Assembly (NCBI GenBank): GCA_951406725.2 | Contig: OX597814.1 | Location: forward strand, 211,358,001 to 211,422,000 | DNA: 64,000 bases | Direction: 5' to 3' | Origin: Octopus vulgaris | Lineage: Eukaryota | Part shown: positions 1 to 64,000 of the stretch, piece by piece | Numbering within the stretch: position 1 is the first letter of the stretch | Layout: every line of letters begins with the position of its first letter | Position numbers and translations under genes: made by a program | The notes under the pieces: generated by a model | The model's database searches: none | What the model was told of the DNA's origin: nothing | What the model saw: the letters and a program-made list of their open reading frames with translations, nothing else

Positions 1-38
<38 letters not shown>

Positions 39-65
39 CATTATTATTATTATTATTATTTTTGC

Positions 66-122
<57 letters not shown>

Positions 123-183
123 CACTACTGTCGTCGTCGTCATCATCATCCTCATAATCATCATCATCATCATCATCATCATT
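1..183. repeat. (ATT)n/(ATC)n compound microsatellite
   Basis: Trinucleotide arrays visible directly. Confidence 0.95.
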
Positions 184-1090
184 AATATCTTCACCATAAT
201 TTTTTTATATATTTTTGCACGCGTTCATTTATCTGCATACGAAGACAGAAACGTATGTACCAGGAATTATAAATATAACGTTGTGCTTGGTACTTTCACC
301 AGACGGTGTGTTTATATGAATAAGTGTATGTGAATATGTGTCGACATACAAACGATTTTCTTGAACTTTTCATGTTCAGACGGAGTAGAATGGAGTAAGT
401 AGTAAATTTAGTTTTGCTTCATTAAAATATCGATATATTTCTAAATATAATAAATATTAGATATATATATATATACGTATTGAAATGTTTGAGTAGTTCA
501 ATAGAGAAATGAAAGAAAGCAAATGCATCGACTGCTTCGAGTATTGCTGTGTGTAGAGTGGAAACTGCACTTTATTATATACCGACAAAGATAATTACGA
601 AAAAGGAAAGATAAGGTGAAGTGCATAGGAAACTAGAGAGTGATAGAAATAGACAGATGGAAACACTGAAAGAAACACCACAGACACACACGAATACACT
701 TTTTCGCATACATAACTACAGACATATAAATATAAATATCTACGTTTGTGTGATTGCGCATTGAAAGAAAGGGAGAAATACAGTGACTGACTGAGAAAAA
801 ATTATACGTAGGTAAGTCGCAACGGTTTCTCTCCATATATCTCTTACATGATTCACACCGTTTCATACTACCTTACGCTTTGTGTTCGGCAAGAAAAATT
901 TATTGCTATATCTATAAATAGTTGCTTAAGTCAAACTAGATTGCAAGCTTGAAAAACGTATCAATTTATAAATGTCTTGGAATGTATTTGTATGTACACA
1001 TATAAAAGACGAATGCTCACACATTTATATATAGGAAAGCAAATACAACACCCATATCACAGTATATTAGTTTGCTCTCTGGTCGTGCTG

Positions 1091-1145
<55 letters not shown>

Positions 1146-1247
1146 AATATTTCTATTATTATCGGCATCAGCATCACTATGATCATAATCATTAATATGT
1201 AAACATATTTTCGCAGTGTGGCAGTCGTTCATGAGAAACTTTAAAAG

Positions 1248-1310
<63 letters not shown>

Positions 1311-1659
1311 CAGAATGCGATAAAAATCCAAGGCTGTGAAATATTTCAGAACATATATAAAGAGAAGGTCTTAAAACCTGCTTCCGCGATATTTTATATA
1401 TACCTTCATCAGAAAGGGTGCGAGAAGATGGTTACGCAATAGTTATTCTAGAGAAGATATGGAATAGAGAGTGAAGTGGAGGAATGAAAACAGACGTGAG
1501 ATATGCAAGGATATTGCCTCTGCAGTTCCATTATTCAAACATAATGGTGTACATATAAGTTTCCTCTCCCTTGTGTGTAATTTCCAATAGTATTTAAAAT
1601 TGGTGTGTCCATAGCACTTACTCAACATTACCTGACACCTTTGGACCTATTGACTCCAT

Positions 1660-1744
<85 letters not shown>

Positions 1745-1768
1745 TACCATTATCATCATCATCATCGC

Positions 1769-1828
<60 letters not shown>

Positions 1829-1846
1829 CATTATTATTATTATTAA

Positions 1847-2012
1847 GGCGTCGAGCTTGCAGAATCGTTAGCATGCTGGACGAAATACTGAGCGGTATTT
1901 CGTCTGCCATCACGTTCTGAGTTCAAATGCCGCTTTAAAACCCCTGGGGCAATGTAATCGAATATCCCCGTTCCCTAAATTTCAGGCCTTGTACCCATAG
2001 GAAAAAGGATTA
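1847..2012 (+). mobile_element. tRNA-derived SINE, family A (internally deleted copy)
   Basis: Head GGCGTCGAGCTTGCAGAATCGTTAGC...GTTCAAATGCC matches the copies at 9104 and 25165. The central domain is missing. It follows an (ATT)n tract. Confidence 0.8.
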
Positions 2013-3711
2013 TTACCGTTATTATTTTTTTGTATCACTGGTTTTGTTGGAACCCCTGGAGTCTTGCATCTGTAGCATGCTTGCTAACTGCAGTCCACAG
2101 TATCATGTTATCAGAAATATGCGATGCCTATATATGTTTTCTCAGTCTTCTACACTGAATCCTAAATACACACAAACACACACACATACCAATATATAAA
2201 TAGAAATCGCAATCAATTACTCATACTATTTTTTCTATCTTTGTCTATTGCTATATTTATTACCAAATATTCACCATTTGTCGATATTCTATGATTGCAT
2301 TCTATGTTTATAAATTTGTTTTAGGTGTGTGTTCAACGAGAATAACGAAGACTATACTTGAAGTAAAAAAAGAATCATTACAAGTAAACAAAACTGTGCT
2401 GACTGATTTGTGGTTACTAGCTGTCATATATCTACAATATTATACGTTTCTAACAATCATGCAAATAGGTTTCGCACAAGAATGGAGAAATTAATCGTTG
2501 CGGTCGTTACATTACCCTGTCCTCGTCAGTATGAACTGTAATAAAAATTTAAAAATTACGGCTTCATTATCTAGAGGTTAATGTGTCACATTCGGTTTGT
2601 GGAAGCTGTGGAAAACAAAACCTACTCTTTGGGAGATGTTCCAATCCCTTAAACCATACACAGACGGGATGTGATACTTGCAGACTCTTCATATTTTCCA
2701 TACTAGACAAACTTATGAATGGGTTTAAGTGATAATCGACCAATTCCACTGCGGAAATGATCGGTATACAGACAGTAAAGGAGCTATGATATTGTATATT
2801 TTCGGAGAAATATACCCGTTTAATGTAAGAGGCATTCTGACAATTGTAAGAGTGCATATAACTTTTGACTTCAGAGTTCTTAGACGACAATATATAGCTG
2901 CGTACATCCATACCGACATATGTCGGAGTGTGTGTGTGTGTGTGTTTGTGTGTTTGTGTGCGTATGTGTGGGTGTGTGATTGAGTGTGTATGTGTGTGCG
3001 TTCGTGTGTGTGTCTGTGTGTTTTCTATAACCCATTCTTCTGTATGTTCTCACAAATTATAAAGAAATGGAAACAAGCTGTATATCTTCTGTAGCAAAGT
3101 GGGATGTAGTATGCTTAAATCAGAATGCAGTTGTACATACATTCACGCGAGTACGTACATAGCCATATACATGCAAACCTCCGTGTATGCGCGCGTGTGT
3201 GTATGTGTGTGGGGAGGGGTGTATGTGTCTGCGCGTGTATGTCTTCCTTTTCACTCCACGTCAGCAATCAATACAAACGTCAGTTCGTGGTTTCGTTAGT
3301 ATTTATTTTTCTCTATCTTCTCCTAATCCCTTTATTTTCTTTGCTACAGTATAAATCGAAACGTTCAATACTCTTCTCTTTCTTATTTGGTGTATTTATT
3401 TTCATTCTATAAAGTTTATGAGTTTTCGTGTTTTGTTTTATATCAGCATGATGTTTACTCGACTAAACTTGGGTATTGTTTTCTTGATTGTCTTATCATC
3501 TTTAAACTACCTTCCTTTCACTTTTATACTTATGAGCGCTTTCTCTAATATATGTAACGGTATGTGTGTGTGTGTGTGTATACATATATAGAGAAAGAAT
3601 GAGAGATAGTGAGAGAGAAAGAAAGATAGAAAGAGAGATGCTAGATGTCTGTGTATATATACAGGCACACATACATATATGGGTATATCCATGTACATAT
3701 GCACACAGAGG

Positions 3712-3756
<45 letters not shown>

Positions 3757-3921
3757 GTGTGTGTGTGTGTGTGTGTATGTGAGTCTGTGTGAGTATGTAT
3801 GTAGGTATACTTAATATACATGTGTGCATACATGCATTTCTGCACATTTGTATACACGCATGCATTTAGTAGTTTTAGTATACCTATATCTCCAAATTAA
3901 TATATATTTATATATACAAAC

Positions 3922-3969
<48 letters not shown>

Positions 3970-4594
3970 ATTCGCTAGCTTCTGCACGCATTTTTTCTCT
4001 CCTTCTTTCTCTCCGTGTTTCTTTTCTGTGTATCTTTCTGTTGAAGAGCGTAGGCTCGAAACGTAAAAGACTTGTTTTATTTATATTCCTGAGCGCCATA
4101 CTAATACTATTGTTTGTTTGTATTCCACCTGCCTTCGTCTTTTGTTTATTTTCATAAAGCTTCCCGTATATATATATATGTATGTATGTAAGTATGTATG
4201 TGCGTGTGTATACGTATATAACTATACAACTATATCTATATGTGTGTGTGTTGGACGAGGATGTGCATGTGTACACGCAACATTTGTTTATAATTATGTG
4301 TGACACTAGCGCACTTCAGTAGGCGGACGTTTTAACCAGTTATCACTGCTTTGATGGTTATGCGTCTTCTATGCTTTCTTTCGAGATTCTGTTGGGTATA
4401 TGAGGTTATGTCTGAAAACTCATGCATGCCATTTGCTTCTATATGCTGTTGCATTTCATAATAATAATAATAAATAAATTTAAGAAAATACATATCATTT
4501 ACAATTATGAAACACATCAATTTGTAACAATTAAAAGAGAGGCCACTATAACTTACAATTTCTAGACTTGCCTTCGTATGTATCATAACATAGT

Positions 4595-4967
4595 GGAGGC
4601 GCAGTGGCCCAGTGGCTAGGGCAGCGGACTCGCGGTCATAGGATCGCGGTTTCGATTCCCAGACCGGGCGTTGTGAGTGTTTATTGAGCGAAAACACCTA
4701 AAGCTCCACGAGGCTACGGCAGGGGATGGTGGTGATCCCTGCTGTACTCTTTCACAACTTTCTCTAACTCTTACTTCCTGTTTCTGTTGTACCTGTATTT
4801 CAAAGGGCCGGCCTTGTCACTCTCTGTGTCACGCTGAATATCCCCGAGAACTATGTTAAGGGTACACGTGTCTGTGGAGTGCTCAGCCTCTTACACATTA
4901 ATTTCACGAGCAGGCTGTTCCGTTGATTCGGATCAACCGGAACCCTCGTCGTCGTAACCGACAGAGT
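4595..4967 (+). mobile_element. tRNA-derived SINE, family C (apparently full length)
   Basis: A box TGGCCCAGTGG and B-box-like GTTTCGATTCC in a tRNA-like head, then a ~300-bp GC-richer body. No canonical acceptor stem. Confidence 0.8.
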
Positions 4968-6387
4968 AAGAGAGAGGGATATCATGGCATATTGAATGCG
5001 AATGTTCGAATTATATTCTAACTTCATTCCATACATTTTATGTGCATCTTTGCCATTCAGGCTTCAGATTTCTTAGGCTCATACACGCTCTCACTAAATA
5101 TAGGAAATTGAACAAATTTAAGTAAATTTATTTATAACCCCAAGGAAACAAATATACATTTTCTACTTCGTTATCCGTCACACATATCGCAGAACCCTTT
5201 AAAAGGGGGATATCAGTTGTAATTAGTGATTTATGAAAGCATTTGGAAATCATATGGTGTAACTCTGTTTTATTAATAGATGAAATGATCTGTTTCTCCA
5301 ACTGTTTCAGTAAAACTTTTTTTCTTTTTATTTGTTCTACTGTTTTTTTACTGATATAAGGTAAATAGTGTTAAGGGTTTTGATTCTCTGTGTTACATCA
5401 ACTCTGATTATTCCCTGCATTTAACGTTTTATATTCCCTGCTTAATTAATTCGTACAGTAATAATAATTTATATTTATTTAATTACAACTCTAATTGACT
5501 TAATTACATAAAATTACCAGATGTCTCATATATCTCTTATTTTTCTCAATATATTTTCCCTTGTTTCCAGCTTAACCTTTTCCTTTATAATTAAAGAGAT
5601 TTCACAAATAATACTCTCCTTACATATGGACTATAAACCTTATTTAGCATGATTTACTAGGAAACATGAAGCTGATTTCTCTTATAAGTCCGTTTTTAAT
5701 GCTCCTTTTTTTTCCTTTTCGATATTACTTCTAGGAATATAGTTGTAATTGTTACTACTGGTATTGATTGCTGAAACGAATGACACATTTCACGTTAAGA
5801 GAGCCTAATCAACTGAAATAGGGTACCGTTCACTGCTGACATAGAAGTAATGTTAAGCTGGATCGAGCGTGGCATTCACCAGTAGAGATAATTTTACTTG
5901 CAGGTGTCTACATATGCATCAAAATCCATGTGCATTCAGGTATGCATAATTTCATATATAGATAGATAAAAGATATCCGGCCGGATATTTGAGGAGGCGA
6001 TAGATAGAAGATATATAGATGGATAGGTAGATAGATAGATAGATACATACATACATACATACATACATACATACATACATACATACATACATACATTCAT
6101 ACATACATAACAGTACAGAAGTGGAACTATAAAAAATTGTAAAATTTTCTAGAAATTTATGATTTAAGTACATATGCGGATATCTACGCATGCAATGAAA
6201 TGCATGAGAATACGTACATGAAATAATACATAAAAATCTATAGAAGCAAGTTTCCAAATATTGCATATAAACACACATACATGCAAAAGTACCCTGTTGA
6301 CGTTGTTGAAATTCCTTGGCTCTAGTTTTGAAACCGGGTATTTCTCTATTAGTAAGAAATCTTGAAATACATATTGCCGTATAGATA

Positions 6388-6420
<33 letters not shown>

Positions 6421-6679
6421 ACGAAAGTATCAACTTGTTTGTAGTGACTAATGTAACCGGTTTTTATGAACATATTAATATTATGATTTCGAAAATATTT
6501 ATATGTTTTCGAAATAATTATAAATCCACACTTTTCAATTTTAAAAATTATCATAGTTTTTATGTTAATATATTTCTCTATTTAATAATAGAGTATTTTG
6601 TATACGGTTTGGAAATCTCCTTTATACTTTCCAGAAAAAATATTTATATACGTTACAAAAATTCCCTTTTAATGCTTTC

Positions 6680-6860
6680 AAATTTTGGCATAAGGCCAGC
6701 AATTTCAGGGAAGCGGATAGGTTGATTGCATTGATTCCGGTACTTATTTTATCACCACCCTGCGAAAGGGTTGAAGACAACTTCAATCTCGGCGAAATTT
6801 CAACGCAGAACAGGTTGCGAGATATGCTACGAAACATTTTTCCCGATGCGCTAAATATTG
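6680..6860 (-). mobile_element. SINE family A, degenerate
   Basis: GGTACTTATTTTATC...GAAAGGGTTGAAGACAACTTCAATCTCGGCGAAATTTCAAC is a diverged reverse complement of the family A core. Confidence 0.7.
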
Positions 6861-7476
6861 TAACAGCTTGGTGCATTCCAAACAGAAATAATAGAACCTT
6901 CGTAGAAATAGAGAAAAATGTCACGCTTTCCCATGGTACTTTATACAGTGAAACATCAAGCTTAACACGCGGTTACTCCCTGTTAGGATTAACATCCGAA
7001 TCATCATCCTACCTTAGGCTTCTTACTAAATAGTAAAATATCCAAGTATGTGCGTATAAATGGAAGCTTGGAAGTACATTTACACATACATATTATATGT
7101 GTGTATGTGTGTGTGTGTATAAATATATGTCTCATATGTATGTGTATAAATATATATACGCACACACACGCACACACACACAGTCATGTATATATAGAGC
7201 GCTATAAATACGCATGCAGACACACACACAGACGCACACAGATATATATATATATATATTTACATAGCACATATATATTTATATAGCACATATATATTTG
7301 TTTTACGGTAAAAGAGGTGTGTACATACATAAAACAATTAAAAGCTCTCTGGAAATGTCATAACATTACAATCTACCGATGAGGCTTGATTTACTGTCCA
7401 GAACTAATGTACAACACTATCCGTAGAAAGATTAGTCCAGAAATCCTCCATATAATCTGCAGTTGAGCAAAAGCCT

Positions 7477-7589
<113 letters not shown>

Positions 7590-8115
7590 TACGATACGAC
7601 CACGCACATGCTCACACAACACAATGAAGAAATAACAGCGGAATGTATTTAGTAAAACAACCACGAAATACAAACATTTCTGGATGGACGTCGAATGAAA
7701 ATCGTGCGCTCTGATGGAAGTCAATTGTCGAGTAAACGTTAACATCAAATCAAGAATAAATGAATGGAAATTACCAATGGAGTACTAATGAGAAATCTAC
7801 AAATTCTACACGCCGACTATGTGTTGAAATTTAAAACTCTAATCATGGGGGATTTCGATTATTCAACTAAATTCTGCAAACAAGAAAGCACAGGAATAAG
7901 AATTTGAAGCTATTACATAAAATATTTCGCGTCAAAGTGATACATGTATTTAACAGGCACACACCTACACGCTAGTGTGAAGGTGCGCACACATAGGCCT
8001 ATACGAACACATATATATGCAGAGACACATTACTACATGAAATTTTGCATGCGTGCAGGCGCGCATATACACACACACACATACACACATACAAACAAAT
8101 ACACTCATATACACA

Positions 8116-8977
8116 CGAGGTGATATATGGACGTGCCCGCACTAGTTATGTAGCGCGGCAATGGATGGTAATATACGGTTGCGTGCTCAGTGAGAGATAG
8201 CGGTGACCTTCATGAGGCAGTGTGCCGAGTGACATGGCTGCGTTTACTTCGCAAGTTGGGCAATTTGTGTATCTCTGATCACGTATATGGAGAGGAAATT
8301 GGAACAAAGGGCCATCGTGAAATTTTGCGCTAAACTTGGGAAGTCTTCTACAGACACATTGAATATGTTTCAGTCTTCACAAAGGCAGAGCACTTCATTT
8401 CCACCACCGAAGAAGGCACGGCAGAGCCGCAGTTCGATCAAGAGCATGTTCATGCTTTTTTTTGTTTGTTTTTTACATCTGCCGTATTGTGCATCGAGTA
8501 TTCGTCTCCCAAGGCCAGACTGTCAATCGAGAGTTCTACTGCGTTGTTTTTAAGAGATTGAGGGAAGACATTCGGCGAAAGCGACCGGATCTGAGGAGCG
8601 CAAAGTAGTGTTGTCCACGACGACAATGCAAACTGTCACCGTGAGTTGCTTGCCAAACTCAACAAGGCAAAGCTTCTGCGCCTGTCTATTCGCTAGATTT
8701 AGAACCTGAAAACTTCCATCACTTCCTCACGATGAAAATACAGCTCAAATGTCGCCATTTTAACATCACAGTCGAATTCAAGAGCGCGTCACAGAAGGTT
8801 CTCAACTCGCATGTGAAAAACGACTTTCCAGACCTGATTCTAAAAGTGGCAAAAACGCTGGCACCGGTGTATTGCGGAACAAGATGACTATTTCGATGGA
8901 GATGATATTAAAATTAGGTAAAGAATTTATATTTTTTAAACATAACTAGTCCGAGCTCTTTTTGATATCATCTAGTA
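8116..8977 (+). mobile_element. Tc1/mariner-type DNA transposon, internally deleted, frameshifted transposase
   Basis: MERKLEQRAIVKFCAKLGKS (HTH start) is joined to PKKARQSRS. Later frames give HRVFVSQGQTVNREFY..LREDIRRKRPDL, HDDNA (2nd Asp) and YSLDLEPENF (YSPDLAPxD-like). TIR remnants are CGAGGTGATAT at 8116 and CTTTTTGATATCATCTAGTA ending ~8977. Confidence 0.85.
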
Positions 8978-9103
8978 TACATATACATATATAAATATAT
9001 AAAAGCACACGGGTGTTGTGCTAATAAATTAGACAGTTTTGCAACAAGCATATATGTTTACCAAAGTTTAACTAGGTACACATAAGAACTTGTACAGGTA
9101 TAG

Positions 9104-9339
9104 GGCGGCGAGCTGGCAGAAACGTTAGCACGTCGGACGAATTGCGTAGCCATATTTCGTCTGCCGTTACGTTCTGAGTTCAAATTCCGCCGAGGTCGAC
9201 TTTTCCTTTCATCCTTTCGGGGTCGATTAATTAAGTACCATTTACGCACTGGGGTCGATGTAATCGACTTAATACCTATGTATGTCCTTGTTTGTCCCCT
9301 CTGTGTTTAGCCCCTTGTGGGTAATAAAGAAATAGGTAT
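9104..9339 (+). mobile_element. SINE family A (tRNA head plus conserved central domain)
   Basis: GGCGGCGAGCTGGCAGAAACGTTAGC head, B box GTTCAAATTCC, core CCTTTCATCCTTTCGGGGTCGAT..AAGTACC (resembles the MetaSINE central domain, from memory), tail ending AATAAAGAAATAGGTAT. Confidence 0.9.
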
Positions 9340-12079
9340 ATGTGTGTAGTATGTGTGTAAGTGTGTGTGCATGTGTGCGCATGTGCCTGCATGTGTGTGT
9401 TAATATAAACAGAACATGCGATCCATCTGCTGCGGAAAGAAACATGTGTGGCGAGAAAGAGAGAGAGTGAGAAATAAGGAAAGGAAGAGAAGGGGAGAGA
9501 AAAGAGAGAGGGACAGAGAATGTGAGACAGAGACAGAGACAGAGAGAGAGAGAGAGAGAGAAATGAATACCTTTGCAAATTTGGCTTTATCTCAAACGTT
9601 TCTACCAATGAAATCACTTCCTGCTATTCATCGTGTAAGTTGACTCAGCACACATACGCGGACAGAAAGTTATATTTTAACTCCGCAATAATGAAATTCA
9701 TAACTACCACGTATAATTTCAAAAGATACTTTTCTTTAATGAGAATAAAATGTATACATCATCACAATGCAAGAAAGGGTCAGAAACAAAAAGAAACAAG
9801 AAGATTTATTGATAGCGTGAAATGTAAGCACATTCACATAGAATATGGGATAGTGCCCTTTCAATAAAATTATTATTTGAAGACAAAGAATCGAAGAATT
9901 ATACAATTACAGCGAAGTGTACTTACACGCACAGCTTGATAAAACAAATGCGCAAAAGTGCCTTGGGCTTCACTAAGAAAATTTTAAAAACCCTCGTGTT
10001 TAACAGCTAGGAATATAATGCTCGGTTCAATCCCACTCTGTAAACATACTGGTTGCCATCAATTTACGTTTGTGAGATAGTGACAATAAAGGAAAATGGA
10101 CCAGGGAGTAAATGTATGAAGGTAGAGAAAATAGAGAGTGATTTTGAAGATAATAGGGAATTAATATCGTGTCAATGTGTCCATGCAGCAATTTCACCTG
10201 AATAGAATTAATTCTCTGGTGTTGAAATATCCATTTTTAAGAACCCCAGCCCATTTTCATATTCTTGATTATATTCATCTTTTTCATTCCTCCTCGGCTC
10301 CATTTTTCTTACTCTACTTTCGCTTTCTTTCCTAGTTTTCTCCTGCGATATTTACTTATTTATTTCTTTATTTCTTTTCTTTTCTCCATCATATTTCCTT
10401 TCTATTCTGTTTTATTTCTATCAACATACATATCAAAAGTGCCTGTGTGGAATTGTATGGCTTGACTATGTAGTCATGTCGGTTTCATTTCATGCATATT
10501 TTAGCATATTCTAAAACAAATAAATATATTTTTTCAATTACGTTCTTGCAAGTATAAAGAACATCTTAGCCAGCTATGGAAGCTGCGTCAGAAATTCTAC
10601 TCCATGATTTTTTTCCTATAAAAAACTGAGTTACTGATTATGTCAAACAAACAAGAACAAGAGCTGCTTCCATCATGATCTGCTGAACGGTATCTGTCAT
10701 CCACATCACAGACACAAGAAACGATTCAACCGAAATTACAGTACTGCTTGCCAATTCATATATGGGAAGCCAAAGCATTCGACGTATCGCCATTGCTAAA
10801 TCTAATCTATAGAGATCTCAATAAGTTATGAAGTCGAATCTTTAATATAATTCTCGCTACTTCTATGATATATATTAAGGCACGTTTTTCTTTCATTTGT
10901 TAGCATTTTGCTAATTCATCGTAATTTCGTAATTTCTTTTCGTTTCTTTTCGTCTCTTTTCATTATTTCTAAACATTATCTGAATTATATTAGCTTCTAC
11001 TTTGTGTGTCTGCATTTTTGTATATTCTTCCATGCACTGATGTTATGTTCGGTTATGCCCGCCATTACAGTCGTTACACAGTAAGCTGTTACAAAGTGGC
11101 TTATTCACCCTTTTTTTAGCCGTTCTAACATATTATTGCCTTTTCATACAATGCATCAATTTCGTTAAAGTGCGATGGAAAAATGTTTATCGACTTGATA
11201 GACAGCACGCCGAAGTGCTTTGATATACACTTACATTTTTTGAGCTTTGATATTTACCTACGTCTCATATTTCTCTCTAACACCCATATTTATCTCTATC
11301 TTCCCAATGTGTTGTTTTGATATAATGCCATAAACATCATCTATTGATATCCGTTAAAGCGCCAACGAATTACATGAGTTTGTAACAACATTAAAAATTG
11401 TCAAGAACGTTTAATTTCTCCAGGCGTTTAAAATAAATAGCTTTATAGTTTGAGATTAACCAAAGTAGTTACTAGAATCTTAACTACATCATGTTTATAT
11501 ATTTGTTTATTAAATTCATATATACGCTCGAGAAAATTTCTATCTAGAATCTGCAACAACTAATTATCTTCATTCACTCTTTCATACGTTCTGAAAATTT
11601 AAACAAAATCCTAAAAATGTACGTAGACCAGGAAGCTAAAGAAATTATCAGCCGATGATTAATGTTAATCGTGCCAACTTGCCGATGTGTAAAAAATATA
11701 GAAATATTCCTCCGATTTGTAAATATGGTGTTATATGAACTTGAAAGATAGGAAGCCATCTTGCATGAATAATACGGTTTAGTGCCGAGAGAAACAGAGA
11801 ATATACTCAAAATCTACATTTGAAACATATGCTCCACACTACAAATAACATATTATAAACCCGCACTGGTGTACTCAGACACTTCTGGATCAAGTCAAAA
11901 ATCGTTGAAACTCGTTAGATGTCTAAATATCTAACTCAATTTCATTTTTTCATTTCTAACGCTGCTTTGATTTCTGGAAAGTAAAGGAAGTGCAAATCTC
12001 ACAACACATATTTTAAACATTGCATCGTATATGTACATGGCCTTAATCACAAGAAACCAGTAATAATTAAGATTGTTAA

Positions 12080-12600
12080 ATTGTGGCCTATCGAACTACA
12101 AAATATCTTCTCGTGGGAAATTAGAAAAAAAAAAAAAACAGCTAAATTATTGAAGCATCGATATTCGTGTCCTGCCATACGCTCCATGTTATGCACTAGT
12201 ACAGAGCCCTTCTGTTTTCAGATCTGTCAGTATTTATTTCAAGTATGCACGATATGGTTTCAAGTTGCTTTTACTCTACAAAATCGAACTTGCTACCAGC
12301 TGGCTGTTGGACTGTTAACATATTCAAATTAGATGTAACCATCAAAAATTTTACATTATAATTGTCAACAAGGAGTAGATGACATTTTTCCAATAAGCAC
12401 TCAAAAACCTGACAATAACAAAAATATCACAAATGACAAAAATATTGGTTCAATGTCCAATAGTAAACAAAATAATCTAATGTAAAATCCCAGAATATAA
12501 ATGTCAATGTCGTTTCTTATTTTAGATTCCAATATAACTTCACATCAAATAATTAAAATCCCTGAAAATCTATGAAGTTCACAACACCTCATTATGCACC
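12080..12600 (-). mobile_element. Ancient LINE 3' fossil (RTEX/L2-like C-terminus)
   Basis: Minus frames give FCRVKAT*NH...ENRR..LCT.C...AGHEYRC. This resembles the FxRFRxSNH..ExGR...RxCxxC..GDExH C-terminal motif. Heavily decayed. Confidence 0.35.
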
Positions 12601-13897
12601 AATAACACATGATTTTTTTCTCCTTTTCTGTTAAGTTAAGTCAAACAGTTCGAAAAATTTATTGAAAAAGGAATAATGTTATGCGCCGGTAGACTCGCAT
12701 CTATTGCCAGAATAAGTATTTTACGTTATATTGATTAATATCTTTGCAAAAGGTAGAGATAGCACTAAAAATGACATCGCAGATTTTATATATTTTAATA
12801 TTTATTCCTCTATAAAACTATAAATTTCCAGAAGAAAACTTGGTGGAATTGTGTTTCATTTATGCCACTTCAGTAAGAAAAAAAAATTCAACTGCTGAAA
12901 TTACTTATGACTTAAAAATCGTTATTAATTCTTAATTCCACTGAAAATAGACGAAATTACAGAATCAAAGCGCATAATTTATTGCTTGTCTTAAAATAGA
13001 TCTGCCTAATCAAAGAACAGTAAACCGAAATTTGAGAGTGAGTTTGAAAATGGTAAGGTGAATCATAATTTTAGATTTCAATAATAGCAGTTAATTATTG
13101 TAGCATTAGGGAATTTGACTAGGATGATTACGATTGAATGAATAATTAGCTTTTGAATAAAATGAAATAAACAGTAAGTTTATGCTGCTCTGTGAATGAA
13201 AGGATCCTCCGTCAGCAAAAAAATAGAAAAATAAAAAATAAAACAATAGTAGAAATATACAATTTTGAAAACGTGCTCGTTTTTTATCGTTTAATTTTGA
13301 CAAGCAGCAGAAAGTTTTTAAAGGTCTTTTCTTTCCCAATTCTTTCTTTGAAATCTTCTTTTCTAATAATATAAACGAGGATACCAGGAAATACTTTTAA
13401 CAATTCTTTAGATACGATGATGAAAACAAAAGGAATTGAACACCGTTCAAATAACAAATAAAAAAGAGGTTCTGATAAAAGGAACAGGAATTTTAAAGAA
13501 ATTTACAGAAGAGATGAGTATTGTAGTGCATTTTGGAGAGGATACACACGACGCTTATACGTAAGTGTGTGAATGTTTGTGTGAGTGTGTGTGTGAATGT
13601 GAGGGTGTGTGTTTGTGTGTGTGTGTGTATGTGTAAGCGAGCGGCATTGTATATGTGTCGTCCTGTTTGCATCGTAGTCAGTGACAGTGATGAGTGGTGA
13701 GGTTACAGATAAGCAGGTAAAGACTGTCGCAATGTTAATTGGAGCAACAGAACGCAACAAAAGATGAAAAAAAAAAGTATGATGGGGTAAAGATGACAAA
13801 CGTCACTATTTGAAAGGGTAACAGGGGAAAAAAGCTAGCTTTAGAAATAAAATCTAACAGTCCTAAGTTTACTAGTACTTTAAGTCTGTGTAATGTA

Positions 13898-14111
13898 GGG
13901 GGACAAACACAGGCACACAAATATACACACACACATATATATACATATATACGACGGGCTTCTTTCAGTTTCCGTCTACCAAATCCATCACAAGGCTTTG
14001 GTCGGCCCGAGGCTATAGTAAAGACACTTGCCCAAGGTGCCATGCAGTGGGGCTGAACCCGGAACCATGTGGTTGGTAAACAATATACCACACAGCCACT
14101 CCTGCGCCTAT
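13898..14111 (-). mobile_element. SINE family B (tRNA head plus CORE-like CCTTGGGCAAG domain), 3' truncated
   Basis: Reverse complement of the 5' half of the copy at 25996. Confidence 0.9.
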
Positions 14112-14130
14112 GTGTAAGTATAAAAGAAGG

Positions 14131-14208
<78 letters not shown>

Positions 14209-14233
14209 ATTGGATAGATATACATATATATAA

Positions 14234-14278
<45 letters not shown>

Positions 14279-14316
14279 CACATATAGATATAGAGAGATT
14301 GACAGATAGATAAAAT

Positions 14317-14353
<37 letters not shown>

Positions 14354-14858
14354 CATACATAGACAAATAGATGTGAGCGTATGTTTTTTTGCATATCTCT
14401 GCAATGCTAGAATGGTATACTTTATATTGTGTTTTAGTCCTTACATCTCTCATAATGTGTTTTATCTATTGTCGCAGTTAATTATAATTTATTTTCTTTT
14501 TTTCCCCCTTTTCTTTTTGAATTATCTGAGACAATACTTAATGAAACGAACCGACAAAACCGTCATCCACATAGACAATTGTTGTCTCAAGATAGTAAAA
14601 TAGAGAGGAATTATAAGAAATCGATATCTTCAATATCAGCTGGTCAGTGTCACGCAGACTTCACTCAGGATATTTGAATTTGTTAGTTGTATATTTGGCT
14701 AAAATTAAAATATAATACATAATGAGATATCCTCATTGTTGGGAGAGATGAATGAAAGCTGTGTGCGACTAGCGAAAAATGAAATACATATTGTTCAAGT
14801 CACATGCGAAAACCAAAGACTTAATATTGAAAGGATTATCATCATCATCATCATCATT

Positions 14859-14906
<48 letters not shown>

Positions 14907-14970
14907 GTCATCGTCGTCGTCATTATCATCATTACTATGATTAGTAGTATTAGTAGTAGTTGTTGTTGCA

Positions 14971-15372
14971 AGGTGGTAAGCTGGCAGCATCGTTAGCACG
15001 CCGGGTAAAATGCTTAGCGGTATTTCGGCTGCCGTTACGTTGTGAGTTCAAATTCCGCCGAGGTCGGCTTTGCCTTTCATCCTTTCGGGGTCGATAAATT
15101 AAGTACCAGTTAAGCACTGGGGTCGATATAATCGACTTAATACCTATGTCTGTCCATGTTTCTCTCCTCTATGTTTAGCCTCTTGTGGGTAATAAAGAAA
15201 TAGAAATAGGTATTTCGCCCGTCGCCCCGTTCTGAGTTCAAATTCTGCCGAGGTCGACTTTGCTTTTTATCCTTTCAGGGTCGATAAATTAAGTACCAGT
15301 GAAACCCTAGTGTCACCCTATTCGACTGGACTCCTTCCCCCAAATTTGAGGTCTTGTGCCTCAAGTAAAAAT
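14971..15372 (+). mobile_element. SINE family A, dimeric form
   Basis: Full unit to ~15210, then a head-truncated second unit starting at GGTATTTCG with a different tail (CCCCAAATTTGAGGTCTTGTGCC). Confidence 0.85.
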
Positions 15373-15419
15373 GATTATTATTAGTAGTTTTATAACTACT
15401 AGTTGGTTGAACCTTTAGG

Positions 15420-15600
15420 ACGCGGGGCATAATGCTTTACGTAATTTCGTCCGTTTTTACGCTCTGAGTTCAAATACTGTCCAGGTCGACTTTGTCTTTC
15501 AGTCTCTCGGGGTCGATTAAATAAGTACCTGTTGAATAGTGAGGTCGATGTAATAGACTCACCCGAATCTATTGGTCTTTTGCCAAAGTTTGAAAGAGAT
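15420..15600 (+). mobile_element. SINE family A, degenerate
   Basis: CTGAGTTCAAAT...GGTCGACTTTG..TTTCA..CGGGGTCGATTAAATAAGTACC core. Confidence 0.8.
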
Positions 15601-15834
15601 TCCACTGTTTCTGCCTTAATACGAAGGTTGTAAAACTTTGTTACTTTAAACTTTAACACACTTTACTTTCAAGCTTCCGGCTATTGATTGTGAAGTAGCC
15701 TTTCTCTCCATTTTCCTTTATCATATTCTGCAGTCCTGTTTTCACCTTTTATTTATTTTGCATATATACATACATACATGTACATACCTACATATATAAG
15801 TTTATGAAAGAATGGAGTTGAACGACTTGTTAAC

Positions 15835-15940
15835 AAATTTCCTTTATTTTCGACATATGTTTCGAAGGCTGCATATTCCTAATTCCGAAGGAATAAGGAG
15901 TACATTATGCAGATTTCTCATCAGGAAAGGCAAGGAACTT
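15835..15940 (-). ncRNA. Type I hammerhead ribozyme, mirror copy on the minus strand
   Basis: Reverse complement of the plus copy. TCATCAG at 15918-15924, cleavage C at 15852. The single difference falls in the unpaired helix I loop. Confidence 0.8.
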
Positions 15941-15960
15941 ATGCATTTTGATGTCGGCAT

Positions 15961-16066
15961 AAGTTCCTTGCCTTTCCTGATGAGAAATCTGCATAATGTA
16001 CTCCTTATTCCTTCGGAATTAGGAATATGCAGCCTTCGAAACATATGTCGAAAAAAAAGGAAATTT
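15961..16066 (+). ncRNA. Type I hammerhead ribozyme (PLE-type, palindromic short helix III)
   Basis: Core CUGAUGA at 15977-15983. Long helix II (GAA..CUGCAUA / UAUGCAG..UUC, apical AUUCC-UUC-GGAAU). GAAA at 16038-16041. Helix III ACAUAUGU. GUC cleavage triplet ending 16049. Helix I UUCCUU-GCC-UUUC / GAAA-AAA-AAGGAA with a 3x3 internal loop. Confidence 0.8.
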
Positions 16067-16276
16067 GTTAACAAGTCGTTCAACTCCATTCTTTCATAAA
16101 CTTATATTTTTAAAATAAACATACAAATTTCCGCACGAAAGCAGGTAGTCTATGCCCTAGAGACGTAACTTCAACCGTGTTCTTTCTGATGTGGATTTGC
16201 TACCCAGGTATCGGTTATCTTTCGAATTATCCTTAATAAGATAATTCATTCAACTACTCAAATATACCTACATATA

Positions 16277-16343
<67 letters not shown>

Positions 16344-16344
16344 G

Positions 16345-17020
16345 CATATACGGGTACAGGACATCAAAAAATGTAGGCAAAATGAGAAACGAGAACATAA
16401 AAACAAAAACAGAAAACGAACTTTTTTTCGAACAACGAAAGAAACAAATAAAGAGAGAAACGAGACAGACAACATAAAGAACATTCCCTTCATCAGTTGT
16501 CCCCTGTTTTATCTACTCCACGTTTCGAAGGTAGGGCCAAGATGCGACTCCGTTAAAACAGTCCCTCCCGCAAGGCAATTTTTATAAAACTTGGGATTTT
16601 TTGCGGAAGGTGAAAGTGGTAACAGAAACAGATCACTGAGAACAAAACAATAAAAACAAACGGTGAGGACTATTAAACCAAGACGATGAGAAATGGTGAA
16701 CGCTGGAAAAACGAGTTCTGAGAAGAGACAGGTAAAAGCATGTTTGTCTTTAGGAAGGAAGTGGAAGAAAGAAAGATGAATGGCCGTTGGTCACGTGTGA
16801 GCAACGAGAGAGTCAAAGAGAAAGAGTGAGATAGACAGAGAGAGGCAACGGTGAAGGGGAGAGGGGAAGAATAGGGAAAGGCTGGGAGAGAAAAATAGAA
16901 AGGAAGAAGAACAAGAGAGACAGATATAGATAAAAAGAATACAGATAGAATAAGAGTGCGCATAATTCTTAAGATAAAACTTTCTTGGAAATAGATGCAT
17001 GCTATTCCATCATATAATAA
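16345..17020 (-). mobile_element. Penelope-like 3' end / pseudo-LTR-like region, decayed
   Basis: Minus-strand QESFILRIMRTL resembles a PLE endonuclease C-terminus. It is followed by a CT-rich tract, CACGTGACC, CGAAACGT (16522-16526) and CTGATGAAG (16490-16496). Its distal end is similar to 47390-47480 (TGTCCTGTACCC.TATATGC). Confidence 0.5.
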
Positions 17021-17062
17021 TATAAATAATATATAAATATATGCATATATATATACACACAT

Positions 17063-17104
<42 letters not shown>

Positions 17105-17109
<5 letters not shown>

Positions 17110-18360
17110 TGAATTTAAAATCATTCTTATAGACGATATTGTTTATATTTTGTCCATAGCACCTGTCCCACACGATGATATGTTGGACTAGACGTAGGCA
17201 GAAAAGTAGGGAGCGTAAAGCGTACTCTTCCAAAATCATATTCATCTGCGTCGTGTATTGGTTTTAATGTGTTTTTTTCTCCACTGTGCAATATTATATT
17301 AGATTTGCATTTGCTCATGTCACGATGCTAATTATCAGCTTCTCCATTCATGTGGAATAACTCTGATTAGTAAGTATCACTGAGTGGTGGTAAGCTTTTG
17401 AGAACCCATGCAATATACTGACGCATTTTTCCCCACTTTCAAAATCTTCTTACAATGTTCAGTTCCCCAGCAGCTCTTCTTTACAACCATAAATCCCTTT
17501 CCTGCAGCTCGATATTTAGTTGGTTGTACTTTATTCATATGAAGGCACTCTATGCTGTCTCTAGGCATGTTATAAGCCTTTATTTTTTGGGAGTATGATG
17601 TTTATACTTTGGAGTTTTTTTTATCTCCAGCATCGAGTTAGATGTTTGATTCCCTTCTGCTTGGCGTTTGATTAAATGTGGCTCCTATATATTCACAGAC
17701 GCTGGTGAGATGTGTTATTTAGAAGAAGGAGGCCATTTCTATTTCTAGTGTTTTCCTGTTGCTAGCGTTTCTCAATGTAGCAGTTATTTCTTCGCTGTTG
17801 ATAGCCAGCCTTGTTTGTGTTGCTATTAGATTTTTTTCTTCTTTTTCTCTTCCTATCCATTTTGCCGTTTGTCGTATTGGTCTTTTATGCTCTGTATGCT
17901 CTCACAATAATATCTGAATTTCTGATGTCGTTGTTACATCTACTATATTTATGGATGTGATTTATGTGTATGAAGAATCATTTAGTATTTGCATCAATTT
18001 CATTATTTCCTCGAGTGAAACATCCGCACATCTCATATAAAATTATTTCGCAAGTATTTCCTACCTGTCCTGTCTTTTGTATGCTATATTTGCATTATGT
18101 GGTCCTGCTTTCATTTTCCTTGCAGGATCACGAGTTTTCTACTTCACGTAATAAAGATTGCTCTTTCGTTCGATTTCCATTCTATTTTATTTTTTTCTAT
18201 TTTGTAGTTTTGCAGAATATTTTCCCCTCATCGCTTGATGCCATTACATGTACTGAAGAGATCAAATTACTCAATATCTCGATATCCACGCCGTCCATTG
18301 TCATGAGTATAAATACTTGCAGGACTGATAGCTGCGTATTTATTGGTTCATAGACTTTTC
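17105..18360 (-). mobile_element. Penelope-like retroelement RT plus GIY-YIG remnant, heavily decayed
   Basis: Minus frames in PLE order: KMKAGPHNANIA (GxxxAPxYAN-like), LAINSEEITATLRNA (GYP..I-like), VKKSCWGTEHCKKILKVG (Cys linker) and DMSKCKSNII (pre-GIY-YIG CxSxNxIY-like). Many stops and frameshifts. Confidence 0.45.
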
Positions 18361-18382
18361 ATTCCTTCCTAGTGTGAGGGAA

Positions 18383-18445
<63 letters not shown>

Positions 18446-18899
18446 TGAGCCGCGTGGAAGCAATGACCACTTGTAATCTGTCTGCTCTGAACTGCACCAA
18501 ATTCAGACAAGAAGGGAGCAGCAAAGAGTTTTAGTAAGTGCTGACGTCAGGGATTCATCTGTCTATTTCAGTAACGGGTTGAAGAGATCATCTCACTTTC
18601 ATTCCCAGTGGCTGACCAACAGACGATAGGCATAGAATCAAGTTATAAGATTTACGACCAAGAAGCTAATTTAGTACGGAATTCTTTGCAGAACAAACTA
18701 TTAATATGCAGCAAATAGCAAAGACACTACGTACGGAAAACGAACGCCATCGTTTTCAAGAAGAACAACGAGAAGAAAAATAAAAGAGGGAAAAGCAAGA
18801 TTGTCAATAAGTTTACTTAGAATACGTAATGATAGAGGCCTGCATAGAGTGGGGAGCTCAACTTTATAGTGGAACGAATGAGAAGCGATTAAGCTTTAA

Positions 18900-19292
18900 T
18901 CTTTATATATAAAAGAGAAGTTGTGTTTCTGTCTCCTACGATTTAGATTCCTAACTACTCACACATTTTGCGGTGCTGTTTAACCAAAACCGGGTATCTT
19001 ATAGTCGTGATTCATATCGAGCCCTTCTGGGTATTAGCGCGCGTCTACGATAAGTCTACGATTTAAAAAAAATACCATCATATTGTCCATTTTAATGCAT
19101 TTTTTCGCTATTATATAAGGGAAGTAACTCTCTAAAAATGTCTACGATGAGTCAACGATTAAAAAAAAAATTACCATCATTTGTTTTCCATTTTTAATGC
19201 ATTTTTTTGCTATTTTTTGGCTATAACTCTCTAAAAATGCTTATATAGTTATTTCCCTTACAAACCCGAGCAACGCCGGGCGATACTGCTAG
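18900..19292 (+). mobile_element. Non-autonomous Helitron (393 bp)
   Basis: 5' TC (TCTTTATATATAAAA) follows host A18899. 3' GC-rich hairpin CCCGAGC-AAC-GCCGGG, then CTAG at 19289-19292, followed by host T. No TSD. Internal ~96-bp tandem duplication. Confidence 0.9.
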
Positions 19293-19580
19293 TTAAATAT
19301 AAAGTTAGAGTGCAATTGCTGACTAGGTGCGAGATAGTAAGGCAGAATTTTAACCCAAGGAAAACAGACTACTGGTCCATAAATACTTAAATATAACGAT
19401 GCAAATACTGTAGAGCCCACCACAACTCAACTGACTTAAAAATGAGAGAAACTCTTGTAGACTATTTTCAATCTACAAATGTAAAGTATGAGAAGTACAA
19501 TTAGCCCTTGTAGTCCTGTAATCGATCCTCAGTGTTTGCTCACAGATGATTGGAATGTGTGTGTGTTGTGTGTGTGTGTA

Positions 19581-19649
<69 letters not shown>

Positions 19650-21216
19650 CTCTTCGATTATATATAATTACTAGACCGCCCTTTTTACTTAACTGAAATG
19701 GCACATGCACATACGCCTTCTAAATGCGTTAGGCGACACGTTTTGTAAGCCTGGTGTTAAATGAATAAAACATTGAATACTGTTAGTTTTCATGTGTAGT
19801 CGCTGATACCATATATAACCCATGGTAAAATTCTTCATGCTATGATGCATCTGTTTGAACTTGGAGTTCACACTTTCCAAGATGACAGAACAAATTAAAA
19901 CGTATATACGGCAGCCATTTTCCCTGCGTGTTTCTTCTTCAATCTCTATATCCTTATACCTATATTAAATATCTAGATTATTATGTGAAAAGTTTGAAAT
20001 AAAACTGTAAGATTCTCCATCAACACGTTTCGTATACAGAGTTGATTAGCTAAGAAAGAGAAAAAGAAAATAATTGAGTCAACATATTGTATTGTGTAAA
20101 GCAGTCTAACAATGGACAATATAAACACATGCAAGTTAAAAATTTTCTTCTTGCAGTTATGTGGCTTTCTCCCTCTCACTATTTAATCCTCACTCTCTTT
20201 TTTCTCACACATCGTTTCTCTCTATCTTTCTCTCTTTATTTCTTTCCTTCCTTCATTCATTCATTCTTTCTTTCTGTTTTTTCATTCATTTTCTCCCCCC
20301 CTCTTACTCTCTCCTCGTCTATACAGTGGCGCCTTGGTCGCAACACAGATGCATATCTAATAGAAAGTAAGCACAAAAACGAATGCTTATATATATATAT
20401 GTGTGTGTATTTGTGTGTGAGTGTACAGCACATACACATGCGCGACGCACATATATAACACGCACATATATGCATGCATGTTTTAGATGACGAGTGCCTA
20501 TTTACTGTTTGTATATATCTGTGTGTAGGAGAAGCGGCGGAAATTGGATGCTAAATATCAGATTAAACAATTCGCGTGAGTAACACGGCTTCTATTCCTT
20601 GACGTATTTTGACCTATCTTTTGAAACGTTTCACTGACGCAGCATAATGTCCTTTACATCACTCTGTGCATATTATATAACAACTGGTTCATTGTAGTCA
20701 GATTCCCCATCAACATTACCAGTAACCTCAGCAGTATCGACATCATTAAGGCGAATGCAGCACGGGTCACACATTGATTGATACCGCCACTACGCAGGAA
20801 ATGAAAAGCAATTGTCTCTATTTTTAACAAAGTGTGCGTAAGATAATTAAATGATTATACGAATAATGTATTCATGAGCATACATACATAACGTTACAGA
20901 GTGCGATCACAAACAGTGAGGCAACTCAGAATCAGCGCAGCTCACACATACATACATTTATCTGCGTGTGTCTATGTAGAAGCTGAGCTTGTGCTTATGG
21001 TGAGCATGTATGTATGTGTGAGAGAGAGAGAGAAAGAAAAAGTGTACGTGCGTGTATGTGTGTGTGCGTGCATGTGTGTTTGTATTTGCACATGTATGAT
21101 AAGGACAGATGATAACAGAATGTCAGATAAATCTGTATACGTATGCATGCTCAATGTTGCGAGAAACATGATTCACGCTTATAGATATATATACACACAG
21201 CAGGACTTCGCACACA

Positions 21217-21283
<67 letters not shown>

Positions 21284-21476
21284 GCGCAGTCATATTTCCG
21301 TATGTGCATTTAGCCAGTACAACGAGATTAAGCCTCCAAGAAAAATGTGTATATTCCACAAATATATAAATGCATAGGCATAAAAAACGTGCTAGGTTGC
21401 ATTTTGCGTACGTTAATTAGTGATGTAGCAGCAGCGGTAGCCGTATTAGCAGCAGCACCAGCAGCAGCAGTAGTAA

Positions 21477-21525
<49 letters not shown>

Positions 21526-21529
21526 TCTA

Positions 21530-22220
21530 CTGGCCTTCTTGTGTATTGCCATGCTACTTTGAAGTGTCAATGTTTCTTTCCTTTTCTATTTTATTGGTCC
21601 TTTTCTTTCGAGCCTTACCAAGGATAATTTCAGAAATTATGTCTTTGACCCGGCAGTGCTACCCTTTCAAGTTAAACTCTTCGAGCTGTGAACTGCCGTC
21701 GGACGGGTTCGTACGAGGTACGCGCAGAGCGACTGAACCATTGTGCATGTAGCTGTTTAGTGTTCAGACATTGCAGACTTGCAGGAACTATGGGAAACAG
21801 CAGTTGTCGCGTGTTGGACAGATACGTCTATCAATCAAACCCATACAGAAGAAAGACCCATCGCCTTTTTTAAGCTACAAGTATATAGCTGCAACTATTG
21901 CGGTTGTATGGTTGTCCAACTTCAATTGTATGAGGAGAGAGACTTCCCTATCTAATAAAGCCTTCATCGTTTTCTAAATTTTTTTGTCAAGTTTCTCTAG
22001 AAAAGAAAGATGACGACTGCAGTGCCCGAGTGAATTTATTGACGGATGAGTGAAAATAGGATAGCAAGCCAAATTGAATGACATCACTCTAAATATAGGC
22101 TTGTAAGTCGGAGAGAAACAAATGACAAAATTACTTGCCCTTTGTGTTCAAGAAGAAATTCGTTGATAGGGTTCCTCAGTAGGACGTTCAACCATCGTAC
22201 TTGAAAGTCGTCCTTCATCA
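21530..22220 (-). mobile_element. RTE-clade LINE 3' fragment, decayed
   Basis: Minus frames give a DDF(K)Y-like segment, KGQ, and RRV*L..G*HCRVKDIISEIILG, resembling the RRLxFAGHCxRxxDxIISxxxLW motif. Confidence 0.45.
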
Positions 22221-22237
22221 TTGACATATATATATAT

Positions 22238-22303
<66 letters not shown>

Positions 22304-22548
22304 GTTATATATATATATATATTGTGCTGTATAGCATGTATACTTGGATTCATTACTGATTTTTCTTAATTTTCTATAGTTTTTATAAAGTTTTTCTTTA
22401 GTTTATTTACTCATTCCTGTATTTGTGAATCGTAACATGTCTCTCTTCCCTCATAATTTTATGCAGTAGCATACAAAAGAAATCCTATTTCTTCCTTCTC
22501 CTAATCACCACTGCCACCATCATCATTGTCACCATTATTATTATTATT

Positions 22549-22720
22549 AGGCCGTGAGATAGCAGAAATATTAACGTAACGGACTAAATGCATTATTGCA
22601 TTCCTTCTGGTCTCTACGTTCTGCATTCAAGATCTACCGAAATTGAAATTTGTTTTCCGTTATTTTGAGGTCTATAAATTCCCTTTTAAATTGCTGGTCT
22701 TTTGACAAAATTTAACCAGT
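22549..22720 (+). mobile_element. SINE family A, old copy
   Basis: GGCCGTGAGATAGCAGAAATATTAAC head after (ATT)n, with a diverged core. Confidence 0.6.
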
Positions 22721-22819
22721 TATTTTTTTATCATCATATTTATTATTATTATTATTATTGCCTTTTATTATTATTATTGTTGTTGTTGTTGTTGCTGGTG
22801 TTTGTCGTAGTGCTTAAGG

Positions 22820-23170
22820 TTCCTTTTCTTCGCTTAGAACATCAGACGAAAATGTGTTTCTTTACAGTACGTGCCAATACGTCTGGACATAATAGACTGA
22901 AAAGTTCTGATTCGATAGAATTTGTATTTCATTTCTTTTTTTCTCATTTTTACGACAATCCATGACAACATGTCTACTAGATAAGCCCCACAACAAGACG
23001 AAAATGACAAGTCAACGCACAAGAATAAATGAAAAGACAGCAAAATATATATATATATATATTGCAGAAACAATGAATTGTTTTAACATTTAATAGAAAA
23101 AGAAACTGTTTGGTTTGGAACATTTTAACAATTATGTCGAATGATAGTGACAACAAATACAGTTGCACAC
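22820..23170 (-). mobile_element. Ancient LINE fossil homologous to 33110-33470
   Basis: Collinear shared words with 33110-33470 (AACATTTAATAGAAAA; TGTCTAC.A.ATA). Minus frame reads KFYRIRTFQSIMSRRIG. Confidence 0.4.
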
Positions 23171-24039
23171 AGAACCATATCTCAATATATACAATAATCG
23201 TCTTGAAGGACCATATTTTGTCTGTTACGGTTGTTAGATTTAAGAGAAAGCCCCAAGAAACATTAATGAAGTAGAAAAGATTTGGTAACTAGGCAGTCTT
23301 TTTGTTCACGGCTCTTCAAATCAGAAAATAAAAGGCGTATCTCTGTTTTGTGAATACTGGTGAGACCCTTAATCTTTCATCAGAACAACAGCTACAAGAA
23401 ACACTACATGATATCCTGATTGTGTTGAGTGAGGTTTATGGTATAACCTGCTGTATTTTCAGGTACGAAACGCAGCCAAAACAAACAAAAATATAATGGT
23501 GACGGTCAACAAGATTGGAAGAGGGGAGAATCCGTGACACCATTACAGTATTGTGTCAGAGAAAGGGTGAGATGTTGTTGAAGAAGGTGACACGAGATGG
23601 ATTTTGTTAAATTTCTTCCAAGCACTTAAATTGTGAGTAGAATATTTTTCAAGTAACATAGTCCTGGTGTAGTTTTGTATGCTGATGAAGAAAATCACAT
23701 TCATTTTTTTTTTCCATGAAATTAATAACAAAGTTACATGCATTCAGAGTTGTGCAATTTTAGCCATTCAAAAAGTTCCCTAATTGATATCATCATTTAT
23801 GCTAATCTGCGTAGCCATAAAAATCAGCACACACGAAATATTTCCGTGGTTTCTTGACCTTCTACAAGTAGCAGCCGAACATTCCTTAAACTACACGATA
23901 GCGCCTAAAATACAAAAATGACGTTTTTTAAAGTATGTTAAATGAAAAATGCCGTGGCAAGTACTTTGTAGCCTACAAAATTGTGTTGGTTTCCTTATTA
24001 GTAAAAAACAAAGCATCGCCTTCGAGTATTCAATGTAAT

Positions 24040-24430
24040 AGATCGACCCCAGTATTAATGTTTTTCTAAAAATGTTAGTTATTGTAATACTTTCCTTTTG
24101 CCGAAACGAAAAATTACGGCGACATAAGAAAGAAAACTGCGGCTCTTAAATGGTTTGTTGGTAACAGACACAACAGTACACACACCGATATATGTACGTA
24201 TAAGTTCAACGAGCTTCTTTCAATTTCCGTCTACAAAATTCACTCACTAAATTCATGGTTGGCCCGGGGCTACACTGAAAAACAATTGGCCAAATCTCAC
24301 GCATAATATATGAATATATATATATATATATATATATATAGTCCCGAGGCTACAGAAGATACTTGCACAAGGTACAATACAATGGGATTGAATACGGAAC
24401 CATGTGCTTAGTACGCTTCTTACCACACGG
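24040..24430 (-). mobile_element. SINE family B, old fragmented copy
   Basis: GCTTCTTTCAATTTCCGTCTAC, GGCCCGGGGCTAC and GATACTTGCACAAGG..GGAACCATGTG match family B in reverse. Confidence 0.65.
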
Positions 24431-24486
24431 TCACGTCTCCTTCTCTCTCTCTCTCTCTCTCTCGGCCTCAGTGCATATATATACAC

Positions 24487-24706
24487 TTTTTACTCTTTTA
24501 CTCTTATACTCGTTTCAGTCCTTTGACTGCGGCCATGCTGGGGCACCACCTGTTAGTAGAGCAAATAAACCCCAGGACTTATTCTTTGTAAACTTAGTAC
24601 TTATTCTATCGGTACCTTTGCCGAACCGCTACTTTACGGGGACGTAAACACACCCACACGGGTTGTCACACGATGTTGAGGGGGGGGGGGGGCAAACACA
24701 GACACA

Positions 24707-24748
<42 letters not shown>

Positions 24749-24905
24749 TATATACGATGGGCTTCATTTATTTTCCGTCTACCAAATCCACTCAAAAGGC
24801 TTTGGCCCGAAATTATAGTAGAAGACACTTGCCCAAGATACCACGCAGTGGGACTGCTCCCGGAACCATGTGGTTTGTAAGGAACTACTTACCACTCAGC
24901 CAGCG
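24487..24905 (-). mobile_element. SINE family B, near full length
   Basis: Reverse complement of 25996-26410, including the (CTTTTACT)n tail and internal CA tract. Confidence 0.9.
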
Positions 24906-25164
24906 TATAGGTAGATAGATAGATGTACAAACATGCCTACATACATACACAAACGCACACACACACACACATATATAAATTGCAAGAGAGAAAGAGAGAG
25001 AGGGAGAGAGAGAGAGAGATAGTGGGAGACACACACATACTCACACAAACACACACACATTTACTCAGAGGAAGAAAGAGAAATACATCGAAATAGGGAG
25101 AACAATTATTTTTCATCGAAATTTATACCAGAATAAATGCCTCGGTGGTATTAGTATTAGTAGT

Positions 25165-25400
25165 AGGCAGCGAGCTGGCAGAAACGTTAGCACACCGGGC
25201 GAAATGTTTAGCGGTATTTCGTCTGTCGTTATGTTGTGAGTTCAAATTCCGCCGAGGTCGACTTTGCCTTTCATCCTTTCGGGATCGATTAAATAAGTAC
25301 CAGTTACGCACTGGGGTCGATGTAATCGACTTAATACCTATGTCTGTCCTTGTTTGTCCCCTCTATGTTTAGCCCCTTGTGGGTAATAAAGAAATAGGTA
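25165..25400 (+). mobile_element. SINE family A, within a (TAG)n tract
   Basis: Nearly identical to 9104-9339. Confidence 0.9.
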
Positions 25401-25995
25401 TTAGTAGTAGTAGTAGTAGTAGTAGAAGTAGTAGTAGTAGTAGTAGTAGTAAGGGATGTGGTGGTGGCGGAGAAGGAGGAGGGAAAGAGAGAGAAGAGGC
25501 AGTAGTATTGGTGACAGTGGAGCCGGTGCGGTGATTTTGATAGCAGCTGCAATGATGATAGTTTTGGTGGCGTTGCGGTCAATTTTGGTGTTGTTTGGTA
25601 ACGGTACGTTTTGACGTTTTGTTGCGTGATGTAGTGACTATTTCCTTAATGTTGCTACCGCTCTCTTCACAATGTTATTCCTGTTTCTGTTACTATTAGC
25701 TTTCTTGTATAGTATGGATGGTGTCCTTGCTCTTCCCGTTACAATTTACGTTATTAAGGTAACGATAATTGCAGCAGCGTTGTTTTTATGGTTCTGGTCG
25801 TGTATTCCTTCTATATTATTATGGCTGTGACTGCTGCCGCTGTTGGTAGTACATAATGTTATTCCTAGATTTAGTTCAAAACTTTTTTCTTTCTGTTTAC
25901 GTTACGCTGCTGCTATCGCAAATGTAACTTTAACTGATAAAGACGATAAAAGCATTCCAATCAAGATCATCCCGTCTAATTATGATTATGATTAT

Positions 25996-26410
25996 AGGAG
26001 CGGCTGTGTGGAAGGTAGCTTGCTAACCAACCACATGGTTCCGGGTTCAGTCCCACTGCGTGGCATCTTGGGCAAGTGTCTTCTGCTATAGCCCCGGGCC
26101 GACCAATGCCTTGTGAGTGGATTTGGTAGACGGAAACTGAAAGAAGCCTGTCGTATATATGTATATATATATGTATGTGTGTATATGTTTGTGTGTCTGT
26201 GTTTCTCCCTACTAGCATTGCTTGACAACCGATGCTGGTGTGTTTACGTCCCAGTCACTTAGCGGTTCGGCAAAAGAGACCGATAGAATAAGTACTGGGC
26301 TTACAAAGAATAAGTCCCGGGGTCGATTTGCTCGACTAAAGGCGGTGCTCCAACATGGCCGCAGTCAAATGACTGAAACAAGTAAAAGAGTAAAAGAGAG
26401 TAAAAGAGAG
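25996..26410 (+). mobile_element. SINE family B, full length
   Basis: tRNA-like head (GGCTGTGTGG; GGTTCAGTCCC), CORE-like ATCTTGGGCAAGTGTCTT, internal TA/TG tract, 3' body ending (GTAAAAGAGA)n. Confidence 0.9.
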
Positions 26411-26869
26411 TATGTATTACTACATTATCATCGAATAGCGACCCATTTGTTATCTGCGAGATATGGCTTCTATTTCTAGCAAGTTAAGTGATTTCACAGA
26501 GACGCAGTCGTTCTCTAGCGGTGGTATTTGTTGCACGTGTCGTCGGCCCATTCGTTGATGCTGTTTGTAATTTACAAATTCTAATATCAGACAAAGAGAA
26601 TACTTTTGATGCGGAGGTTTGTGTTACTGCATTCGGTCGTTAATTCCTCGTTACTTTTACTTTCATTTTCATTCGGTGAATCAAAATCATTTTCAAATAT
26701 TTGTTGGATTTCAATCTACTGTATTTGTCACTTGCTACAGCAAAAAATTTGTGAGTAGCATTAAAGACGGTGCAATGCGTATAAGGATTAAGATCACAAG
26801 TAATCAGATTATAAAATATAATCCATAATTATGTTGAATATTCAATAAATACATATATGTGTGTGTGTA

Positions 26870-26901
<32 letters not shown>

Positions 26902-27332
26902 TATATTATACGAATGAATATAGATCACAGCCTGGTCACAAAAAACGCACACACAATCGTATGTATATTTATGTAAACGAATATACGTATATATGCTTAT
27001 GTATATACTCATAGATATGTATTATCACATGTATAACCAGTAAAAATAAAAGTCCTATTGTATGAAAACATCTGGTAGTTGATACAGCGAGAGGAACTTC
27101 GAAGAGCACGCTATAAGTTTATTACGTAGGTAATATTACATGTATGTATGTATGTATGTATGTATGTATGTATGTATGTATGTATGTATGTATGTATGCA
27201 TGTATGTGTGTTTGTATCTATGCATCTATATATTTATCGATCAGTATCTGTGTGCGTGTGTTTGTATATGTATACACACACACATGTAGATAGAGACATA
27301 TATATATAGAGATACATAGATTAGATATAATC

Positions 27333-27386
<54 letters not shown>

Positions 27387-27879
27387 CATAAAGATACACA
27401 CACATTTATCCATATTTACATATACATATATGCAGGTGTGTATGCATATATATATATATTTAGAGATAGAGAGAGATCGTTTAATTATGATGTCTGTGCA
27501 TGTGTATGTGTGTAGCTTAGTAGTTTGCGTGTACGGGTACGCAAGATTCCTTCCATAGAATCTATGTCTTGGAACGTATGAATATAGGAATGCATGAAGG
27601 AACGAATAAAGTTGAATATAAAACGAATAAATATACAAATGAATATATAATTAAATAAAGGCTGATCATCAATCAGAGACTGTAACTGATTGTTAAGTAG
27701 ATGAGTAGTATATTATGCGGTGATGTCAGTCAGGAAGCGTTGCCATCGATAATTAGTAGATTTCTTTCCTCACAAAAACACAAGTGCACCACCCATCACC
27801 TATGCCAGGCATTCTTATTCCTATCACAACATGCATGAAGAGAAATGGGAGAGAAGGGGCAGAAGTAGCTACAGCAACA

Positions 27880-27958
27880 GCAGCAGTAGCTGTGGTACTA
27901 ATAGTAGTAGTGTTAGTAGTAGTAGTGTTAGTAGTAGTAGTAATAGTAGTGGCAATAA

Positions 27959-27990
<32 letters not shown>

Positions 27991-28213
27991 CAAGTAGTAA
28001 TAGTAGTAGTAGTAGTAGTACAAGTAGTAGTAGCGATGGTGGTAGTGATGGTGGTGGTAATGGTGGTGGTGGTGGCGGTGGTAGTAGTAGTAGTATTAGT
28101 AGTAGTTGTAGCGACGGTGGTAATGATGGTGGTGGTGGTGATGATGGCTGTGATGGTGATGATGCCGGTGATGGTGATGATGCCGGTGATGGTGGTGATG
28201 GTATTGATAGTGA

Positions 28214-28277
<64 letters not shown>

Positions 28278-28325
28278 TGGTGTTGCTGTTGTTGTAGTTG
28301 TAGCCGTAATAGTAATAGTTGTAGT
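27880..28325. repeat. Compound (GTA)n/(GTG)n/(GAT)n microsatellite
   Basis: Visible directly. It explains the poly-V, poly-T and poly-S ORFs. Confidence 0.95.
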
Positions 28326-28847
28326 GGGAGGAGGACGGGGAACGGGCAGAAGTGAAAGGAACAACATCAGGAACAAGGACAATAATGGCGGTATCATCAG
28401 TAACATCAATACTGAAAATAACAACTACAACACCAAGAATATAAACAGCAGCACACAAAAAAAAAACATGCTAAAAATAATAAATTAATCAAATAAAAAC
28501 ATTTATTGTAGAGAAGTTGTCATCAAAATATGCTTGGGGATGCTCGTTTTGCTGGAAATAGCTACAAAATGGTTTATAGGATTAATTATAGTAGAAATGA
28601 ATGAATGAATGAAGGAATGAAGGAATGAAAGAATAAATAAATAAAGAACTGCATATTGGATTATATAAACCTAGATTCTCCGTTCCCGATGTAAGGAGAT
28701 AAGGAGATAGTCAGAATTGGATCACATTTGATTATCGATTTGCCTGATTTGGGCTTATCTCGAGGGTGAAAACTTAACTACAAACAACAACACTACAATT
28801 TTACGAAGCTACTACAGCATCGAACACCAAACATACCGCTAGTGTTA

Positions 28848-29065
28848 AAGGAGATCTACACCAAAGCAAGTCCCAAGCTTGGTTTAAAAAGGAGGAATGA
28901 GTGCTCTGCATAGAGCTAAGGAGCTCATCTATTAATGAAATTCACCTGCTATAGAATCAATCAGCATGAGCCAAGATATTTCTGATAATCCTGACCTAAT
29001 CAGGTTGTCGAAGGAAGATGTTTATGTATAGGGTCACCAATGCCAGGTCGTGTTACCCGTTATAC
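28848..29065 (+). mobile_element. Decayed 5' end (UTR plus ORF start) of an R4/Dong- or RTE-type LINE
   Basis: GTCCCAAGCTTGGTTTAAAAAGGAGGA..GAGCTAAGGAGCTCATC resembles the GTCCCAAGCCCGGATAAAGGAGGAGGG 5' UTR motif as I recall it. ATG at 28966 starts MSQDISDNPDLIRLSKEDVYV*GHQCQVV. Confidence 0.35.
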
Positions 29066-29404
29066 TCAAAAATAAAAGCTAAGAGCTGTCAGACATTGAT
29101 AAACTTCCACAATAGGAGAGCATGAGACATTGCTCCTCATTTAGTATTGCGGGCCGCAACACTAAAAAAAAATCCAAGGTAGTTTTTGGTTCGGCGTGCA
29201 GTTCAGGAAGACTTGAAAATTGCAGTACACCCATGACTTTTATACGTGGTCCTGCACCTTCTTGAAACAGCAATTATATTCTACATCATTATAATCGCCA
29301 CGAATCGCAACAAGAATAACATCTATATTCATGCACTATTATTTATACGATACACATGTCTGGTGAAAGAGAGCTAGGGATAAAACCACTACACTAAAAC
29401 AATA

Positions 29405-29740
29405 ATTCTTTCTGTTTTGGCACAAGGTTGGAAATTTGGTGCATGGAGATTAGTCGATTGCATCGACACTAGTGTTGAACTGGTGCATTAATAAAATAAT
29501 AACAATAAAGGTAAAGTCGACCTCTGAGTGATTTCAACTTGCAACATAAGGAGGGACGTAATGCAGCCTAGAATTGCTAATAATTTTAGCATCGCTGAAT
29601 TGCTCCACTTGTGGTACAGAGCCGGCACGTTGTGAGAGGCGGGGGAGTTAATTCCTTCAATCACATTACATGAGTACCAGTCAAATACTGGAGTCAATGG
29701 ATCGATTTAGCCCCCACCCTCAAAAACTGCTGAACTTCTA
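29405..29740. mobile_element. Two decayed family A SINE fragments, minus (29405-29600) then plus (29636-29740)
   Basis: GGTAAAGTCGACCTC and TTAGTCGATTGCATCGAC in reverse; GAGTACCAGTCAAATACTGGAGTCAATG forward. Confidence 0.6.
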
Positions 29741-29749
29741 TCCATCCCT

Positions 29750-30200
29750 AACACTCTTGTCTGCCTCAACGTGACCAGTGTTCGGCCAAGTCTGACTTTT
29801 CTTTCTTAGTTCGACTACCATCCGTGCAACATCTATATTCCTTCCCATGCCTGTCATCAGGTATGTTCCTGATGTAAGGCTTTACTTCCACACACGCCAG
29901 CTTAATTTAATTCGTCCTTAGTCGAAAGACACCTGTTATTAATGTACACTTATTTGCATTTGTGTTTGTGTAGCATTTCCCCGCTTTTTCCCGTCCTTGT
30001 TTTCGTTAATATTCGCTGCTTTCTTCCAAGTAATCTAGTGCCCATTGTATAGATTTTACTTGGGGCTTCCCATATTGGAGCAATCTCAAGTATAACCAGT
30101 CGAAATTGCAAAAATAATCTGGAACTCGACTGACGAAAACTCCAGGTGACCCGCCCTTGTTTATTCTTGTCCCTTTTTTGTATCATATATGTGATTTTGT
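29750..30200 (+). mobile_element. PLE pseudo-LTR-like remnant
   Basis: CAACGTGACCAG..CGGCCA..CTTTCTT parallels 16770-16800 on the minus strand. CCTGATGTAAGGCT...AGTCGAAA is a decayed hammerhead-like core. Confidence 0.35.
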
Positions 30201-30202
30201 GC

Positions 30203-30254
<52 letters not shown>

Positions 30255-30393
30255 GTGTGTGTGCTAGTGTGAGTATGTGTGGGAGGTTTTTATGTTCTTT
30301 AAATGGCTTATAAACACCTTCCACGCTTTAATTGTATTTTTGTTTCAGTACACGATCTCAGATCTTGTCACTTGCTAGGGAAGTACATTTCGG

Positions 30394-30461
<68 letters not shown>

Positions 30462-30527
30462 ATATATTGGTAAAAACGGTATTATATAAAAAGAAAGAAA
30501 GTGACCTCAATATTATGTAAATAGAGA

Positions 30528-30600
30528 TGGCCAGATAACCGAAGAGATGGTGGTGTGGATTTCAACCTCAGCATCCGAAACTCAGAGTTTTATCTTGGCT
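30528..30600 (+). ncRNA. Degenerate type I hammerhead ribozyme in a short PLE-like stub flanked by (TA)n
   Basis: Helix I GCCAGAUAA / UUAUCUUGGC. Core CCGAAGA at 30539-30545 (U4C change). Helix II GAUG...CAUC. GAAA at 30577-30580. Helix III ACUC-A-GAGU. GUU triplet ending 30589. Confidence 0.6.
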
Positions 30601-30635
30601 ACCGAATAAATGTCAATATTATTTTACAGATATAC

Positions 30636-30677
<42 letters not shown>

Positions 30678-30719
30678 GTGCGTGTTTGTGTGTAAGTATG
30701 TATGAATGCATGAATGTAT

Positions 30720-30905
30720 TTGTGTGCCAGTGCTTGACCCCAACCATCGCTTGACAACCGATGTTGGGATGACTTAGCAGTTTGGCAAAGACCCCGAGAG
30801 AATAAGTACTAGGCTTACAAATAATGAGTCCTGGTGTCGAATTATTCGACTAAAGGCGGTGTTCGTGTATGGCCGCTGTGAAATGACTGAAACAAATAAA
30901 ACAAT
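30720..30905 (+). mobile_element. SINE family B, 3' half
   Basis: ATCGCTTGACAACCGATG...GAATAAGTACTAGGCTTACAAA...GACTAAAGGCGGTG..AAATGACTGAAAC matches 26215-26385. Confidence 0.85.
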
Positions 30906-30920
30906 AAATGAATATATATT

Positions 30921-30974
<54 letters not shown>

Positions 30975-31019
30975 CATATATTCATATATATATATCATCA
31001 TCACCATCAAATGTATTGC

Positions 31020-32280
31020 CGTGTGAAAATCCTGGTATCACCTTCTTTAAAGAATATAGTACATCATTATTTAACGTGTTATTTTCTAAAACATCAAAGT
31101 TGGACTTGATATTTGTTCGTTAACTCTACTATTTCACAGTGCCGAATAGTGGTCTCTCTTTGTTTTGATCTTTATTGGTACTGTTTATTTGTAGCTTCGT
31201 TTTTATCATTCAAACAGTCATTTATAGCTGACATAATTGTGTTTGTATTTTGTTCTGAGTGCAAATTTTATAATAGAGGATCCTTGACTTTGATCCATCG
31301 GCGTGAGATAACATACTGATTGTGATCAATATTACTGACTGTTCCCCACACAGGATGCATGATGTCTAATTTTGATGTCTTTATATATCAGCTTCTTTGG
31401 ATTACTCATGGTCTAAGAAATTTGGTAACAATTTCTTTATTTCAAAATTTTCCTTCATTTTATTGATATTTTTTTGCAGAATAATGCCACGTCTCAAGAT
31501 TGCTGTCTTCTGAACATCAACATATAGGTTTCCAATGCGGTTTTCCTATTTTTTCTGCTCTATTTCACTGTTAACAGAGCTCATAAGATTAAAGAGGATA
31601 TCCGTGTTTATAGACTGTATCTTGTATATTTCTATCGCTCGATATTGTTTCGTTTCTGTTTTTATATAATGATAATATTTTGATATTATTTCGTTTGGTA
31701 TTCTCTTTATGACACGAATGGATTGCAGTATTTCCATATCCCGTATATTATGATGATATCAGCGGGGTTAATACACTACTTTTATGTATTTCCATATGCC
31801 TCTAAATTCTATATCTGTACTGATATGATAAAAATATGTCGATGTATGCTTGTGCCATATTTTTCTGTTAGTTTTCAGGTATGTACATATTTTTTTCTTC
31901 TATAAGAAGCACCTGAATTCTTATTTGATTTACTATGAATGATCCATTGCGGGATATAGGTAGAAACAGGTCTCTCCCCTCATCTAAAAGACAACCAGCG
32001 AAACATTTGTGATTTGTGATTTTCTTCAATACATATATTTTGGTCATAACGAGTATGCAGTAGTAAAATCTTACGCTTAAAAGTTTGCCATTCTCCTGAG
32101 TGTCTTCAAGACAGAATTAGCTCTATTGTTTTGTACGCAATCGTGTTTATTCCGTCGCTCTCTGAATTAAATTTTGAGAAAATGTTATTCCCATGTTGTA
32201 TTCATTCTAAAGAGCTTTGTATGTTACCACTTACGTTCTGTTTCTTGTTTTTCGTTTTATAATCTATAGATAGCTGTGTT
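31020..32280 (-). mobile_element. Possible very old RTE-like RT fossil
   Basis: Non-microsatellite stretch with faint minus-strand RT-like order (ADIII-like near 31760, followed by MEILQ). No intact motif. Confidence 0.25.
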
Positions 32281-32344
32281 ATTTAATTAGTTTCAACCAA
32301 CGCGTTCAATACCATGCTAGATCACTGACAACAATATATTCATA

Positions 32345-32674
32345 CCTGCAGGGTCGATAAAATCAAGTACTAGAGAAAAATAACCAACTCACAATTCTGG
32401 CCTTGTGCCTAAATTGGACACGATTATAATTATTGCAGTAACGAAATGGCAGAATAGTTAGCACGCTGGACAAAGACAAAATGCCTGGAGGTATTTCGTC
32501 CGTGTTTACAGTCTGAGTTCAAATTATACCAAGGTTGATTGTTCCTCTCGTCTTTTAGGGGTCGATGAAATAATTACCTGTCGAAAATTGGTGTCGATGT
32601 AGTCCATTACCCTCGATCCCTGGAATTGCTGGGCTTGTGCCAAAATTTGAAAGCAATATTTTTATTATCATTTT

Positions 32675-32770
<96 letters not shown>

Positions 32771-32776
32771 CATCAC

Positions 32777-32808
<32 letters not shown>

Positions 32809-32995
32809 TGAATTCGGTGATCTGACAGAATCGTATTTCATCTGTTACTACGTCCTGAGTTCAAAATCCGCCGACGTCGGCTTTGCCTTTCATCCTTTCG
32901 GGGTCGAAAATTTAAGTACCAGTGAAACACTAGCCTTGATGTAATCGACTCATCCCCTCACTCTAAACCGTTGCCCTTGTGGAAAAATTTGAAAC
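32345..32995 (+). mobile_element. Cluster of three family A SINE copies/fragments around an (AAT)n-(ATT)n tract
   Basis: Core words at 32351 (GGGTCGATAAAATCAAGTAC), 32436-32655 and 32815-32995 (CTTTGCCTTTCATCCTTTCGGGGTCG). Confidence 0.8.
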
Positions 32996-33109
32996 CCTTA
33001 CTATTATTATTATGATTATTATTTTTATTATTATTGTTGTTATTGTTGCTGCTGCTCTTGTTGTTGTTTCTTTTGTTGCTATTGACATGTTTATTTTCAA
33101 GCTCCAAAT

Positions 33110-33470
33110 TGTCATTATATTTTATTCATTACCAAATGAACTTTGTTTCATTGGAGTAGTAAAAAACAGACATTTTAGTTTATCTAAAGACGGTTTGCCT
33201 CCAATGCTGGTTATAGAGAAAAGAATGTTCGTTTCTACAGAATTCTTTTTGTTTTTATTTGGTTACAAAATTTATCGATATTTCACGTTCAAACTGTCTA
33301 CCAAATACGCCCACTGTGTAACCAAATCTAATATAATGTAAAGCAAAAAACCAAACAGAGATAGTACAACATCAAATTACGGTATAGAATGAATATTAAC
33401 GACAAAAAGATGAAAATGAACATTTAATAGAAAACTTTATTATTTAAAATATTTCAGCAAATAATTGTCA
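33110..33470 (-). mobile_element. Ancient RTEX/L2-like LINE 3' fossil
   Basis: Minus frames: FGRQFEREISINF..KEFCR..HS....GNE*KNIM, resembling FKxxFExExY..FCRFRxSNH..GDExHY. Confidence 0.4.
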
Positions 33471-34459
33471 CGAAAGCGGCTTGAAAGATAACAACACTCA
33501 TAGACAGATGTCAGAGTTACCTTCATAGGAATAAGTATAGAAATGGTACTAAGGAAGCAAGCTATGCTGCTCTTGTTGCACATAGTTTGGCCTGGCTAGT
33601 TCACCAGCCATCTAGGTCTGGACATAGCCAAAAAAAACACAAAACAATTAGATAAAAATAACATATGGAACTGGGAAATAAAAGGGTGACGAAAGGTTAA
33701 ATTTCAAAAATGTTTGGATCTATGTCTTCAGTTCCGTTCTGCAAAAGATGAACTCCTGAGAGATAAGCAGGCACTTGACATAAAATGATGTTGCAAATAT
33801 GCCCGGAAGGTGACAGACTTGAAGCAGAATAGTGCGCAAGTGATGGCGTCGAGACAAAGGGTCTGCGGCCTAAAATACTAGATTTGTTATAAATGTAGTA
33901 ATAGAAAGTAGCGCGTTGGCGTTTTACACGTAGAACTTGATAGACTAGCGAACGGAAAGGTCACCAAATTCAGTTTGCACCATTTTATAACACACAATCA
34001 GTTACATCCCCTGAAATGGCAGAGACATTTACTTCGTGCCCGAGCGTGACTCTATTACTGAAATGTAGCACTCGAACGACAACATAACTGCTCTTTCATG
34101 GTGTGATCAGAAAAAAGATAATGATGAGAGAAGTTACTTTCTAACTGTCGAGAAATATACAAGAAAATGAAAATACAGCGAGAGTAGAAGATTAAATATA
34201 AACTGCAATAGAAGAGGAGCACTTCACCAAACAGCAATGTTAATTCACAGCCGAACTTTGATAGTGACATTTCGCAGAAAGACAAGAATGTCATTTCGTA
34301 GAATAATAATGACGGTTGAGATAGAAAGATCGAAAAATAAAATTTCATCAGTTTTCGAAAGTCGATTGAACAGAATCGGATATAACTTGGTTATTTACTG
34401 AAACACAAAACACAATTCGAAATCGGAACTGTTACCTTACGACACAGAGTCCAATATAT

Positions 34460-34855
34460 TCTTTTCTACTCTAGGCACAAGGCCCAAAATTTTGCGGAAG
34501 GGGGATCAGTGGATTAGATCATCCCCCAGTACGCAACTGGTACTTAATTTATCGACCCTAACAGGATGAAAGGCAAAGTTCACTTCGGTGGAATTTGAAG
34601 TAAGAACGTAAAGACAGAGAAAAACTTATTTCTTTACTACCCACAAGGGGCTAAACACAGAGGGGACAAAAAAGGACAGCAGACAAACGGATTAAGTCGA
34701 TTACATCGACCCAAGAGCGTAATTGGTTTTTAATTTATCGACCCCGAAAGGATGAAAGGCAAAGTCGACCTCGGCGGAATTTGAACTCAGAACGTAACGG
34801 CAGACGAAATACGGCTACGCATTTCGCCCGGCGTGCTAACGTTTCTGCCTGTTCA
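34460..34855 (-). mobile_element. SINE family A, dimeric form
   Basis: Same two-unit, two-tail architecture as 14971-15372, in reverse. Confidence 0.9.
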
Positions 34856-34944
34856 CCTCTTTCCAGAATCCAACATATTAACAAAGAAACACACGCCTTC
34901 CCCAACACACGCATGCGCGTATTTGTTTAAAGCTTTTTACTTAA

Positions 34945-35194
34945 TCTATCGATCTCTTTTACCGAGCCGCTAGGATACGGAGACATAAACAGACCAACAC
35001 ATGTCGTCAGTCAGTGGGGCGGGGACAGAGACACAAAGGTAGACACTAATACATATATATAGCATTTCCGTCTACCGGATCCACTCACAAGGCTTTGGTC
35101 GGCCAGAGTTCATAGTAGGCGACAGTTGCCCAAGGTGACACGCAGCGGAACTGAACCCGGAACTGTGTGGTTGGGAAGCAAAGTACTTACCACG

Positions 35195-35195
<1 letters not shown>
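34945..35195 (-). mobile_element. SINE family B, degenerate
   Basis: TTTCCGTCTACC..ATCCACTCACAAGGCTTTGGTCGGCC..TTGCCCAAGGTG..CTGAACCCGGAAC. Confidence 0.85.
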
Positions 35196-35238
<43 letters not shown>

Positions 35239-36556
35239 TACATACATATATACATATATACGCACACATGCACACACATTTATACCTGATTAATATCTTA
35301 TACGTACGTACGTACTTATGAACGTATTTATGAATGTGTAAGTGTATGAAGGTACATATATATCATTAAATACTTTACGTGTATATATATGAGTGTGTGT
35401 ATGTGTGTGTGCGTGCGTATACATATGTTTGTGTATAAGTGTATAAATGTGTGTGTGTCTCTATGCATCGCTGTACCACTGCATGTAAGGAACTTCATTA
35501 CGTACTTGAATTTCATTTAACTTTAGTTTTGTAATTTATTTCAATGGGTCTAAGAACAAAGCCAATACAACAACAAAAACTTCACATAAAAAGGAATTAC
35601 TCGTAAGACAAAAACGGATAAAAGACATTTGAAGTGGATGGCGCTAATATTGTAAACACACACACACACAGACACGCTATTCTTTTATCTTCTCTTAACA
35701 TGTTCTATGTGATTTGGCGAACAAAAGCAAGGCGGCGAAAGATAGACATATCGACGAAGTGATAGATTTACTATCGGGAGATTTTGGAGACGTCGAGAAA
35801 CAATGTCAAAGAGTGACTACTAAGACAAAGACTGCGTTAAAGAATGAGTGAGGCAATGAGGAAAACGAAGGAAACACTATAAGACACTATGAGAAAAACG
35901 AAGCCGGAGATCACAAGAACGATGGAGAGTGGGAGGAAATGCGAGAAAGAGAAGAGAGTAGGACTGGGTATGATAGCTGAAGACATTTGGAGAGAGAAAG
36001 AGACAGACAGAAGGAGAGATAATGAGAGAGAGAGGCAGAGAGACAGACAAAATAGAGACAGTCAGACGGACATATAGACAGACAAATAGTGTTTTCATGT
36101 GAAATGTGTGTATGTGAGTGCATGGGACATTTTACGAATATGAATATTTCATAGAGGATTAATTCAGAGTAGAAATAATAAAGAGGGGGAAGGAGGGATA
36201 GTAGATGGATGAAATTTTGAGAGAAAATATAGAGGGATATATACAACATGACAGAGAGGCAACAAATGTTTATGATTTTCAAGATACCTTTGAATGAGGA
36301 AAGAGTTGTAAGAGTGAAACGCCGAGAATAATTAGAAGCACTATGCAGAATCGGTGGAGGAATGGTGCTGGGTGTTTAAAGTACCGAATAAACACAAAGA
36401 AAGACGAAATATAAGAGGAAGATGTGGCAAATGTAAAAGGGAAGAAATGTCGATGATACGACATCGAGATAAAGAAGCTTGAATATCTGATTATTTTCTC
36501 TCATTCAATTCCTCCTTACCTCTCACCCCTCTTTCTCGCCCACTCTTTTACTGTAT

Positions 36557-36557
36557 G

Positions 36558-36615
<58 letters not shown>

Positions 36616-36698
36616 CCTCTATCTATCTATCTAACTATATATGTATCTAACTATCTATCTAACTATCTATCTATCTATCTATCTATCTATTAATCTAT

Positions 36699-36768
<70 letters not shown>

Positions 36769-36850
36769 GTCTATCTATCTGACTAACTATCTATCTATCT
36801 ATCTATCTATCTGACTAACTATCTATCTATCTATCTATCTATCTGACTAA

Positions 36851-36892
<42 letters not shown>

Positions 36893-36930
36893 GACTAACT
36901 ATCTATCTATCTATCTATCTATCTGACTAA

Positions 36931-36966
<36 letters not shown>

Positions 36967-37010
36967 ATATCTGACTAACTATCTATCTATCTATCTATCT
37001 ATCTGACTAA

Positions 37011-37055
<45 letters not shown>
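36557..37055. repeat. ~500-bp (CTAT)n [GATA] array with recurring CTGACTAA variants
   Basis: Visible directly. Confidence 0.97.
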
Positions 37056-37699
37056 AGTGTATCACTTAGGAGAGTGAATGCAAGTTTTCTATTAATCAGG
37101 AATTACACTATATATTGTGTGTATGCATGGAAGTATACACGTATGGTTACATATACATACATGCAAACACACTCAGATACACACACACTTATATATTGTA
37201 TGCATGTATATACAAATATATACACACTATAATTGTTGTTGTTTTTTTATTGTTAAAAATAATGTTGTTGACAGTGGCTTCAAAGTTTCTGACAGTTAAG
37301 CAATCATTAAAATCAAACATTAATACACACATACACACACAAACACATGCATATATATGTAGATTGATATGGCTATAGATATAAAAAAAAATTCTTAAAG
37401 AAATACATAAACATACATAGATACACTCGTAGTCATAAACTGACAAATATACAAGCAGTCATATAGAAATTCTTAATAATACACGGCATCTTGTTCTATT
37501 TATAGTCATATCTCATCAGAGAAACAAGAATATTGATGCAGCACCAGATTTTAAATGCTCAAAATAAAAGGAATAATAGTATGTAATGTACATCTATCTG
37601 CTACTTCATCAATGTGTTCGATTGGCAAGATACAGCTCAAGAGAACAGATCAGCAAGTTGAATTTCCAGCCGCACTTTTAGAATTGATTTGACATAACA

Positions 37700-37835
37700 A
37701 GAGTGCTTCCCAACTACACATTTCTAGATTCAGTTCACTGCATGGCTCTTTGGGTGAGTGTTTTCTACTATAGCCCCAGGCTATAGTAGAAAGCCTTGCG
37801 AGTGGATTTAGTACATGGAAATTGAATGAAGCTTC
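37700..37835 (+). mobile_element. SINE family B, 5' part
   Basis: TTCAGTTCACTGCATGGCTCTTTGGGTGAGTG..CTACTATAGCC..AAGCCTTGCGAGTGGATTT. Confidence 0.75.
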
Positions 37836-37867
37836 GGTTTCTGTCAGTTTTCTACCTGAAATAATCC

Positions 37868-38075
37868 TTGTTTTCTATAGGTTCAAGTCCTGAAGTATTA
37901 TGGGAGGATATTTGTCAAGCTCATCGACTCCCAGTTTTTGGCCGGTACTTATTTTATCAACCCCAGAAGGAAGGAAAATGGAGTAGACCTAGATGGAATT
38001 TGAACTCAGAAGGTAACGAATGGGAAGAAATGCCGCTAAGAATTCTGTTCGGCTAGTTTACGTTTCTGCAGGTCA
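37868..38075 (-). mobile_element. SINE family A, degenerate
   Basis: GGTACTTATTTTATCAACCCC..GAAGGAAA..GGAATTTGAACTCAGAA. Confidence 0.75.
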
Positions 38076-38085
38076 GTTCACAGTT

Positions 38086-38154
<69 letters not shown>

Positions 38155-38155
<1 letters not shown>

Positions 38156-40650
38156 CTTTCTTTATTGGCCATCAGGGCCGAACACAAAACATAAAGGACT
38201 GTACACAGACGAGGCATAGTGAGGTTAAACGCGAAAACACAGCAAACAAACACAACGATTAACAGAGATTGATTCGACAATATGCTTCCCCAATAGGGAA
38301 GGGGATTCCATTGTACGATGACCAAAGGGACCTCACGCATTTTGGACCCCTTAACACCAACGGATCTTTACGAAGAAACTGTCTCTTCTCCCTTCCATCC
38401 GGCCTACAGGCACTCAAAGTAGGCCCCTTCACGTTAGCCATTCTTGCCACATTCACCCACCTTTCAACGAACCTACTGGGTGACAGTACCTCTTTCTCCC
38501 ACTAACTCTAAAGAGCGAGACGTCGCTAAGAATGCCTCCAGGTGTCTGAAGAAATCCAGCTTCCCCGCTGTAGTCGTTGTGTACACTGTGATTAGTCTAA
38601 AAACACTTCGTTATCGTTCACGTCCAGGACCAACAATTTACCTTCCGGGTCCAGGAAGACCGATCGTATATCGAGATTCAGGCCTTTTCTAAACAAGACT
38701 GCAATCCCACCAACCCATTCCCAGTTGACCAAGAAATGCAAAAATTTCAAAGTCACCGAAAATGGGAGCCAATGATCGTGTGTCCGCAAGCTTGGTCTCA
38801 CTGACGGCTATTACATCCAAACTTAACCACCTGAGGTCGTTGCGCAAGCGTCCTTCCTTCCGCGAAGACCCCATGCTGGTCAGGAAGTGAGGAAAGGAAA
38901 AGGAGTGTCACCCTCCAGGTACATTTTGTGGTTGAGTGGTTCTCTAAGCCTGTCTGTTTTCTTGGGTTTCTCTGGACCCCGCCCCCCTAAAAGCAATCTG
39001 TTGGCCGTTACACTGGCAGACCTAGTGTCATGAGGGTAGCTCCGCTTAATGCTCGTATAAGTCTCTAATGTCATTCGTACCATCATTAGGGTCTCCGGAA
39101 ATCTAAAAGTGTTGGGGCTTCAGATCACCCACTTTGCTTCAATGTTCTCATGTTGTGCTATGAGTGCCACCAACTTTTCATTAGCCTGCTTCACTCGCAC
39201 GAAATTCCGCTGCTACGCGGATGGTTGTTGTTGCTGTAGTGACATTCTTCTTTTTAAAGTTTGTTGTATTTTTTATTCTCTTGTTGGATACTCGTGACTA
39301 TGTTGCTGATTGTAGTACTTGTAGTGTTGTTGTTGTCATCTTTGTGTCTGCTCCCAGTTTCTTGGGTTTCTCCCTTTTATTTCTGTTTTCTTTTACTGGT
39401 TTCTTTTTGCATTTTGGGCTTCTCCACATCATCACTTGGATGCGTTGAGGAGTGCATGTCTTGTGTGTTTTCATCTGGTGTTGTTTGTTCTAGTTCTCTT
39501 ATAGTTGTTGTTGTCATTGCTCCTACTAGTGTAGTTTCCGCCACTGCTGCATGTGCTGCTCCCACTGCTATCTTCACTGTAACACCTGTCTGTTTCGTCT
39601 CCTTGGGTTCAATTTCTCCTTCTATTGCCCTACCTTCTGTTGTGGTTCTTGTTGTTCTTGTTGACTGTTGTTGCTTTTGTTGTGTTCTGGTTCTATGGGC
39701 AGAAAAGCCGTAAGTGACCCGTTGAAACACAATCATGGCATCTCAGCCTGCTACTCTCCACACTCACTCTTAGTTTTACTCCATTCGAGAGGCAAATCAG
39801 GTCTGGAGCTTTCTCTAACTGTTCCAGCTTCACATGGATACGAATCGCCAAGGTAGTCCCAACACAAATTCTCCCTCCTTGATCTTTTAACATCCAAGAG
39901 ATTCTCTCCCCCGTCCGCACAAATACAAGCGAGAATCCACCATAAATCCAGGCCTGGTGAGACTCAAGGTATTGTAATTCGCACAGCCCTTCTTTCCATA
40001 TTGAGAAGGAGGTGATTTTCTCGATGCGACGCGTGGTCACCGAGCTCTGTATCGCCTAACCCTAGGCCTTAAAAAGGACATTTACTCTGATGTACTGCCT
40101 CACTCTCGCAATGTGGTTGATATCCTGTCATAGGTCTTTCAAGGTTTTTACCATTTAGTTGCGTCTAACATTTTTTTAGTTTCCTCCTCTCTGTATTCCC
40201 GCACCTGTAGACGACTGTCCGTTTGGTTGTTCTTTCAAGCACATCGCTTGATGGTGTTAAGTTTGCCCTCCTTCCGTTCATCTTCATTTATTCTGCTGCT
40301 TTGTTTAGATTTTCTTTTTTGTTCTCCAATGAGAGGTTAACCAATTCCTTAACTGCCCTGACATTTGCAAAAGTCTTTTTTCCCGCAGTTGCTTTCAATG
40401 TTGTTCTTCGTGCTACTACAATTTCCATGTAGTGAGGGAAATTTTACTCCTTCCTTCTTCTCGCCATCATTCTGCTTTTCGTTTGGTTTCTTCTTTTCTT
40501 GTCTCTTCTTCTCCTCCTTCTTCTTCTTCTTCTTCTTCTTCTTCTTCTTCTCCTCCCCTCATTCTTCTTCTTTTTCTTCTCCTTTTTCTACTTCTTCTTC
40601 TTCTTCTTCTTCTCCTCCCCTCATTCTTCTTCTTTTTCTTCTCCTTTTTC

Positions 40651-40681
<31 letters not shown>

Positions 40682-41108
40682 CCTTCTTCTTCTTCTCCTC
40701 CTCCTTCTTCAACTTCTTCTCATTCTTCTTCTTCTTCTTCTTCTTCTTCTTCTTCTTCTTCTTCTTCTTCTTCTTCTTCTTCTTCCTACTTTCTGCTATC
40801 TACTACCAACCATTGTGGGGAGGACGGGGAAGTCTTTGTGCAAATTGCCATAACCCCTACCCTCCTCACTCCCGGTTTTTGTCGCCATCTTCTATGTTTA
40901 CATTATTCGAAGCAAATTTTCGAAGAAATTTGAAAACAAAAAGGTTTGTATCATCCACAAAATTGGGCTTTGGTAAACAAACGTCAGCCTCCAGAGGGGG
41001 CAGGTGGCTTGAAAAACTATTTAAACAACAAAATACAGTATAGAATCTTTTAAACAAGAGAATTAGTTATAAACCTACAGCGCTCCAAAAACACACCTCC
41101 GGGTATGG
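38155..41108 (-). mobile_element. Tx1/L1-clade non-LTR retrotransposon, both ends present, large internal deletion in ORF2
   Basis: Minus strand: 5' UTR, then ORF1 from AAGATGGCG (ATG 40888) with a (GAA)n tract and CCHC knuckle RCHDCVSTGHLRLFCP (~39693-39745). ORF2 APE motifs LDVIAVSETKL, GGIAVLF, DPEGKLLVLDV, RLITVY and LVG(D). It then jumps to C-terminal RFVERWVNVARM, 3' UTR, AATAAA and (ATT)n. Confidence 0.85.
40490..40790. repeat. (CTT)n/(GAA)n array with a ~62-bp higher-order duplication inside the LINE ORF1
   Basis: TCCTCCCCTCATTCTTC recurs at 40551 and 40613. Confidence 0.9.
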
Positions 41109-41155
41109 TAATAATAATAATAATAACAACAACAACAACAACAATAATAATAATA

Positions 41156-41244
<89 letters not shown>

Positions 41245-41247
<3 letters not shown>

Positions 41248-41600
41248 GAAATGCTTTCTAATTGATGTATCAATACCGGCAGATGACAACGTGTCTCTAA
41301 AAGAAATGGAGAAACTCTCAAAATACAAAGACTTGGAAATAGAGGTAACTAGAATGTGGAACCTGAAAACAGAAACAATTCCTATCATAGTAGGTGCATT
41401 AGGCATGATAAAAAAATATTCAGACAAATACATGGCAAAAACACCAGAACTTACAAACACATATAACATACAGAAAATTGCACTACTAGGCACTGCACAC
41501 ATCCTACGCAGAACACTTTCCATACAATAACCATCAGAGCATCACAACAAATCACAGCACATACCCATGGCACACAGAGCTGCGCTCGGTAGTGAAGTGA
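41245..41600 (+). mobile_element. R4/Dong-like LINE, 5'-truncated (RLE endonuclease C-terminus plus 3' UTR)
   Basis: Open frame CFLIDVSIPADDNVSLKEMEKLSKYKDLEIEVTRMWNLKTETIPIIVGALG...IQKIALLGTAHILRRTLS* (stop 41530), directly after (AAT)n. Confidence 0.9.
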
Positions 41601-43560
41601 CAGAATTGAAGTCGAAAGATATCACAGGAGAACTGGGAAAGAACGACCAGGCAGTAGGAAAGACAAACAACATAAGAGATACAGCTGAAACCAAAGAATC
41701 TAAAGTAAAATAATAATAATAACAGTACTACCAATAAAGAACGGACAACTGGCACCAACGATTTAAAGGATTTAAGCGAAGAAGATCAGAAAATTTTAAG
41801 TAAAGAAATAATAAAAGTCAGCATTAAAAGGTGCCAACAGAAGGATGCTGCTAGATAGAACTAGGTGACACAGGAAAGGTTAATATCAAGAGAGGAATTT
41901 TCCTAGGAGACTTATTATCCCCTTTAATATTTGTCTTATGTTTGACCCCCTCCCACCTCAGTTTAGTATTAAGTTTAGTATTAAGGCAAAGGCAGGGTAT
42001 CAGTTCAGAAATAGTAATAACAATTTGCTCTACATGAACAATAGCAATTTGCTTTACATGGATAATCTGAATATTATTAGTAAGAATGAAAAAGCGATAG
42101 ATTCCTTAATACTGAAAGTATCTTCAGCCAAGATATAGGTATGTTATTTGGCATAGATAAGTGTGCAATATTAGTCATGAGAAGGTGACAGGTGGTAAAC
42201 AGTGAAAGCATCGAATTACCAGATGGTCAGAAATTAAAGTAGAAGACAGTTATAAGTACATAAGGGGATTAGAATCTGACAAATTACTAACTATAGATAT
42301 GGAAACGAATATTAAGAAGGAGTATAACAGAAGGCTAAGGAAGCTAATGAAATCAAAGCTAAATGGTCCAAAGATAGTGAAGGCTCTAAATACTTGGGCA
42401 GTATCTTTATTTCGATACTCTGCAGCTTTTGCAGATTCGACAAATCTGACTTAGCAAGGGTAGACAGAAGAACTAGGAAGGTATTCAATATGAATGGAGG
42501 ACTCCATCCAAGGGCAGGATTAGCAAGTTCATACATGTCTAGAAAGGTATGTCGAAGAGGGCTAATATCAGTAGAAGACTGCGTGGATTTAGCTAGAGTA
42601 GTTATATACTCCTATGTAGGTAATAGGAAAGAAAGTCTAAGAGCTGCTTGAGTCATAGCAAGACAAGGAAACCAACAAAGCAAAGCAAACGAAGTTAAAA
42701 ATCAGTCAGGTAAAAGATTTATCTGACTGGCAGGAGAAGGCTTTCCTTGGTAGGATCCCGAAGATTGCTGCAGCAAATAGTAGTAATGACACAGGATTAT
42801 ATTTGCAGAAAATAAAGCTGAAAAAGGAGACAGAAAGTATGTTTGTAGCTGTACAGGATCAGACATTAAGGACTGATTGGATAAAATTCAAGATAGACAA
42901 AAACCAGGTAGATTTTCAGTGTAGGTTATGCAAATCAAAAGAGGAACGTGTTAAATAGTAAGTGAATGTTGCATGCTGGCATAGAAAGAATACAAGAAAA
43001 TACATGACAACCTAGGGATAGTAATCCACTGGAAGTTATGTAGAAAGCTAGGATTTAAACATACTGAAAAATGGTATGGACATGAACCTAGTGAAGTACT
43101 AGAAAGTAAGAAATATAAGATGTTGCGGGACTTTAACATTCAGGCTGACAGGGTAATAGAATCTAGAAGGCCTGATTTAATAGTAGTAGACAGAGAGAAA
43201 GTGCCAGGTAATTGACTTTACAGTCCCAAATGATGAAAAATTCAATATGAGAGGTATAGAAAAAATAGCAAAGTACCATGATAAAGCCATTGGATTACAG
43301 AGGCTATAGGAAGCACGGGTAAAATGCATCCCAGTAGCTATAGGTGCATTACGAACTAACCCTAAAGATTTCAACATGTGGATAGAGAAAATAGGGATAA
43401 AACCCTGTTTAGTACATGTCCAGAACACAGTGTTATTAGGGACAGCTAGGATACCTAGGAGAGTTCCTGGCATCTAAGGTTACTTGTTCTAGCCCGATGT
43501 TAGGATTCTTTTCTTTTCCTGCAGTCAAATCTGTTCTGTGTAAATAAATGATGATAATAA
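41601..43560 (+). mobile_element. R4/Dong-like LINE, decayed RT plus zinc finger plus RLE, internally deleted
   Basis: NIKRGIFLGDLLSPLIFVLC, LLYMDNL, FGIDKCA, KALNTWAVSLFRYS, DRRTRK..LHPRA, GLISVED, CRLCKSKEE, IHWKLC, RRPDLIVVD, KIAKYHD, LLGTARIPRR*. Stops and frameshifts present. Confidence 0.9.
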
Positions 43561-43899
43561 TAACAACAATATTCATAATAGTAGTAGTAGTTGTAAGTAG
43601 CGTAATAGAAGCGTATATAAAGATTAGTCTAATTAAACAAAGAAAACAATACCGATTCAGTAGATAGTCCACAGGGACATACATTTCTATATGAAGGCTA
43701 TCATAATATTCAGAATCAAGAGAAGTTGAATAAGGTAGCGAAAATTATTTATGATTTATGATTGGATGTACTGTATGTGCATTTCGTATCAATAAGTTCA
43801 CCGATCATCTTCTAGCCATTTATAACAAAATACAAATTTCTTGTTGCCATCATTGTTGTCTTGTAAGCCAAAGAATTGGTGATCAGTTGCTTTCTGCGA

Positions 43900-44154
43900 C
43901 ATTATTTACATTTGACGAGTTTTTGTCCTCATCTTGTTTCTTTTTAACACAACGTTTCAGCTGATATACCCTCCAGCCTTAATCAGGTTTGTGGGGGAAA
44001 TTTTGAACCTGGATTCTCATTCTTAAGGTATTTTTCGATGTTTATTATTATTATTATTATTATTATTATTTATTATTATTCAGATCACTGCCTGGAATCG
44101 AACTCGGAAACTTGCTGTTAGTAGACCGCGCTATTAACCATTACGCTATGTGCC
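43900..44154 (-). mobile_element. tRNA-headed element ending in a minimal hammerhead (SINE/retrozyme-like)
   Basis: Minus strand: tRNA-like head (A box TAGCGTAATGG at 44138-44148; B box GTTCGATTCC at 44094-44103), then (AAT)n, a spacer, then CTGATTA-AGGCTG..CAGCT-GAAACGTT-GTGTT at 43946-43990. Confidence 0.65.
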
Positions 44155-45554
44155 TGTGGACAAATATGGATTGAATTTTAGGGCTTACAAATCTAAAATT
44201 GTGCTATCCTTCCTTAATACCAGTTCCCATATACTATTCATATCTGCACTCAGTCTGCTTAGGGGATATTGCGTCCTAGCATACAGGTTCTATCGCATGT
44301 CAGTTATATACTGCCGCCAACCTCACTCCATATTTACATAACTATCGTCATAAAATCTGTAACTTTATAAGAATGAACGTATTGACTTGTATTCTTTTAT
44401 AATAAAATTTATATCGTTCGCTTTATAAAAAAATAACGTTGACTATGATATTTTTTTCCACCCGCAAATTGCAGATGTTTCATAGCGTAACAGCAATGCC
44501 CCAAACTTGTTTGACTCCATGTAGAGCAATCCACTTTGTTGCAATGATTCAAGATGTTTCTTATATTCACCACTGTACATCCATTACGAGTAATTTTAAC
44601 TCAGTAAATACGTTGCATGTAATTTTATAGCCTCTTAATTTTATCGCCAAAAAATTACATCATGAATGAAAACATTGTCCACAAATTTATTGCCACGCTA
44701 AATTCATCGTCGCTATATTCATCTTCATGCTTTTTAACTGCAGCGTAAATATATAGTTAATGCCTTTATTCACGGAGTAAATACGTCGCATTTCATTATA
44801 AACGATATAGTAAATCAAAGACAAAAAAGTTATATCATATTGCCTCGAAAAAATAAATACATAAAGGTTAATACTAATTTAAATTGTAGGAACGAAGAAA
44901 TATTCTAAAAAGAACAAGTTATGTGCAATGCATTTTAAATATTCTAGTATTTGCAATTTTGATATTCATAGATGATGCATTGAATTCTCTCTGTTCGACT
45001 GCACTATCTTTATATTTCTTTTAGAAATGTAGAATTTCTGCTCTGGCGATATGCTGTTCAATTATTACTTCGTTTCTGGATTCTTTCTTTCTCAAGATTT
45101 CTAAAACTTTCCAGATGGCAGGATCAACATATTTGTATTGGAATTTCATTGTCATTGTTAATGAAATGCCATGCATTTACTCTGCGAATAATAACCTTGC
45201 ATAAAGTTGAAAAGGTATTTTACTCTGCAGATAAAAAGCATGATAATGAATATACGTACGATGTGTTAGGTATGGTCATAAAATTACCTAACGATTTATT
45301 GCCTCGCCTTGTGATTATCAGTCGACTGAATGTCAGGCGAATTTATTGCGATGAATTTACTGTAAACTATTCGATCTTCGTCTCCGGTTTGTGCATAGCT
45401 TTTCCTTTAACTTAACCAGACACACTAGCCATGCAAAGTTCATTCTCTCTGCCTTTCATTCCGATGTATGAAAAAAAAAAGGATAAATTTAAAGAAAAGT
45501 AAAAAAAAAAAATACCAGCAATAAAATATTGGTATGACCAAAATATTTCTTTCA

Positions 45555-45815
45555 ATTATTGGTACAAGGCCATCAGTTTTCAGAGGATGGAGAAGCCAAA
45601 TACATTGACAAAAGTAATGATGTCATTTATTTTATCGACCTCGAAAAGACGAAACACATTTTCTACCTTAGGCACACAATCTGAAATTCTATAAGACACC
45701 GAATGGATGAATGCAAAGTTGACTTCTGCAGAATTAGGAACCAGAAACATAAGACGGACAAAATACTACTAAACATCTTTTCCGACGTACCAAAGATTCC
45801 GTCAGCGTGCCGCCT
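45555..45815 (-). mobile_element. SINE family A, two decayed tandem units
   Basis: TTTATCGACCTCGAAAAGACGAAA and GGATGAATGCAAAGTTGACTTCTGCAGAATT. Confidence 0.6.
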
Positions 45816-46599
45816 GTTGTATCACCAAAATAGTGACAAATACTGGGTGGTTCAATTCATTTCCCACACTACATGGAATATATATCTTAATGTATTATCT
45901 TGTAATGTCTATTTGTTATTTATTCTATGTTTAGGTACAACACTTTGAGAACAGCAAGATTCATGGCATTTGTTTACGATTTTAATGGCATCTCGAAGGT
46001 GAGATAAAACGTAACTTGTAGTTGCATCTGAATGAAACTCCAACAAGATTAAATAGCAATAGAAATTTATAACAATATGAATCTTACAAACACTATGTCT
46101 GGAGAATTCTGTAAATTTTGCGTAACGGTGAATTAAACGGATTTGCCGAGTTCTGTTATCTTAAAAACAATACGCTCTCAATTATAATGTTTTATATAAA
46201 GATACTGATTTATGTTAAATTTTTACGTACATTTTTTCATAAAATTGAAAACACATTTACTTATTTCATTCTGTACAAGCTAAACAACGCTCCAATAAAT
46301 CAAAAACAAAGCGAAACCTATTTATCAAATATCGGTTATTAGTGAAACATGATTTGATTTCATCTGCATTATGCACTCAGAATAAGTATGCATATTGTAT
46401 GAAATTCGCATTTTCTATTTATGACATTCGAGTAAATATATCTATGTTTGAAACGGGAAATAAACAGTGTTATCTGTTTAAAAAAATGGAATACAATAGC
46501 AAACAATCAAATATGTACTGTAGATAGTCGTCCCATTGCCGACTTTCTTTTCAATTTAGAGTTAGCTTCAGAATTAATGTTACACTAAACTAGCTAGGG

Positions 46600-46642
<43 letters not shown>

Positions 46643-47256
46643 GACACGCGCAGACACACACACACACAGACACGCGCAGACACACACACACACACACGCA
46701 TTTGTATACACATTCACATCTTCGATACGCGTAGGTGTACGTGAGAGCACGCGCTGACGAATGTGTAAGCACGTGAGTATAGGAACACAGAGACATATAT
46801 GCATGTGTGTATATGCACATGCATACATACATATACACATACATGCATACATCCGCATAGAGGTGCTCTGTAGGTAAATGTCAGGAATTTTGCTTCACAA
46901 TCACGAGGTCCCGCTTTCGACTCCTCGTTGTGTCATATTCGCTAAATATAATTTATATCGCATCACATCAACACATATAATGTCAATACCTGTTGAATGT
47001 ATCGTACCTTTAACTAAAAAATCCACGCATTACCTACTGTGCCACGCTTAATTCTATTCATCGGCCAAGACATTAGAATACCGCATATATTTCATTGTGT
47101 TCTTTTATGATCTTGGTAGTTTAGTTTATCGAATATATTAACACAGTTGGTCGGAAATTCTGCAGCTAATCCATATTTATTCTTGCACAAATATAAAGAG
47201 ATAAAACGTGTGTGTCGGTGTACAAGGGAATCTTAGCATATGTATAGATGAATATA

Positions 47257-47293
<37 letters not shown>

Positions 47294-47318
47294 TGCATAC
47301 ACACACACACACACACAC

Positions 47319-47364
<46 letters not shown>

Positions 47365-47580
47365 CACACACACATATATATGTGTTTAAGAAAAATGTCC
47401 ATTTCCTATGTTTTCGTTTCTCATTGTTCGACGTTTTTTGGGTGTCCTGTACCCATATATGCATGTATATATACATGTAGAGGTAGGTACGTACATATAT
47501 GTATGTATATATCAATATGTTTTATTTATTTATTAATTATATATATATATATATACACATACTCATATATATGTATATTC

Positions 47581-47619
<39 letters not shown>

Positions 47620-48362
47620 TATATACATTTATGTATTAATATATTTTATTTGCTTCAGTTATACGGCCGCGGCCTTGCGAGGGCAGTACCGAAATTTTGT
47701 ATCTTTTCCACATTTTTGGCTGACTTCTTCAGAGTGGAGGGCATTCATATCACCGCTCATGTCTGTACTATGCCCCCAAATGTTTAGCTTGTATGAAGCA
47801 GTTTGGATCCTGCACTCTCCCGCCGGAATTTGGTTAGTCTATAAGTGTGGATAGGAGAAATAGACTCCAGTTCGTGGATCTCTACAACACTCGATGTCGA
47901 AAGTAGGTGTTAGCCGTTCCAGAATTATCCATATATATGCATGTATATTTCTATAACGAGAATTGTATTGGCAGTTATTTCGAAGTCTCGGGCGGTTTAG
48001 CCTCCGAAGTCACTGTCGATACGTTTTTTTGTCAAAAAGTACTACATATGTGCTTCATAAAAATATTGAGTAATCATTGGTTTTAGCATAACGCGACAAC
48101 ACGACAAACATTATGCAGAAACAGACAAATACACAAACACACACACGCGCGCGCGCACACACATATACATACGTACATACATACGTACACACACACACAC
48201 ACACTATCTCTCTCTATCTCTCTCACACACATATTTCTAAATATCCCTTCTTATACGCATGTAATACAATTTTCCTGAATTTTCAGATTTCTCTATATGC
48301 TAGGCTACTGGTTTTAAATTGATGATAATTAAATTCATATTCAATTTATCACCCTCATTATT

Positions 48363-48398
<36 letters not shown>

Positions 48399-48682
48399 GC
48401 TTCACAGAACATATATATATATTCTGTGAAGCTAAATATCAAGACTCAGTAGAATGAACACAATCATGCTACTCTACAACTAACTGTTCTTATTCTGCAC
48501 CCACAGCAGCAAACAACCAACCAGCAAATATTTTTTTTCTCTCTAAGAGACTCATTGTATTAAGTGTCCCAATTCCTATCAGCATCTAAGTAAAAAAAAA
48601 ACCCTCGATATATCTCCGCTGAATGATTATGAACTTAATAGTCTACCTGACCGGCACTTAACCGGTTCTAAATAACAAAACC

Positions 48683-48715
<33 letters not shown>

Positions 48716-48716
<1 letters not shown>

Positions 48717-48960
48717 TCCTCATATCCTACGCAAAATACTCTCTATGTAATCTCAAGGTTTAAAACAAACATAATTTTCGGTTTAAAAAAAAAAAAACCC
48801 TTTTTTTTTTTTGACATTCATTAGTACAACATCCCCACCCCCCAAATATATGGCACACCAGGCATAACAACAACATGGACTTCCAACCCTGTTGTCTCTT
48901 GAGGTCTCTGGGTGAGACTTGGAGCCAACTTGTACAAATATAAAGCAAAAGTCAAACATA

Positions 48961-48961
<1 letters not shown>
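48716..48961 (+). mobile_element. R4/Dong-like LINE, extreme 5' truncation (last codons plus 3' UTR)
   Basis: CAT ATC CTA CGC AAA ATA CTC TCT ATG TAA = HILRKILSM*, compare HILRRTLSIQ* at 41530. (AAT)n on both sides. Confidence 0.7.
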
Positions 48962-49018
<57 letters not shown>

Positions 49019-49370
49019 GATAATAAAAATAAACACCCCCGTACATTATTATTACAACCATCCATATCGGTAGCTGTAAAGCCAACACGAACAGAATCAA
49101 ACTGATACTGCTATTACAAATAAAGCCAAAAAGTAACGTAAATTTCTGCATTAAATTAATTGTATATGGTTAATAGGAATAAGTTTGAACGTATACATGA
49201 ATAATATATATGTGGTCTACTCTGCTAAAGCAAAATGTGTAGGCAAAGATGTAAATAATAAGTAAGGAATAAAGAAGACAAAAAATAGAGATTGAAGAAG
49301 AAAAAACATTGCGATAGTGATGCGCCGGGAAAATGCGACGTAAACATAGGCAAACGAAAATATTAAGTGG

Positions 49371-49410
<40 letters not shown>

Positions 49411-49458
49411 GCATGTATAGTTGTGTGTGAGTGTGTGTGTGTGTGTGTGTGTTTGTGC

Positions 49459-49500
<42 letters not shown>

Positions 49501-49644
49501 AATAAGGATAAGATCGATATTTAAATATCGAACTGATCAAGTGGCTAGTTTATTTTGTCTTTTTGTCTTTTCTACTGGTGCTATATGAACGTTTAATGTG
49601 GTTTTAGAGTCAAGTTTTGGCTGCTATTTCAAACGTGGTTGCAT

Positions 49645-49770
49645 CGCAGGCACAGGCTTAGCTTTCCCAAACACATGGTTCGTGGTTCGCTCCCATTGTG
49701 CAAGTGTCTACTAATATAGCATCGGGCCGACCAAAGCCTTGTGAATGGATTTGATAGACGGATACTGAAA
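49645..49770 (+). mobile_element. SINE family B, 5' part
   Basis: CACATGGTTC..GGTTCGCTCCCA..GCAAGTGTCT..GGGCCGACCAAAGCCTTGTGAATGGATTTGATAGACGGA. Confidence 0.8.
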
Positions 49771-50058
49771 AAAAAAAAGCCTTTCTTAATATGTAACATT
49801 CACGCTATACCCACGTATATGTTTAAAAAAGGAGATACTTTCTTACATGAGCGTACATAAATGTGAAATACACGAATCTAATCTGAGTGAGCGTGTTCTT
49901 GGATATGCGTATAGGCCTACCGATATGTGTACGTACGTAACTGCAACAATCACGTCAAACGTACGGCGATTTCGAAGAAACAATAAATCACCAAATAGGG
50001 AACTTCGATAGAACGTATAATAACTACGTCATTCTGACTTAACAAAACTTGAAACGTT

Positions 50059-50114
<56 letters not shown>

Positions 50115-50449
50115 AGACATTTATATATATATATATGTGTGTGTGAGTATGTGCTTGTGTGTGTTGCATATATGTATGTATGTATGTACGTGTAAGCATC
50201 CTGAACATGCAAAAATATAAATGCTTATACACACACTCACCCATACAAACCAGCTATGCACTAGATGTTACGACACTTCTTGTGCTCGTTTTTATTCCTT
50301 TGACTTACTACTACTACTACTGCTACTACTACTACTACCATTACTACAAAAACAACAACTACTAGTACTACTGATAATAAGACTAATAAAGATGATGATG
50401 ATGATGATGATGATGATGATAATGATGATGGGGATAGTGATTTTAGAAA

Positions 50450-50617
50450 AAAAGCTAGCACGTTCGGGGGAAGGGATACGTCTATGACAGCGACTCCAGT
50501 GTTCAACTGGTGCTTATTTTATCGAACCCGAGGAGGACTAAAGGCAAAGTCAAGTTCGGCGTCATTTGAACTCAGAACGCAAAACATTTTGACCGGCATG
50601 CGAACGATTCTAGTAAA

Positions 50618-50649
<32 letters not shown>

Positions 50650-50805
50650 TAATAATAATAATAATAATAATATTCCTTTGTACTGAAGGCACAATGCTTG
50701 AAATTAGTGGGGAAGGAACTAGTCAATTACACTGACCTCTGTGTTTCACTGGTACTTACTTATCGATCCCGAAATGATGAAAAGCAAAGTCGACCCTCGT
50801 GGTAT
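50450..50805 (-). mobile_element. Two decayed family A SINE fragments separated by (AAT)n
   Basis: AAGGCAAAGTC..TTTGAACTCAGAACG and GGTACTTACTTATCGATCCCGAAATGATGAAAAGCAAAGTCGACC. Confidence 0.75.
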
Positions 50806-50811
50806 TTGTAC

Positions 50812-50839
50812 TCAACAACAACAACAACAATAACAATAA

Positions 50840-50920
<81 letters not shown>

Positions 50921-50970
50921 TGATGATGATGATGATGATGATGACGATGATGACGATGATGATGATGATG

Positions 50971-51019
<49 letters not shown>

Positions 51020-51066
51020 TGATGATGATGATGATGATGATGACGATGATGACGATGATGATGATG

Positions 51067-51097
<31 letters not shown>

Positions 51098-51120
51098 TAA
51101 TAACAAAAATAATAACAATA
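50812..51120. repeat. Compound (AAC)/(TAC)/(AAT)/(GAT) microsatellite with a duplicated AAT-GAT block
   Basis: The (AAT)n(GAT)n-GACGATGATGAC-(GAT)n block occurs twice. Confidence 0.9.
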
Positions 51121-51194
51121 TAACGATAGCATCGTCGTCTTGTATGAATTCTTGAATGTAACATCCCTCAACTAATTGAACTCATCTCTCCCCA

Positions 51195-51229
<35 letters not shown>

Positions 51230-51384
51230 CTCTCTTTGCTATTCGATAATGTAACTATACGAGAACCCATACTTATATAATTCATAAATGCATACATACA
51301 TGCATTTACACATTCATATACACTTACATATATGCGTTTTTGTCTCTCTGTGTGTATGCGTGTGTGTTTATTGTTTACCTTTCT

Positions 51385-51975
51385 TCTTTTATCTTTTACT
51401 TGTGGCAGTCATTAGACTGCGGCGAGGCTGGGGCACCCTCCTTTAAGAAATGTTAGTCGAAGGAATCGACACCCACTAATGTTATTATTTTTTTTTAATT
51501 TCTTTAAGCCTGATACATATTCTATTGATTTTCCATGCCGAAACGCTAAATTACGGTGGTGTAAACATACCAAGACCAATCGTCAAGCGAGATGGGGGAC
51601 TTAAACAGACACAAAATAAACACACGCAGATATATGTGAGTAGGTATGTGTGTGTATGTATGGTTTTATATATATATATATCAAAATGAGGGTGAAAAAT
51701 TGTATATTAATTTAATAGTATCAGTTTAACACATACAAATGTATGTATATTTATATATATTTATATATATATATATATGTATCTCTCTCTCTCTCTCTCT
51801 CTCTGTATATATATATACACACACACAGAAACATATATATACGGCGAGTCTGTTTCAGTTTTCGCCTCACAAATCCACTCGCAAGTCTTTGGACGGCCTG
51901 AGGCCCAAGGTTACAAGCAGTGGGACTGAATCTGGAATTATGTGGTGGGAAAGCAAGATTCTTACTACAGAGCCA
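51385..51975 (-). mobile_element. SINE family B, old copy split by microsatellite expansion
   Basis: 3' part at 51385-51620 (CTTTTACTTG..CAGTCATTAGACTGCGGC); head part at 51840-51975. Confidence 0.75.
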
Positions 51976-52638
51976 GGCTAACTTGTGTACATCTTTAATA
52001 ACGTTGAAAAATGCATGTGCAAAAATACTCAAGTGGGACGGCATATCAGGTTTGAAACGACGGTTTTCCAAATGAATATTCGACGACCTTGCAACTTAAT
52101 ATTTTATGGAGCTGCTTCCTATTAATATTACATACATTTATGCATACATCCAAAAATATGCACATGCATACATATATAGATATATTGCCTTGCTACGGGA
52201 CCTTATCTTCTCAATGCTCTCTTAGGGTTACCATGTTGACATAACCTCACGTACGCATTTTCCCACTGGCAGGACCAATGTCCCTTTTAATTCTGACAAC
52301 TGATAGTTCCCTCCAGAAGGAGAGAAAGGCAGCAAAAAATTAATGAAAGGGGAGAGTAGATCCCAGTGCAGGGCTTGCTCCAATATTTATCGCCTCTGAA
52401 AGATGAAAGACAAAGTCAACCTCAGTGCGGTGGGAGCCAGAATCATTTACAACAGATATATTTGTATGTATGGACGAACACACAAACAAATGTATCTAAC
52501 GCTTTAACAGGCCTGACATTATACTTTCTTTCTCTCTCTCTCTCTCACACACACACCACACATACACACACGCACGCACACTCACAGAGCAAAATATGCG
52601 TGTGTATGTGTGTGTGTGTAAATATGTATGTATATGTA

Positions 52639-52671
<33 letters not shown>

Positions 52672-53305
52672 GACCGGGTTGAGTTGTGTTCTTGAGTAAG
52701 GCACTTTATTTCACATTGCAGACACATATACATGTATATGTTTATATATAGGTATATATCCATTGATTTTTGTGTGTGAATATACATGTGTGTATATATT
52801 ACTACACTCGACACTCGCATTTAGGATAGTGTCAGGTCATCGTCTATGCTTTCACTAGTTTGGTGTTCACCTGTGTGCATGTGTGTATGTGTTTGTTTTC
52901 GTGTTTGTGTGGATAGAGAGAGAGAGAGAGTGAGTGAGTGAGAGGGACAGAATGAGAGAGAGTGAGATAGAAACCGGCAGTCAGACAAAGACAGTGAGAG
53001 ACAGAAAGAAAGACAGATAGAGAGACAGTCAGAGATAGACAGAGAGAGAGAGAGAGAGAGAGACAAGAGAGAGTAAGTGAGACACACAGAGAGACTGAGA
53101 AAGAGACTGAGAGGGACTGAAAGAGAGAGAGAGATTGAAGTAATTTTTATCCTTCCAATTCCAAGTAGCCAAACATTCACGATGTGAGAACCAGATGAAA
53201 ACAGAGCCGTTCTAGTAATGGACCAGTATTAACTTTATTGGCAATGAAATCATGAAACGTGAAGTTGACTTCGGCAGGACTTGAACTGAGATCTCAAGAG
53301 GCAGC

Positions 53306-53678
53306 ATGTAATATTACGGCACTTTCTATCCTACGCTGTAAAGGCTTTGCCAATCAAGATTTTCCTGGGAATAGAAGGATGGGTTATCGGTTTTCATAGA
53401 TTAACGTTCAATTGTGTTATTTTGGAGAATTGCATTAGTTGTATTACATAGAAAAACGAAAGCAACATTTCTTCAATGCCAGCAGTATGAGGCACGTAGG
53501 AGACAGAATGTAATATTGCGGCACTTTCTATTCGACGCTCTAAAGGCTTTGGCAGTCAACATTATCTTGAGAATAGATGGGTGAATTGTCAATTTTCATA
53601 GATTTACTTTTAGTTGTATCATTTTTGGAGTATTGCATCCGTTGTATATCTTCAATCTTCCATGCCGGAAGCATGAGG
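53306..53678. repeat. Old imperfect tandem duplication, period ~202 bp
   Basis: ATGTAATATT.CGGCACTTTCTAT..ACGCT.TAAAGGCTTTG at 53306 and 53508; TTTTCATAGATT and TTTTGGAG in both units. Confidence 0.85.
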
Positions 53679-54244
53679 GTCTTAGTGTTGCTTTAGCTGT
53701 AGTTGTTGAATCTCATTTCGAACCTGATGGAGCAGACTTATGTTCAAGTGTATGTCAGCTATAACGACCTTTCCATTTAGGGTATGGTGGAACATTACAT
53801 AAGTTATCTTTCCCACCATGTTTTAAAATATAGTTATGCATGACATCAGATAGGTTTGGCTGTTACATTTAGCTGTTATAATAAGCATATAGAGGTTTCC
53901 ACATTCTCACTATTAATACTGTTGTTGTTGTTGTTGTTCTTTTGAAAATTCGTAAACATCACTGGCTTTCAATTATTTCTGATTCCCTTTGCCACAGTCA
54001 AGGGTGGGTAAGAGAAATGCAACCACATTTGCATCTATATATTTTCCAAACGAGGTCGCATGAGAAAGTCCACATCATTGATTTGTGCATACCTTTCAAT
54101 TGTAGCATCAAAGAAAAAAATAAGTAAATAACTGCTTTTCTGTATTTAATGTTTGAAGGTTTCGATTTGAATCCGTGGACATGAATATGGAAAGGCTTAT
54201 TCGAAGGCCCCAATTGCCAGAGATGTTTTAGAAGCAGTGTGGCA

Positions 54245-54530
<286 letters not shown>

Positions 54531-55244
54531 TGGTGAACTTATGCACTAGCAGTGATAAAGCATATGACAAAATATAGAAACCATTCTACAACTCAAAACC
54601 TTGCACCGTTTTCAAAAGATAGCACTTTTAGTTATAGACAGCAACCTACAAAAGACACGTTTTACTTCAATAGGAGAATTCTAGCGCTCTTTGCATACAA
54701 CACGTACCCTATACAATAAATAGCCCACCCAATACAATAAGTCAGCATATACTCTTCACAATCAACACAATAAAATATTACAACACATACCTTGCATAAT
54801 CGATTCCCGAGACTATAACTCCAACAGCTCAAAAAATTCGTATTTTATATAGTTGCTATAAGACAGTTAGCACGTACTTTATACATATGTCGTCCAGCAC
54901 GGAAAAGCATAACATCAACAATCCTACGTATTCGAAACACGACGCAACGAAATAACTCAGTTCACATTCCACATATACCATATGACAGAAGAGTTTATTA
55001 CATAATACATGAAACAATAAAACCGTTCCTATATAAAAGAAAATCATTGATATAGTATACTAGCAAAATACTATATTCTCAAAACACAGTTTATGCACAC
55101 AGGCAGAATAACGCGGATCTGCATCTGCTGTTACTGTAGAAATTATATAAAATTTGAAAATATCACGTTGGTGAAAACGAAAGTGAAGGTAATAATAATA
55201 ATAATAATAATCATAATAATAATAATAATAATAATATTAATTAC

Positions 55245-55798
55245 AACAGTGCCCTGATGCAGTACCAGGCAGTGGCTCTCGTGGCTTCTGATCTTAACTG
55301 ATTGGAAGTGTTATCATGTACATATTTTGGTCTTCGTATAAAAGATAGGCTACAGCAAATATTCTGTTCATAACACAGATTTGCTTGTCAGTTGTTTGAC
55401 CTTAACCAGTTGCGAAAGTCCCTTATTGGCTGATGATATGTGCATCCTTGATCACGAGCAGAGGTAGTGGGGGAGCTTCATAGGCATGTATTGAGAGGGA
55501 TTCTTTGGGAATAATTCACCTCTGGAAACATGGATGTTTGGTTCAACAGCCTTAAACAACCCTTATTCAGGGACCTTTTGAGAGGGATGGGTTATTTGAC
55601 CAGAAGAAAATGCTAACTTGGCCCCACCTGCAAGGTCATGCGCTGTTTATCTCGATATGAGATCACCATGTTGCGCACGTATGGCTGTGATGCATGTGCC
55701 TAGTGTATTCTTATCAGGCGGGTAGTCATGATGGGTATACTGGGTTTCGTGTATTTTACCCCAGTGTCACTTTGAAGGCATGCACCGCTCTCTCACTC

Positions 55799-55800
<2 letters not shown>
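55245..55800. mobile_element. Unclassified ~555-bp non-coding element flanked by (AAT)n
   Basis: Higher-GC, high-complexity block with (AAT)n tracts at both ends (ends CTCTCTCACTCAATAATAAT). No recognisable ORF. Confidence 0.45.
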
Positions 55801-55829
<29 letters not shown>

Positions 55830-55849
55830 GTAATTTTATTATTATTATT

Positions 55850-56505
55850 ATCATTTGTGGAAAAAATCGTGAAACCGTATGACATATTACCAGTCAATGT
55901 ACGCCACTAGCCCAGGAGGAAGATAGGATACATCACGACAATATAGCAAGGCTTGTCCATTGGACGCTTTGCAACAAGTATGGACTTGACAGAACAAAAA
56001 ATTGGTACCACCATAAACTTGAAGGCATCAACGAAAATCATAATGCAAAGATCTTGTGGGATTTTATGATTCAGTGCGACCATGAAATAGAGAATAGGAA
56101 GCCAGACATAGTGATAATTGAGAAATAAAGCAAACGATTCTGGATCATAGATATAGCATAGTCAGCTGACAACAAGGTATGCAATAAGGAAGAAAGATAA
56201 GTTGATAGATATGACAGGTTAACTTTGGAGGTTGAGCAGTTGTGGTCGATGAAGAAGGTGGTAGTAGTACCAATAATTGCCGGAGCCCTGGGAACAGGGA
56301 GTAAAAATCTTGAGAAATACATAGAACAAATACAGGCTGTAATAAGTGTGGAACACTTGCAGAAAATAGCACTGCTTGAAACCGCTCGAATATTCCGGAT
56401 GGTGCTCGAAAAATAAGTGGTGTTACCTTAGTTCACTTGTAGTGAACAGCTGATCGCATAGTATATCTCGAGCGTTAGAAGCTGTGCAAAGTCAATGATA
56501 AGAAT
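55850..56505 (+). mobile_element. R4/Dong-like LINE 3' fragment (zinc finger plus RLE)
   Basis: CGKNRETV*HITSQC..HDNIARLVHWTLC..KILWDFMIQCDHEIENRKPDIVII..EVEQLWSMKKVVVVPIIAGALG..LQKIALLETARIFRMVLEK* (56416). Confidence 0.9.
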
Positions 56506-57968
56506 AGTAATCTTTTCTACTCTAGGCAAAAGGACCGAAATTTTATTATGGTTGGGGTGTCGATTAGATCGACCCCAGTACGCATAATAACGATTATATC
56601 CGTTTAGCTGTTGATTGAGGGCTGGGTGAAAGCCTCACCATATTGATATCGACTTAGCTATACAGTCTATAGATATGTTTATCCTTACTCATTATGAACA
56701 GGTGGAATATGGTGCTTCCAATATCCGTTTTTATAGTTGTGTTTTCACTCTGACCTTCTGTACTTCTGATGAGATTGATAATTAATATACTTAAAACGAA
56801 AGGAAACCTATGGGGCAAGTTTAGCCGAGCTGATTGCCCGGTTGAATAATCACTAATATTCTAGCGGAATAACAACAACAATAATGTAACAAGTACATAA
56901 TTTATCTGTATTTATTAGTATCAATCCAGGAGCATAATATTCCCAAGAAAAATATTCTGATTTTGTCGGATTTTGTGAACCCTCGAAAGGGTGCTGCAGC
57001 ATGGCTGCAGTCACATGACTGAGGCAAGTAAGAATAAAATTAAAAAAAAATTATTTCCTTAATCTTGAAAATAAGAAAAAGCAAGTTTGCTGTTGATTAG
57101 CTGCCATTTGATAGCAAGTAAAGTAATCTAACCATTAGTATAAACCCTTTTAAACCCCACTCCTACCGTTCATGCCACGTATGAATATATAACAATAATA
57201 AAGGTATTAAAAATCGTTTAGGATTTTTTAAAGATGAAACCTTTGTTGTGTACAAGTGCAAGTGACGCTACTGTTAGTGAATAAGCTACAAATAATGACT
57301 GAAAAACCTTTCTAAAAGTCCTGTGGAAAGACGTAACTATACAAATTTTTCTGTTACAAGACCCAGAATAACACAGGTAGAACTTTTATCTAAGCAAGCC
57401 TGCAGTAAACTTTCAAGATTTAATACTTGGTAATCCGATGAAGATATCTTTCAAACATACGCATGCTCACACTCTTTCTCTCATTCACACATGCACATGC
57501 TTTCTCTCTCTCTCTCTCTCACATATACACACACACACACTCAAACACACACACACGCAAACACACACACTCCCTCTCTCACAAAGTCTGTCATGCTGAT
57601 ATGAAAAAAGGGAATAAACAATGATGTTTCCAAGGATGTAAATAAACTGTGATATGATTTTTGACGACCCGGGTAGTAAAGATAATGATGTTGCTAATAT
57701 CGATATTGTTGTTCCTGTTTTTGTTGACGATGATAAAGATGATGATGACGAGAATAATAGTAATTTCATCTTGGCGCAACGCCACATACTACAATAACAG
57801 AAATCATAAATAATTATGATAATAATAATAATTATGTTTGTGTGTGTACGTGTACTTATATGTATGTGTTTCTACGTGTATACGTAATTGTGTTTATGTT
57901 TGAAATATATATTATATATGTATAATGTATCTGTATGTGTGTATAAGTATGATTGTGCTGGTGCTGTT

Positions 57969-58018
<50 letters not shown>

Positions 58019-59664
58019 TGTGTGTACATGGCGAGAGAGTTATTCTGGGTAGGTGTCCACAGCTGATTATGAGAATACTCTCCCCACAAGTACAAGATTT
58101 AGAGTATTACAATGAAATTTAAAGGGTTATTAATGATGTTAGCAATGATAATTACGATGATGAAATATATTGTCTCCAAATTCCTTTTTACCTCCTCCTC
58201 CTCTTCCCCCTTGGTATCATCATCGCAACCATCACAACCATTGCAATGATTAGATGACTGATCCCACGTCTTTTGGGGTCGCATAAACATATGTTCAAAG
58301 GCTTAACCGCTTTGACTATCCAGCAGTCTTTTTAAGGCATGCTTTAAAAAGGGTGTTATCTAATATGCCTTATCTATTTTCAAAGCGATATCATATAATT
58401 CGGGCAGAATTTGGCTGCTATTTCTAACAAATTGTTCTATCACATGTGGATACGCCTATATTGAAAGGGATTGTCAGGGTTATATGTCCACCGTGTAACA
58501 AATGTCTGTTGTCGTACACATTTAATTTCTTTTTAGTCAGTACTTGTGCTGGAATAAGGTTAGAATTCGACTTTGTGTTCCACGCAGACAGCTTTCAGTA
58601 TCGAGAGATATGTACATGCATTAATGCACAAAAATATTCACACACACAAGCACATGCAAACACACGCGTTCAAGGACACACACGCACACACAGACACATA
58701 TACATGGACTTACACGCGCACACGCAGACACAAACGAGCGCACACATATATATATATATAAACAAGTAAACACACAGACACAGACAAACACAAACACACG
58801 CATACAATAACAGTCCTAGTCCTACAACAGCAACAAACATCACCAACTGAACCACACCATAATTACTTATATCAGGATCGCTGCCATTATCTCTAATACT
58901 ACCGCGACTTCTACTACTGTTTTAAGTATTATTTTCAATTGTGTATATGCAGTAAATATTTTGGGTAGGTACTAAATGTAAGTATTATATTACGGTTACA
59001 TGTCCTCAGAGGACATTCCCAGTGTACACTGGATTTCATACTAGAAGCACGATTCGACACAGGGTAGCACAAAATTACAAAATATGCAGACGCTACCGAT
59101 AGATCCTCGTCACAGACCGAAACAGCAGCGCTGATAATAACATTTGATATTTAACTTTAGTAGAGAGTAGCTTAATTTTTCGGTGGAGTAGTCGTATTCA
59201 TAGACGTTATTGGTTAACTATTATATCATCCCCACATTAATCAGAAACGACGTTAGGTTCGGTGAAATTTGAATTCGGAATGTAGAGGCCCTTATGAAGA
59301 ACACACAAATAAAAAAGAAGAAAAAATAATCACTTTATAGCTTCAACTTAACCATCAAAAAGCACAACGACTACAAAAGTAGTGAAGCAATGAGAGAATT
59401 AGACTTGTCAGGATTAAAAGCTAAAACTACCTGAGATAAAATCATCAACGTCTTCTTAAAAGAGGAAGGCACATTGTAGTTATAGATACCTAATGCCCAT
59501 AGAGTGGCCGTCTTGAAAAATATTAGTGATATATCTACTTAGGGAAAACACGGGACTAGAAAGCAACCATAACAATACTGACAATAATAACAGTTATAGC
59601 TATGGTTATTATTTTTTTTTTTCTATTTCTAACGATAATGATGATGAGAATAATGACAATTATA

Positions 59665-59875
59665 CTCCTTTTTACTAGAGGCATAAGGCCTGAAACTTTG
59701 GTGGTGGAGGCTAGTGGATTCTATTAACCCCAGTACTCAACTGGTTTGTACCTCATCGTCACCGAAAGGTTGAAAGCAAAGTCAAGTCGGTGGCATTTGA
59801 ACTCAGAGCATAAAGACAGACATGATGCTGCTAAGTATTGCCCGGTGCGCTAACGATTTTCCCAGCTCACTCCCT
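59665..59875 (-). mobile_element. SINE family A, degenerate
   Basis: CCCCAGTACTCAACTGG..CCGAAAGGTTGAAAGCAAAGTC..TTTGAACTCAGA..CGGTGCGCTAACGATTTTCCCAGCTCAC. Confidence 0.8.
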
Positions 59876-60408
59876 TAATAACAAAAACAACAACAACAAC
59901 AACAATAATAATAATAATAATGATGATAGCGATGATGATGGTGATGATGTCCCCCATCTAAAAAAGAAAAACCACGTTCTTGTGTTTTCAGTGGTTAGAT
60001 TTGGCTTCCTCAGGTCATACTCTGTGTACGTAATGTAGAAAACATGGGAACGACAACGATGACCGTGGTAGAAATTGAACTCAGTACGCGGAGACGAATG
60101 TATATACAGCCATTCTATTTAAACACAGACTCCAACGTGTATGATACCACAGAAAAATGCTATTCATAATGAATAATGATCTGTAATATTAATACAGACA
60201 ACAGGTTTTGTTCGATTAAATTAATCCCAGCAATTGACTGGTACTTCCTTTTTATCGACTCTCGAAATGGTGGATGTTAATGTTGACCTTCGTGGTGTTT
60301 GAACCCTGCGTATAAAGAATCGTAACTTGATACTGCAAGGCAATTTCTCTGTCGCTCTTAGAAAAGTCTGCCAACCCATTACACAACTCACTGCTAACTC
60401 ACTACTAC

Positions 60409-60464
<56 letters not shown>

Positions 60465-60539
60465 GTAACAACAACAACAACAACAACAGCAGCAGCAACA
60501 ACATCATAAAACAACAACAACATAATAATAATGATGATG

Positions 60540-60614
<75 letters not shown>

Positions 60615-60617
<3 letters not shown>

Positions 60618-60890
60618 TTATCGGAGCACTAACAATCAAGTTCGAGGAATATGTCGGAGAAATTGGGATGGATGAGGGCAGAACATTCCCAAATAAAACT
60701 GCTCTACCAGGGACAGCTAGTGATTTGAAATTGGCGATTGGGTGTTGAGTATCGTCTGCAATACTTAACACTTTAGTACGGAGTTTTATAATTTGTGGAG
60801 ACAGACTCTGCGAGACCTATGACAAAAAGATGCTGTCCGCTGTCACTGAAGTAACCAGGGCAAGTAAGATCGAAAGCTCTGAAGAGTAAA
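60615..60890 (+). mobile_element. R4/Dong-like LINE, short decayed 3' fragment
   Basis: IIGALTIKFEEYVGEIG...KTALPGTASDLK, compare IIVGALG..KIALLGTAHIL. (AAT)n on both sides. Confidence 0.65.
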
Positions 60891-60967
<77 letters not shown>

Positions 60968-61230
60968 GATTGTAAATGGTGAGCTTTCTTGGAACATCTC
61001 AGTTTAGGGAACGGCAAAAGATATCCCGGGATATTCATTATTTGTGTAATCTATACGATTTGAATGCGACTAAATTTCGAAACCGCGTCCCGAACTGAGG
61101 TCAATCGAAATAACAATGAACCATCTCTGCTTTCACACCGCTGGCCCCAAAACAACAGGTAGACTGGTTTTCATATCAGACATCAAGTATCGTGTACGTA
61201 GGTGCAACGGTACCATTGCGAAAAAGAATA

Positions 61231-61263
<33 letters not shown>

Positions 61264-62178
61264 AGGATGTGATTAGAAGATATTGATGCAGTTTTCATGA
61301 CGAGCTTATTTTCGAAATTAATTAATTGGTTTCCAGTTCAAATCCTTATAAATGACAATTGGTTTGTAGACTCTTGTTGCAAAAACATAGCTACACGGTA
61401 TGCGGAGCGACGTCAAACAATGACAAAAAAAAAAAAAAAGAATACAAGTATATACATAAGAAAACGAATGGTTGTAAAGAAAACAAGAAGAACAACAACA
61501 ATAACAACACTCAAAGAAAACTAAATGTTTTGTAATAACATCAATAGCAAGAATTTAGAAATTTTTTTTTTCAGGGAATAATTATATTAAAATTATTTCT
61601 AGTAACCTTAGGGATATTAACGATAGTAAGAAAATATGTAATTGAATGAGACGAGATAAAAATAAATCATGAATATCAAATAATACATTATAGTGAGGCG
61701 CACACCCACATACACACAAACACACGCACGCACACGCACACAAGCATATACACGCACAGTATATATACATACATTCATACATGAATACATACATACAGTC
61801 GTATATACATTCATATATGTACACGCACGCATATATATACATATAGATAATCACACAAGAGTATCATTACATCTATACATACATACATATATATATATAT
61901 TCAGACATACACACACGCGCACACACACACATATATACATTTTATGTATATCTGTATAAATCTAATTATACATAAAATATATATCATATATACATATGGT
62001 GGTGCCCCAGCATGGCAACAGTCTTCGGGCTAAAACATATAAAGGACTTATATTCAAATCTACATATGTGCCTATTCATAGACATGCTCGGATAAACATG
62101 CATGCATACACACACACACAACGCACAAAGATACACACACACATACATATATACATAAATACATACATACGCACTTAG

Positions 62179-62214
<36 letters not shown>

Positions 62215-62458
62215 GTGTGTGTGTATGTGTGCGTGTACGTATATAAACACACACGCACGAACATGCATGCATGCATGTAAGATGCATTTACACACACCTG
62301 CAAGTACATGCACACACCTAGCATTGACCAAAAGAACATGAGGATGACATAAAGGGACAAATATCAATTCATATAACCTTTTATTAATTTTTTGCACCCT
62401 TTACTGTAAGTCCGTAAGTTCTTTACATATACACATACATACGTATTTGTATGTATGG

Positions 62459-62510
<52 letters not shown>

Positions 62511-62629
62511 CGTATGTATGTTTGTATGTATATATGTACGCATGTATTACAGCTTTAGTGATTGTCACCCTTCATTTTTGACGGACCCTTAGAGAGATTC
62601 ATGTTTTCAGCCAGCCAGTCATCCGTACA

Positions 62630-62631
62630 TA

Positions 62632-62690
<59 letters not shown>

Positions 62691-62899
62691 GTCTGTCTAT
62701 CTATCTATACATCTATGTATCTGTCTGTCTATCTGTATGTCTATCTGTCTATCTATCTATATATATGTCTGTCAATCTATCTATCTATCTATCTATCTAT
62801 CTGTCTGTCTATCTATCTATCTAGCTAGCTAGCTATCTGTCTATCTGTCTATCTGCCTGTCTATCTATCTATATATCTATGTATCTGTCTGTCTATCCG

Positions 62900-62956
<57 letters not shown>

Positions 62957-63060
62957 ATATCTACATATCTATCTTTCTCTCTATCTATATGTTTGTCTTT
63001 CTGTCTGTCTGTCTCTTTGTTTGCCTCTGTGCGTCTGTATGTCTGTCACTCTGTCTATAT
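62630..63060. repeat. (CTAT)n/(CTGT)n array
   Basis: Visible directly. Confidence 0.95.
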
Positions 63061-63359
63061 ATATATGTATGCGTGTATGTACATACATGACATATATATG
63101 TATTTGTGTGCATGTCTATATAATAAGATATGTTTCCGTTGTGTGTTCTAGTCTTTGTCTCATGAATAACGTTTAAAGCATTGTGTAAGACAACGACTAT
63201 AAACAAGGACGTTTAGGAACAATATGTGTGGCGAAATGTTTCTTTTATCGAGATACTCGCTCAAACACACGGATACACCATGAAACGCAAACGTAGAAAA
63301 CCCACGAATGTAGAAAGAGAGACACTCTGACACGTACCAACCACGTATGCAGAAACCCA

Positions 63360-63426
63360 CACACCGACACACATACACATAAACAAACATATACATATAT
63401 ATATAGCATATATATATTTTTATGTG

Positions 63427-63464
<38 letters not shown>

Positions 63465-63522
63465 CGTACATAAATATATAACTGCATATGTATACGGTTG
63501 TGTGTGGACATGCATATATGTG

Positions 63523-63578
<56 letters not shown>

Positions 63579-63624
63579 CACACACAAACACACACAAACA
63601 CACAAAAAACACACACACACACAC

Positions 63625-63680
<56 letters not shown>

Positions 63681-63946
63681 ATATACACAAATATAGAGTT
63701 AGAAATATGTATAGGGGTATATATATGTGTGTACATTATATATATATATATATATATACGCGTGTGTGTATGTACATTATGGCCTATGCTCATATATTTA
63801 TATATGCATACACGGGCACATATATTCATACATATTAGTATATGCAAGTAAATGTACACACATACATATATACACTCTCACGCGTACACACACATATATA
63901 TATATTTATATAAATATATACATGTGTGCGTGCCTGTCTGTATATA

Positions 63947-63986
<40 letters not shown>

Positions 63987-64000
63987 ATATATATATATAT
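63360..64000. repeat. (TA)n/(CA)n low-complexity region
   Basis: Visible directly. Confidence 0.9.

Follow-up and report, generated by a model that had tools for sequence, protein, structure and literature searches.

A probable folded-back Penelope-like element stump with a hammerhead motif in each arm in Octopus vulgaris

Inserts of Penelope-like elements (PLEs) combine a direct pLTR with a shorter inverted one, carry a one-sided tail, and lie between target-site duplications (TSDs) of 8–10 bp (PMC3846280). According to the same report, the palindromes at their inverted junctions are attributed to self-priming, and microhomology is seen at the 5' junctions. An adjacent inverted, 5'-truncated copy is described as common among PLEs, and several clades show a bias for (TA)n (PMC8557442). 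The hammerheads of metazoan PLEs have a palindromic helix III, are dimer-dependent, and cleave weakly in vitro (PMC4209133). For the PLE of anole, in vitro work reports that AT-rich DNA is cut on both strands, that uncleaved RNA is the main template, and that the hammerhead requires protein (PMC11167929). Both Hammerhead_1 matches and Penelope elements are reported from a squid genome (PMC6962438).

The window analyzed here is a stretch of 64,000 nucleotides (64 kb) from Octopus vulgaris. It contains a locus which is very probably a folded-back PLE stump, that is, a dead-end, 5'-truncated copy whose mirror half was probably made during insertion (Table 1). The name PLE, whose defining link is to an ORF with a telomerase-like RT and a GIY-YIG endonuclease, is putative here and is based on the architecture and the type of ribozyme. 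Inverted-repeat comparison showed that the arms 15794–15944 and 15957–16107 are reverse-complementary at 150 of 151 positions, the only mismatch being 15846 versus 16055, and that they are separated by a spacer of 12 nt (15945–15956). The palindrome described in the initial annotation (arms of 151 bp, one mismatch, 12-nt spacer) is thus borne out. The extent proposed there, 15794–16107, is correct for the palindrome, but the whole element is larger, 15799–16263, with a 15-bp direct repeat at its borders.

This repeat frame was overlooked in the earlier reading. The 15-mer at 15784–15798 is repeated exactly at 16264–16278, and these are the only two copies in the 64-kb window when both strands are checked. 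When 330 15-mers of comparable ending and complexity were examined, no other one was repeated 300–700 nt downstream. The repeat encloses an insert of 465 bp that borders a (TA)n tract. Past the palindrome, and on the right side only, the arm goes on for another 156 bp. The nucleotides 15794–15798 belong to both the repeat and the arm, which makes the left junction one of microhomology and gives the duplication a length of 10–15 bp.

Table 1. Coordinates of the features of the insert and its borders in the window.
Feature	Position	Strand	Remark
Target-site duplication, left copy	15784..15798	+	15 bp; 10–15 bp depending on the assignment of the 5-nt arm overlap
Left-junction 5-nt microhomology	15794..15798	.	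End of the target duplication and reverse complement of 16103–16107
Inverted (fold-back) copy of the forward unit's initial part	15799..15944	-	Family-state base at 15846
Type I hammerhead motif, left arm	15839..15937	-	Core starts at 15924; predicted cut after 15852
Turn	15942..15959	+	Native 3-bp inverted match 15942–15944/15957–15959 around the 12-nt spacer; likely priming hairpin
Forward unit, truncated at its 5' end; pLTR-like terminus of the element	15945..16263	+	Contigs of four runs align
Type I hammerhead motif, right arm	15964..16062	+	Predicted cut after C16049; 19 core and helix III positions with no listed variant
One-sided extension, 156 bp	16108..16263	+	Stem-loops near the 3' end; occurs in the family
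Target-site duplication, right copy	16264..16278	+	Followed by the (TA)n tract to about 16340

As in PLEs, an inverted 5'-truncated copy lies head-to-head with the direct terminal repeat, and a short TSD (10–15 bp) is combined with an AT-rich or microsatellite target, here the adjoining (TA)n. Pen2a, Pen2 and Pen3a of Adineta vaga also have a shorter inverted copy in head-to-head orientation and a palindrome at the inverted junction, and the PLE inserts described from this rotifer are alike in the one-sided extension, the short TSD and the junction with microhomology (PMC3846280). Insertion at (TA)n is shared with the Hydra, Neptune and Naiad clades as described in PMC8557442. The locus differs from EN+ PLE insertions in that it has no ORF inside and consists of the terminal stump alone. 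The extension, 156 bp, is also far longer than the optional tail of 30–40 bp of EN+ PLEs, and among the listed contig ends of the four runs aligned below, no common end at 16107 is seen.

Each arm contains a hammerhead motif. On the plus strand, the core consists of CUGAUGA at 15977–15983, GAAA at 16038–16041 and GUC at 16047–16049, and cleavage is predicted after C16049. Helix I is composed of 4 bp (15973–15976/16050–16053) and 6 bp (15964–15969/16057–16062) with a 3x3 loop between them. Helix II occupies the 54 nt of 15984–16037 and is closed by G10.1-C11.1, while helix III is palindromic, with ACAUAUGU at 16041–16048. The search was done with a custom type I descriptor over the 64-kb window, and windows generated by a Markov model (n = 200) served as the null. 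The descriptor matched twice in the window, once in each arm, and any match was seen in only 6 of the 200 null windows and a match with a palindromic helix III in 1 of 200. Descriptor and folding together thus support, at the level of a predicted motif, the earlier claim of hammerhead core and helices on each strand.

The hammerheads of PLEs (PMC4209133; PAc, PMC11167929) are alike in being type I with the full core, G10.1-C11.1, a palindromic helix III and a predicted dimer. The differences lie in helix II, which is described as 6–8 bp in PLE hammerheads and is an irregular stem of 54 nt here, and in the interval from position 9 to 10.1, where the extra base is lacking. The Rfam models also miss the locus, probably due to the long helix II. 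The search with Rfam hammerhead models, which the initial annotation had suggested, returned 0 matches at the gathering score in the 64-kb window. When E values up to 10 were allowed for 15600–17000, 33 matches were obtained and hammerhead models were absent from them. This mismatch weakens membership in the Rfam families and leaves the reading as a motif standing. Rfam matches to microRNA precursors stayed below the gathering threshold and were rejected, since they reflect nothing but the hairpin.

In the predicted monomer, helix III is formed with a pair probability of 0.02–0.03. The double-hammerhead form predicted for two copies has -54.6 kcal/mol, compared with 2 x -23.6 kcal/mol for the separate folds. 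Helix III is thus stable solely in the predicted dimer, and activity of the hammerhead is predicted to depend on dimerization or on the help of protein.

Another CUGAUGA, on the minus strand at 16496, forms no hammerhead under the descriptor. It lies in a repeat remnant at 16345–16600, where GAAAC is present and the minus-strand CUGAUGA downstream stands in an order that is not type I. A copy of 16345–16399 with 84% identity is found at 47407–47461.

Public sequencing runs contain relatives of the insert. A portion of the insert is present in 20 of the 24 listed runs, and contigs from four of them (X1, X3, X4 and X8, from four studies and with three organism labels) were aligned to 15920–16282, a stretch that takes in the left arm only from 15920 on and starts beyond the left junction. 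No RNA run carrying the insert is found among the 24, and X8 is RNA by guess only. The aligned contigs number 1735 in X1, 935 in X3, 876 in X4 and 189 in X8, where contig depth is not equal to copy number. Those of X1 are divided by likeness into 413 (99% or higher), 422 (95–99%), 563 (90–95%) and 337 (below 90%). We read this spread as that of a putative diverged multicopy family, in all four aligned runs. The bin 15920–15932 is without cover in the four runs and no contig spans the whole stretch, although such holes in contigs prove nothing.

Several contigs cross the entire helix II with 0–2 gaps, which indicates that the 54-nt helix is native to the family. Apparent short forms of helix II among the loose ends were really substitution variants of 15992–16006. 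At least 38 variable positions are listed on the aligned stretch. Of the listed variants, 1 falls on the 45 core and helix positions and 37 fall on the remaining 274 (Fisher p = 0.017), a rarity that is consistent with the conservation of core and helices in other copies that the initial annotation called for. The single variant is A16052G, which changes U-A to U-G and keeps the pairing. For core and helix III alone, 0 of 19 positions versus 38 of 300 are variable among the variants listed, which is not significant (p = 0.083).

This copy departs from nearly all of the aligned depth at no position in the left arm, at 1 in the right arm and at 3 in the unpaired extension of 156 bp. These numbers indicate that youth alone accounts for the identity of the arms, and the homogenization offered earlier as an option is unnecessary. 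The one position in the right arm is 16055, where nearly all contig depth of the aligned runs has T, the state of the left arm. The A of the right arm, which creates a run of nine A, should therefore be a later change or a consensus error in the A run. The initial annotation correctly placed the sole difference in the helix I loop, but this says little since, by our own count, about half of the arm is neither core nor helix, and T, as in the left arm, is the state of the family.

The 3' part of the extension, 16183–16260, is common to family members that have different upstream sequence, with 12 loose ends of X1 before 16183. It is predicted to fold into stem-loops and might be a candidate recognition or initiation signal. 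It starts with CUGAUG without the A9 of the core.

There is no second copy of the family in the 64-kb window, and no locus was found when metagenome and viral contigs were scanned for its pattern. Pfam has no match for the 39-aa frame (15980–16096) that overlies the ribozyme. The end of an ORF at the TAA of 15960–15962, considered by eye because 30 letters upstream in an X1 loose end, in frame with 15942–15962, are free of earlier stops, was rejected since 16 open codons are common by chance. A search limited to the published literature found no description of the family. The supplementary lists of PLE hammerheads of PMC8557442 and PMC4209133 may already include this family or similar forms with a long helix.

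The contigs also shed light on the turn of the palindrome. Contigs of other copies start aligning at 15942 and run through the spacer, and the sequence further upstream is unlike the left arm. Seven contigs in X1 and two in X8 continue upstream past the turn. As the other copies continue through the turn, the spacer and 15942–15944 are ordinary element sequence. Folding of the first strand by its 3' end onto the 3-bp match, followed by extension, would give this geometry. A match of 3 bp can also be due to chance, with a probability of roughly 2% by our own estimate. One contig of X4 has a different joint to the opposite strand, 15991/16057. It is the single hint of turns at different places in each copy, and is possibly another fold-back copy.

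Based on these observations, the insertion might have proceeded as follows. The endonuclease of the element would cut an AT-rich site beside the (TA)n tract, and reverse transcription would start from the 3' end of the element (16263) and reach about 15942, passing the uncut hammerhead on the way. There the new strand would pair by its 3' end with the native 3-bp match located 12 nt back, and the folded strand would be extended by about 146–151 nt, copying itself. The extended strand would be joined to the other target end via the 5-nt match, and repair would leave the target duplication of 10–15 bp. The hammerhead would be inherited cargo of the terminal repeat. The young inverted PLE terminus proposed in the initial annotation agrees with the TSD, the one-sided extension, the native spacer, the microhomologies at the junctions and the multicopy family.

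A similar structure would result from two separately primed strands meeting head-to-head, an alternative based on the PLE enzyme of anole, which is reported to extend both strands (PMC11167929). Fold-back is favored, short of proof, by the 3-bp match native to the element and by the left arm, whose end is long and matches the target.

The initial annotation left the choice between a PLE terminus and a retrozyme. In the latter case, the unit would be the monomer of a non-LTR retrozyme, which is non-autonomous and has a circular RNA intermediate, inserted in the same fold-back manner by PLE enzymes. The forward unit of 319 bp is near the monomers of about 300–390 bp, and the type I hammerhead, the low GC and the long TSD agree as well (PMC7229834). 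The metazoan elements described there are non-coding units of about 300 bp with TSDs longer than 4 bp, and retrozymes have been proposed to be derivatives of PLEs (bioRxiv 10.64898/2026.07.22.740005). Such a monomer should, however, be found head to tail. Among the listed contig joints, none connects the 3' end with the 5' start, although a monomer longer than the unit is conceivable. No tandem copy is present in the 64-kb window, and the upstream letters of other copies in X1 and X8 contigs are, as judged by eye, unlike the 3' end of the unit. The locus also lacks the canonical short helix II, whose 4 bp are required for the loop contacts. The PLE part of the earlier proposal is thus retained, and the retrozyme is an unlikely reading.

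The initial annotation considered the palindrome a built-in switch. The claim is not supported: the motifs are on opposite strands, the hairpin is favored in read-through, and the turn is not common to the copies. No single transcript carries both motifs. From either side, the antisense arm is transcribed first, and the 151-bp hairpin is predicted at -261 kcal/mol versus -23.6 kcal/mol for the ribozyme fold, so read-through is predicted to be off. The part of the claim in which a read-through hairpin of about 150 bp locks the ribozyme is therefore supported by prediction. The other part, self-cleavage of an RNA starting in the spacer, is not, as helix III of the monomer is predicted barely to form. 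A second ribozyme state would need central starts and a partner RNA.

It can be speculated that two identical promoters of the terminal repeat, set back to back by the fold-back, give divergent RNAs with one hammerhead each that pair in trans via the palindromic helix III to form an active double ribozyme, while read-through gives a dsRNA of 151 bp open to editing or silencing, so that one insertion would create a two-state element; we regard this as very unlikely. If true, the two-state element would use a variant hammerhead with a long helix II that is missed by the Rfam models. That the palindrome acts as a functional switch or source of dsRNA, with read-through locking the ribozyme and central starts yielding two pairable identical RNAs, is extremely unlikely. 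In its favor, neither motif is damaged, stability is predicted for the hairpin as well as for the trans dimer, and bidirectional promoter motifs have been proposed for pLTRs (PMC3846280). But the insert looks young (arms 150/151, TSD 15/15), and the intactness of the motifs requires no selection. Besides, other copies bearing the spacer do not turn at this point, the monomer helix III is predicted to be barely populated, and minimal PLE hammerheads are reported to cleave poorly or to require protein (PMC11167929, PMC4209133).

A>G differences among the contigs were considered as A-to-I editing and rejected, because the same differences occur in runs guessed to be DNA. Transcribed long inverted repeats are open to editing or dicing, and the same is conceivable for the hairpin of this palindrome.

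Although inverted structures of PLEs trouble assemblies (PMC8557442) and the nine-A run at the lone arm difference could be a consensus error, there is hardly any chance that the palindrome arose as a fold-back artifact of the assembly or library, as the two flanks are unlike each other, the arms differ at one base, and a chimera would presumably mirror the flank too and not resume the forward strand inside the 15-bp duplication.

The surrounding animal DNA is rich in microsatellites and SINEs. A SINE-like family, putatively octopus-like, has at least 10 copies in the window, including 14967–15152, 15400–15600, 9107–9284, 25172–25346 and 34680–34865. An open frame at 41234–41530 on the plus strand presumably resembles the C-terminal restriction-like endonuclease of R4/Dong-type non-LTR elements; it adjoins an (AAT)n tract and has no Pfam match at E = 0.1. 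Another open frame, 39696–40055 on the minus strand, ends in a pattern like a CCHC zinc knuckle and is possibly a remnant of a retroelement ORF1; the Pfam search gave no match for it.

The palindrome is genuine, and the locus is young, in good condition and unremarkable within its class; it is not a new system. The hammerhead with a long helix II is a modest addition, and comparable families escape the Rfam models. Read as a folded-back PLE stump, the locus records cleanly, and at a young age, the head-to-head inversion of PLEs: the native loop, the 3-bp priming, the 5-nt joining and the target duplication are readable. Such junctions across the family could separate fold-back self-priming from two-strand priming, a choice left open in the account of PMC3846280.
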